The notes beneath the pieces were generated by a model. The model was given only the letters and a program-made list of their open reading frames with translations, was not told the origin of the DNA and did not search any database. The position numbers were made by a program, and so were the translations under genes. Below, one piece after another: positions 1 to 64,000 of a DNA stretch of 64,000 nucleotides (its first letter is position 1; each line of letters begins with the position of its first letter). The DNA is from Mobula hypostoma (Eukaryota). The DNA lies in NCBI RefSeq assembly GCF_963921235.1, contig NC_086097.1, forward strand, positions 132,744,001 to 132,808,000, given 5' to 3'.

Positions 1-1297
1 AAGTTTATATTAACTAATGTTTGTCCTTGTCTTACAATATACTGTACTGTTACTGCTAAAAGCTGATTTTCATATGTTTATGCCTTGTGTATGTATGCCT
101 ATTACAATAGTAAATTTGAACTCAGTGGACAGTATCCCACTTACCCTTGGCACAGGTGGTTTTCTGGGTTACCTTTGAACACATTACGGGATTGTAGTCA
201 CCAGTACCAGTGTAAAGACAGCAAGAAGCATTTTAATGAATGAAGTATGTTTTCATTACAACCCAAGCCAAGGGAACAAAAGTGTTTGAGTTCCTATGTG
301 CTTCGTAAAGACAGCATAACCACCCCTGATTATTATAAGTTATTGGCCGAGGACAGTGTATCCAACAACAGGTTCAAAACAATGGGGAAACCCATCCACC
401 ACTAAGACTGGTGCTAAGAAGGTGATGGTGTGAAATCGAACCTGGGCTTTCAGAGAAACGGATGTCTTACACAATGGGTCAATTGGGAATGAGATGCAAT
501 GGAGCAAATCACCACCAGCCTGGTTCATCTGCAGTCAGCTGTTCCTTTCTAGTTATTACACAATAACAACCTTTTTATTAAACACATAATAATTATTTAT
601 GGCAATGTTATTACAGTATCATTAAACAACTGTTCTTTTTTCTACAGTTAATAGTTCCTAAAGTTGAGATATTATAGCTTTGTTAAGCATTAAGTGTTGG
701 TTTTATGAGGTGCACTAAAATTGAAGTGTTGCTGGAGTGTGGGAGATTTCTGTTCAAATATTCTAATTCTTTGCTTTAATCTTTTTTCAATAGTCTGTGC
801 AGTTTTGCAAAATAGTAACTGGCAGTTACCCTGGGCATAATCTTTAATGGGTTTTGTAATATTAAGGGTTTGAATTACTTCCTAAGCAATGATTAACAGA
901 TGGGTTTGCTGTAATATTTTGTTTCCAATACTAATGAGAGGCAAATTCACTATAGTCAGTGTCATTTAGTTATTCAGACATACGGTGGGTGTTGTCTATG
1001 TAATCCATTTTTTTTTCTCTCTGTCTTGACATGGATTTTTCAGTGCACAAGTATGTGCAACTAGACTTAAAGCCAGAATATAAATATGGATATTCAGCAG
1101 GAAACAGTTATTCTACAAATTTATTTGTATATGGGCATATGTGAATATTTGGCTATTTATTCTGTAATTAGAAAAAGAGATTGAGAAGCTGTGTTGTATT
1201 TGCATGGGAGGTCATAAATATTGATCAGTAACTTCACATCATCCTGAAAGTTTCATTCTCTGCAGCGTAGGGAAAAAATTTTAATTTGGAGAACTAT

Positions 1298-1560
1298 AGA
1301 GTAGCGGTTAGTGCAATCCTATTACAGGTTGGGGCATCGGAGTTTGCAGTTTAATTTCGGCATCCTCTTTAAGGAGCTTGAAACCCTGTGAACACATGTG
1401 TTTCCTCTGATTGCTCCTGGTTCCACCCACTGTCCAAAGACATACTGGTTAGTAGGTTAATTGGTCACTGTAAATTGTTCTGTGATTAGGCTAGTTAAAT
1501 AAGTGGGTTGCCAGGTGGTGCTGGAAAGGCCTGTTCCGTGCTGTGTCCCCAAATAAAAAT
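1298..1560 (+). mobile_element. V-SINE (tRNA-derived head, V domain, CR1-like 3' tail), degenerate
   Basis: Head gtagcggttag; V-domain-like tttcctctgattgctcctggttccacccactgtccaaagac; ggttaattggtcactgtaaatt; tail ggcctgttccgtgctgtg plus aaataaaa. Related copies at 48.4, 54.7, 57.9, 61.4 and 62.7 kb. Confidence 0.8.
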
Positions 1561-1754
1561 TTGAGGAGTAATGATTGCCATGAAGATTAGGAAGACTGAG
1601 AAAGGAATGGGAAGCTTAGGGAATTAAGATCCTTTTCTGAGGTAAAGTGCCAAAGCAAGTCATGGGCTGTTTATGATACTTAATTTCAACCCAGGCAAAT
1701 CAGCAGATAGAACAAAGAGCATTGAGGGTAAAGTGAAGCATGAAATTGATGTGA

Positions 1755-2112
1755 GAACATAGAACAGTACAGGCCCTTCAGCCCATGATGTTGTACTATC
1801 CTTTTAACTTACTCCAAGATCAATTTCGTTTGAAAATGCAGTTGCTTGCTTCTATTATGGGCATGATTTGTCTATTTTTCTCTCTCTCTGTGCATTGGGT
1901 CTTTTTTTTGAACTGGGTTCTTTTGGGCTTTTTGCTTTGTGGCTGCTGTAAGCAGACAAATCTCAAGGTTGCATAATTTATACATACTTTGAATATTGAA
2001 TCATTCTATCCTTTCTCTCTCACATAGCCCTCCCTTTTTCTTACATCCATGTGTCTATCTAAGAATCTCTTCAATGTCCCTAATGTATTTACCTCTACCA
2101 CCACCCCTAGCA
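1755..2112 (-). mobile_element. CR1 LINE 3' end interrupted (~1826-2000) by a Rex1-type 3' UTR fragment
   Basis: gaacatagaacagtacaggcccttcagccc CR1 tail in reverse, resuming at ~2005. The insert ends gacaaatctcaaggttg...tttgaatattgaat, like Rex1 tails. Confidence 0.6.
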
Positions 2113-2868
2113 GTTACTGCTAGTTGTAGTTTTCTCTGAGAACGTGGTTCTAAGTAGGTATTTTCCTTGCACTACCTCACACATACTGAGATTATGCTCC
2201 ATATTGTAAATGAACATCAATGCCGAAAAAGATCATCACCTTCTCTGAAGTATCATTGGAGTCTTTACTGCAAACTCATACTTCCATTACCCTAGAGTTG
2301 CACACAATCAGCAGGGCTATGCGAGAAAAGGAATTGTTGAAGTTTTGTTGCAGATATAGTATCAGGAATGTGGGAAACAGCTTCTGGTGCAAGGAACCGC
2401 ATATCAAAACCAGAAATCAATATTTACACAGCAATATGTCATCTGTTTAGAACACACAATGGGATGATTAATTTATCCCCAACCAATTTTGTTCCATGCT
2501 CATTACTACAGGATATTTTGTAGGCAAACTCAGTCTACAACTCACCTGACATAAACACACATACAAACACCATCCATAAACCAGACATACTCACCAGTCA
2601 TGCACAAATGAACATGCATTTACCATAGCAGCCACAAACTTTCAGTCCAGTCAAAAACCAAGAAATAATTTTCTCCTACCTGTTACAACTCTTGGAGAGT
2701 AGGTTTAATGTAGCTACAGCTGTGGTGGCTAAACTGGGCAAAGATTGACCAGGGAGTGCTGAGGAAGCAGGGAGCCTGCAGAAGGACTTGGACAGATTAG
2801 GACACTGGTAAAAGAAGTGGCAGATGGAATACGAAGTATGGAAATGTATGGTCATGCACCGGTAAGAG

Positions 2869-5800
2869 TGTAGGGCAACGTAATTGGTGGAAACTTGCTG
2901 TACATAGTTAACAACCACTGACATTGAGTTGGGTTCACTTTAAGAGGCTGGTCTGATGTGATGACATATTACGTGAAGTTCTGCTACCTTGCTTTTTGTG
3001 TTCAGTGGTTGGAGTACAATAAACAAGTTGTCACAGTTTTTCTTAAACATAAAAGGCCTCATGTCATTTTGTTTATGAAAACCTACACTGGTGACCCCAG
3101 TGCTCTAGGACAATTCCAGAGTTATTGAACACTGTGGGTTCCAGCTGCCAGGATCGTCTATTGATATTCTTTCAGGGTGACACTTTCTGTGTGACAAGTG
3201 AGTGTGCTGCCACCATCGCCTATTGATGAGAAGGCAAAGAGAGACGAAGTCTCACTGGAGGCCACCATCGGCAGCAGGATTCAACGTACAGGACACAACG
3301 GTGACATGCTGCTTCACTGAGTGACGTTACACATGGGACTTCATCCTAGCAAAAGTGGCTAGACCTTTGCTCAATGCAGATTTCCTGTGCGCCCAAGAAC
3401 TATTAGTCAATTTTAAGAACCACTGGCTTGTGGACGTCAAGAACTTTGGGTCACTACCCTGCTCCCTCTGTAAGTTCCTCACAATGATTCTGTCAAGCCC
3501 ACGCACCACCACATGTGAGTTTACGTGACTGCTAGGTGAATTCAATAAATTCACCAAGCATATGCTCTCCACTGCAGTCACAATACATGGGGTTGAGCAC
3601 CGCATTTCCACAACTAGCCCATCAGTTCATACCCGCGCACGTAGACTGGACCCAGAAAAGCAGGCAACCTCAAAGGCTGAGTTTGCCAACATGGAAAGAC
3701 TTGGCATTGTACGATAGTCGAATAGTTCCTGGGCTTTGTCCCTCCTTATGATGGCTAAGTCTGATGGTGGTTGCCGTCCATGTAGCGATTACCGACGCCT
3801 TAATGAGGCACCACCCCCTGATCGTTACCCAATCCCACACTTGCGAGACTTTTTGGAATGCGTAGCCGGAAAGTTATATTTTACTGAAGTCGATGTAGTT
3901 AGGGACTACTGTCAGGCGCCTGAGTGCTCGGAGAGCATTCTCAAGATGGCTGTGATAACCCTGTTTGGCCTCTTTGAGTTCTGTGCATGCCGTTTGAGCT
4001 GAAAAAGGTAGCACAGACTTTCCAGCAGCTGATGGACGCTGTATTAAAAGACTTAGATTTTCTTTTTGTTTACCTGGATGACATATTCGTTGCCAGTGCA
4101 TCCAAACCTGGACACATATCCCTTCTCTGCACACTTTTCAAGTGTTTACACCAACATGGTTTGATTATTAGCTCTGCAAAATGGCAGTTTGGGTTGTCGG
4201 CTTTTAACTTTCTCGGCCATCACATCGCTGCAGAAGGTGCAAAAGCTCTCCTATCAAAAGCAGCCACTATTATGGATTTTCTGTTGCTCTGCACTACTAA
4301 AAACTCCAGGAGATTTTAAGTGTGGTGAATTTCTATCACTGCTTCTTTCTGCAAACTGCTGAACTTCTGCTTCTCTTGTATAGTGCACCTAAAGGCAATG
4401 CCCCTAATCACGTGCTTGACTGATCACGGACATGACCAGGGCATTTGATGATACCAAGCAAGCTCTTGCAACACGATTCTGCTGGCCCACCCACTCCCCA
4501 ATGCACCCATAGCCACTACTACTGAGACCATCCCTCTAGCATTGATGACGGACACAGACGTGACTTGGGATTTCATCAGCGCCTGGGTTGCTTGGTTTGG
4601 CACCTCATCTGATATTTCCTCAGACCACGGTCCCCAATTCATTTCAGATCTCTGGGCTGAGATGGCGCAGAACCAACATCACACCGTGGCATACCACCCG
4701 CAGTCCAATGGCCTCCTTAAATACTAGTCTGAAGGCTCCCAAATGGATGAGTGTTGGCATGATTGTCTCCCATGGGTCCTGCTGTGGCTCAGAACAGCTC
4801 CAAAAAAGGACCTGCAGTCGCCCACAGCTGAATTGGCATACAGGCAGCATTACAATTGCCAGATGATTTTATTCCTGGTGCCACAACTTCCTGGTCAGCC
4901 TCCCAAAATCATTCCACTCTCCTTAGTAAATTCAGTTCCTACCTCCCATCATGGCGTACAGCACTCTTGGGTTCCTGTTGACCTACGTTGACCTACGTTG
5001 CACCTTGTTTGTTTTTGTTCACCATGATGCACACCAATATCCCCTTAGGGCCCCTTACAATGGCCTGTTCAGCATTTTGGAAAAGCGAGAAAAGATTTTT
5101 ATCATAGATAAGATGGGTACACCCAATCGAGTTTTGATAGATCACCTTTGACCAGCCCACCAAGATTTGGAGGATTCTGCTACCACGCCCCAGTCATCGC
5201 AGCATGACCATGAACGTGGAGGAGGAGCAGAAGATGACAATGCGATGCAGTGCACAGCGGCCACTCCGGCGAATGATGTCTGTAATCTGCAAAGTAAGGT
5301 GCCGCGCACAATCCTGATTTGATGGAGACAGACTTGAGAGAATGGAGGAACATCTGGAGAAACTTCTGAAATGCCTCTTTCGCTGCCACTGCTACTGTGT
5401 GATCCAGAATCTCCGAAGGGTAAGGCCCCGAATCCTTGGCTTTGCTTGTTGCTCGGCGGCCGGGGCGGGGTTGAAGTGCTCGGCAGAGATGGTGCTCGGT
5501 GCTCAGTGTCGGAGGGCTGGTCGGATGCTCGAAGCTTTCGGACAGACTCAGAGTCGGCTGTGGTCCGGTGCTTCCAATGCATCGGCAGTTGTCGACGCCT
5601 GGAGGTTTATGGCAGGGAGAGTTTCTTCATTTCGCCGCACTCTATCGGTACTATCGGGAGTCAATTGGAACTTTGAGACTTTTTTTTACCATGCCCATGG
5701 TCTGCTCTTTATCAAATTATGGTATTGCTTTGCACTGTTGTAAATATTTGTTATAATTATGTGGTCTTGGCAGTGATAGTCTTTGGTTTGTCCAGTTTTT

Positions 5801-6264
5801 TTTGTGATATCACTCTGGAGGAACATTGTATCATTTCTTAATGCATGCATGCATTTCTAAATGACAATAAACGAGGACTGAGTGTCCTCATAATCTAATC
5901 TAACATGTCAACAAACCACTGGATGAGCTAGGGGCACCTGCTGTTCCTCCACCGATGGAGCATAGGACCCAAGTCGGGTGGGTTGCCCAAGCTTCGGATG
6001 GGCTCCCAATGCCGGTTTTAGTGAATTCTTGGGGGGGAAGGAGGGCCTGTGTAGGGTAACGTAATTTGTGGAAACATACTCACAACCACCGACACTGAGT
6101 TGGGCTTCACTTTAAAGGGAAGTAAACCCCAGCTCAGGTCTGACATTACATGAAGTTCTGTTACCACGCTTTTTGTGTTCAGCATTTGGAGTACAGTAAA
6201 TGAGTTGTTACGGTTTTTCTTAAACATAAAATGCCTTACATTGTTTTATTTGCAAAAACCTACA
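2869..6264 (+). mobile_element. Ty3/Gypsy LTR retrotransposon, family A copy 1 (gag largely deleted; PR-RT-partial RNaseH-integrase remnants)
   Basis: Direct LTRs 2869-3087 and 6050-6264 (TGTAGG...CCTACA); PBS TGGTGACCCC at 3089 (tRNA-Trp-like); PPT 6031-6046; RT motifs DYRRLN, DRYPIPH, MPFELK, VYLDDIFV; integrase ISSDHGPQF, YHPQSNG. Many frameshifts. Confidence 0.93.
5219..5901 (+). mobile_element. Non-autonomous ~680-bp Rex1-type (SINE-like) element, copy 1
   Basis: Strong similarity to 34468-35119. 3' hairpin gaggac-tgagt-gtcctc plus (AATCT)n tail. Near-TSD aacgtg (5213-5218) / aacatg (5902-5907). The empty site is visible in the sister Gypsy at ~44200. Confidence 0.85.
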
Positions 6265-8384
6265 GAAGGAATAAAGGCATAGACTATTTTCTAAACAGGG
6301 AGAAACTTCAGAAATCAGAGTTGCAAAGAAACATGGGAGTCCTCATACAGAATTCCCCAAAAGTTAACTTGCAAGTTGAGTCAGTGGTAAGAAAAGCGAA
6401 TACAATGTTAGCAATCATTTCAAGCGAGCTAGAATATAAAAGCAATGCTGAGGCTTTGTAAGGCATTGGTAAGACTGCATGAGAGTATTGTGAGTAGTTA
6501 TGGCATTGGAAAGGATCCAGAGGAGGATCTTCAAAATAATCCCAGGAATTAAAGGTTAATGTGTGAGGAGCATTTGATGGCTCTGGGCCTGTACTCGCTA
6601 GAGTTTAGAAGAATGAGGGGCAATCTCATTGAAAACTATCAAATATTGATAGGGTTAGATAGAGTGGATGTGGAGTGAATGTTTTCTACAGTGGGGGAGT
6701 CTAGGATGAGAGAGCACAACCACAGAATAGAAAGATGTCCTTCTAGAACAGCAATGAGGAGGAATTTATTTAGTTAGAGGGTGTGAATCTGTGGAATTCA
6801 TTGCCATAGACGGATGTGGAGGCCAAGTCATTGGGTATATTTAAATCAGAGCTTGATAGTTTCTTGATTAGGAAAGGACATCAAAAGTTATAGGGAGAAG
6901 GTGGGAGTTTGGGGCTGAGGGGGATAAAAAAAATCAGCCATGGTGAAATAGCAGAGCAAACGTGATGGTACAAATGGTCTAATTCTGCTCTTAGGTCTTA
7001 TGGCCTTATGGTCTTCTCAAACTGAACTCTCTGAAGAACAAACTCACAGCACCTTAGAAGTAAAGTTTTAAACCCTTTGGAGATGACCATCTTTAACTCT
7101 AAAGTGTTTCAAAATATCCATAAACACTCTTGCCTTACCCATTCTGGAACTATAATAATGAAATACCCAATTTTAAAAGAATCTATTTGAATTTTTGCTA
7201 TCAGTCTTTACAATAGTACTGAAGCTACTTTAATTAACCTTATTATTGTTCTATAACATGCGCATTTTTAAACAAAGCAAACATATTTTTAGCACAATAT
7301 ACATTCACTGCCAGCGGCATTCCTTTGGCACCGAGCTAGGTACATGTTGACACTTAGTGAACAAGAAAGTGGGAATGAAATAGACAACATGTAACTGAAG
7401 TGGGTTTCTTCAGATGTTGCAAGGTTCCAAGAGATATGAAAGGAACACGGGCGAAAATATGAAAGCCTGTAATGTTATGAATGAGTTCAGTGCAAGATTT
7501 TTCAGCCTGGTATTTCAAGACAACTTTACACCATCAGGACTATTTTTCAATTCTGTTATGCACATCTTAGCAATCCATAATGGCTTAATTACTCCTAAAT
7601 GTTTTTAGATCAAAGTGGTCTAGATCACATTTCAACTCGTATGAGTTTGACCCAGTCTGATATTTCAATAGACAAAGAAGGACTGTAATAAAGACAGTCT
7701 ATCAATCTAGATAGTTTCTCTATTGTGATCAAATGTATTTTGTGTAATATTTATTTATATGAGAAGAGCTGCTTTGCAGCCTAATATTAGTATGCTAATT
7801 GTGAATGGTAAGTGGGAATAAGATAGATTCTCAGCACAAATATGAATCAAGTTTCACCATTTGAGGATCCTGACAATCATTTTTGATTTCTGTATCTATT
7901 CACTGTAATGGAATGCTGCATCTCAACCTCCTTCAAGTGCAGTGGATTGTAACTTTATCCGCTGCCAAGCTGGGAGCTTTGATTGCTGTCTTTGGAAGAA
8001 ATGACACAAAGAAGGATGATTGCCTCAGAATCTGTTGTCTTGCGGACACACGTGACGCATTCAGAGAATTAAAATTTTAACAACTCATTTGGTGATAGCC
8101 ACTCTTGTGACGCGCTGAACCCAGCTTCAATTTCTTGTGGCTGTGCGCGGCTTTACAGGGAAGGAACCTGCTTTGGCTCACTGCCACAGCTAAAGACAAC
8201 ATACTGGGTTGCCTTGACGCCATTACTAACAAGGTCATGGACGAAAGAATGCTGGTCAGATCCTCACAGAGGCAGATCCCATCTATTCATCTGCTCTGAA
8301 CTCTTTACTTTCCTGTCTGAAAATGCCTAGACATTCAGAATTCTCATTGTTGCTTTAAGTCCCCTCATTTTTCAGTACATAATC

Positions 8385-8600
8385 ACATAAAGAAAGCACA
8401 GAATAGGCCACTCGACCCCTGAAGACTATCCCTCCATTCAACATGATCACAGCTGATCAGAGGCTTCATCTCTGATTTGGCACCCTATTCCTCAGTCCTC
8501 AATTCCCCACTCTTCCAAAAATGTCTCTAATCACTCCTTAAATGCTCCCAGAGACCCAATAATCTCCTCTAAGGCTAAAACCCTTCCAAGAAATCTGTGT
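8385..8600 (-). mobile_element. Old CR1 3'-end remnant
   Basis: gaataggccactcgacccct...ccattcaacatgatcacagctgatc resembles the CR1 tails at 39689 and 63283. Confidence 0.5.
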
Positions 8601-8862
8601 TCCCTCATTTCTGACATTTTCCTTATTTTATTTTTCCATGGTTTCTGTCTTTCTGTATCTACCAGGAACTTATACTCTGGAATTATCTCTATCTCCCTGT
8701 ACTTCTCTCTTTTCTTTCAAGATGCCTGTAAAACTATTGTTGGAAAACTGTGGGTCCTCTGCCCTTGTATCGTTTTTTGTGGTTGAATATCAATTTTTGA
8801 CTGACACTACTTTTGTGAAATATTTCAGAATTCCAGCAGATTTCTGCAGAGGTCTGGGTAAT

Positions 8863-9363
8863 TGTAACATGAAGGGTAACCTGCTGGTTGAAAGCCACCT
8901 CTGTCATATCAGCTGCTAATTGACCTTTCAAAGGATGCAGCAGCTCTCTCTCCAATTGGCTGGCTTCTGTTTCTGGGCACCCCAGGGGTGTCAGAATAGC
9001 ACGTGCAAGAGCCTCGGTATCTTTCCGCTAGGGGCCCTTCTTCAGACTGGGTCACGGCCAGGACTGGAAAGCTGTTGGGAAAGTGTGCTGCAGAAAGAAG
9101 GACATACATCCACACTTGAATAGGAACCTGTTTGCTGTAGTCATAGTTGTGTAAACTGGGGAACATAACCAAGTACTTGAATGAGTCAGAAATGTTATTG
9201 AATGTTTAATGTTGTAGTTTTGTAACTTAGAAGGATTAGCTAAGTATCTGTTTGACTTAGATGTTCGGTTGAGTATTTCACTGTTTGTTTGTAAATAAGT
9301 AGTCAACGTGCTCACTTGTAAACAATGTCTTCTGTCCCACTTACTGAATCCACAAATCTGCTC
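8863..9363 (+). mobile_element. Putative solo LTR related to the ERV LTR at 27040-27560
   Basis: Colinear shared blocks: tgtaacatga..tgctggttgaaagccac, gaatagcac, ttgggaaagtgtgctg, tgtttgacttagatgtt, tgtcttc. The 3' end is cut by a Rex1 fragment. Confidence 0.65.
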
Positions 9364-9364
9364 A

Positions 9365-10215
9365 ATTTACCAGTCAATCTTTCTCTCTCCTCTGCACCTC
9401 CTTATCATCATATTGAGATTTTACCAACAACAGTGGTGTTTCAGCAAATTTATAGATGGTATTTGTGCTGTGCCTAGCCGCACAGTCATGAGTGCAGAGA
9501 GAGGGAGAAGAGTAGTGAACTAAGCACTCGTCCTTGAGGTGTGCTTGTGTTGATTTTGAGAAGTGGATGTTATTACCAGTCCACAGTGATTGTGGTCTCC
9601 TGATAAGGAAGCTGAAGATATAATTGCAGAGGCATATGTTGTGAAGCTTGGTGATTAGTTCAGAGGGGACAATTGCGTTAAATACCAATCTGTAATAGAT
9701 AAATTACAGCCTGATGCATATTTTCTGGTTATATAGGTGCTCTACACAGAATAGGGAGCTAGTGGGAATGTGTCTGTTGTAGAAGTGGGTGAATAATGGC
9801 AGTTTCAGATCCTTGCTCAGAAAAGAGTTAATTCTAGTCGTAACCACCCTCTCAAGGCTCTTTATTAAAGTAGATGTGAGTGCAATCAGGCAATAGCCAT
9901 TGAGGAAGCTCAAAAATGCCATTTTTGGGTACTGATATAATTGTTGCCTTTTGAAGCAGGTGGGAACCTCAGACTACAGTAGTGAGAGGTTGAAAATGCC
10001 TTTACATACTCTGGTCAGTTATTCGGTATAGGCTATCAGTACTTGGCAAATTATGCCATCAGAATCTGACACCTTGCATTCACCATTTTGAAAGATGTTT
10101 TGACATTGCCTCCAAGCCAGAGATCACAGGTGTGCATTAAAGTGTGCACACTTCTCCCCAAAGTGTGTATCAAAGGCATTGAACTCATCAGGAAGTGAAG
10201 CATCACTGAAGCAAA
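9365..10215 (-). mobile_element. Rex1/Babar LINE RT fragment
   Basis: FNAIVPSELITKL, FLIRRPQS, IYKFA and IALTSTLIKSLER motifs in minus-strand ORFs. Confidence 0.85.
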
Positions 10216-10219
10216 GAGC

Positions 10220-10560
10220 TGAAGATGATGGTATTTGATAGGAGAGGAAGGTGAAGCTTGGGATAAAGGGAGGGAGGTGAGGGGAGGAAACCAGTGAAAG
10301 GAGTGTATAGATGATGGTGAGGATGGGGAAGGGGGAACATCTATAATGATGGGGCATGTAGGATCAGAAGGAGAGAACAAAGAGAAAAGGGACAGAGAGA
10401 GAACTGTTATCCAAAGTTGGAGAAATCAATGCTCATACAACCAGGTTAGGGACTACTCAAGTGAAAAATGAGTTGCTGTTCCTCTAGTTTGCATTTAACC
10501 TTAACATAGCAGTACAGGAGGCTGAGGGCATGTTGGTGTGGGAATGGGAAGGAGAATTAG
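10220..10560 (-). mobile_element. Penelope-like element 3' remnant
   Basis: Purine-rich block followed by gagaaatcaatgctcat...tgctgttcctctagtttgc, homologous to 15390-15480. Confidence 0.65.
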
Positions 10561-11332
10561 AAAGGACAAACCTTGAGCCTTCTCAACCTGAATGGCTCAA
10601 CTACCTTACCTTGCCACTGGAGGGGGACGGGAGACCTCACTATGATTTTTGATTACACAGCCAACACAACACAGGAAATGACAAAGCTAACTGGCAGCAA
10701 ACCCTTCTGAAACTACAATAGTTACGCGAACAGAGCAGCAAGTTTAATTAATCAAAAAATAATTATGTCTGGTGGAGATATCAGCCTTTCGCTTCAGGTC
10801 TGACAGCACATTATCAACAACTCTCAATCATGTCAGTGCTTTCCTAGTGGAGACAAGCCTCATTACTTAACTAATAAACTATCTCTCTGATAGTTAATTA
10901 TAAGCCTCTTCTTTTTTTTTATAAACAAAGCTGTTCCATTAAACTTTTTTAATGATCTGCAGCAAAACTCTTTTAACATCGGTGTCTAAGTAGTTGAATA
11001 TCATTAATAAAAGTTAATACAACCCCTAAAGGAACAGAATAATAATTAATTTTCTCTTTTTTTCAATTAATGGTTGATTTGGAGAGACACTGATAAATGT
11101 ACAAATGTGATCGAGCCAAAGAACCTGGAAATTGCGTTCAGTATTAGCATTCGGTTATCTTCCTTAATGGAATAAATACTAAGCTGCTTATCATCAAACT
11201 TGAAAACAAGAAGAGTTTCGTTAGAGTAAGGGAAACCATTTCCCCAACAGGCTACGGAACTGAAGGTCACTGGCATGAGAATCAGAGGGGCGATTGAAAG
11301 AAGTGTTTAATGCAGCAAGTTATCGTGATACC

Positions 11333-13700
11333 GAATCAGAATCAGAATCAGATTCAGAATCAGGTTTACTATCATAGGCATATGTCACGAAATTTGTTCT
11401 TTTGCAGCAGCTGTAGATTGCAATACATAATAATTTAAAAAAACATTAAAATATAGTAAGTGTAGATTCAAAAAGAAAATTTTATAAGTAATGTAAAAAA
11501 AGAGGAAAAAGTACTGAGTTAGTGTCCATGGATTTATTGTCCATTCAGAAATCTGATGGTGGAGAAGAAGCTGTTCCTGAAACATTGAGTGTGTGTCTTC
11601 AGGCTCCTGTACCTCCTCCTCGATGGTAGCAATTAGAAGAGGGCATGTCCTGGGCAATGAAGGTCCTTAATGATCGATGCCATCTTTTAGAGGCATCACC
11701 TTGAGAAGGAGTCCTCACTGTTGGGGAGGCTGATGCCCATGACAGAACTGGCAGAGTTTATAACATTATACAGATTTTTCTGATCTTGTGCAGTCGTTTC
11801 CCCCCCCCAATACCAGATGGTGATGGAACCAGTTAAAATGCTCTCCATAATATATCTGTAGACATTTCTGAGTGTCTTTGGTGGTATAACAATTCTCAGA
11901 CTCTTAAAGGAATATAGCTGCTGTTGACACCTGGGAACCTAAAAACAGCTCACCCTTTCCACCTCTTAATGCTCGCTGAGAAGTGTTGTGTTTTCCCTCT
12001 ACTTCCCCTTCCTGAGGTCAACAATCATCCCCTTGGTCTTACTGATGGTGTAGTTGCAACACCACTCAACCAGCTGATCTATCTCACTCCTGTACGCTTC
12101 CTCTTCACCATCTGAAATCCTACCAACAATAGTTGTGTCATCAACAAAATTATAGATGGCATTTGAGCTGTGCCTGGCCACACAGTTGTGAATGTAAAGA
12201 GCAGAGGAGTGGCCTAAGCATGTATGCTTGAGGTGCACCAGTGTTGATTGTCAGCAAAGAGGAGATATTATTTCTGATCTGCACAGACTATGTTCTCCTG
12301 GTGAGGAAGTCAAGGGTCGAGTTGCACAGGGATGTACAGGAGCCCAGGTTTTGGAGCTTGTTGATTAGAACTGATGGTATGATTGTGTTGAACACTGAGC
12401 TCTAATCAATAAACAGTAGCCTGAATTAGGTATCACTATTGTCCAGGTAGAGAGTCAGTGAGAATGCATCTGCTGTGATGATAGGCAAATTGCAATGGGT
12501 GCAGGTACTTGCTTGGGCCAGGGATAATTCTAGCCATGACCAACCTCTCAAAGCACTCCATTACTTCCTCACAGTAGATGTGAGTGCCACTGGCAATAGT
12601 TGTTGAGGCAGCTTGCCCTGCTCTTCATGGCACTAGGATGATTATTGCCCTTTTGAAGCAGGTGGGAACCTCCAACTGCAGCAGTGAGAGATTGAAGATG
12701 TCCTTGAACACTCCTGCCAGTTGGTTGGCACAGGTTTTCAGAGCCCTACCAGGTACACCATCGAGGCTTAATGCCTTGTGAGGGTTCACCCTCTTGAAAG
12801 ATGTTCTGATGTCAGCCTCCAAGACTGAGATCGCAGGGTCACCAGATGCTGCAGGGATTTGCACAGCAGTAGTCTTATTCTCCCTTTCAAAGTGTGTATA
12901 AAAGGCTTTGAGCTCATCTGGGAGTGATACATCTCAGCTATTCATAATGTTAGGTTTCGCTTTGTAGGAAGTAATGACTTGCAAACCCTTAAAATAGCCT
13001 TCCGTATGCCATACCTGGACTTCCTATATAGTTCTGGATCACTGGTCTGCAACGTCACAGATCCAGCCCTCAACAAACTACTCATCTATTAGTTCATCCA
13101 TGGCTCTTGGTTTGGGTCTGTCCGTATTATCACAAAGGCACACACTCATACGCATGAGTCTTGATGATGTCAGTGACAATTGTGGCCTATTCATTCGGAC
13201 TTGAAGATGAATCCCTAAATATTGTCCAGTCCACCAGCTAAAAGTAGCCCAGTAAGTGCTCCTCTATCTCCCTTGACCATACCTTCATGGTCCTCCCCAC
13301 GATACAACAATCCTTAGTCTCTGTCTATGCACTGGGAGTAGAAGTACAGCCAGATAATCGGACTTTCCAAAGCACAGGCGTGGGATGTCACGGTAAGCAC
13401 TCTGGATGGTGGTATAACAGTTGTCAAGTGTGTTGGCGCCTCAGCTTCCGCAGGTGATATGTTGGTGGCAGTTGTTCAGGCACATCTTCAAACTCACCTG
13501 GTTGAAATCTACGGCAATTGATAACATTGTGTCTGCTGACTTGGTTGTTCAGTTCCTCCGACCTAACTGAGGTGGAATGCACAGCAGTAATCGGATGATG
13601 GTGGAAAATCCCATCGGCAGATAAAATGGACAACATTTGACCATTAGATGTTCCAGATTGGGAGAGCAGAACTGAGACAGAACTGCCATGTGGGTGCAGC
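11333..13700 (-). mobile_element. Rex1/Babar LINE, internally deleted (APE remnant, RT, 3' UTR)
   Basis: (GAATCA)n tail at 11333-11362; YNFVDDTTIVGRISDGEEEAYRSEI; FKRVNPHKALSLDGVPGRALKTCANQLAGVFKDIFNLSL; APE-end motif FGKSDYLAVLLLP near 13330-13370. Confidence 0.9.
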
Positions 13701-14263
13701 ATCATGAGTCAATTATAAAGAATATTCCATCTCCTCTGCCTTTAAAAGACTGAGCCGAACTGTCTTTGCAGAGAATGGTGGAACCATTGGGCTGCAGTGC
13801 TGCATCCAAAATGGCAGAAGATGGCCATGCTTCCATGGTGAAATGGCAGGGGATAGCCAAGATTCTGTGAAATAGCCTGCTTAAAAGTTGCTGGAGGGAA
13901 TGGAAGCTTTCAAATGGGAATTGGATAAATAATTGGTAAACATATCAGGGGGAAAGTGCAGATGAATGGACAATTGTGTACTGTGATCTTCAATATGATT
14001 ACCAGCTGCTAATTTTCATTGTCTAAGGATTACCTGTTTTCACCAGGGTATAACGACCAGGTCCCAGGTCACGGATATAAAACATTGAATTTCTCATTCC
14101 GCACATGCTGTCTGACTTCTGATTTTCCCCATCACTTTGTTTTATCTTACTCCCAGCTCAAATAACTCAAAGAGTCTCATAACAATGTGACAAGTAGCAC
14201 TGATGATAAAGAACTTAGCAAGTCTTGCATTTTATAGCATATTTGCAGGTTTCGCCATGTTTT

Positions 14264-14266
<3 letters not shown>

Positions 14267-14300
<34 letters not shown>
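14267..14300. repeat. (CA)n microsatellite
   Basis: Direct inspection. Confidence 0.95.
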
Positions 14301-14303
<3 letters not shown>

Positions 14304-14739
14304 CAAAAAAATAAAATAAAAATAGTTAGTTTAAAATTAAGCTGCCTCTGTGGTGTATTTGTCTCAGGAAGAATCGAGCCGGCAGGATCCAGGCATCCTT
14401 TGGAGTGACCATTGTTATGATGAAGCTCAGTGACTTTGAATACGTACAGATCATATTATTAACCATAGTGTCGAGATGGCTAAAAATATAAATCTATTGT
14501 CTGCAGCAAAATTATTTAATAACTGTTGGTATCCTGGGATTTTTTTTTTTACCTGTACCTCTCCTCAGTGTGAAGTGTTCGGCTTGATAAGAATGAGTGA
14601 AAATTTCCAGCAAAGAATTAATTATTAGGTACATTGTGGGTTTTCTAAGTCATTTTCCAAACATGTTTTAAAAGGTGGAAGGTTTATTATTCTGAGGGAT
14701 CCTCAGTGCAGCAGCTAATTCGAGCATAATTTTCGTTAG

Positions 14740-14990
14740 AAAGCTGAGGGGTGACCTTATAGAGGTACATAAAATCACCAGGGTCATAGATAAAGTGGGT
14801 GGTCATAGTCTTTTTCCCAAAGACAAGGAGTCTAAAATTAGAGGGCACAGATCAAAGATGAGAGGAGATTTAAAAGGGACAAAAGGAAAAATTTTATCAT
14901 GCTGGTGGGTATGTGGATTGAGGAAGAGGAAGTGTTTGAGGTAGGTACAATTACACTAAAAAGGCATTTAGCCAAGTACATATCTAAATA
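14740..14990 (+). mobile_element. CR1 3' fragment
   Basis: gctgaggggtgaccttatagaggtacataaaatc (LRGDLIEVHKI) and following CR1 C-terminal sequence. Confidence 0.7.
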
Positions 14991-15009
14991 TACAGGAACC
15001 TACATGATA

Positions 15010-15950
15010 CGTAACACACAGAAAATGCTGGAGCAACCAGCAGGCCAGGCAGCATCTAAGGAAGAGAGTATAGTCAACGTTTCAGGCCAAGACTCTTGAG
15101 CAGGACTAGAGAAAAAAGATGAGGAGTCAGAGTTAGAAAGGGGGGCAGGGGAGTGAGAAACACAAGGTGATGGGTGAAACTGGGAGTGGGGAGATGGTGA
15201 AGTTCAAGAGTTGAGAAGTTGATTAGTGAAAGAGATACAGGGCTGGAGAAGGGGGAATCTAATAGGAGAGGACAAAAGGCCATGGAAGAAAGGAGCAGGG
15301 GGAGGAGCACCAGAGGAAGGCGATGGGCAGGCGTGGAGATAAGTTGAGAGAGGGAAAAGGGGATGGGGAATAGAGAAGGGGGGGGCATTCAAGAAATCAA
15401 TATTCATGCCATCAGGTTGGAGGCTATCCAAGCAGAATATAAGATGTTGCTCCTCCAACTTGAGTGTGGCCTCATCGTGACAGTACAGGAGGGCATGGAT
15501 GGACAGATCGGAATGGGAATGGCAAGTGGAATTAAATGGACGGCCACTGGGAGATCCCGCTTTTTCTGGCAGATGGAATGTAGCTGCTCGGCGATGCAGT
15601 CTCCCAATCTACATTGGGTCTCACCGATATACAAGAGGCCACACCGGGAGTACCAGATAGAGTAGATGTCCTCAACAGACTCAAAGGTGAAGTGTTGCCT
15701 CACCTGGAAGGACTGTTTGGGGCCCTGAATGGTAGTAAGGGAGGAGATGTAGGGGCAGGTGTAGCACTTGTTCTGCTTGCAAGGATAAGAGCCAGGATGG
15801 AGATCAGTGGGGAGGGATGAATGGACAAGGGAGTCGCATAAGGAGCGATCCCTGCAGAAAGCAGATAGTGGGCCGGAGGGAAAGATGTGCTTGGTGGTGG
15901 GATCCCACTGGAGATGGTGTAAGTTATGGAAAATAATGTGTTGGATGCGA
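15010..15950 (-). mobile_element. Penelope-like element 3' part with GIY-YIG endonuclease remnant
   Basis: ORF 15404-15958: CKQNKCYTCP...DIYSIWYSRCGLLYIGETQCRL (GIY-YIG). Terminal block with a hammerhead-like motif at 15072-15107. Confidence 0.9.
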
Positions 15951-18900
15951 CATAACACATGTTATGTTTCATAACTCCAAAAGCTAATCAAAAGAAAACA
16001 GGTCAGCCAGGAGATCCGTGTCTACTTAGTTTCTCTTTTAGTAAGGCACTCAAATATGACTTGGTAGCATAATGACATATGCCATTCATGTACTTCCTAG
16101 ATATAAATCGTAACAAATTATGTAAACAATAAAGAATGCTTAATCAAAAATATATTTACAATATTATTCAAATATTACTGAAATATTAGACACTCCTCCC
16201 TGCTAAGGTATAAACTCCAATTAAATATAGAATGCATCTCAACTATCTCAACTCAGATATATACATCTTGCTCTCTATTCATATATATATACACACACAC
16301 ACCCACACATGCACTATATAATATGTAATACAACTGCTATATAGTCATCCACAGCATAGTAAATTTTACATTGACCCATTTAGGCTTAAAGATTTAGTTG
16401 CTGTGGAGGATTTCTTACTCTTGCTGGACAACATCTTTCCTGACAAGGGGAGTCACTCTATTTGGCGGGTGAGAATTGTGGCTGTGAAACAATCTCGGTT
16501 CTGCGGCCTCCTCCATGGTGATTGTAGGTGTTGACTCTGCAGGAAGTGGTTCTCACAGCTCTGGAAAACTTTCTTCTTTAAGGATTGAAATCTGCTCTCC
16601 TCATCTGATCGATGTGTTGCCTCCAGATGACAACAGATGCAATCTTCACTGTGGAGGAGAGTGGTCTAGTTTTGTCCTTAATCTTTCTGAGTACCCACTT
16701 TTGATCACCTCTTCAGACCCTTGCCAGGATTACTTGACCAGGAGTGAAATATCAAATCTCCTTGTATGAGGAGCACTCAATTTATGTCAGCTGTTTGTCC
16801 TACGTACTCCTCCTGAGATTGTGTTTGAGGAGATCCTAGTGTGAGCCTAAGGGACAACCCAGGAAAAGCATAGTTCATGAGTTCTTGGCTGTGGAGTGTG
16901 CTGCACTACGCTATGCAAGGAAGAAACTGGAAGTTTTGATCCAGTGTTAGTGTAGTGAGTTCTGCTGGCATTACTCGAAGCACATTCTTTAGACACTGAG
17001 CACACTTGTCTATCAAGCCACTTGTAGCTGTGTGGTACAGTGCAGATGTAATATGTTTTATTCCATTTTTTCAGGAATGACTGAGACTGATCTGCAACAA
17101 ACTGTGGTCCGTTGTCACTGACTATGTATTCTGGACACCAGTCCTTGAGAAGAGGCTTCTCAAATCATCAACAGAGCACAAGGCTGTAGTAGAGGCTATT
17201 GAGAACAATTCTGGCCACTTTGCGGCTATATCCACTACTACCCATGAAAGGTCAAGAAAAATCTCATGAATCCTCTGCCAGGGCAATGCAGGGCATTCCC
17301 AGGGATGGAGAGGCACTGCTCTTGGCATCTTCTGGACATGTTAGTATCCTGAACAGTGCATTGCAAGTTGCTGATCCGTCCCAGGCCACCAGACAATGCT
17401 TCGAGCCAATGCTTTCATTTTGACCACATCTAGATGACGGGCATATAGCTCCTCCAACACTTCAACTCTTAGCCTGGATGGTACAACAACTCTCAATCAG
17501 CACAGAAGGCAACCCCGTCAAGGGCACGTTTATCCCAGTGCTAGTAAAAATGGGAGAATTTCAGCTACACCTTTCAGCCATTTAGGGCAACCATGTAGAG
17601 CTGAGATGGTGTTGGGGTTTCTTACAGTTTCTCTTTGGGAAGCATCTCAGCCATAATAAGGAGACTTTTGAAATGCATTAGGAAGAATACATCATGAGGA
17701 GTGTCCTCTTTTGTATGTTTTTCAGATATCTCCTTTTCCAAAGGTAAATGAAACAATCTATTAACATTTCCATGATTAGTCATTCTCTTGAATTCAACCT
17801 TCAAGGAAGAGAGCTCATCTCTGCATTCATGCTGCAGTTGTTGGTGGAACACACATCTATGGATTGAAATGAACATTCATGGTTGTTGATCAGGAATGAG
17901 GGTAAACTCTCTCCCATACAAGTACTGGTTGAAACAATTTAGACCCCAAACCAGAGTCAAGGCCACTCTGTCAATCTGTGTGTAACTTATCTCTGTGGTG
18001 ATAAGAAAATGTGATGCAAAGGCTATAGGGTATTCACTCCCGTCACTCACAACATGAGACATGACTGCACCTATACCATAATGCAAGGCATCTCAGGCAA
18101 GCTTCACTGGATGGTGTGGATCATAATGTGTTAGTACAGTTTCTGATGTCACCATGTCTTTTACCTTTTTGGAAAACCACCTCATACTGCTTTGTCCATT
18201 GTCATTTCTTCCCGTTTGGCAGGAACTTGTTACAGTATTTGACAAATCCTAAACAGGACCACAACAGTGACACGTCCTTTGGCCTTAGGGCATCCTCCAC
18301 TGCTTGAATTTTCTCAGTATGCTTGTGTGATACTTGTGCATCAATGGTGTGACCACAGTATGTGATGCTTGGTTTAAAGAATTTACCACCTGTTGTGTTC
18401 TGTTCTGAATGCATAATCTTTTAATCTTTTCAACCTTGTCTTTAGACTTTGGAAATTTCTATGTCAGACTCACCAGAAACAGTGATGGCATTGAGCTAAC
18501 ACTGAGTGCCTGGACAGCCTTGTAGCACATGGCCTTAGGTTTCTGCCAGAGTGTGGGTGCAGATGCCCTTTGTGAGTGTTTATGGTGAGAACCACTTCGG
18601 ACTCATCTGTAGTTAGGCCTCCACTAAGTCCACGTTGTTGAAGTGTTTCCTTCCAGAAAGTTTTGCAATTATATCCTCTATCCTGGGCAAAGGACATTGA
18701 TCTACTTTCTGTACTGGGTGGATGGTGACCTTAAAATCTCCACAGTTCCTGACAGACGAAAACTTCTTGGCTACTGGGAACACTGGCATTGCCCATGGAT
18801 TCCTCTCGACCTCGGAAAGAATTCCTTCAGCCTCCATGTAATTTAGCTCACTAGCTACTTTATCACGGATGATATAGCAAACTGGATGGGCTTTGTGAAA

Positions 18901-19031
18901 CATGGGTGTGGCATTTTCATTTAACACTATTTTACTCATGATATGTTTGAGTTTTCCAATGTCATCCTTGAACAATGCTGTGGAATCGTCCTGCATCTTT
19001 CTTAATTTGCTTTCATTTTACTCCATTGCTT

Positions 19032-19592
19032 TCCTGGTGCCTGATTTTCGTGGCTCTGGAAAGAAGGTGATTCTAGGCCGGTGCCCCTGACTGAAGCATC
19101 GCGGGAGGACACAAAGCTGCCATGGGCTGTGTGTTTGGAGAGCTGTGCCCTTCTGGAGCCAACTTTCTGGGCGCAAAGCTCAGAAAAAGCGATGCAATGG
19201 ACCTTTATCATCATAAATCAGCGAGTTGCTTGTAATGTCTCCCCTCCCTATTAAAGACATAGAGATCCTATGATAGGTCGAATTACCAGGTAAGCAAGTA
19301 GTCTTTGAGGTACTGCAAGTCCGTGTCTTTATTGATGCTTTGTTCCATGCTTGAGTGCTCGGTGAAGGGCGCTGATGTTTTTGCTGGTGGGGGAAGGGGG
19401 CCATTGCCTTGCTGCTGATTGTGCATGGGAGGGGGGAGCTGGGGGGGGGGCTTTGAGGTTCTAATGTTTAACTGTCATTCATTCTTTGGGGCACTCCTCT
19501 GTTTCTGTGAATGTTTGTGAAGAGAAAGAATTCCTGGATGTATATTATACATATTTCTCTGACATTAAATGTACCTATTGAACCTATTTGAA
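19032..19592 (+). mobile_element. Non-coding Rex1-tailed (non-autonomous-type) insertion in Gypsy B1
   Basis: Breaks pol colinearity; GC-rich 5' part, G-run, and a 3' end tctctgacattaaatgtacctattgaacctatttgaa typical of Rex1-type tails. Confidence 0.6.
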
Positions 19593-19737
19593 AACCATTC
19601 AAAATCATTTTGTGGAATGGCTGAAACAGTCGAGCCAGCGTCCAGTTCCATTTTAATTAAACTGCCATTCACTTCTGGTGAAAGTTATACTGCTTGTCTC
19701 CTGTTAGCTTTAATATTGTAAATCTCAAGGTCACTCA

Positions 19738-20692
19738 TGTCACATGTGGGGCGCTGGGGACGGACCCAAATGCAAGACACAGACTCTGAAGTACTAGGAA
19801 CAAGACAGGACTAGAGTTAAGGACATGACATGACACAAACTAGGAGCTGCGACAAGAACACAGACTTGGCCTAGGACATTGGCTAGGCAAGCATGACCAG
19901 GACAAGGAACTGGGAACTAGTTGCCTGGGCTTGGACTCCAAGCCAGAGACTGGACAAGGACCCAGAACCTGGGTCTTGCCTTGGGCTCGGGCCCCAGAAC
20001 CAGGCAAGGACATGACATGACTACGGGACGGGACGTGGCTGGGGTCTAGAGGCTTGGGGCCGCAGGCTGGGGTCTCGGTCTTGAGGCTTGAAGCTGGGGT
20101 CTTGGTCTTGTGCTTGGAGATAGGCTTGGGGTCTTGAGGCTTGAGTTCTTGGAGGCCAGACAAGGACATGACGGGGCAAGGGTACTTTGAGGCAACTCCT
20201 GGGCAGGACGTGGGACTCCTGGGCAATGGAGGCAAGGGACAGGAAAGGACAGAACCAACTGCAGGGTAATGGCAAACGGCCTGGCTTACCCGACGGAGGC
20301 AAGGGAAATGAAGGAACAGAACCAACCGCAGGGTAGTTAACAGCAAATGTCCTAGCTTACCCAATGGAGGCAATGGACAGGAAGGGAGCTAGGTCCGGGG
20401 TGGCTCCAAGACTCAAGGCAACCGGTAACCTCGGTGGGCTACGGAACAGCCAAATCCATATCTTGATCACTGCACTAGCCTTCCACCCATGGGTTGCTCC
20501 AAGGGGATCTTGACAAAACAACCCAGCAGCTCACCCTCAACCCCAAGGCTACTTATAATCCAAGCCCCAAGACGGGAATCAAGTGCCTATGATTAACTCA
20601 ACCAAACAAGGGACAGCTGGAAGACCCGGAGTCCTGAGTCCACGGACCGGACCGTGAACCGGAATGCGAACTTCACGGACCGGACCATGACA
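19738..20692 (-). mobile_element. Solo LTR (Gypsy family C) with internal short tandem repeats
   Basis: TGTCA...TGACA termini; perfect 5-bp TSD ACTCA (19733-19737 / 20693-20697); homologous to 58209-58929. Strand inferred from a TATA-like motif on the minus strand. Confidence 0.9.
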
Positions 20693-21627
20693 ACTCAGTC
20701 CTGTGTCACTTTCATCATTATCAGATTTTTCATTAACAACATGCAGATTAGTGCTCTTTTTGAAACTCCAATTTGACTTTTTATCTTTTTCTCTTCCCTG
20801 TGCAGTCCATTTATTTTTGTCTGCCCATCATACTCTTTGTATGCATCCTACTTTGTTGTATTTTCTACAATTTTCACCTTTAAACCTGCATTGGTCTGGT
20901 GTCTGTGAGCCCCTGCCACAAAAGTAACGCAATTTGTTTGGCCGGGCAGGTTTATGTTTAGATGTTGCAATTTTGTTCACACTCACTTTCATTCCTGACT
21001 GCAACTCAGTTGCATCTCTGGCTGCTATTTCTATTGATACAATGATTCAACTGCTCTTTTAAATGTGAGTTGTGCTTTAGTTAGGAGCCATTTTTGAATG
21101 TTCTCTTGTAAGATTCCACAAACTAAACAATCTCTTAGTGCACCATTATGCCCATCAGTGAACTGGCAATGCTCTTACAACGTCTTCAATTCACCATGTA
21201 CGCCGAAATGGACTCCCCTTCCTCTTGATTCCACTTAGGAAACCTAAAGCATTCTGCAATCAACAGTGGTTTCAGTACTAAATGTTCACAATATCAGCAA
21301 TATCAGCAATATCAGCAAGACTCACTTTGGCTGGTTTGTTGAAGCAATTAAACTTCTAAGTGAACTGCATGCTTTAGCAGCAATTTCACTCAGCAAAACT
21401 GGCAGTTGTTTTTTTATCGGCTATTCCATTTGCTTTAAATTACTGCTCAATTTGTTCAGTATACATCAACCGGTTATCTGTTTTGCAATTGAATGCATCT
21501 GTATTTCCGAAGTTGCTAGCCATTTATGCTTCATTTATTTATTATTATAATTGTCTGGTTCTCACTGTTTATGAACCCATGAATTTCGTTTGTTTTCTGC
21601 CTTTCTTTAACTCAACCACCTCAAAAT

Positions 21628-21950
21628 TCATAAGTTCAACATTCAAAGTAAATTTATTATCAAGGTACATATATGTCACTAGACACAACCCTTAGATTCA
21701 TTTTTTGCAGGCAATCTCAATAAATCCATAATCATAAGAGAATGAATCAAAAACCACTGTGAAAAATACAACAAACTGCAAATATAAAAGGAAAAAGAAA
21801 TAATGATAATAATAAATGAGTTATAGATATTGAGAACATGAGATGAAGAGTTCTTGAAAGTGAGTCCGTTGCTTGTGGGAGCAGTTTAGTGCTGGGGCAA
21901 GTGAAGTTAAGTGAAGTTATCACCTTTGGCTCATAACTGTTCCTGAACCT
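21628..21950 (-). mobile_element. Rex1 3' UTR fragment inside Gypsy B1
   Basis: ttcaaagtaaatttattatcaaggtac tail block, closely similar to 25704-26030. Confidence 0.75.
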
Positions 21951-22329
21951 GGCTGTGCCGCTCTCCCCATGTGAAGAAACATGTGCGGCTTTTATTTCAA
22001 CTTGAATGTCTCTCTCTCCCCGTGAAGAAAAAATGTCTGCACTTCAATGGTTAGGAAATCATCTCAGGTTCATTTTAAACCTTCCTCATTGCCAATGTTA
22101 TGTTTTGTAACTTCAAGATGTAAGCGAAAGAAAAACATGAGAGCCAGGAGATGTGTTTCTACTTAATTTCTTTTCGCTGTCATGGGACGTGGTGGAGTAA
22201 TTACATATGCCATTCACATACTTTTACATATAATCCGTAATGAATTACTTAACAAAGGATGCTTAATCAAACAATATATTTACAATATTACTCAAATGTT
22301 ATTGAAATATTAAGTACACTGCAACAGGT

Positions 22330-22625
22330 ACACATCTAATATACTTGAACCAACATGATAATTTCTTGATTTGTAAACGTGTCAATGATTATGGGGAATA
22401 GGTAGAAGATTGAGGTTGAGAATGATTATAAGTCAGCCATGATTGAATCCAAGAGTAGACACGATGGGCCAAATGGCCTACTACGTTTTGTGGTCTTCTG
22501 AATAGAAAAGGTTTGGAGGTATGTAGGCCAAATGCAAGCAAATAGGGCTTGCTGAGATATACAGTTTGGTTAGTAAGATTGTGTAGGACAGAAGGGTCTT
22601 TTTCTATGGTGTGTAACTATATGAA
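22330..22625 (+). mobile_element. Two short CR1 3'-end remnants
   Basis: cagccatgattgaat..gatgggccaaatggcctact and gaagggtctttttctatggtgtg tails. Confidence 0.55.
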
Positions 22626-23599
22626 TCCTAAGAGATCAATATTGATTCAAGAATATGTCAGTTCCCAATCCCTGCTTTCTCATATCCCTGGATCTTCTCA
22701 TCTCTGATGAATGAAGTGGTCTTCAAGTCTTCACTTCAATGTGCTGACGTACCTTTTAACTCCTATTTAGGATACATTTAATTTCCCTCCCTCAGTCCTA
22801 ACTGGCGAAAAGATCATCCAATTTTAATCTCAGTGTTGTTTGAACAGGCTCCAAAGCATGATTTTTATCATGTCTAACTACCAGTGAGATGTATCACCCT
22901 TCCCCCAACCGCAGAGGACAGCACACTTGAAGTTCAGATGCAGTAATGTGCAATTATGAGTTTACTGGTGTTGATATGGCAGTGAAAGTCTCAAAATGGA
23001 GTCAGTGCTCATACTTTGAAAGATGCCTTTAGGTGGATTAAGGTGGAAATCTTGTTAGCCCCTTGTGGCCGTTCAAGCATTCACAAGTCACACCTAATCC
23101 ATGACACAACACTATTCACCTGTTTTTCTGCCCTCCACCCACCCCACATTGCTAAACAGTTTGGTTAACAAAATTACCAATGTTAGAGTTAGAGCTCCCG
23201 ATGGACGTTGTACCAACCAACAAGAGATTCCCACACTTTTACTGCTCTATGTGCAAAAGTATTTTCTAATATCACTGTTACAAGATCTGACTCTAATATT
23301 TAGATTGTTCTGCAATCTCACAGTTCCCAATAGAAAATATTGTCCTCCCAACATTTAGTTCTTCTAAATATCCACAAAAAATTCAAACTAATTTTCTCTT
23401 AACCATATAAATGCTATTTTGGGCAAATTCTCCTTGCACAGTACTCCCTCCAAGAGCAACATATACTACCTAACAGCAAATACTATACATAGTTTAAAGA
23501 GGATTTGGTTATGAGCCAGGGCTATATCCTAATGGGTGTTCTTAACCTCTGCTTGTTTCAAAGAAGAAAGACTTCATGTAAAATGGAAGTCAGGTCATA

Positions 23600-25120
23600 G
23601 AATGCAAACTGGAGGTCAATTACTGCTTTGAGATCGGACTGGTCAAAGCCAATACAGTGCTAATTCTGCTCATTTCAAAGGGCAGTGGAACTGAAGGGAG
23701 CTAAAATGAAGGAGCAAGAAGGGAGTATTGAGCAATAAAGATCCAAAGTCCAAAGACCCTGAAAGCTGCCCTCACAGGTAGATAAGTTGATGCAGAGGCA
23801 TAAGGGATACTTACTTTAATTATCAAGTAAGTGGCACTGTGCATGGATGGATCTTGGGATGCAAGTCCATAGATCTTTGAAAGGGGCTACATAAGTAGAC
23901 AAGGTGGTAAGGAAGGCATATGTTAAACTTGTCTTCATTGGTTGAGTCAAAAGTTGGCAAGTTTCCAGCTATAAAGACTTTGGTTGGGCCACATTTAGAG
24001 TATTGTAAACAGTTCTGGTCACCATATTATAGGAAGGATATGGAGTCTTTAGAGAGAATGCATAGAGTTTCACCAGGATGTTGCCTGGATTAGAGAGTAT
24101 TAGTTATGAGATGAGGCTGAAAACCTTTTACACTTTCTCGGAAGCATCGGAGATGACAGCTGATCTGATAGAAGTTTAAAAAGTCAAAGATAGGAGTCTT
24201 TTACCTGGGTGGAAGTGTCAAATACTAGAAGAGATGGGCTTAAAATGAGAGGAGGGCAGTTTAAAAACTATTTGAGGATTTTTTAAAACAATATACACTG
24301 AGAGTGGTAGATGCCTAAAACATACTACTAGGGGAAATACATTTGTTAGCAGTGGTTAGGAGGCAGTCAGACAGACACGTGAACAGGAGAGATTTTTTCC
24401 AAGGAATTAGTTTAAGTTGGCAACATGGTTGGCTGAGACATTGTGAGCAGAAGGGCCTGATTTTGTGCTCTACTGTTCTAGTGTTCTATTAGCTACGCAC
24501 AGAATATGTAAACAGGGAGACTGTGGTACATGTTTATAAAACGTTGGTTAGGCTACAGCTAGGAGTACAGTGTGCAGTTCTGGTCACCACACAAGAGGAA
24601 GGACAAGATTACACTGGACAAGTTGCTCAAGAGATTCAGCAGGTTTGAAGTTGGAGTGAAGGAAGATGAAGGGAGAATCTAATTGACATATGTATATATA
24701 AATTACGAGCGCCATAGGTAGGGGTAGGGAGGGAACGTTGACTCAGACCATAAGAGGACTGCATTGGGCATTTTCATGCCTTACAAGGCACAGATTGGTA
24801 GTCTGTGTGGGGCGCCACTCCTCACAGAGACACTAGAGTAATGTGTGGTTAAGTGCCTTGCTCAAGGACACAACCACGCTGCCATGGCTGAGGCTCAAAC
24901 TTTTCTACCCAGAGAGTGGCTGGACTCTGGAATGAACTGCCTGAGGGGATGGTGGAGAGAGGAACTCTCCAGTAGTGATCTAGTATGTGGACAAGCACTT
25001 GAATCACCAAAGCACAGAAGACTAAAGTGCAAATGGGATGAATATAGATTGGTACTTGATAGCCATATTGGATGTAATGGTTTGTGGGGTCTTTTTCTAT
25101 GCTGGATGATTCTATGACAC
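23600..25120 (+). mobile_element. Tandem degenerate CR1 fragments (ends ~24490 and ~25120)
   Basis: LYKTLVGPHLEYC.QFWSPYYRKD-like sequence at ~23970-24040 and again at ~24530-24600; CR1 tails. Confidence 0.75.
24748..24900 (-). mobile_element. tRNA-derived SINE fragment inserted in CR1
   Basis: Reverse strand reads gtttgagcctc (B-box-like) followed by gtgtccttgagcaaggcacttaac, a common tRNA-SINE body motif. Confidence 0.55.
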
Positions 25121-25703
25121 TCTAATATCTATCCTTTGAACATATAATTCCTTACTATCATATTGTTGCTTATGGAAGCTTGCTATGTATAAAACAATGA
25201 TAAACACCATGGAAACAGGTCCCTCAGTCCAACTCATCTATGCCAACCATTGCCTAACTATGTGGTACACATTGCCCACATTTGGCTCATATCCTTCTCA
25301 AACCTTCCAATCCACCCACATGTTCAAATACCTTTTAAATGTTGTAATTGTACACACCTCTACCATTTCCAAGCAAGGGTTGTTCCAAGGTGGTGCCAAG
25401 CTGTGACCTCCGTTGAGTTATAGCTCAGACTTAGTTATTTATTAATTGTTTAATCATTTAATTTTATTGTTTTTAGATTCACAAGGATGAATTTGGAGAC
25501 AGAGAGGACAGTTAGGAGTCAGTTCAGGGTTTAAGGACAGGGATATAGGAAAATTAGAGATTACGCTGCAGTTTAATTCTCCGCTCCACATTTGAAGACC
25601 AGTCATGTGAACATGAGGCATCCTTTGGACAGATGTTGGATGTCGGATGTCTTCCAACCTGACAGAAAGTGACACAAAGGATAGCTACACCTGATTCTAC
25701 CCC

Positions 25704-27039
25704 TCAAAGTTCAAAGTTCAGAGTAAATTTATTATCAAAGTACATATATGTCGCCATATACAACCCCGAGATTCATTTTCTTGCAGCCAGTCACAGTAAG
25801 TACAAGAAACACAACAGAATCAATGAAAGACCACACCCAAAAGAACAGACAAACAACCAATGTGCAAAATACACGCAGTGTGAAATACAAAAAGAAAGAA
25901 AACAAATAATAATAAATTAGCAATAAGTAACTAGAACATGAGATGAAGAGTCCTTGAAAGTGAGTCCACAGGTTGTCGGAAGAGTTCAGTGATGGAGCAG
26001 GTGAAGTTGAGTGAAGTTATTGTCTTCAGTTCAAGAGACTGATAGATGAGGGATAGCAACTGTTCATGGAGATATGGGCTCTGAGGCTCTGGTATCTTTT
26101 TCCTGGTAGCAATGAGAAGAGAGCATAGCGTGTATGGTAGGGGTCCTTAATGATAGCTGCTGCTTTCCTGCACCAGCACTCTATGTACATGTGCTCAATG
26201 ATGAGGAGAGCTTTACTCATGATGGATTGGGCTGTGTCCACTACTTCTTGTAGGCTTTTCCATTCAAGGGTATTGGTGCTTCCATACCCGGCCATGACAC
26301 AACCAGTCAATATACTCTCCATCACACATCTATATAAATTTGTCAACGTTTTAGGTGACATGCTGAATCTTTGCAAACTTCTAAGAAAGTAGAGGCACTG
26401 CCACGTTCTCTTTGTAATGGCACTTACATGCTGGATCCAGGACAGATCCTCTGAAATGATAACAACGAGGAATTGAAAGTTGCTGACCCTCTTCATTTTT
26501 GATCCCTCAATGAGGACTGCCTCATGGACCTCCAGTTTCCTCCTCCTGAAATCAAAAATCATCTCCTTGGTCTTGCTGACATTGAGTGAAAGGTTGTTTT
26601 GGGGGTGCCGCTCAGCCTAATTTTCAATCTCTCTTCTATATGCCAATTCACCTCTATCTTTGAATCAGCCGATGGTAGTGATGTCATCAACGAACTTAAA
26701 TATGGCATTGCAGTTGTGTGTAGCCTCATAATCATGAGTATAAAGTGAGTAGATCAAGGGGCTAAGCACTCAGTTGGGCTGAGGTGCAGTTGTGCTGATG
26801 GAAATTATAGACAGGATAGTATTGCCAATCCAAACTGACTGGGGTCTGCAAGTGAGGAAATCAAGTTGCATAAATAGGCATTCAGGCCTAGATATTGAAT
26901 CTTATGGATTAGTTTTAAGGAGATGATATTATTGAATGCTGAGCTGTAGTTGATAAAGAGCATACTGATCTCTGTATCTTGGCTGTTGTGTCCCAGGGCT
27001 TGGTGACATGTCAATGAAATGACCTCCATTGTTGACCAG
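25704..27039 (-). mobile_element. Rex1/Babar LINE RT C-terminus plus 3' UTR
   Basis: ORF 26026-26562 (DFRRRK..FQFL..ISEDLSW..LYFLRSL) and MLFINYSSAFNNII; (TTCAAAG)n tail. Cut at the ERV LTR. Confidence 0.9.
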
Positions 27040-27560
27040 TGTTACGTGATTATCTTACTTGCTGGTTGATAGTCACATCCACTGTGTTGGTTATTTGAAG
27101 GATGCAGCAGCTCCTTATCATTGGTTGTCTCATGTGCCGTACCACAGTTTCCAGTTCCAAGTGCTTCACGGGTATGAGAATAGCACATGTGAGAGACTCA
27201 CTCTCTTTCCTTTGTCTCCAGGAGCTCAACTTCACACTGAGGTCATAACCAGTGCTGAAGAACCATTGGGAAAGTGTGCTGAAGATATAGGAGGGCCCAC
27301 ACACACTTATAGCCAAGTATCTGTTTGTTGAAAGTTTAGTTTTGTGGTTGTATAACGTGGAAATACTTAAAGTTCCTGCTGAGTTTAAGGTGCTACTGAA
27401 TGTTTTGCATCATAGTTTTTGTAACTTTGGGTTGCTTTGTTGAGTACTTGTTTGACTTAGATGTTTGGTCAAATATTCTAATGTTTGTCTGCAAATAGTA
27501 GGTTAATATACTTAATCGTAATCACTGTCTTCCAACCCACGAGCCTGCTTCTTCAGAACA
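27040..27560 (+). mobile_element. 5' LTR of a class III-like endogenous retrovirus
   Basis: TGTT...AACA termini, followed after 2 nt by a PBS-like sequence and then gag-like sequence; related copy at 8863. Confidence 0.7.
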
Positions 27561-27562
27561 TT

Positions 27563-27581
27563 TGGCACAATAAGGAGGGTT
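27563..27581 (+). other. Primer-binding site, tRNA-Ser-like (decayed)
   Basis: tggcacaataaggagggtt matches 14/19 of TGGCGCAGCGAGCAGGGTT (tRNA-Ser 3' complement, recalled from memory); most mismatches are transitions, several at CpGs. Confidence 0.55.
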
Positions 27582-27599
27582 CAGTGGTTGGACTGAAGA

Positions 27600-29740
27600 T
27601 GAATCTCTTTTGAAGCTTATATGAGAGAGAAGGTTATGTAAGACCATCAACAGTGTGGGATTTGGGAGTCTTGCCAACCTGCATGCTGCAGGACACCTGT
27701 AGACTGATCAGACAAGTTGCGACTCCCACAGGTTGAGAATTGGACATCACATTGTGTCCGTACTTAATAAGGCAGGGTTCCCCAAGAGGAAAGGGAGCCA
27801 AAAGGATGCTTTCTGGCAGTTGGCAGCTATCGTAAGTCACCACAAGAGACGATTGCACAGAGAGAGCAGGAGACAGTAAGTCTCAAGAATGAGGTGGAAG
27901 CATTACAAGAGTGCCGTACCACCATTTTGGAAGCTCCCTGTTTGGTACTGCCTTGGGCCAAAGAGCTAGAAGACAAGAGTGTGGCGACAGCCTGTCGGCT
28001 AATAACGGTGCAGTAATTAGAGGCTGTCTGATGGGCTAAATGGCAATCAGATCCCATTCACATCCGATCTTGGTGCTGTGGGGAGATGATCCCATGGGGA
28101 TGGGGATGTCTGGCTGGATGGTGAGGGTGCGAAAGAGAGGGTAGAGTGGAGTCCTTTGATTCTCCCTGAAAATGTTCACTCTCTCTCCAACACACTTGAG
28201 ACAGTACTGGCCAGACCAGTGACCACACGGTCCCATACCCAGCATGGGATCTTCAATCCATGACCTTGTTGGCCCTCAAGAGAGAGAAGGAAGGCCAGGA
28301 ACCTGTAGGGTGTAATAAATGGCCCCTCCAAGACAATAGGGATCAAAGAATTCTCCACTAAGATATGGTGGGATTAGGGGATAGGTAGAGACAGAAGCCA
28401 GGAAAGCCTCTGGCCATGTGGTTGTTGAGGATATGGGATGAGGATGTACCAGCATGAGTTTACCTAATCGAGGGATGAGCTTATAAGGGGGACGTCATCT
28501 CAATATGTGATCAATAATGCTCTGCGAATGCCAATTGCTTCCCATTAGGGTCTGAGTTTGAGGCCTCTGTCGGTCAGAGATGACGATGGATATTGCATCC
28601 TAGCTGTCTAGATACACAAGCCTGGGCAGTACAATATGGAGAGCAAGCTGTTACCATGTAGCAAGCTCCCCCTCTCCACACATCTGATGAACCCAAAGGA
28701 ACAGCAGAAACTGATACAGTTCGGTACCAGCAGCATCGCAGAAGTTGTCAGTCAGCATTGAACTCAACGTAGGACTGCCTTAGAGACTCCAGCTCTAGAT
28801 TTTTTTTCCTTCAAGGTTTACTCCCGAGGCCTTCCACATGAGTGGGTATAGTCGCAAGGCAGTGGAGGATTGAGATCAGAGTTTTCCGTCTCCTAGATGA
28901 GCTGCCGAGCCCCATCTGCCCAAGGCCACTGGTTTTAAGGTGCCTGAAACATGCCTTTGCCCCTTCTCCTGTCAGTAGGAACGGTTCTGTCAGGCTTAGT
29001 AGCTAAGCACACGTGAAGGCCAGGAGCTGGACTTGGTTCTTCGAGGCTATTTGAGGTGCACGCCATTGGGAGTATTGAATAGGTAGCGGGAGCTTACCCC
29101 CATTACCACCCCCGGCTGTAATAGCCTTGAGGAATCTCCATAAGAGTAATGCATTGTTATGGGATCGGATGGCTGCAGCAGTCAGGGTCAGGTATCTTCC
29201 CTCCTGAGAATGAGATTCAAAGCCTGAGGCGAAGAGGAGCACAGTAGAGGAAGGGACAATAGCCCTTCACCAGTGTGTTCAAACTGTGATAGTGATAGAC
29301 AGCCGGTGGATTCTGAACTTAGCCCCGCCATGATAGGGCATTTGTTTACAGCACGGCTCCCTGCTTGGAAGGAGTGGTACTGTTTTTAATGGGACCAGCA
29401 GCTGGATGTCCCTAAATGCAGCCATTTGGTTGCTGGAAGGGTTGGAGTACGTGGAAGAGGGCAGGCGCAGACAGGTACAGAAGTTGTACAAGTAAATAGG
29501 GAGTAGGGGATCCCATGTGACCTGTACGGAGATGTTTCTAGCACAGCTCAGAGCCGGGGTACTGAAGGAGCAGGTAAATGGGGTTCCCATTCCACACCTC
29601 TATGCCACGTGGTTGGAACACTGCCAGGGAAGAGAGGTTAGGAGGCTGTTGAGGGAGAAGGGTCATTCTTCATGTCCTTTACTGATAAGGGCGCCTTCTG
29701 CCCTCTGCTTGATTCCTTACATTCCGTTCAGGAATCCCTA
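27600..29740 (+). pseudogene. gag: Decayed ERV-L/ERV-S-like gag
   Basis: DGDVWLD (28099-28119), RQKPGKPLAMWLLRIWDE (28389-28442), LLWDRMAAAVRVRY..STVEEG (29154-29255) and EMFLAQLRAGVLKEQVNGVP (ORF 29517), in the order of class III Gag motifs. Stops and frameshifts; SINE insertion. Confidence 0.72.
28515..29120 (-). mobile_element. RTE-related non-autonomous (SINE-like) element inserted in ERV gag
   Basis: Non-coding ~600 bp with blocks resembling RTE/Expander 5' UTRs (tttccgtctcctagatgagctgcc; gtatagtcgcaaggcag). Gag-like motifs resume after it. Confidence 0.6.
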
Positions 29741-29918
29741 AATCCCTTGCTGGAAGCTCTGCAAAAGGCACAGGTGATCCTTTAGTGACAGCAGGGGTTG
29801 TTGGGTGTCACCTTCCCACCCCATCCCCATAAGGAGGGGGTCATTCACCCTTCTCACCCTTCCCCCATAATAAAATGTGAATGGTTTGAGTTCAGAAAAA
29901 ATGTTGCATGAAGTGTGG

Positions 29919-29921
<3 letters not shown>

Positions 29922-29965
<44 letters not shown>
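29922..29965. repeat. (TG)n microsatellite
   Basis: Direct inspection. Confidence 0.95.
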
Positions 29966-29966
<1 letters not shown>

Positions 29967-30439
29967 ACGTGTGCACAAAGTCTATCTTGTATTTATTAAA
30001 TCTGCATCAGAAGGGTGCTTGAATTAATTCTATCCTTCAGCGGAAAAGGTGACAGTGAAAGATTTTGTTACTGGATGAACTTGCTGGAGGAGGTTTTATC
30101 TTTTAAGAGGACTATGCCTTCAAGTGGTTAAGTGAAGGTGTTGGGGGCCCCCATCCAGCAGTCTCTTCTTTTCCTTCGATCTTTGGAAAATGTGTTATTT
30201 TTTTCACTGTGACAATTAACTGTTCATTCTAAGTTTTGCAGTTACTTGCAAAGGTTACCGGCCATGAAAAATACAGTTAAGGTAATGGAAATCTGTGCAT
30301 CTTTATTCTGAAAATAACATCCCCACATATCAGACAGAAGTGGGCATTTGGGGAAATTGTTCATTGGTGGACAGTTAAATTGGGAATTTGGAATTCATAT
30401 TTTGGAAGATTAGAAGATTTGGAGACTAATCCGAGAAGT

Positions 30440-31990
30440 TACATACACAAAATGCTGGAGGAACTCAACAGGTCAGGCAGTATCTATGGAAAAGAGTACG
30501 GTGGATGTTTTGGTCCGAGACCCTTCAGCAGGATTGGAGAAAAAATAATGAGGGGTAGAGTTGAAAGGTGGGGGGAAGGGAGGGAGAAACACAAGGTGAT
30601 AGGTGAAACCAGAAGGAGAAGTGGTGAAGAAAAGAGGTCCTCTTATTTGCTCCTCAAACAGGTCCCACTAAAGAGCTCCAGGCCATTGTCTCCCACATCA
30701 TTAGTGACCTTATTAGTTCTGGGGCTCTCCCATCCACTGCCACTAAACTCATAGTTTTCACACCCTGCACCTCCCACTTCTACCTCCATTCTACCTCCTA
30801 TCCAAGGACCACACACACATCAAATGAAGAAATTCTCAGAAGAGCCCAAGCAGTTCGATCACTCATACCAACAATAAGAGAAAGACAACTCAGATTCCTA
30901 GGACACATCATGTGGAAAGATGAACTAGAAAAACTCATACTCTCTGGAAAGATTGAGGGGAGTAAACCTAGAGGAAGACCTCGGTTTATGTACATCAAAA
31001 GCATAGCCAGGTGGCTACACATCGAGGAAATGGAAGTCATCCAAAAAATGAGGGGTAGATCTATATGGAAAACCATGGTCACCGAAGTCCGCATCGGATA
31101 TGGTACCTAGACAGACAGACAGATCCAAGATCCACAAACCCGCTTGTCCATATAGACGCATTATTTCAGCTTGTTCCTACCTCACTAAAACTACATACCC
31201 CCTGCTTTATCCGTCCTAGTTCAATCCCTTCCTACCCACATCCATGACACTTCACATGCTCTGAATCTTTTCAATGGATTCAAGTTCCCTGGACCCCATC
31301 ATCTTATTTTTACTGAGGATGTCCAGTCCAGTCCAGTCTCCATCTCCCACCAGGAAGGCCTCAAAGCTCTTCATTTCTTTCTGGACACCAGACCCAACCA
31401 GTTCTCCTCCACCACCACTCTCCTCTGTCTTGTGGAACTTGTCCTCACTCTTAATAATTTATCCTTTGGCTCCTCCCACTTCCTGCGAACAAAGGTTTTA
31501 GCCATGGGCACTCGCATGGGTCCCAGCTATGCCTGCCTTTTTGTCAGCTATGTGAAATAGTCTATGTTCCAAGCCTATACTGTTGGCCATCCCCCACTTT
31601 TCTTACACTATAGCGATGACTGCATTGATGCTGTTTCCTGCACCCATGCTGAACTCGTCGACTTTATCCACTTTGCCACAAACTTTCACCCTGCCTTCAA
31701 ATTTTCCTGGTCCATTTCCGACACCTCCCTCCCCTTTCTCGATCTCTCTGTCTCTCTCTCTTATCTACTGATGTCTATTATAACCCCACAGATTCTCACA
31801 GCTACCTGGACTATACCTCTTCCCACTCAATTACTTGTAACAATGCTGTCCCTTTCTCTTAATTCCTCTGTCTCTGTCACATCTCCGCTCAGGATGAGGC
31901 TTTTCATTCCAGAACAAAGGAGATGTCCCCCTTATTCAAAGAAGGGTACTTCCCTTCCTCTACCATCAACGCCAGCCTCAACTGCATCAC
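30440..31990 (+). mobile_element. Penelope-like element: inverted terminal segment (30440-~30635, minus) joined to an RT fragment (plus)
   Basis: acacaaaatgctggaggaactcaacaggtcaggcag terminus; RT motifs AMGTRMGPSYACLFV, LFLHYSDDCI and LPFLDLSV. Confidence 0.85.
30807..31122 (+). mobile_element. RTE LINE 3' end
   Basis: LRFLGHIM..LEKLILSGKIEGSKPRGRPR; (GACA)n tail; perfect 7-bp TSD ATCCAAG (30800-30806 / 31123-31129). Confidence 0.92.
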
Positions 31991-31994
31991 CTCA

Positions 31995-32505
31995 ATGCCC
32001 TGGATGAACAGCCTGCCTATGTTGGTTGGCATTGTAGGAAGGCTCTTAGAGAGACAGAAAGGTTTTGGATGATAGTGGTTCCCAGCATGGTACCACCAGA
32101 CTGTCCCGGGAACTGATATGGATGGCCTTAGATTACCAGCTTGTAAAGAAAGGTGGCACTTGTGCTGTTATCAGTCAAGAATGCCGCATTTGCATTCTGA
32201 ACGAGTCGTGGAACATCACTCACCTGGCTGATCACATCCGACAGTTAATGGATGATTTAAGGAAATGAGGGACCAATTCCATAGCTATTACACTCCTGGT
32301 GGGGGGTGGGGGGCGGGTGTAGCTGATGGCTTTTGGGGTGCTAGATGGTTGGTGGATTACTGTGGTACACTGGATGGTGACTGGGTGGTTTATATCACAG
32401 TGTATTGTATTTTTGTGGTTTTAGATGTGGTTTAGTGGGTGTTCGCAGGGTCATAGTAGTCTGAGAGCTGGATTGTCACGGTGTCGTGTCTTTCAAGGGG
32501 TGACA
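31995..32505 (+). pseudogene. env: Retroviral env TM-subunit remnant (gamma-type ISD / CX6CC) with downstream PPT
   Basis: WMALDYQLVKKGGTCAVISQECRIC (32119-32193) plus NES/NIT sequons; upstream HCRK-ALRETERFWMIVVP (decayed cleavage site / fusion peptide); downstream GT-rich hydrophobic stretch; AAGGGGTGAC at ~32495-32504. Confidence 0.8.
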
Positions 32506-33029
32506 GGTAATGTGACATGTAAAGGACTCAGTTTGCTGAAGGGTCTGTTTCTGTGTTGTATGACTCCATAAAAGCTAAAAATTACTTTGCAAGCAGATGG
32601 TGTGAGTCACTTTGCACCAGTCCCTGTGTACTGAGGACATCTGCTGGTATGGCCTCTCATTCACAGCTCAGTAGCACTGGCCCAGTTGTTTAATTCTGTA
32701 TTCCTGCAGTCTTTGTCATTAGGGTCTTTGAAAAAGCTGCTCTTTCTCAACTTCTGCCCGCATTTCCTTCTTTATGTAGCTGGCAAAAGCTTTGAGCTGC
32801 TAAAATAGTTTTACATTTTCTTTTGTTCATTCAATTGGTTGAATAAAACCACATTATTCACACAGTGAGGCCATTCAGCCGGGCTGCTCTGTGCTAGTAT
32901 TCATTCTCCACACAAACCTGCTCCTGCTTCTCTTTCATTCAGAGAGTTTCACCTTTCCATAGAACCTCGCACTCTCAGAACACCCCGTATGCACAGCTGA
33001 TGAAGCTCCTTTTAAGGTGAACTCTCTGT

Positions 33030-33330
33030 TGTGATGCAGGAGATACTGCACACAAGTTTCCATAAAAAATGACATTGCAAATATAACCATTTTATTAGTG
33101 ATATTGATTGAGGATTAAGCATTAGTTAGGGCCTTGGGAATAATTCCCCCACCCTCCTCCAGTCATACCCTCTTATCTGCTCCTGACAGAGCAAGTCTTT
33201 GACAATGTAGCGTTCCCTCTGGGGGAGACACCCAATATCTTTCTTATGTAGATGTCACTGAATTAACATTTGAGCCCACAGTTATTTCATCCAGAGCAAA
33301 GAGAATTCAACTACATGAATCTCAGCTGGC
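33030..33330 (-). mobile_element. Ancient DeuSINE (SacSINE1/AmnSINE1-like), highly diverged
   Basis: Ordered blocks tagtgatattgattgagga..aattcccc..gacaatgtagcgttccctc..ttgagcccacag..agag..cagctg match the reverse Deu domain and tRNA head as I recall them. Confidence 0.55.
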
Positions 33331-33549
33331 ATAGTACATGTACCGCTCTATAATACATTACAAGAGTTAGGGGAAATAGAATACTTTGTCTATTTTACTG
33401 CACAGATTTTAATATAAATCTACTGAGCTCTAACAAAATGTCTACCACTACAACACTAATCCTGCAAAACATCTTAAGCTCTCTAACCACCTCCTCTGAT
33501 TTCAATCCCTTCACACTTAAAAGTAGATTTTCAGTAGGAAGACACCTTC

Positions 33550-34110
33550 AGTTCAGTTATACAGCATGCATCCATTTGGCCTAACTCATCCATGCTGACA
33601 AATGTTTTTCTAAGCTAGTCCCATTTTCTTTCATCAGCCTCTAAATCTTTCCTATCTATATGGTTGTCCATGGTCTCTCAAATGTAATTATTGTACTTCC
33701 TTCAGCCACGTCCTCCAGAAGTTCGTTCCATTAATCCACCACTTTTGCACGAAGTTGCCCCTCAGGTCCCTTATAGATCTTTCCCTTCTCACTCTAAACC
33801 TGTGTCCTCTAGTTTTGGATTCTTTTTCTTGGGGGAAAATATGTGTATTAACTCTATATATGCCTCCCATGATCTTATACACCTCTACAGGACTCTATAT
33901 CCCACATAATAAAATCCTAGCCAGGCCAGCATCTTCCTACAATTAAGTGCTGGTAATAGTCTCATATCTTCTTTGCAATTCATCCATCTTAATGATGTCT
34001 TTCCTATAAATTGCCCATAATTCTCCAGGTGTGGCTGTAAAAATTTCTTTACAATTGTAACCATATGTCCAAATTCCTATACTCAATGCCTTGACTTATC
34101 AAGATCCATT
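33550..34110 (-). mobile_element. CR1 3' fragment
   Basis: ORF YKIMGGI..ESKTRGHRFRVR..DLRGNF. Confidence 0.8.
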
Positions 34111-34238
34111 TTATTGTTCATTTTTCAATTCATTTTTACCATCATCAGCAAGGCCAGCTGTTAGTGCTCATTTCTCAAGTCTCTTAAGAAACTGGAGGCA
34201 CCCTTCCTTGTTGAAAGTCTTGTGATGCTTCTCAGGTT

Positions 34239-37200
34239 TGTCAGGAAATGTAGAGGAAGCTTGACCCAAAAGCAGAGCAGCAGAGATGATTCAGCAATGA
34301 GCGATAACTTTAATAATCACTTACAAAGTAACAAGCCAGGAGGAGCTTGACACAAAAGAAAAGATACTAAACTCACAGGCAACAAAGTAACTAAAATCTC
34401 AGAGCAACATACTAAGGTTGGCTGGTTTGATGACTGAAAAAGGATTATGGATGAGAGCTGGGTTTAAGAGAAGAGAAGATGGCGGCGCGATGCAGTGTGC
34501 AGCAGCCACTCTGGTGATGAATACCTGTTATTTTTCAAGTAGGATGCTGTGCACATTCCTGATTTGATGGAGGCAGACGTGAGAAGCATGGAGGAACACC
34601 TATTGAAACTTCTGAAATGCCTGTTTTTCTGCCGCTGCTATTATGCGATCCAGAATCTCCGGAGGGGAAAGCCCCGAGTCCTCGGCTTTGCCTGTTGCTC
34701 GGTAGCCAGGGCGGGGTCAAAGCGCTTGGCAGAGATGGTGTTTGGTGTCGGAGGCTCGAAGTTTTCGGGCGGACTCAGAGTCGGCTGTGGTCGGGTGCTT
34801 CCAGGGTGCTGCGTCGGCAAGTTTGCAGCGCTGGAGGTTCATGGCAGGGAGAGTTTCTCCCTTCTACTGTCTGCGTGAGATGATGGGGCTATTGGGACTT
34901 CGAGATTTTTTTTTTACTGTGCCCGTGGTCTGCTCTTTATCAAATTACGGTATTGCTTTGCACTGTTGTAACTATATGTTATAATTATGTGTTTTTTGTC
35001 AGTTTTAGTCTTGGTCTGTCTTGTGTTTCTGTGATATCATACTGGAGGAACATTGTATCATTTCTTAATGCACGCATTTCTAAATGACAATAAAAGAGGA
35101 CTGAGTATCCTCATAATCTAAAATAGGCTGCAGGTAATGAGTTGGCAATGAGTGTCAGGTGACTCCTGACAGCTGGGTGGAGACTGGGAGCACCTAAATG
35201 TGCAGGCCTGACAAGACTCACCCCCTCCCCCACCCCTACAGCCAGTTCCCAACAGCCCAGGATGATCCAAATTGGTCGAGTGGAACTCCTTGATGAATGA
35301 TGGATCGAAGATATAACTGGACGGCACCCAAGTTCATTCCTGTAGGCCGTACCCTTCAGAATCAACCAGGTAATGCACATGGTGATGTGAATCCATCAAA
35401 TGGCCAAGAGAGTATAATGGACCAACTTCCATCATCCTACATTCTGGAGGAGCAGGCACTAGTGGATTCAATGGTCCATGAGCAACAGGCTTGCGGCAGG
35501 ACAAGAGGAAGATAGGTGTGACCTGAGGAATAGTGGCAGCTGAAAATAGTAGGTGACTGGATTGATGCGATTGGTAATCTTGAAGGGACCAATGAACCGG
35601 GGCAAAAGTTTGTAGGAGTTGGTGTGAAGGGGTAGTCTCAGGTAGACCGCCAGACAGTCCCAGGCCATGCAGTAGGCACAGTTTTTCAGCTAGGATGGCC
35701 TTCCATGCCCTCCACCAAGCATTCCAGTGGCAGCAAATCAGGGCCAGGGCTCTGGCAGATGAGACCTCCATTTGCTCCTCCGTGGGGAACAACAGGGGTT
35801 GGTAGCCATGAAGTGATTCAAAGGGTGGCCCACCCATGGCAGAGGAGGTGTGTAGATTGTGGGACAGCTCCTGTGGAAGGGTTAGAAGCAGGGAAGCATT
35901 GCGGAAACTTCTCCCCTTGCTAACTGGCTCTTTCTGATTGTCCATTGGTCTGCAGATGATAGCCAGAGGACAAACTCACTGAGATGCAGAGGAAGGAGCA
36001 GAAGACTCACTAGAACCAGAAAACAAATTGTGGGCCCGGTTCAACACAATGTCCTGGAGGAAGCTGTGGAGGTGAGCGACATGTTGGAGAACTATTCTGT
36101 GATCTCAGCAGCCGATGGAGGTTTGGGGAGAGCAATGAATCAGACCACCTTGGAGAATCAGTCCACCACTGTCATGATCACCATCACCCCATCAGAAGTT
36201 GGTAAACCCATGATGAAATCCATGGTGATCTGGGACCATGGGCATTGAGTGACCGGCCGGGGCCCAGAGGGCTGCTGGAGGTAGGAATTGGACTGGACAC
36301 ATTGACGGAAGGCAGCAACAAACTGACTTACATTTGCAATTGTGGTTGGTTACCAGAAGTGGCATCGCACAAAATCCAGAGTCCGTCGTGAGCTAGAAGG
36401 CCAGTGAGAGTTGAGGAGTGGACTCACTGGAGTGCCACGGAATGCACACTGTTGTCAAGTGTGTTGGCTGGAGCTAGCACGTGCTGTAGGGTCAGGCAGA
36501 TCTGATTCTCAAGCTCTCAAATAATCGGGGTGAGGAACTGGGAGGATGGAATGATGGGCTGCGTCAAACTGTCGTAGTGGGGCATCTGTCTTAGTGTTCT
36601 TGGGGATGGGTTGACAGGAGATGACAAAGTTGAATTGCTTGAAGGAGAAGGCCCAGCAAGTCTGACGTGGATTGAATAGACGGGTTCTGGTGGTCAGTCC
36701 AGGTCATCACATGATGTGATCATTCCGCCATGGTCTATTTGATGGTGAATAGCTCCCTGTCTCCTACTCTAGGTGTTGAGAAAGGTACAAGGGTGTGTCT
36801 TCACGTCCACTCCTCACTGGGAGAGGATGGCTCCAGAGTCCACATCAGATGTGTCCACCTCTGCCATAAAAGGTCTGGAGGGGTTGTGATAGCGGAGAAT
36901 AGGAGCAGTGGTGAAGCATCTCTTAATCATCTTGACAGTGTGGCCCATGGCAGCAGATCAGATTATCCATGAGGTAGGTGACTTGGTGAGGGACTGAGAA
37001 GACTGGTGATTTTGCTGAAGTTTCTGATGATAGAAGTTGGAGAGGAAGTACTGTAGCTGTTTGACAGCCCATTCAGGGCCGTTCAATCATGCACTTTTTC
37101 TGGGTCCATAGTTATGCCTAGGGGTGAAAGGCTGTAACCCTGGATGGAAATGACTGGGGTGTAGACCTGGCATTTTTCTAACTTGTGGTACAGTTAGTTT

Positions 37201-38655
37201 TCGAGGAGACACTGAAAGACTGATCTGCAGTGACTGATGTGGTCTTGGGTGTCCTTGGAGAAGATGAGGTTATCATTGAGTTTGATGAACACATGCCTGT
37301 GGAACTCATTGATAAAGGCCTGTAAAACTGCTGGACTGCTGGAAAGTCCAAAAGGCATCACCAAGTATTCATAGTGACCAGTGCATGTCACGAACACCGT
37401 CTTCCACTCATTCCCTGGCAGATGCAGGTCCGGCTGTATGCTCCCTGTTGGTAAAGATATGGGTCCTGCGGAGTGTTTCAAATGCACTATCCATTAAGGA
37501 GAGATGGTAGTGGTTCTTAACAGTAATTTTCTTGCATCCACAATAGTCAATGCAGGGATGAAGACTCCCATCTATCCTCTTGACAAAGAAGAATCCTACA
37601 CCAGCTGGGGACTGAAATTGTCGAATGAAACCATGCTGTTGTTTTTCAGTGATGTAGGCATACACAACTTGGGTTTCAAGAGGGTAGGGGGGAACAGACA
37701 ACCTCGGTGGGAGAAGGGTGAGGTGTGGTGCCTGATAGAAGTTCAATCGTGCAGTCACGTGGTCTGTGAGGTGTAGGGTGTTGGCTTCCCTTCTACTGAA
37801 AGTGATGTCTAAGTCGTGCTATTCCTGTGGGAGTTCGGTGAGGTTGGGTATTTTCTCTGTCTCCATGGACATATGGGGTGAGGTCAAAAGAGGTTGCAGG
37901 CAGCTGGGTCCCCAACTCAACAGTAAATTGGATGCCCAGGCAAAGTGAGGGTGATGACTGGAGAGCCAGGTGTAACCCAAGGTGAGAGGAGTGTTGCGTG
38001 AGTCGCTAAAGAGGAATTGGATGGACTCGCAGTGTGCTCTGATGCTCATGTGCACAAACCGTGTGCGCATTCTGACCACCCAAAACCCCAAAGGATATCC
38101 GTCAATGGTTGTAATGCAGACGGGGTGAGACATAGACTTGGTGCAGAGTCCAAGCTGCACACACAGAGCCCAGTCCAGAAAGTTGCCTGATGCACTGGGA
38201 ATCCACCAGCTTTGAGTGCGTAGAGCCATTGGAGTGTGGAGGAGAACAGACAAAGTGAGTCGGGCTGTGGTGCTGCATTGAGAGGCTGTGGGGAGCTTAC
38301 CAGTTAGAAGGCCCCTCATCTCTACCTGGTGGTCCTGTTTCCCGGACGCAGTGGGCCCTTGATGCGTGGGTGATCGGTGTCTCTGCAGCAAGTGCACAGG
38401 TTGTTTCTCCACTGGTTATTTCGCTCATGGGAGAGGGTGGTGGATGGTTAAGGGAGCTCAGCCTAACTGATGGGCTCTGGATGCAGTATTGATGAGGGTC
38501 CTGCAGCCTGAAATGGCTCTGGGAATGGAACTGGAGTTCTGGCTGGTGATCTGGATGATCTTTCCATGAGACGCTTGTCAATTCGGAGGGCCAGATTGAT
38601 GAGGCTTTCAAGATTGGTGGGCATCTCCCCCCATAAAAGAATCCATTCACACAAA
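34239..38655 (-). mobile_element. Chromodomain-bearing Gypsy (chromovirus, sushi-like), 5'-truncated, with 3' LTR
   Basis: LTR 34239-35213 with perfect TGTCAGG/CCTGACA termini; PPT reverse at ~35220-35237; chromodomain YLVDSEGYG..PSSYIFDPSFIKEFH; GPY/F motif PRFIGPF; RT GFFFVKR.DGSLHPCIDY, GHYEYLVMPFGL; PR SGNFLD; gag LESLINLALRID. Confidence 0.92.
34468..35119 (+). mobile_element. Non-autonomous ~650-bp Rex1-type element, copy 2, inside the chromovirus LTR
   Basis: Starts gagaagagAAGATGGCGGCG; same body and gaggactgagtatcctcataatct end as 5219-5901; splits the host gggtttaa/aataggc. Confidence 0.88.
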
Positions 38656-39069
38656 TTCCTAGTCTATTAATGTTCCAGATTGCTACTGTCCCAGTAGCAA
38701 ATAGCATTGCTAAAATCATCTATTATTTAGCTTGGAGAATTAATCTTGTCTAATTATGTTGACTGTATTGATATTAAGATACAAATTGAATATCATTGGC
38801 TGTTACCCATTATCATGCAGAGAGAATAGACTAACTAATACCAGACAGCTAGTTGAGATAAATGGGTCATTTTCAGGCTGGCAGTCTGTAACAATATAGT
38901 GCTGCAGGAAGCAGAGCTGGAGCCCCAAGCATTTATGAGTCTATATTAGTGGATTTAGATGAAGAGACCAAATATGTTGATGACATACGTTGGAGAAAGG
39001 TGTGCATGGTTGTTTTGATTCTGCAAAGAGACAAATAGATTAAGCAAGTTGCCAAATGAAAGTTTTAAA

Positions 39070-39260
39070 AAATTGGAGTTGCTGGACACCTAAAATAAAG
39101 GACTGAAAATTGCTGTATGTACTCAGCCGATCAAGCCTCGTCTCCGGGAAGAGAAACGAAGTCAATATTTCAGGTTGCAGACCCTTTGTCGGTTTCAGAA
39201 GGAATAGGTTAGAGGATGAGAGGGGAGTGGAAAGTCAAGGTGGTCAGTGTCACATCAGCA
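39070..39260 (-). mobile_element. Penelope terminal remnant
   Basis: actcagccgatcaagc...gtcaatatttcaggttgcagaccctttgtc resembles the other Penelope ends. Confidence 0.55.
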
Positions 39261-39639
39261 GTTAGAAACGAACAGATCCAGAGATAGCAATTGGGCCAGA
39301 GTGTGGTGTCCAAGTGGATCGGGAGTACTAAAGACAGGTAAAAGGCCCCACAGCTTGACGTAAAGGCTCCAGATCAATTTTTGTAAGGGCGCAAGATCAA
39401 GTACAAGAAGAGGAGGCCTAAAAATGCCCCATTTATCTTGACTAACTGTCTGGTGTTAGTTAGCCAATTCTCTATCCTTGGTAATGGATAACAGCCAATG
39501 ATATTCAATTTGTATCTTTATATCAATATGGTTAACATAATTAGAAAAATTAGTCAATATCATATTGGTAGCTAGTAATTTTCATTACTAACTGCCAGTA
39601 CAACATGGAATATTTTGGTTTCCCTTTTCTCTCTTCTAC

Positions 39640-40100
39640 CTTCTGGGAGAAGATACAGGAGCTTGAAAGCCTAGTCAACAAGACCCATGAACATAAGAAC
39701 ATAAGAAATAGGAGCGGGGAAGCCCATCCGGCCCATCGAGCCTGCTCCACCATTCAATAAGATCATGGTTGATCTGATCACGGACTCATCTCCACCTACC
39801 TGCCTTTTCTCCATAACCCTTAATTCCCCTACTATGCAAATAGAACAGCTCCTTCCTCAGTGCTATCAGACACTTGGATCAATCTCCTCTTTTGTATTCC
39901 CTTCTCATGCCATATCCTTGAACCCTTAATCCTACTTCTACCATATTTATCACTTTAGCATTTTTTTTTGCATTATCTCAGTTTCCACTTTGCTCTGTAC
40001 TTTGACCCATTCTATTGTTTTGTGCTATTTTTCTCTGTAAGCTTCCCACGAGTAAGGAATTTCATTGCACCCTGGTATATATGACGGAATCTGAATCTGG
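39640..40100 (+). mobile_element. Rex1 3' remnant interrupted by a CR1 3' end (39689-39840, minus)
   Basis: gggagaagatacaggagcttgaa..., (GAATCT)n end; the insert starts with (GAACATAA)n and resembles 63283-63425. Confidence 0.7.
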
Positions 40101-40984
40101 CCAAAAGGGGTACTGAGCCTTAGTTCTGTTTCTCTTCCCACGGTTGTATCCTGACCTGCTGAGTATTTCCAACTTTCTTTTATATTAATGAAGGGACAGA
40201 ATATGGTGTGGCCCAATGTGTTGATGATACAGAGCTAGGTTGTGTAGGCAAGCTGCAATTCTGCGAAGAGGTGTAGATAAATTGAGTAATCACATGAAAA
40301 ATCTAACAAAATATGCTAAAGTGACAATAATGGAAGAGATAGAACTAAGGGTTTGAGAATGTGGCAGCACCACTGCGAAAGGGATATGAAAGAGGTGATT
40401 GGTTCAGAAGTCTGATAGCTGTGAGGTAGAAGCTGTTCTTGTCATCCAGGCTTTCCAGCTCCTGTATCTTCCACCAAAGATAAAATGGAATGGCCAGAGT
40501 GGTTGGCATCCTTGATGATACTGTTGGCTTTCCTGATGCAGTGCACCCTAAGTATGGACTGGATGGAAGGAAGTGATGAGCTGTGATCTTAGGGATTTTA
40601 GTAGCTTCAACAGTGCCCCTACGATCCAGCCGGGTTGTGGGATCTGTAACCATAACTGTAGTGGAGTCAAGAGTCAGAAAGGGAAATAGATCTGAATTCA
40701 ACACCATCTATTTTCTTATTGCATGGTAGAGCAGATTAAGTAACCATATGCTCTTCTCCTGCTCTTGTTTATTATGTTGTTAGATGTATTTATATTGATA
40801 TTGATATATGTCCAATATTCTACACCAGTTGTATTACTTCTGAGGTGGTACTACCATCGAAAGGAGCTGATTGGGTACCGCCCTTGTCAGATTCAGAGTG
40901 ACAAATGAAGAGTCCGAAGTGGCAAACAGTCTTACTGATATTGATGGATGAAGTGACTGGGAGTGAATTTGGCAACAGGGGGGA

Positions 40985-41860
40985 TCTCAATGGGTCAGGA
41001 GGCATCTCTAGATGGACAGTCAATGTTTTGGGTTGAGACTCTTTGTCAGGTCTCAAAGAGATACTGTAGGTTTATAGCCAGTATAAGAGGTGTTGTAGGG
41101 GAGAGGTAGAACAAGAACTAGCAAGCAATAAGTAGATTCAAGAGAACAGGAGTTGATTGGCAGATGGAATCAGGTGGGGGAAGGATGGCTGTGAAATGGT
41201 TGATGGATGCGAGAAAAAGTGGAGGAATCTGATAGGAAAGGAAGGTGGAGCATGGAACAAAACTAAGAGGTGAGAGGGCAGCTGGGAGCAATGAGGGAGG
41301 AGTGTGTGAATGATGGGCCGACGGAATAGATGAAGGAGAAGAAAGAAGCTGAATGAAAGGGGGTGAGGGATTGTTGGAAAGAAGGGTGCACATGAGAGGG
41401 CCTGGGTAGATCTGAAGGAGAGAGAAAGGGAAAGAAGTTTTCACATGAAAACCGAAAATTCAACATTCACGTGGTTGTGCTGTAAACTATCCAATCTCTG
41501 TTCATCATAGCCTTCTGGACCTCCCAGTTGCTAGCCATTTTAATTCTTCTCCCCAGTCCCACACCAACATGTCGGTCCTCAGTCTCCTTCACTGCCAGGG
41601 TAAGGTCAAACGCAAACAAAAGGAACGTATTCTGCCTAAGTAGACTCCAACCCAACAGCATTGACGAAGGGTCTCGGCCTGAAACGTCGACTGTACCTCT
41701 TCCTAGAGATGCTGCTTGGCCTGCTGCGTTCACCAGCAACTTTGATGTGTGTTGCTTGAATTTCCAGCATCTGCAGAATTCCTGTTGTTAGCATGAATAT
41801 TGAATTCTCTACTTTCAGACAACCTGCTCTGCCACTGTCTCCTTCTCTCTCTTTCTGTGT
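40985..41860. mobile_element. Penelope-like element with inverted arms (40985-41495 minus; 41500-41860 plus)
   Basis: Both arms carry the same C-terminal block (LGSLQP.GMNIEFS-like) in opposite orientation; plus arm has LPVASHFNS. Confidence 0.7.
41662..41789 (+). mobile_element. 128-bp Penelope terminal fragment carrying a hammerhead-like core
   Basis: TGACGA-AGGGTCTCGGCCT-GAAAC-GTC; flanked by AGCAT (41657-41661 / 41790-41794). Confidence 0.8.
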
Positions 41861-44593
41861 CTGCTGTAGTATTGTAGGATAATGTAATTGGTGAAGGCGT
41901 ACATAATTCACAACCACCGACATTGAGTTGGGGTTCACTTTAAGAGGCAGGCCTGACATGAAGATATAATTACATAATGGTTTTTAGTGCACTTTGTGTT
42001 TGGGTTTTAAAGTTCAATAAAATGAGTTACGCATTTCATTAAACATAAAACATATCACTTTGTTTTATTTGCGAAAACCTACATTGGTGACCCCAATGGA
42101 CTAGGATGATTCCTGAGTTATTGAACATGTCGGCCAACACAGTCACTTTGAAACTGATGGAGTTTTGAGAGCAAAATGCCATTGTTTGGTTTGTACGCGC
42201 CGAGGCCCAAACGGCGCTGTAAGAAATCATCACCAATGACACCAATTTTTTTTTAATGTGGTAGTGTCGCTCAATAATTCCATGGCTGAGAGAGTGGTGA
42301 GTCTACTAGAACACCCACCTGAATACATTAAACTCTGATCGCTGAAAACTCACCTTTTACAGACTTTTGGTCTATAGGAGTCTGAACACGCCAAACAGTT
42401 GCTCTGTTTGCCCAGCCTGGGTGATGCTAAGCCGTTGGTGCAAGTGGACCACATGCTGTCCTCCTGGGAAATCACCATCCCTACTTTATTCTTAAATAAC
42501 TCTTCATGCTGCAAATGCCTGATCAAGTTCACATAGCCCTCGCTAATGCACCTGTGAAGGATGATATGGATCTTACTAAAATGGCTGCTAGCCAGGCAGT
42601 TGTGCACCATTTCTCCTATTTTCTCTGCCTCGGTAAGCCCAGTCAGCAAGGCCTTGAACATATGGACACCCATGGATTTGAAACAGATGACACCAGCTCT
42701 GTGTTTTTACTATGCTCACTTTGGTAGGAATGTTAGGAAGTGCCGACCACCTTGCAGCTTCGATAGAGTCAGCACATCGGGACATCAGAGGTCTGTGTAC
42801 ACCATGGGCTCCAGCAGCGAGGGTGGCCATTTCACTGCATTTATTAACCCAAAACCCATTCTGCATGCGATGGTGAAAATATCAGACCCTTGGTCTGCAG
42901 GGCAGCAAAGCCAACTGGCCTACATATCAGAGTTCACAAGTGATATGAGATATGTCAAAGGGAAAAATAATGCCATAGCTGATTGTCTTTCACGGCAGCC
43001 ATTGATGCCATACATATAAGGGTCGACTGAGGCAGCATAGCAGCCAACCAAGCTACTGATCCAGAGGTTCAGGCTTACTGAATAGCAGTCATGGGCCTGT
43101 GGCTGGCTGACATTAAGTTTGCGGAAGCTGGGGTTTCTCTCCTGTGCAATATCTCAGCCAGTCACCCTCATCCCCTAGTGCCTGCAAACTGGAGGCAGAC
43201 TGTTTTTGACTCCACACATGGCCTCTCGCATCCAGGCCAGAAGGCTTCATAGAAACAAAATGCTCTAAAGTTTGTGTGCCACAGCCTTAGAAGGGGTTTG
43301 AGTGATTGGACTGCAGCCTGTGTAGAGTGCCACCATGCAAAACTTAGCCATTATGTTCAGGAGCCAGTGGCACCTTTTGAGCTCCCTGAGCAACAGTCTG
43401 ACCACGCCAATATAGATCTTGTTGGTCTTTTTCCCCCTCCTGCGGTTTCACGCACTTCCTTGCCATAGTGGATTGTATCACCAGGTGGCCAGAGGTTGTC
43501 CCTCTAGCATCAACTTCAGCCACAGGTGTGGCTCAGGCGTTCATCAGTACCTGGGATGCTCAGTTTGTCAACCCATCTGATATTTCCTCCGACCGTGGTC
43601 CCCAACTCATATCAGATCTCTGGGCTGCGATGGCCCAGAACCTTGGCATTAGACTACATCACACCACGGCGTATCACCCACAGTCCAACAGCCTATGCAA
43701 GTGGTTTCACTGATCCTTAAAAGCTGCTGTGAGGGCCTCCCCTGACAATGAGTGTTAGCATGACCATCTCCCATGGGTCCTGCTGGGGCTCAGAACAGCT
43801 CCAAAAGAGGACCCGCAGTCATTCACGGCTGATATACAGGCAGCCAATACAAGTGCCATGGCTGCCTAGTATTCTTGACGCCATGACTACCTAGTTTTCC
43901 TCTCAGCAGCGTTCTGCTCTCCTCAGTAAATTCAATTCCTTTGCATCTATTCCTACCTCCCTTCATGGCGTACAGCACTCTCGGATTCCTGTTGACCAAC
44001 ATTCAGCCTCGTTTGATTTTATCCACCATGATGCACACAAGCATCCCCTTAGGCCCCCTTAAGATGAAACGTCTTGTGTTTTGGAACGGAGAGAAAGTAG
44101 GTAAGAGGGGTAACCTGAATGTGTTCCAGTAGTTTACCTTAAACCGGCCCAGCATGTTTTGGAGGATTCCACTAGCAGGCCCCTGCCGTCATGACATGAC
44201 CATGAGCATGTCAACACACCTCTGGACGAGCCAGAGGCAATTGCTGTTCCTCCACTCATGGATCACATGGAACACAGGACCTGAGCTAGACGGATTGACT
44301 GACCTCCTGACAGGTACACAATGACGGTTTTAGAGAACTCTGGGGGAGGCTGTGCCGTGCAACGTAATTGGTGGAAATGTATTCACAACATCCAAACATG
44401 GAGTTGAGGTTCACCTAAAGAGGCAGGTCTGACGTGATGATGTAATTATATAAAGTGTTTTTAGCAGACTTTGCCTTCAGGCTTTGGCGCTCAATAAAAT
44501 GTGTTACAGTCCTTTTCTGAGACATAAGGACTTAGACAGGAGGACTTAAGAAGGACTTAGACAGATTAAGAGAATAGGCAAGAAAGTGGCAAA

Positions 44594-45468
44594 TCATAGA
44601 ATCATAGAAATCTACAGCACATTCCAGGCCCTTCGACCGATTACGTAATCCATTCCATAAACTACCTATAATTACCCTACTGCATAACCCTCTATATTTC
44701 TAAGCTCCATGTACCTGAGAGTTTCTTAAAAGACCCTATTGTATCCACCTCTACCGCTGTCACTGGCAATGCATTCCACACACCCACCACTTTGTGTAAA
44801 AAGTTACCTCTGACAGCCCCCTTGTACCTACTTCCAAGCACCTTAAAACTATGCCCTCTCACGTGAGCCATTTCAGCCCTGGGAGAAAACCTTTGGCTAT
44901 CCACACAGCCAATGCCTCTCATCATCTTATACACCTCAATCAGGTCACCTCTCATCCTCAATCACTCGAAGGAGAAAAGGCCAAGCTCACTCAACCTATT
45001 CCTATAAGGCATGCTCTCCAATCCAGGTAACATCCTTGTAAATCTCCTCTGCACTCACTCTATAGTATCCACATCCTTCCTGTAGTGAGGTAACCAGAAG
45101 TGAACGCCGTACTCCAAGTGGGGTCTAACTAAGGTCTTAAGTAGCTTTAACATTACCTCATGGCTCTTGAACTCAATCCCATGGTTGATGAAGGCCATCG
45201 CACCATACGCCTTCGTAACAACACTGTCAACATGTGCAGCAGCTTTGACTGTCATATGGACATGGACCCCAAGATCTTGCTAATCCTTCACGCTGCCAAG
45301 AGACTTACCATTAATATTATATTCTGTCTTCAAATTTGACCTACCAAAATGAACCACTTCACACTTATCTGGGTTGAACTCCACCTGCCACTTCTCAGCC
45401 CAGTTCTGTATCCTATCAATGACCCATTGTAACCTCCGACAACCCTCCAGACTATCCACAACACCCCC
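44594..45468 (-). mobile_element. CR1 LINE of a different subfamily nested in CR1
   Basis: ORFs NWAEKWQVEFNPDKCEVVHFG, LVRPHLEYGVHFW and RMRGDLIEVYKM; (CATAGAAT)n tail at 44595. Confidence 0.9.
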
Positions 45469-45829
45469 GATGAAATACAATGTTGGAAAATGCATGGTAG
45501 AAGAAATAAGTATGAAGACTATTTTCTAAATGGGAAGAATATCCAAAAATCTGAAGGACTTGGGATTCCTTATTCAGAACACTCTAAAGGTTAACTTGCA
45601 GGTTGAGTCAATGATGAGGAAGGCAAATGCAATGTTAGCATTTATTTCAAGAAGTCTAAAATATAAGAGCAGGGATGTGATGCTGAGGCTTTATAAGGCA
45701 CTGATGAGGCCTCACCTTGAGTAGTGTGAGCAGTTTTGGGCTCCTTATCTAAGAAAAGATATGCTGGCATTGGAGGGGGTTCAGAGGAGGTGCACAAGAA
45801 TGATACCAGGAATGAAAGGGTTATCATAT

Positions 45830-46261
45830 TATATGTTTATCCAGTTATGTTATATGGCTCAGAATGTTGGACAATATCTAGTAACATGGGGAAACGAATT
45901 GGAGCAGCAGAGATGTGGTTTTTGAGGAGGATGCAAAGAATATCATGGATGAAACAAATATCTAACGAGGATGTCATGAACAGAGCAAACACAAAAAGAG
46001 AAATAACGTATCAGATCATGAAAAGGCAACGTAACTTCATTGGACATGTGATTAGGAAAGAGGAGTCAGAATGCATGGTAATTATGGGAAAGATTGAAGG
46101 GAAGAAAGCAAGAGGAGACAAAGACAAATAATGATGGAGACAGCAGCCAGAGAACTGGAAATGAATACCAATGAATTGATCCACTTGACCTGAAACAGGA
46201 GTGTGTGGGCCATGGCAGTCAAAGCTCAAACTGGGCACGGCACCTGATGAACATCATTATC
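45830..46261 (+). mobile_element. RTE LINE 3' end nested in CR1
   Basis: YVYPVMLYGSECWT..AAEMWFLRRMQRISW..FIGHVIR..GKIEGK; (CAT)n tail; TSD ATCATAT (45823-45829 / 46262-46268). Confidence 0.92.
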
Positions 46262-47778
46262 ATCATATGAGGAATATTTGATGACTCTGGGCCTGTACTC
46301 ACTGGAATTTAGAAGGATGAGGGGAGATCTCAATGAAACCTTTTAAATTTTGAAAGGTCTGGACAGAGTAGATGGGGAAAGGATGTTTCGCATGATGGTG
46401 GAGTCTAACACAAGAGGGCACAACCTCAGGATAGAGGAGTATCCACTTAAAACAGAGATGCGAAGAAATTTCTTTAGCCGGTGTTTGGTGAATTTGCGGA
46501 ATATGTTACCACAGGCAGCTGTGGAGGCCAGGTTGTAGGGTGTACTTAAGGTGGAGATTGATAAGTTCTTGATTGGCCACAGCATCAAAGGTTACGGGGA
46601 GAAGGCCAGGGAGTGGGACGGAGGAGTGGAAAAAAAGTATCAGCCATGATTGAATGGCAGAACAGAAGTGGTGGGCCAAATGGCCCAATTCTGCCTCCAT
46701 GTCTTATGGCCTTAAAAAACATCTCACACTGTTTTATTTGCACAAATTTACGGTATATTAGCTTTTCATTATTTTATCACTTTCAGTGAATATTGGAATT
46801 TAGAAAGAAATTCTCCAATGCACCTAAACTTGGTTACATCTCAATCTACATTTTGGTTGGCTTTTCATTAGTTGTAGATCTGCTTTATTGTTCAGCATCA
46901 GATGATGCAATGATTGACACTATAACTTCCTGCAAGATTGCCAGATTTCTGCCCCAGGACACAACAGAGGTGATTGAGGGACTGATGTTAAGCAACGTGA
47001 ATCAGATCTGGCCTCTCCTTCCAATATTTCAGTGTGTTCGATCCTTGAATCTCTTATCGCTTGATTATGAACTGAAAAGAAACTCAGCGATGCACAGATG
47101 ATCTGTTATTTTTGGAATGTAAATGGCATACTGTTTTTTTTCCCTAGAGAAATATGCCTCACCTCCTGTTTTTTTTCTCCCAAACTATTGTATTCACAGT
47201 AAAATGTAAAGAGATTAATACTGTGTATTCTAAGAGGCTGTTAGCTCTGCCTGAGGTTGCAGGAACCAGGGAACTAGTGGTTAGACACAAGGTGAACATT
47301 TTTCATTCAAAAGCTTGTGAAATCTTATAGGACTCTATCTAAAAGGGGCTTAGGACACACATTTGAGTTTATTCAAGGTAGAAGAGACCTGGCTCTCTGA
47401 GTTAATTGAGAGACATGGGGACGTGATCTTGTGCTTGAGGAACAACAATGATCTAACTAGAAGGTGAGGCAGGTTCAAACCTTATACTGCATGCTGCATT
47501 TTCATCAGAAGCTACCTAATTTATAACCATCAATTTTCTTAAAGATTATTTATTCCCTCCAGCCCAACTCCAGTGAGACTCCAGGAAACACTGAGCAACA
47601 GATTGTTAAGTTGTTGCTTAAGGAGTATCAGAACATAAGTTTGGTTGATATCAGTTCACAGGCTGAGGATAGCTATGAAATTATTGCAGCGGTAAATGGT
47701 TGCCAGATTATTAAATCTGCTGCCACTGTATCTATGTAAAACTGGTAGTTTTGTGATGATTGTGCAACCATTATTCAA

Positions 47779-48325
47779 CAGAATCAGAATCAGGTTTAAT
47801 ATCACCAGTGTATGTCATGAAATTAATTAACTATACAGCAGCAGTACAATGAAATACAAGATAAATAAATATAAAGAAAAAACTGAATTACATTAAAATT
47901 AATGCAAAAAAACAGTAAAAGAAGTAGTGAGGTAGTGTTCATGGGTTCAATGTCCATTTCGAAATTGGATGGCAGAGGGGAAGAAGCTGTTCCTGAATCG
48001 CTGAGTGTGTACCTTCAGGCTTCTATACCACCTTCCCAATGGTAACAATGAGAAGAAGGCATATCCTGGATGGTGGAGGTCCTTAATGATGCACACCGCC
48101 TTCCTAAGGCACCAATCCTTGAAGATGTCTTTGTTACTACAAAGGCTAGTGTCCATAATGGAGGTGGCTAATTTTACCAGTTTCTCCGACTGACTTCAGT
48201 CTTGTGCAGTAGTGCCCCTCAAACCAGATGGTGATGCAGCCAGTCAGAAAGCTCTCCGCAGCATATTTGTAGAAGTTTTCGAGTGTTTTAGTTGATACAC
48301 TGAATTGCCTCAAACTCCGAATGAT
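47779..48325 (-). mobile_element. Rex1 3' fragment
   Basis: (GAATCA)n tail; IIKDLHHPGYAFFSLLPLGRWYRSL..RFRNSFFPSAI. Confidence 0.85.
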
Positions 48326-48355
48326 GTGAACAACAGGAGAGGAAGGAGAACTTGC

Positions 48356-48612
48356 ATATTTATTTATTTATTGAGATTAAAACGTAGATTAGGCCCTTCA
48401 GGCTCTTCAAGCTGCATCACACAGCAACCCCCAATTTAACACTAACCTCATCACAGGACGAGTAACAATGACCAATTAACCTACCAGCTGGTAGGTCTTT
48501 GAACTGTGGGAGGAAATCGGAGCACCCGGTCACAGTCACAGACAGCGGCAGGAATTGGACCTGGTTCTCTGGTACTGTAAAGCATTGTATTAAAGACTAC
48601 GCAACCATGTCA
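48356..48612 (-). mobile_element. V-SINE
   Basis: (TTTA)n tail; gaccaattaacctacc..tctttgaactgtgggaggaaatcggagcaccc is the reverse V domain. Confidence 0.8.
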
Positions 48613-49699
48613 CTCTATGAGAGGTATCTAGCCTAAGCAAGTTCAGGATGTTAGCAGCATAATGTGTAGCTTGAAAATGAACAGATGAGTGACAGTGATA
48701 TGGAGCATAGTTTGAACTTAATCCCAAGGACATTTGTAGTCATTTTCAAGCCAAAAGTTGTAAAGGCTTGAGGTACCATACAAACTAGAACAGTAAGCCA
48801 ATTATCCCCTTGAGCTATTTAATAACATCACGTCAATTTGATTGAAAGCTTAATTCTGTATACTCTTAACAGTTAGAAATCTAGTTGAAAAGTCTAGCGA
48901 GAGTATAGTATTCGATCCTGAATGTAGGATCTGAGATCTTGTGATGATTGGCTGTCACGTGACAATTCAGGGCATCAAGAAAGTGAAAAAGGTCCAAAGG
49001 CCTTGGCAAAATTGGACTATGTTGAGAGGTTTTGGGGATGCTTGAGCTGTTGTTAGGTACAACACATTCAGAGCATTGGCTGTGTAGAAATATCACAACA
49101 TCTGGCTTGTGATGTGAGATGAAAAATCAGGAAATATTTTACAAAGAAAAACATGCCTCTCAGCATAAATACTTTATTGATCATACTTTGTTGGAACATG
49201 TGACGATCATGAAATGTGGTACGGAATATGAGGTGCCAGAAATTACTTTTTACCTGAAACAGTGCCTAAACATAACAACAGGCGTAAGCCACTCGGCCCC
49301 TCAATCCTACCCCACCATATAATATGATCATGGATGATAGGCCCCAGGCCTTTGTGCTAGTTCCACACTGCTCTGGATTCCCCAAACCTTCAAAAAATTA
49401 CCTGTGGTTTCTCTTTGTCTCTTAACCCTTTAGATTGGCCACTAATATGCAGAATGGACACAGTTTATTTTGCTCTTTCTTTAGTTTATTTTCCTCCCGC
49501 TGTTGAACACCAAAAATTATTCATCATCTCAAAATGCTGTTTCAATCCAGTGATGAGCACTGGGCCAATATTTGTTTTGTGCCTGGATCTTCTTCCTGCA
49601 CTAATATTCTCTTCAATAATTCTATGTCCAACGCATCATGCCCAGTGGAATCAGCAAAAGGTGTGTTGTAAACACAAAAACACCTTACTCAGGTGGAAC

Positions 49700-50285
49700 A
49701 CAGTGTGGCTGCAATGGAGAGAGGTAGAAAAGGTGGGAATTTGGGTTAAGGAGATAAGGAGATTGAGTGGTGGGTGTAGAGATTGGAAGAATAGGGAAAA
49801 GCATGATTTGTTGCTGCTAAATGCAGACAGTTGTGGACACAGCTCAGCACATGATAGAAACTAACCTCCCCTCCATGGACTCTGACTATATTTCGTACTG
49901 CCTCAGAAAAGCAGTCAGCATAATTAAAGACCCCACTCACTCCAGATATTCTTTCTTTTCTATCCTTCCATCAGGCAGAGATAGAAAAACCTGAAAGCAC
50001 TTACCATCAGGATCAAGGATAGCTTCTACTCCACTTTGTAGGACTACCAAACAGTCCTTTTGTACAACAGAGTGGAATTTTGATCTCACAATCTACTTTG
50101 TCATGGTCTTCCTTTTTAATGTCAGCCTACACTGCTCTTCCTACACTTTCTCTTTAATTGTAACACTCTATTCTGCATTCTGTTACTGTTTTCCTCAATG
50201 TACTGATGTGATGAAATGAGTAGTATGGATGGCATACAAAACAATGGTTGTCACTGTACCTCAGAATGAGTGAGAATAATAAACC
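49700..50285 (+). mobile_element. Degenerate Rex1 3' fragment
   Basis: aaagcagtcagcataattaaagacccc..cttccatcaggcagagat..; aataaacc end. Confidence 0.65.
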
Positions 50286-50309
50286 AACATAGGGGGAAAC
50301 GTCATAACT

Positions 50310-50982
50310 TGTAGGTAGAGTCGGTGGTGAGGAAGGCAAATGCAATGTTAACATTCATTTCAAGAAGTCTAGAATGCAGGGACAGGGACGTGACGTTGAG
50401 GCTTTATAAGGCACTGGTGAGGCCTCACCTTGAGTATTGCTGAGAGTTCTGGGCTCCTCATCTAAGAAAATATGTGCTGGCATTGGAAAGAGTTCAGAGG
50501 AGGTTCACAAGGATGATGCCAGGAATGAAAGGGTTATCATACAAGGAACGTTTGATAGCTCAGGTCTGTACTCGCTGGAACTTAGAAGGATGCGGGGGAG
50601 GGGGGGAGGATCTCATTGGAACCTTTCGAATGTTGGAAGGCCTAGACAGAATAGATGTGTAATTAATGTTTTGCATGGTGGGGTGTCTAGGACAAGAGGG
50701 CCCAGCCTCAGAATAGAGGGGTGTCCATGTAAAATAAAGATGTGGAGAAATTTCTTTAGTCAGAGGGTGGTGAATTTGTGGCAGCTGTGGAGGCCAGATC
50801 ATTGGGTGTATTTAAGGCAGAGATTGATAGGTTCTTGACTGCACATGGCATCAAAGGTTACTGGGTGAAGGCCGTGGAGTGGGGCTGAGGAGGAGATAGA
50901 AAAAGATCAGCTATGTTTGAATGGCAGAGTAGACTTGATGGGCCAAATAGCCCAATTCTATTCCTATGTCTTATGGTCTTAT
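50310..50982 (+). mobile_element. CR1 3' fragment
   Basis: LALERVQRRFTRMMPGMKGLSYKERL; gtcttatggtctt tail; same subfamily as 44528-46713. Confidence 0.9.
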
Positions 50983-51419
50983 TTATTGGGAGGTATGACT
51001 GGACGGCAGAAGCTCAGTGATGAGAGAGATGAAGAGACCCACAATGAGCAGGGGTTGGCAGCAGCTAGTGCATAAGAGTGATCAGTCAGCAAGTTTCAGA
51101 ATTTAAGAGTCAGGCTGTTGCTTTGAGCAGTCTTCACATTTTCTGCACAAATAGCCCTCTCTCTACACGGGCTCAAATTAATTTGGCGGACAAATTACCA
51201 AAACGTACACTGTTTACCTATGCACTTCTCTGGACTGTTACAAAGGCATGAACTGTGCAAAAACCGATCTGGTCAAGATCTTGCATGTCTTTACTGACAG
51301 CTGATAGACAACAGTATTAATGGTGAATACACTTGAAAAGTTTTCATTTGTTGATCATTTTTGTTCTAATTGGCTTGTATACCTTAAAGAACAAAAATAT
51401 ATTCTGGCTATAATGCTTG

Positions 51420-51790
51420 TTCCACATACCTAGCAGCACCCTTGATGTGGAAAAGCTGCCTCTCAGATCCTCTTTACATATTTCCCCTATCACCTTAAAC
51501 TTCAAGTTTTAGACTCCCCTAGCCTAGTAAAAAACTGACCATCAACCTTATCTATGCCACTTATTATTTTATACACCTCATACAAGGTCACTCCTCAGCC
51601 TCATACACACCAGGAGAAAAGTCCCTATCCAGTCTCTCCTTCTAACTCAAGCCCTCCATTCCTAACAACATCCTTATGATTTTTTTTTCCTGCACCTTTT
51701 CCAGTTTAACACATCCTTCCCACAGCTAGGAGATCAGGACTGCATTCGATACTCCGAATGTGCTCCCACCAATATCTTGTAGAGTTGAAA
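51420..51790 (-). mobile_element. CR1 fragment
   Basis: Reverse of CR1 C-terminal sequence (aggtcactcctcagcc, ctcaagccctccattcc, tactccgaatgtg). Confidence 0.7.
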
Positions 51791-51899
51791 ATTTGTGTAG
51801 TCAAGTACATTCTTGCAAAATCAAGAGAAGTATATATAGATTAAAATAATTAAATTTTTTTTTGATATTTTATAAAGTTTCAATCTTGCTTGTGAGTAA

Positions 51900-52376
51900 C
51901 AGTTATCCGGGTGTTGGTCTGCTGAACAGCTGGGAGCCGCTGAGAGCATCGCAGACTGATATGGAGGCTTCAATGCACAGTAGTGCAAGAAGACGCAGAG
52001 GGTTGTAGACACAATCAGCTCCATCATGGGCACACCCCCCTCCACCACATGGACATCAGCAGAGTCGTTGCCTGCAGGTGGCATGTCCATCCTCAAGAAC
52101 CATCAATATACGTGATAGGCCCTTTTTTATTACTACCATTGAGGGGGAGTTACAGGAGCCTGAAGATCCACACTCGAATTCACGAGCTCCTTCCCCTCCA
52201 CCATAAGATTTCCGAATGGTTCATGAACCCATGAAGGCACCATCATGATTCCTTTATTTTCCACTATTTATTTTAGTGATTTTATCACAATTGTATATCT
52301 TTACACTATACTTCTTCCACAAAACAACACATTTCACATAATCCAAGTCGGCAATAATCAATCTGATTCAGATTCT
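51900..52376 (+). mobile_element. Rex1 3' fragment
   Basis: LLLPLRGSYRSLKIHT; (GATTC)n-like tail at ~52365. Confidence 0.75.
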
Positions 52377-52878
52377 AAAGTAAATCTGCCCTGGGTGACT
52401 GTCTTACTTCATTTCTTTAAACATCTGTGTGTGTTCTCTGGCACTATCTAGGGGATTGCACTTCGCATATTTGAGAGATCTTTTGTGATGCCCTATGATT
52501 CCACACGAAATTTCACCAAAGTGAGCAAACTCTGCTGGAAATGCATCACCTAATGATCCAGTTTCTCATGTCATTTCCCATGATCTGCCACAAGAGGTCA
52601 TTATAGGCACAGACTGCGTTGGGATGCACAATTAAAACCTATGCAAAAAAAACTGCTTCTGTGCTGCAAACTTTGGGTCTTTCAGGTTGCAAAAGACACT
52701 TTTTCCAACTTTACAGCCGTGTTAATGCTCTACACAAGAAAATAAAAATAAAGTGCCTTTCAGAGAAGTCTGTAGCTTTTCGGATGATGCTGTGTCCAAT
52801 TGATTTCCCATCATGTTGGTGAATAATATGTTTTGAGTTGTTGTATTTTGTCCTTGCAGCAGAGTAATGAGTTTGAAG

Positions 52879-53337
52879 TAGTTTTGCCAACTTTCTCACT
52901 CCCAAATAAGGGACAAAAATAGCAGTCAAATACGGGACACTTGTGTTTACCACGAGAAAGACTACCATGACCATGAAGCCTTGCGCGGGCACCTGTGTGC
53001 GCATGCGTGTATGTGCTGATCTTTTTCTACAAATTGGTTTTGGCTTCATCTTCCCGATTCTGCTTTTACTATATGCTAGTGTTATTTTAGGTTTTACGTT
53101 TTATTTGGTATAATTCAGTAGGTTATCTTTTGGGTCTGGGAACGCTCAAAAATTTTTCCCATATAAATTAATGGTAATTCCTCCTTCGCTTTACGTCATT
53201 TCGGCTTATGAACGGTTTCATAGGAACGCTCTACCTTAGTGGGGGAAATACGGGACAAGGGCAGTCCCGTATGGGACAATCCAATTTAGCCCAATATACG
53301 GGATGTCCCGGCTAATACGGGACAGTTGGGAAGCCTA
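52879..53337. mobile_element. Non-autonomous hAT DNA transposon (MITE)
   Basis: Imperfect TIRs tagttttgccaact / agttgggaagccta (TAGGGTTGCCA type); 8-bp TSD gtttgaag / gactgaag (6/8); repeated subterminal TACGGGAC motifs. Confidence 0.8.
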
Positions 53338-53625
53338 GACTGAAGCCTACCAAGGGAACTGTGCAAGTTAAATTTAGTTAATTAAAGAAAATATGGGAAA
53401 AAGATGGTAATGTTAACTGTAATGGCCAGGAACATCCTGGACTGCTTTGCAAACCTATAAATGACTGAAGTTCTTAAGAGAAGAAAACCTCTCCGTCTTA
53501 GTTTGTCATAGTCACAGAGAAGAAGTAACACAGCACAGAAATCAGACTTCTGGCCCATCTTGTCCATATTCATGCATCAAGTACCCATCAATACTACCTG
53601 TACTGTGCCTGTAAGTCTATATTCT

Positions 53626-54450
53626 GCTGAGTCTGCATACAGACGGGTGGTGGAACGGCTGGCCCTCTGGTGTGGTCAGGACAATCTGGAGCTAAATATG
53701 CTCAAGACTGTGGAGATGACAGTGGACTTCAGGAGGAGGCCCCCAATACTCCCCCCACTCACTATACTCAACAGTATTGTGTCAGCTGTGGAGACCTTCA
53801 GGTTTCTGGGTGTCACAATCTTCCAGGACCTGAAATGGACACCCAACACGGACACTCATATCAAAAAGGCTCAGCAGAGGTTGTATTGCCTAGGTCAACT
53901 CAGGAAGTTCAACCTGCCTCAGGAGCTGCTGATTCAATTCCATTCAGGAATAATCCAGTCTGTTCTCTGTTCGTCCAACACTGTCTGGTTTGGATCAGCT
54001 ACCAAACAAGACAAGAATAGACTCCAAAGAACCGTCAGGGCTGCAGAAAGGATTATTGGTGTGAAGCTGCCCTCGATCCAGGACTTATATGCATCTAGAG
54101 TCAGGAAGCGAGCAAGCAGCATCATTGTAGACCCATCACACCCTGGACATCACCTGATCTAACTCCTTCCTTCTGGTAGGTGCTTTAGATCACTGTATGC
54201 CAGGACAAATAGGTACAAGGACAGTTTCTTTCCGTATGCCGTCAGTCTTATGAACACTTGAATTTTAGTCTATTATAAACCAAGTCCACCTGTACATACA
54301 CAGGTATACCTCATTGTATATAGTTCATGATTATTTGCACTATTGTTTTGTTTGCTTTTTGATTCTTTACAGCGAGAGCTCAGGGAAACCGGCATCAAAT
54401 TGCCTGTATGTGTCCACATACTTGGCGATAATAAAGGATACTGATTCTGT
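53626..54450 (+). mobile_element. Rex1/Babar LINE 3' part, relatively well preserved
   Basis: ORF to 54162: ESAYRRVVERLALWC..LNMLKTVEMTVDFRR..FRFLG..KKAQQRLY; aataaaggatactgattctg end. Confidence 0.92.
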
Positions 54451-54647
54451 ATTGTTTTGCTTTTTGCACTACCTCAGTGTGCTTATATAAGGAATGATTT
54501 GATTGGATAGCATGCAAACAAATGCTTAACAGAAATAATAAACAGTTATTCACTTATCAGCATTTAGTCCACAGTGTTCTATATCTCAGCAAGTCAAGTG
54601 CATGTTCAGATATTTCTTATGTGTTATGAGAGACTGTACCTCCATCT

Positions 54648-54872
54648 CCTGCCGCTGTCCAAAAGGAGTTTGTATGTTCTTCTGGTGACCGTGTGGGTTT
54701 TTTTCGGGTGCTCCAGTTTCCTCCCTCAGTCCAAAGATGTACCAGTTGGTAGGTTAATTGGTCATTGTAAATTGTCCCGTGACTAGGCTAGGTTTAAATT
54801 GGGGGATTGCTGAGTGGCAAGGCTCGTAGAACTGGAAGGGCCTGTTCTACGCCGTATTTCAATAAATAAATA
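54648..54872 (+). mobile_element. V-SINE, 5'-truncated
   Basis: gggtgctccagtttcctccctcagtccaaaga V domain; (TAAA)n tail. Confidence 0.85.
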
Positions 54873-55300
54873 AATATTCCTCTTTATTTTTTACAGCTGC
54901 TCAGACCAACTGTTGCTCTGAGCAGGAAATTTTTTACACGGCCTGAAAACGCCGCAGCACTTTAAATGGTGTCACCGTTCAGTGCCAGCAGTTTATTAAC
55001 AATGAGCTACCAACTTTCATTCACTGATTATTGTAACAATTTCTAAGTATTGAAACTTGAAGCAATGACTATGTACTTTGAAGCTCTAAAATGGTTCAAA
55101 GTAAAGGTTATTATTTAGGTAATTCATGAATTATTTTCATTAACACATAAATAATTACAGGGTATTTCACAATTATGTTAACATAGATTTCAAAATTATA
55201 TTAACATTATATAAAAGAAAATTCTAGCTGCGCACAACAAACACGGGAGTATTTCAGTTACTGAGTGGCTGCGCACCCGAGCAGCATAGAGGGAACAATG
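54872..55300. mobile_element. Putative hAT-type MITE
   Basis: Right terminus agagggaacaatg and degraded left aaatattcctct (CAnTGTTCCCTCT type); repeated ctgcgcac subterminal motif. Confidence 0.55.
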
Positions 55301-57887
55301 TCAAACGCCCACTCAGAGAGTGCGTCCCAGATTCCAAACATTCTCTGAGTGAAACAAAAGCTGTTCCTCAGATCCTTTCTGATCTTTTCTCATTATCCTA
55401 AACCTATGCCTCTGGTTATAAACACTTCTATATAAAAGGGCCCTTTCCATTATCCATCCCTTCACTGCCCTTCATGATCATTAGATTCTACCTCCTCAGC
55501 TGCCTTTGCTTCAAAGGAAATAAGCCCAAAGGAAACACACCATCCCAGGCAACATCCTGGTGAATCTTCCCTCAAGCATATTCTTCCTTTGGTAAGAAAA
55601 CCAGAACTGCTCAGAAGTCCAATTGCGGCTCAGTCAATGTTTAATAAAATAGTACTGTGATCTTTGTGCTCTTATATTCAAGGCCTTAGATAATGAATGC
55701 AAGCATCCTGTAAATGGACAGAATTCACATGGAGTTTGGGTTTACCTTCTGAAGAAACTTACTCTTTATTTTCAAGGGGGCACCAACAAGGAGAGTCACT
55801 TGTCATGGAATGAGTGCTCCTTCATCTAAATTTTCCATTATTCTTATACTATTTCAATATATAATTTTTCTCTGCATCTCCACCCCACATGCACTATGTA
55901 TACATAGAGTGAAGTAAGCCTTTTACAGAGTCAGGCTTCATTGCCTATGCAATGTGAGCCAGGTTCACTTCAGTCTTTACCTTATTCAGTATGTACAGTG
56001 CCAAGCTTCCTTCTCTGAGTTTATGGGATTGCTGTTAGGCCTTTGACAATAATGAGCTCACCTTAGCCTGTAGTGTGCGGTTCAGTCCAGTTTGAACTAG
56101 TTCCAGAATTTCTCTGCCTGGTACCAAATCCACAGCGACCCCCTATCTCTCTGCTACATGATCACCCCCTTGTTCTTTACTACATATCCCATGTGCTTTC
56201 TTCATCACCTTATTCATCTGTGCTGCAACCATTAGAGATCCATGGATATGTCAACTAAGGTCTCTGTTCCTCAATACTCCTTGGACTGACTTGTTCTACA
56301 TTTGATAGATCACCCACTGTCCCCATCAAAGAAATAATGCATCCTTATCAGGCTTAAATTCCATGTGCTAATGCTCCATCCAGCTTACCAGCTGGTCAGT
56401 ATTCTACAGATTCACAGCCCTTGTCAGCATCAACAAGCCACTAGTTTTTACATTATTTGCAAACTTGCTAGTCACGCCTCCAACTTTCACATCAAGTCAT
56501 GAAGGACTAAAGTGCTGACATCAATTACTGTATTACACTATTGGTTGTAGTGTGTTTAATATTTCAGTAATATTTGAGTAATATTGTAGATATGTTGTCC
56601 GATTCTTGGTTTGTTTGCATAATTTATTACAAGTTATATCTAAGAAACACGTGAATGGCATGGGTGATTATGTCACTATATCATAACTGAGCACCTCACT
56701 AAAGAAAAACTAAGTATTTAAAATATCCAAACCCCTGTGTTTATCTTTTGATTAGTTTCTGGAGTCACAAAACATAACAGTGCAATGAGGAAGTTTTAAA
56801 ATGAACCCGTAATGACAATCTACCTGTTGAGGCACTGCACACTTTCCTTCAGAAGGGGAGAGAGACGTTCGAGTTTTTAAAAAAGCCATGGGTTCATAAG
56901 CAGTGAGTGTCAGGTAATAATAATAAATAAGTAAATAAATAGATGAAATAATTGGCTACATTAGAAGGATAGATGCGATCGACTGCACAAAAAAAAACTG
57001 GATAATGTATACTGAACGAATTGAGTAGATTTTGAAGCAAATGAAATAATCTATGAAAACTGTTCCTGAGTGCAATAGGTGGAAAAGAAAAGCATTATTT
57101 GCTTAGAAATTTACCTGTTCTAACCAAACCAGCTAAAATGAATTTTGCTGTATCTTGAATGTAATACAGGAATATTTTGAACCAAAACTATTGTTTATTG
57201 CAGAATGCTTTAGGTTTCATAAGGAGAATCAGAATGGAGAGGAGTCTATTACAGTTACGTGACTGAACTGAAGACATTGTACAAGCATTGTCAGTTCACT
57301 GATGAGCTTAATGACACATTAAGAGATCGTTTAGTTTGTGGAATCTTACAAGAATGCATTCAAAAACGGCTCCTAACTGAAGCACAACTCACATTTAAAA
57401 GAGCAGTTGAAATCACTGTATCAATGAAAACAGAAGCCAGAGATGCAATTGAGTTTCTGTCAGGAATGAAAGGGAATGTGAAGAAAATTGCAACGTTTAA
57501 ACAGAAACCTGCCTGGCTGAACAGATTGTGTTACCTTTATGGCAGGGGCTCACATATACCAGATCAATTCAGATTTAAACATGAAAGTTGCAGAAAATGC
57601 AACAAAGCGGGACACACTCTAAGAGCATGTCAGGCAGACAAAAATAAAGGACTGCACAGGGAAGAGAACACCTGCATGCTGTTGATGAAAAATCTGATAA
57701 TGAGAGTGAGACTGAGTAGTCTTGAGAGTTACAATGTGAAAACTAACAAGAGCCAAGCAAGATGGCTTACACCAGAAGTAAATTATAAACAGCAAATTAT
57801 TTAAAATGGATTCGGACACAAGCTCGGCTGTTTCAGTCATTCCACAAAATGTGTCTGAACAGCATTTCAAAGATATTGATCTGAATC

Positions 57888-58114
57888 CTGTATGTAAGGA
57901 GATTGTACACTCTTATTATGACCATGAGGTTTTCCTCTGGATGGTCCAGTTTCCTCCCTCAGTCCAAAGACATACTGTACCGATTGGTGGATTAATTGAT
58001 CATTGTAAATTGTCCCATGATCAGGACAGTGTTAAATCAGGGGTTCCTGGGTGGTGTGGTTCAAACGGCTAGAAGGATCTATTCTGTGATGTATCTCAAT
58101 AAATAAATAAGTAA
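57888..58114 (+). mobile_element. V-SINE, 5'-truncated, inside Gypsy B2 protease region
   Basis: V domain tttcctccctcagtccaaagac; (TAAA)n tail. Confidence 0.8.
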
Positions 58115-58208
58115 ATCCAACTAAGAATGTATACTGAAGAAAAGACAACTCATGTAGGAATGACAGTCATAACAGCGAAATACGACAACCAACAACCAAC
58201 ACTGGACA

Positions 58209-58929
58209 TGTCATAATGAGGGGCGTTGGGAACGGATCCAAATGCAAGACACAGGCACTGAAGTACTAGGAACAGGAACGGACAAAACTAAATGACAGGA
58301 CAGGACACAGACTAGGAGTAAGGACAGGAACACAGACTAGGCTAGGGAAGCAGGACCAGGACGAGGGATTGGGAACAAGGAACCTGGCCATGGACTCCGA
58401 GCCAGAGACTGGACAAGGACCCAGAACCTGGGTCTTGACTCAGGCTCGGACCCCAAAACTAGGCAAAGACGTGACGAGGCTTGGGTTCTTGGAGACCAGG
58501 CAAAGACGTGACGAGGCTTGGGTACTTCGAGGCAACTCCTGGGCAGGACACGGGACAGGGAGGGATAGACCCACCCGCAGGGTAACAGCAAACGGCCTGG
58601 CTTACCTGACAGAGGCAAGGGACAGGAAGGGAGCTCGCTCCTGGGTGGCTCCAAGACTCGAGGTGGCCGGTAACCTTGGCGGGCTGCAGAACAGCCAAAT
58701 CCATATCTCGATGACTGCACCAGCCTTCCACCAGTTGGTTGCTCCAAGGGGAGACTGGTGAGACGACCCAGCAACCACACTCCATCCCAGGGCCACTTAT
58801 ATTCCCAGCCCCAAGATGAGCATCAGGTGCTTATGGTTAAGTCCAACTGAAACAAGGGACAGCCGGAAGACCCGGAGTCCGCGGGCTGGAACATGAACCA
58901 GAATGCAGACTTCGGACCGCATCATGACA
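58209..58929 (-). mobile_element. Solo LTR (Gypsy family C), copy 2
   Basis: TGTCAT...ATGACA termini; perfect TSD GGACA (58204-58208 / 58930-58934); homologous to 19738-20692. Confidence 0.92.
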
Positions 58930-59150
58930 GGACATGCATATGGTTACAGCAGAAAGTCAGCATTCTGGGACTGTGATTGACTGGGACAACTGCAACTTGA
59001 TTAGAGATTCATCCACCAGTATGCAAGCCTCATCCCCTGCAATAGAGTCAAATGCAACTGAATTAAGAAAGATAATGGATGGTGCCACAATACTCTTTAA
59101 GGATGGTATTTGAAAACTCAGACATGCAGTATCAAGTATAAAATAGTGTT

Positions 59151-60153
59151 AACATAGAAACATAGAAACATAGAAAATAGGTGCAGGAGTAGGCCATTCG
59201 GCCCTTCGAGCCTGCACCGCCATTTATTATGATCATGGCTGATCATCCAACTCAGAACCCCGCCCCAGCCTTCCCTCCATACCCCCTGACCCCCGTAGCC
59301 ACAAGGGCCATATCTAACTCCCTCTTAAATATAGCCAATGAACTGGCCTCAACTGTTTCCTGTGGCAGAGAATTCCACAGATTCACCACTCTCTGTGTGA
59401 AGAAGGTCCTAAAAGGCTTCCCCTCTATCCTCAAACTGTGACCCCTCGTTCTGGACTTCCCCAACATCGGGAACAATCTTCCTGCATCTAGCCTGTCCAA
59501 TCCCTTTAGGATCTTATACGTTTCAATCAGATCCCCCCTCAATCTTCTAAATTCCAACGAGTACAAGCCCAATTCATCCAGTCTTTCTTCATATGAAAGT
59601 CCCGCCATCCCAGGAATCAATCTGGTGAACCTTCTTTGTACTCCCTCTATGGCAAAGATGTCTTTCCTCAGATTAGGGGACCAAAACTGCACACAATACT
59701 CCAGGTGTGGTCTCACCAAGGCCTTGTACAACTGCAGTAGTACCTCCCTGCTCCTGTACTCGAATCCTCTCGCTATAAATGCCAGCATACCATTTGCCTT
59801 TTTCACCGCCTGCTGTACCTGCATGCCCACTTTCAATGACTGGTGTATAATGACACCCAGGTCTCGTTGCACCTCCCCTTTTCCTAATCAGCCACCATTC
59901 AGATAATAATCTGTTTTCCTATGTTTGCCACCAAAGTGGATAACTTCAGATTTATCCACATTAACTTGCATCTGCCATGAATTTGCCCACTCACCCAACC
60001 TATCCAAGTCACCCTGCATCCTCTTAGCATCCTCCTCGCTGCTAACACTGCCACCCAGCTTCGTGTCATCCGCAAACTTGGAGATGCTGCATTTAATTCC
60101 CTCATCCAAGTCATTAATATATATTGTAAACAACTGGGGTCCCAGCACTGAGC
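59151..60153 (-). mobile_element. Young 5'-truncated CR1 LINE
   Basis: GSVLGPQLFTIYINDLD..KFADDTKLG and a 206-aa uninterrupted C-terminal ORF (59252-59872); perfect (CATAGAAA)3 tail. Confidence 0.95.
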
Positions 60154-60631
60154 CTAAAATGAAAATGCCACACCCAAGTTTTACAAAGCTCATCTGGTTC
60201 CTTATAACATCTTGTGATAAAGTAGCCAGTAAACTAAATCCAATTGGGTCTGAAAGAAATCTTGCCAAGTTTGAATGGAACCCATAGGCAAAGCCAATGG
60301 TCTCAGTTGCCAAGAAGAATGGGTCTGTCAGGATCTGTGGTGATTTTAAGGTCACCATCAACTCAGTACTGAAAGCAGATCAGTTATCTGTGCCCAGAAT
60401 AGAGGATATCTCTGCAAACCTTTCTAGATGGAAACACTTCACCAAAGTGGCCCACCTACAAATGGAGATGAAAGAAGAGTCAAAAGTGTTTCTCACCATA
60501 AACAGTCACAAAGGGTAAAACAGGCTAAAACATTGCTAAAACAGGCTTATTTTCGCACCTGCACTCTGGCAGAAAGCTATGGACCAGGTGCTGTATGGCT
60601 GCCCAGACACTCAGTGTTACCTGGATGACAT

Positions 60632-61354
60632 TGAATTGGCTTTATTACTTACATCCTTCATATACATGAGGAGTAAAAATCTTTACGTTATGTCTCCATC
60701 TAAATGTGCAATGTGTAATTTACAGTAATTTATAATAAATAGTATGTACAGCAGGATAGTCAATCTAACATAGAAATACAGTTGTGTCAGCATGAGTTAA
60801 GCGGTCTGATGGCCTGGTGGAAGAAACTGTCTGTTGGTCCTGGCTTTTATGCTGCGGTACCATTTCCCGGATGGTAGCAGCTGGAACAGTTTGTGATTGG
60901 GGTGACTTGGGTCCCCAGTGATCTTTTAGGCCCTTTTTACACATCTAGCTTTGTAAATGTCCTGACTAGTGGGAAGTTCATGTCTACAGATGAGTTGGTC
61001 TGTCCACCCCACTCTCTGCAGAGTCCTGTGATTGAGGGAGGTACAGTTCCCATACCAGGCAGTGGTGCAGCCAGTCAGGATGCTCTCAGTTGTGCCCCTA
61101 CAGAAAGTTCTTAGGATTTTTGGAACCACACCAAACTTCTTCAACTGTCTGAGGTGAAAGAGGCGCTGTTGTTCCTTTTTCACCACACAGCCTGTAAGTA
61201 CAGACCACGTGAGACCCTCGGTGATGTTTATGCCGAGGAACTTAAAGCTGTTCACCCTCTCAACCCCAGAACCATTGATGTCGATAGGGATTAGTATGCC
61301 TCCATTCCTCCTGTAGTCCACAACCAGCTCCTTTGTTTTTGCAACATTGAGGGT
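60632..61354 (-). mobile_element. Rex1/Babar 3' fragment inserted next to the Gypsy YLDD motif
   Basis: LNVAKTKELVVDYRR..VERVNSFKFLGINIT; removing it restores ctggatgacat-cattgtaacc (LDDIIVT). Confidence 0.92.
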
Positions 61355-61374
61355 CATTGTAACCATGTGAAGAT

Positions 61375-61669
61375 TTTTATTTATTTTATTTATTCATCGA
61401 GCTACAGCATGAAGTGTGCCCTTCTGGCTCTTCAAACTACACCGCCCAGCAATCCCCCAATTTAACGCTAGCCTAATTACGGGACAATTTACAATGACCA
61501 ATTAACCAACCAACCGGCACATCTTTGGTTTGTGTGAGGAATCCGGAGCAAACAGAAGAAACTCACATGGTGACGGGGAGCACATACAAACTCCTTACAG
61601 GAACTGGCAGGAAATGAACCCGGGTTAACGGTACTGTAAAGCGTTGTGCTAACCACTACGCTACCGTGC
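61375..61669 (-). mobile_element. V-SINE, near full length
   Basis: (TTTA)n tail; reverse head gcacggtagcgtagtggttagcacaacgctttacag. Confidence 0.88.
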
Positions 61670-62730
61670 TGTCAGAAATGACAGGGAACATCTCCAAAAT
61701 CTCAAGACAGTGTTAAAGAGATTAGAAGATTATTGATTTAGAGCAAGACATGCCAAGTGCGAATTCTTCAAACCAAGAATCACTTACTGTGATAAAACTA
61801 TTGACTCACAAGATCTTACACAATGTACTGAGAAAATTCAAACAGTGTGGATTCATCAAGGCCAAAGAACATGTCTCAGTGGTGGTCATTTTTAGAATTT
61901 GTCAATAACTATAAAAGGTTCCTGACAAACCTGGCTACTGTACATCCCCCAAACTCATTACTACAGATCGGAAAGAAATGTCACTGGACAAAGCACCGTG
62001 AGGTGGCTTTCCAAAAGTCAAAGGAAATGGTGATGTCAGAGACTGTACTCACACATTATAATCCATATGGTCCAGTGAAGCTTGCCTTATGGTATAGGTG
62101 CAGTCATGTCACATGCTATGAGTGATGAAAGTGAACACCTCATTACCTTTGCATCACTTTCCCTTACCGCTGCAGAGAAAAGTTACGCACAGATTGACGG
62201 AGAGGCCTTGAGTCTGGTTTGGGGTGCAAAATGTTACAACCAGTACTTGGATGAGAAAGTTTACTATCGTTACTGGGCATAAACCACTGGTGTCCATTTT
62301 CAATCCACAGAAGAGCGTTCCACTAACAGCAGAAGCAAAAATGCAGAGATGGGCTCTGTTTTCAGAGGAAACAATTACAAGATCAAATTCAAGAGGACAA
62401 CTAATCATGGAATTGCTGATGGATTGTCCCGTTTACCCTTGAAAAAGGAAATACCTGAAAAATTTACAAAGGAGGACACTGCTCTTGACCTATTCTCCCT
62501 AATGTAAATTGGACGTTCCTCTATCATGACAGAGATGATCCAATGGGAAACTAGAAAAGACTCCACACTGTCTCAAGTCTACATGGCAATCCAAAGTGGC
62601 TGAAATGTGCAGCAGAAATTCCAGTTCTCCAATTTTTTTTAAACCGGATCCAGTTTGAACTTGCCCTGGTTGGGGGTTGTCTTGAGTGGGGACTGAGAGT
62701 TGTTGTACTATCCAAGCTGAGAAGTAAAGT

Positions 62731-62986
62731 GGTATGGCAGCATTGTGGTTAGCACAACACTTCACAGTGTAGACAGCCTGGGTTCAATCCCTTCTGCTGC
62801 CTGTAAGGAGTTTGTACTTTCTCCCCATGAACACGAGGGTTTTCTCTGGGTGCTCCAGTTTCCTCCCACAGTCCAAAGACGTACCAGTGGGCAGGTCATT
62901 ATAAATTGTCCCATGATTAGGCTCAGGTTAAGTTGGGAGTTACTGGGTGGTGTGACTCAAAGGGCTGGAAGGGGCTATTGTTCTCA
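62731..62986 (+). mobile_element. V-SINE, near full length
   Basis: A box tggcagcattgtgg, B box gggttcaatccc, V domain gggtgctccagtttcctcccacagtccaaagac. Confidence 0.88.
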
Positions 62987-62987
62987 A

Positions 62988-63066
<79 letters not shown>

Positions 63067-63080
63067 ATAGATGAATAAAT
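62987..63080. repeat. (TAAA)n microsatellite expanded from the SINE tail
   Basis: About 20 perfect units directly after the SINE. Confidence 0.95.
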
Positions 63081-63102
63081 GACTTTTCTATGTTTTTATA
63101 TA

Positions 63103-63276
63103 CAATGGATTCCCACTAATTAGGTCATCAGTTAATCAGGAAAGCTGCTTATTTGGGACAACTCTTATAAAAACAAAAATTACTCGAGAAGATAGCCAGG
63201 ATTCCTTATAATTACTTGGGGCACTATGCCACTTAAAGGGCGGGAGACTGTTGCCGAAGTTTTTAACTAGTGTCAG
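63103..63276. mobile_element. Possible Tigger/pogo-type MITE end
   Basis: TA followed by caatggattccc..taattagg; repeated ttaatc/ttggg motifs. The other TIR is not in the window. Confidence 0.4.
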
Positions 63277-63282
63277 ATAATA

Positions 63283-64000
63283 TAAGAACATAAGAAATAG
63301 GAGCAGGAGTTGGCCATCTGGCCCTTCAAGCCTACTCCGCCATTCAATAAGATCATGGCTGGTCATGAACACATCTCCACCTATCTGCCTTTTCCCCATA
63401 ACCTTTAATTCCCCGAATATGCAAAAATCTATCGAACTTTGTCTTAAATATATTTACTGAGGTAGTCTCCACTGCTTCACTGAGTAGAGTATTCCACGGA
63501 TTCACCACTCTCTGGGAAAAGCAGTTCTTCCTCAACTCCGTCCTAAATCTACTCCCCCAAATCCTGAGGCTATGTCCCATAGTTCTAGTCTCACCTACCA
63601 GTGGAAACAACCTTCCTGCCTCTATTTTATCTATCCCTTTCATAATTTTATATGTTTTATAAGATCTCCTCTCATTCTTCTGAATTCCAGTGAGTACAGT
63701 CCCAAGTGACTCAATCTCTCTTCATAGACTAACCACCTCATCTCTGGAATCAACCTGGTGAACCTCCTCTGCACCACCTCCAAAGCCAGTATATCCTTCT
63801 TCAAGTAAGGAGACCAGAATTGCATCCAGTACTCCAGGTGTGGCCTCACCAGTACCCTGTACAGATACAGCATAACCTCTCTGCTCTTCAATTCAATCCC
63901 TCTAGCAATGAAGGCCAACATTCCATTTGCCTTCTGCAAACCAACCTTTTGTGATTCATGCACAAGCACTCCCAAGTCCCTCTGCACAGCAGCATGCTTC
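63283..64000 (-). mobile_element. CR1 LINE 3' part (runs off window)
   Basis: QRDLGVLVHESQK..LVRPHLEY..VQRRFTRLIP..RMRGDLI; (GAACATAA)n tail. Confidence 0.93.

Follow-up and report, generated by a model that had tools for sequence, protein, structure and literature searches.

The window, a 64-kb stretch of the ray genome, contains a dead endogenous retrovirus (ERV) copy that is nearly whole and lacks pol. We read it, with a probability of about three in four, as a member of a class III subfamily organised as LTR–PBS(Ser)–gag–spacer–env, a non-autonomous lineage that would have kept its own selected Gag and obtained its enzymes from pol-bearing relatives. The class III (ERV-L/ERV-S-like) identity of the element, as originally predicted, is supported by Gag profiles and by a reverse transcriptase (RT) tree of its family, and we consider it very probable. 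The element had also been described as the 5′ half of a provirus. This is not so, because the element retains an env remnant, a polypurine tract (PPT) and the beginning of the 3′ LTR, and its pol has been replaced, not cut off; the element extends to position 32515.

Anatomy of the window copy

We defined the anatomy of the element against the uninterrupted copies L021, L061 and L091 (Table 1). Downstream of the element, neither an LTR end nor the remainder of the 3′ LTR was found within the 64-kb window. Three probes from the 5′ part of env gave no match for SU in the interval 30436-31984, and an Rfam scan of 27000-32600 returned nothing real. The repeat that interrupts gag had been placed at 28515-29120, boundaries that we correct to 28552-29137; the two arms of the 10-bp target duplication around it are identical at 8 of 10 positions. 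This repeat gave 12,408 first-look candidates in the host genome, the best 39 others being 82-85% identical to it, and it is missing from the gag of sister copies.

Table 1. Features of the pol-less element, by position in the 64-kb window
Feature	Position	Strand	Remarks
5′ target-site bases	27035-27039	+	Family target-site duplication is 5 bp; 3′ partner gone with the 3′ LTR
5′ LTR, 521 bp, TGT...ACA	27040-27560	+	Both ends equal the LTR ends of other copies
PBS for tRNA-Ser, decayed (13/18)	27563-27580	+	Host tRNA-Ser genes; best sister copy 17/18
gag, 5′ part (start approximate): coiled-coil region, DGDVW motif, capsid start	27599-28551	+	Stops and frameshifts
DGDVWLD motif	28099-28119		
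RQKPGKPLAMWLLRIWDE motif	28389-28442		
Secondary insertion, ~580-bp high-copy repeat	28552-29137		Class and orientation unassigned; 10-bp duplication 28542-28551 / 29138-29147
gag, 3′ part (capsid; end approximate)	29138-29800	+	Stops and frameshifts
LLWDRMAAAVRVRY motif	29154-29195		
TVEEG motif	29241-29255		
FLAQLRAGVLKEQVNGVP motif	29535-29588		
Non-coding T-rich spacer replacing pro-pol	29830-30435 (about)	+	Common to the subfamily; (TG)n run inside; ~110 bp missing in the window copy
Later repeat fragments (LINE/SINE-like by eye); env SU absent here	30436-31984	.	Blocks match other repeats
env remnant: SU end and gamma-type TM (ISD part, cysteine loop, membrane anchor)	31985-32460	+	
Polypurine-tract-like run and first ~10 bases of the 3′ LTR	32495-32515	+	3′ LTR start 32506-32515

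LTRs, target sites and primer

The 521-bp TGTT..AACA segment singled out in the original prediction is a true LTR, with the same ends as LTR copies elsewhere (TGTAAT..GTAACA). A search of the 3.48-Gb host genome (G000) with this LTR yielded 814 first-look candidates; among the best 40, which were scored, the 39 besides the window's own are 72-84% identical. Paired LTRs occur in 11 copies. In the 19 LTR copies for which both ends are available, the target-site duplication (TSD) of 5 bp is exact in 6 and carries at most one mismatch in 12, counts in which three copies that are 5′ LTRs with a PBS behind them were scored as misses, and duplications of 3, 4, 6 or 7 bp were exact at none of the same 19. 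TGT..ACA LTR ends and a 5-bp TSD, both taken as class III features from the description of XtERV-S (PMC8278194), occur together in this family.

The window PBS pairs with the 3′ end of host tRNA-Ser at 13 of 18 positions, a score reached at 5 of 20,000 window positions in a random control. Alignment of 16 copies to host tRNA 3′ ends gave 11-17 of 18 matches with Ser(CGA/TGA), in a comparison covering the Ser tRNAs and one Ile tRNA. Both results support priming by tRNA-Ser, as proposed from the window alone.

The 11 LTR pairs diverge by Kimura two-parameter distances of 0.18-0.33. With the shark rate assumed by Han (2015, PMC4422223) these values would translate into 410-750 My, which we rejected as implausibly old, and the mammalian rate quoted in the same paper gives 41-75 My. 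We therefore adopted no date and describe the element only as old and undated.

A non-coding spacer replaces pro-pol

We typed 80 copies, namely the window copy, 39 hand-picked from the genome matches and the next 40 gag matches by rank. The spacer without pol was found in 47 and pol without the spacer in 12, whereas 3 scored for both and 18 for neither; the ratio of 47:12 overstates the share of spacer copies because every copy was selected with queries taken from the window copy, itself of the spacer type. The corresponding counts among the 40 rank-ordered copies are 27, 4, 1 and 8. The label 'both' arises in L059 from an unrelated integrase 5 kb away, and in L038 from a recombinant junction between half a spacer and the terminal part of integrase; L177 also scores for spacer and pol.

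The spacer, ~700 bp of non-coding sequence, occupies the position of pro-pol, and its homology extends across two LTR subfamilies. We considered that it might be a decayed pol, a possibility that we rejected since it matches none of 58 pol proteins and none of 20 pol-bearing loci. Its source was not found among 323 genome candidates, of which 40 were scored and the flanks of a minority inspected. The subfamily comprises many dispersed copies of one pol-less structure that has LTRs, PBS and PPT, and its LTR is shared by pol-bearing relatives, as expected of a non-autonomous element.

Spacer copies share a deletion in Env TM

Pol-bearing copies have a short env in which CWIC lies near the start of SU (seen in L029) and a basic cleavage site, ISD and cysteine loop can be recognised, an organisation also described for XtERV-S (PMC8278194). 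Among four TM pieces compared with Pfam, that of L029 matches TLV_coat (E 0.00077, below the curated cut-off), and the window piece alone gave no Pfam match. Spacer copies share an in-frame TM deletion, of 123 bp relative to L106 and 111 bp relative to L091, that removes the first heptad region and lies at 32120/32121 in the window. Among the spacer copies that could be typed, 24 of 25 carry it, compared with 0 of 5 pol copies (Fisher p 4e-5). The exceptions are L026, in which part of a spacer accompanies an intact TM, and the pol-bearing L092, outside the 80 typed copies, with a larger and different TM deletion of its own. In the subfamily, gag can be recognised over its full length and env over most of its extent. 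Screens seeded with pol or env would undercount spacer copies, because pol is absent from them and TM is shortened.

Descent of the spacer copies and selection on gag

In a gag tree of 59 copies, the spacer and pol labels cluster, requiring 7 changes where shuffled labels require 14.1 on average (0 of 200 shuffles as low) and the minimum possible is 2. The tree contains a ladder of 31 successive spacer-only copies, along whose steps the spacer itself has diverged by 0.10-0.18. The spacer copies are not monophyletic (6 changes): the pol copies L058, L063, L169 and L190 lie among them, L058/L063 as sister to the ladder (83/99) and L169/L190 paired with spacer copies.

Third codon positions account for 67 of 140, 36 of 68, 25 of 54 and 26 of 58 group-level gag differences between spacer subfamilies (p 2e-4 to 0.035), compared with 33-35% of private gag changes, and env has no such excess (14/44 and 8/32). 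The four gag comparisons overlap, and the contrast between gag and env is not significant in any single comparison (best p 0.07-0.08). Gag has diverged nearly as much as the spacer (0.151 versus 0.178).

These patterns could also arise if, within the same class III family, the spacer form were a passenger repeatedly remade by recombination with complete viruses, its gag being refreshed and selected in the helpers and none of its own proteins being useful; remaking of this kind has been discussed for recKoRV (PMC6112702). We regard this account as unlikely, although it is the main rival. It would explain why the labels need more than the minimum number of changes and why pol copies sit next to and within the spacer groups; the junction in L038, the double score of L177 and the LTR ends, which differ between spacer subfamilies, point the same way. 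Repeated remaking does not, however, sit well with a ladder in which all 31 successive copies are of the spacer type, with divergence of the spacer along the same steps, or with a TM deletion that accompanies the spacer in both subfamilies. We favour descent of a pol-less lineage with its own Gag under selection.

Gag is related to that of ERV-L and to Fv1

The five Gag peptide motifs listed in the original prediction are present at the claimed places and in the claimed order (Table 1). They had been described as spread over frames, which holds in part, since four of the five share a single frame.

A 9-row Gag profile, built from seven open stretches of G000 relatives and two database proteins, yielded 399 protein matches (E<=0.001). 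The 20 matches identified individually include an Fv1 restriction factor from a rodent (E 8e-19), and proteins annotated as Fv1-like come from chinchilla, axolotl, sturgeon and the electric ray Narcine. Fv1 is described as derived from MERV-L gag (PMC4977317). Relatedness of Gag to ERV-L Gag or Fv1, a feature of class III, is thereby found in the family. Scored with a profile of 140 of the retrieved database proteins, the window gag reaches 25.9 and 16.4 bits, in a test that is not fully independent because those proteins came via the G000 relatives; 16 other window stretches and 20 shuffles score <=0 bits against the same profile. An exhaustive profile search was required, word-indexed protein searches having returned three and two Gag relatives. 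Pfam lacks a model for this Gag and gave nothing above 11.5 bits for four open gag stretches of relatives and no match for four window pieces, and the Gag_p30 model matched neither G000 nor the controls and is hence uninformative.

A first predicted fold of Gag, from nine rows, was poor (mean pLDDT 50), and the capsid region of L100, an open frame of a relative, was predicted with a pLDDT of 88. The top 14 rows returned by VIA-align for the L100 capsid model are all capsids of retroviral or retrotransposon origin, at modest Z scores of 5.0-7.2; Foldseek found no match to this model at E<=0.001.

RT places the family in class III

The window copy has no pol. Same-family copies elsewhere in G000 carry remnants of RT, RNase H and integrase (IN), and their RTs were placed in a phylogeny. 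All three remnants are present in L029, which is 71% (LTR), 70% (gag) and 72% (env) identical to the window copy, and pol pieces also occur in L028, L031, L035, L060, L063, L091 and others. The pol-bearing relatives with the window's LTR type (L028, L029, L091 and L103) are all decayed, and the loci that we retrieved included no intact helper belonging to this LTR family.

The RT tree comprises 42 rows, 27 of the initial 69 having been removed as short, long-branched or near-duplicate, and a quick tree of all 69 rows agrees with it. Five same-family copies form one clade (100/99), which places the window by proxy because the window has no RT; four of the five match the window DNA directly and L095 does not. 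This clade joins the RTs of Hemitrygon, Hypanus and Narcine and of two other G000 families (97/95), and a batoid host is deduced from these closest named relatives. The resulting batoid clade is nested in a larger group, supported at 98/98 but unresolved internally, that also contains RTs of tetrapods, teleosts and white shark and includes neither the G000 class I ERVs nor the Gypsy RT, a grouping that may be favoured by the alignment of all rows on one class III protein. The white-shark RT groups with teleost elements, outside the batoid clade. A baboon RT, which we take to be of the HERV-L type, forms a separate branch of the same class III group, and the class I and Gypsy labels of the other rows are likewise our assumption. 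In keeping with the original prediction, there is thus a class III Gag match, the LTR copies flank retroviral internal sequence, and the family RT falls outside Gypsy and class I.

The family combines a tRNA-Ser PBS with a gamma-type env (SU CXXC, ISD, CX6CC), as in ERV-S-type elements. It departs from ERV-L proper, which has a dUTPase after IN and no env, in that env is present; dUTPase-bearing probes gave no match to the dUTPase region in the family's pol copies, which is a weak test. The RT trees, which include no named SnRV, foamy, HERV-S or XtERV-S sequence, do not separate membership in ERV-S from membership in ERV-L.

Other assignments of the family and its copies

We considered whether the family might be SnRV-like, and so fall on the second branch of clade Huo, which has been reported from the elephant shark, instead of being ERV-L/ERV-S-like. 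This is improbable. The composition of the RT trees, which include no SnRV sequence, leaves room for it, and Chen et al. apply the term 'SnRV-related' to class III elements of anamniotes with a gamma-type env (bioRxiv 10.1101/2021.11.23.469661). The Gag relatives, however, are Fv1 and Fv1-like proteins; a strict Cys-His box is absent from eight pol-bearing relatives bar one antisense match, decayed as these copies are; and the Ser PBS, the 5-bp TSD and the CWIC of SU agree with the description of XtERV-S.

It is more improbable still that the pol-less copies are independent post-integration deletions, or duplications of one locus, and were never mobile as such. Private deletions do occur in many copies, as the 18 of 80 with neither spacer nor pol attest. 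The spacer is extra sequence absent from the 20 pol-bearing loci, however, and the copies lie on many contigs with differing flanks and branch in a near star-like manner; a shared spacer and a shared TM junction at unrelated sites largely refute this account. Finally, a Gypsy-type retrotransposon or a class I ERV, suggested by a related RT whose best PDB sequence matches are gammaretroviral (110 bits) ahead of foamy (92) and by the gamma-type TM, is refuted by the Gag profile scores, the Fv1 relatives and the RT tree, which splits the family from the G000 class I elements and the Gypsy RT at 98/98, while no ERV-L RT is among the PDB matches, Ty3 reaches 61-64 bits, and class III elements with a class I env are described as a general pattern (PMC4724089).

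Proposed history and implications

In the history that we propose for this pol-less lineage, an ancestor with gag-pro-pol and a gamma-type env would have lost pro-pol to the spacer and, in TM, heptad repeat 1, probably bringing fusion to an end. The lineage may then have copied within germ cells from RNA primed by tRNA-Ser. The spacer element likely made its own Gag, would have taken protease, RT and integrase from helpers, and may have recombined with them at times. Mobilisation in trans is what we infer by analogy with ETn/MusD, IAP 1-delta-1 and MaLR, for which it is known (PMC6466679). Once inserted, the window copy would have undergone neutral decay and received further insertions.

A broader proposal, for which we see evenly balanced odds, is that rays evolved their own counterpart of the MaLRs: in a non-autonomous class III lineage pro-pol gave way to a spacer, Env lost its fusion core, the lineage's own capsid continued to be made under purifying selection while a ladder of subfamilies acquired new LTRs, and the helper came to be outnumbered. 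If so, the subfamily would be a preserved stage in the passage from an ERV-S-like virus with an envelope to a parasite of the MaLR kind, within a class III clade specific to batoids. For paleovirology, the data contribute a batoid clade of class III ERVs that has many members and a gamma-type env. They also suggest that cartilaginous fish independently underwent the change from an enveloped class III virus to a parasite without pol, of which mammalian MaLRs are the best-known case. If gag stayed selected without pol, this would bear on the cis advantage that defective ERVs may gain from their own Gag.

The original prediction stated that a chondrichthyan class III ERV would bear on the age and host range of these viruses. 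Rh_ty_ERV3 of the whale shark was already listed in 2018 (Xu et al. 2018, PMC6001957), and the host-range claim adds little because an ERV-L/S-like shark element has been in print since then. In that work, clade Huo, which includes class III ERVs, is reported from all major vertebrate lineages, and the label order of the S2 Fig places Rh_ty_ERV3 beside HERVL, Murine_ERVL and HERVS. SnRV-like and epsilon-like ERVs were described from the elephant shark (Han 2015, PMC4422223), a 2016 review assigns HERVS/L-like elements to tetrapods (PMC4977317), which was the premise of the original prediction, and 13 genomes of cartilaginous fishes were included in a survey of birds from 2025 (PMC12287698). 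Only the stripped-down, pol-less subfamily looks new: we found no description, in the literature searched, of a gag–spacer–env class III subfamily without pol in a ray, though Dfam, Repbase or GyDB may have an entry for the family.

Comparison with known systems

Compared by its description, the Xenopus element XtERV-S (Yedavalli et al. 2021, PMC8278194) shares with the ray family an ERV-L-type gag-pol with a class I TM, a tRNA-Ser PBS, TGT..ACA LTR ends, a 5-bp TSD, a CWIC near the start of SU and the occurrence of internally deleted copies in the same genome. XtERV-S differs in being intact and young and in having a dUTPase region, and its deleted copies are reported to keep PBS, leader, 5′ gag and PPT, whereas the ray subfamily keeps the whole of gag with spacer and env. 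Rh_ty_ERV3, from clade Huo (PMC6001957), likewise has a chondrichthyan host and, by eye, the same series of capsid motifs; it comes from a shark, is partial and bears pol. The HERV-S / HERV-L supergroup (Vargiu et al. 2016, PMC4724089) has a class III pol and, as described, no Gag zinc fingers, and HERV-S is reported to have a class I env and no dUTPase; the supergroup is mammalian.

Chen et al. (bioRxiv 10.1101/2021.11.23.469661) report ERVs with a gamma-type env from six cartilaginous fishes in their anamniote survey. Among the elements they describe, ERV-SA.a-Ppe combines a class III Pol with a class I env, as does the ray family; its host could be a batoid, and the element could belong to this lineage.

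Close parallels are the non-autonomous LTR elements MaLR, ETn/MusD and IAP 1-delta-1, which exceed their helper in number or in mobility (Gagnier et al. 2019, PMC6466679). In that account MaLR is class III and the deleted protein of IAP helps in cis; MaLR has small traces of retroviral homology and ETn no coding capacity, whereas the ray subfamily has a full-length gag and a near-complete env. The ray subfamily is accordingly not a MaLR, a group that is mammalian with coding traces only, and these mammalian elements probably had an origin separate from its own. The recKoRV1 elements (Lober et al. 2018, PMC6112702) resemble the ray subfamily in having kept retroviral ends around a swapped middle at many loci. 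They are gammaretroviral, retain only the gag leader and the end of env, and have a middle with a known donor.

Probable recombination and primer use in the family

The family of the dead class III element in the window comprises copies with a non-coding spacer in place of pro-pol and same-LTR relatives that carry pol, the putative helpers. At another locus of the genome, L038, the 5' half of the spacer is fused to the integrase end, a junction that likely represents a helper-passenger recombinant. Locus L177 scored positive for spacer and pol alike. The tRNA-Ser-type primer-binding sites of L038 and a further locus, L035, fit tRNA-Ser(AGA) better (14 of 18 bases) than Ser(CGA/TGA), and a primer switch may have occurred inside the family. 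The start of the protease region of L060, a pol-bearing copy, holds a short tandem repeat.

Other repeats and ERV families

A genome search returned 12,408 first-look candidates for the repeat inserted in the window gag, which had no Rfam match in a scan of window 27000-32600. The window also contains a second LTR of the class III element's family, a solo one, which is decayed at its 3' end.

Features and their locations
Feature	Location	Strand	Remark
Spacer-integrase junction	L038:2930-3480
Primer-binding sites	L035:923-952; L038:1147-1176
Protease-region tandem repeat	L060:6900-7250
Repeat inside gag, ~580 bp	window 28552-29137		~10-bp target duplication
Solo LTR	window 8863-9362	+	~70% identity to LTRs of L028, L029, L030
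Young class I family, example loci	L128:7462-9132; L131:880-2553

In the young ERV family L127-L146, taken to be class I, env reading frames stay open for 450-560 codons, and gag and pol are open in part; these loci served solely as RT outgroup. A younger class III family of this genome (L087, L100-L102, L088-L090) retains long, open gag and RT stretches, with the YIDD motif multiplied by a 27-codon tandem repeat in L088-L090. Perhaps through exonisation or misannotation, class III gag sequence is also enclosed in two database gene models, P0001 and P0003, named as isoforms of SPACA9 (Narcine) and AMFR (owl).
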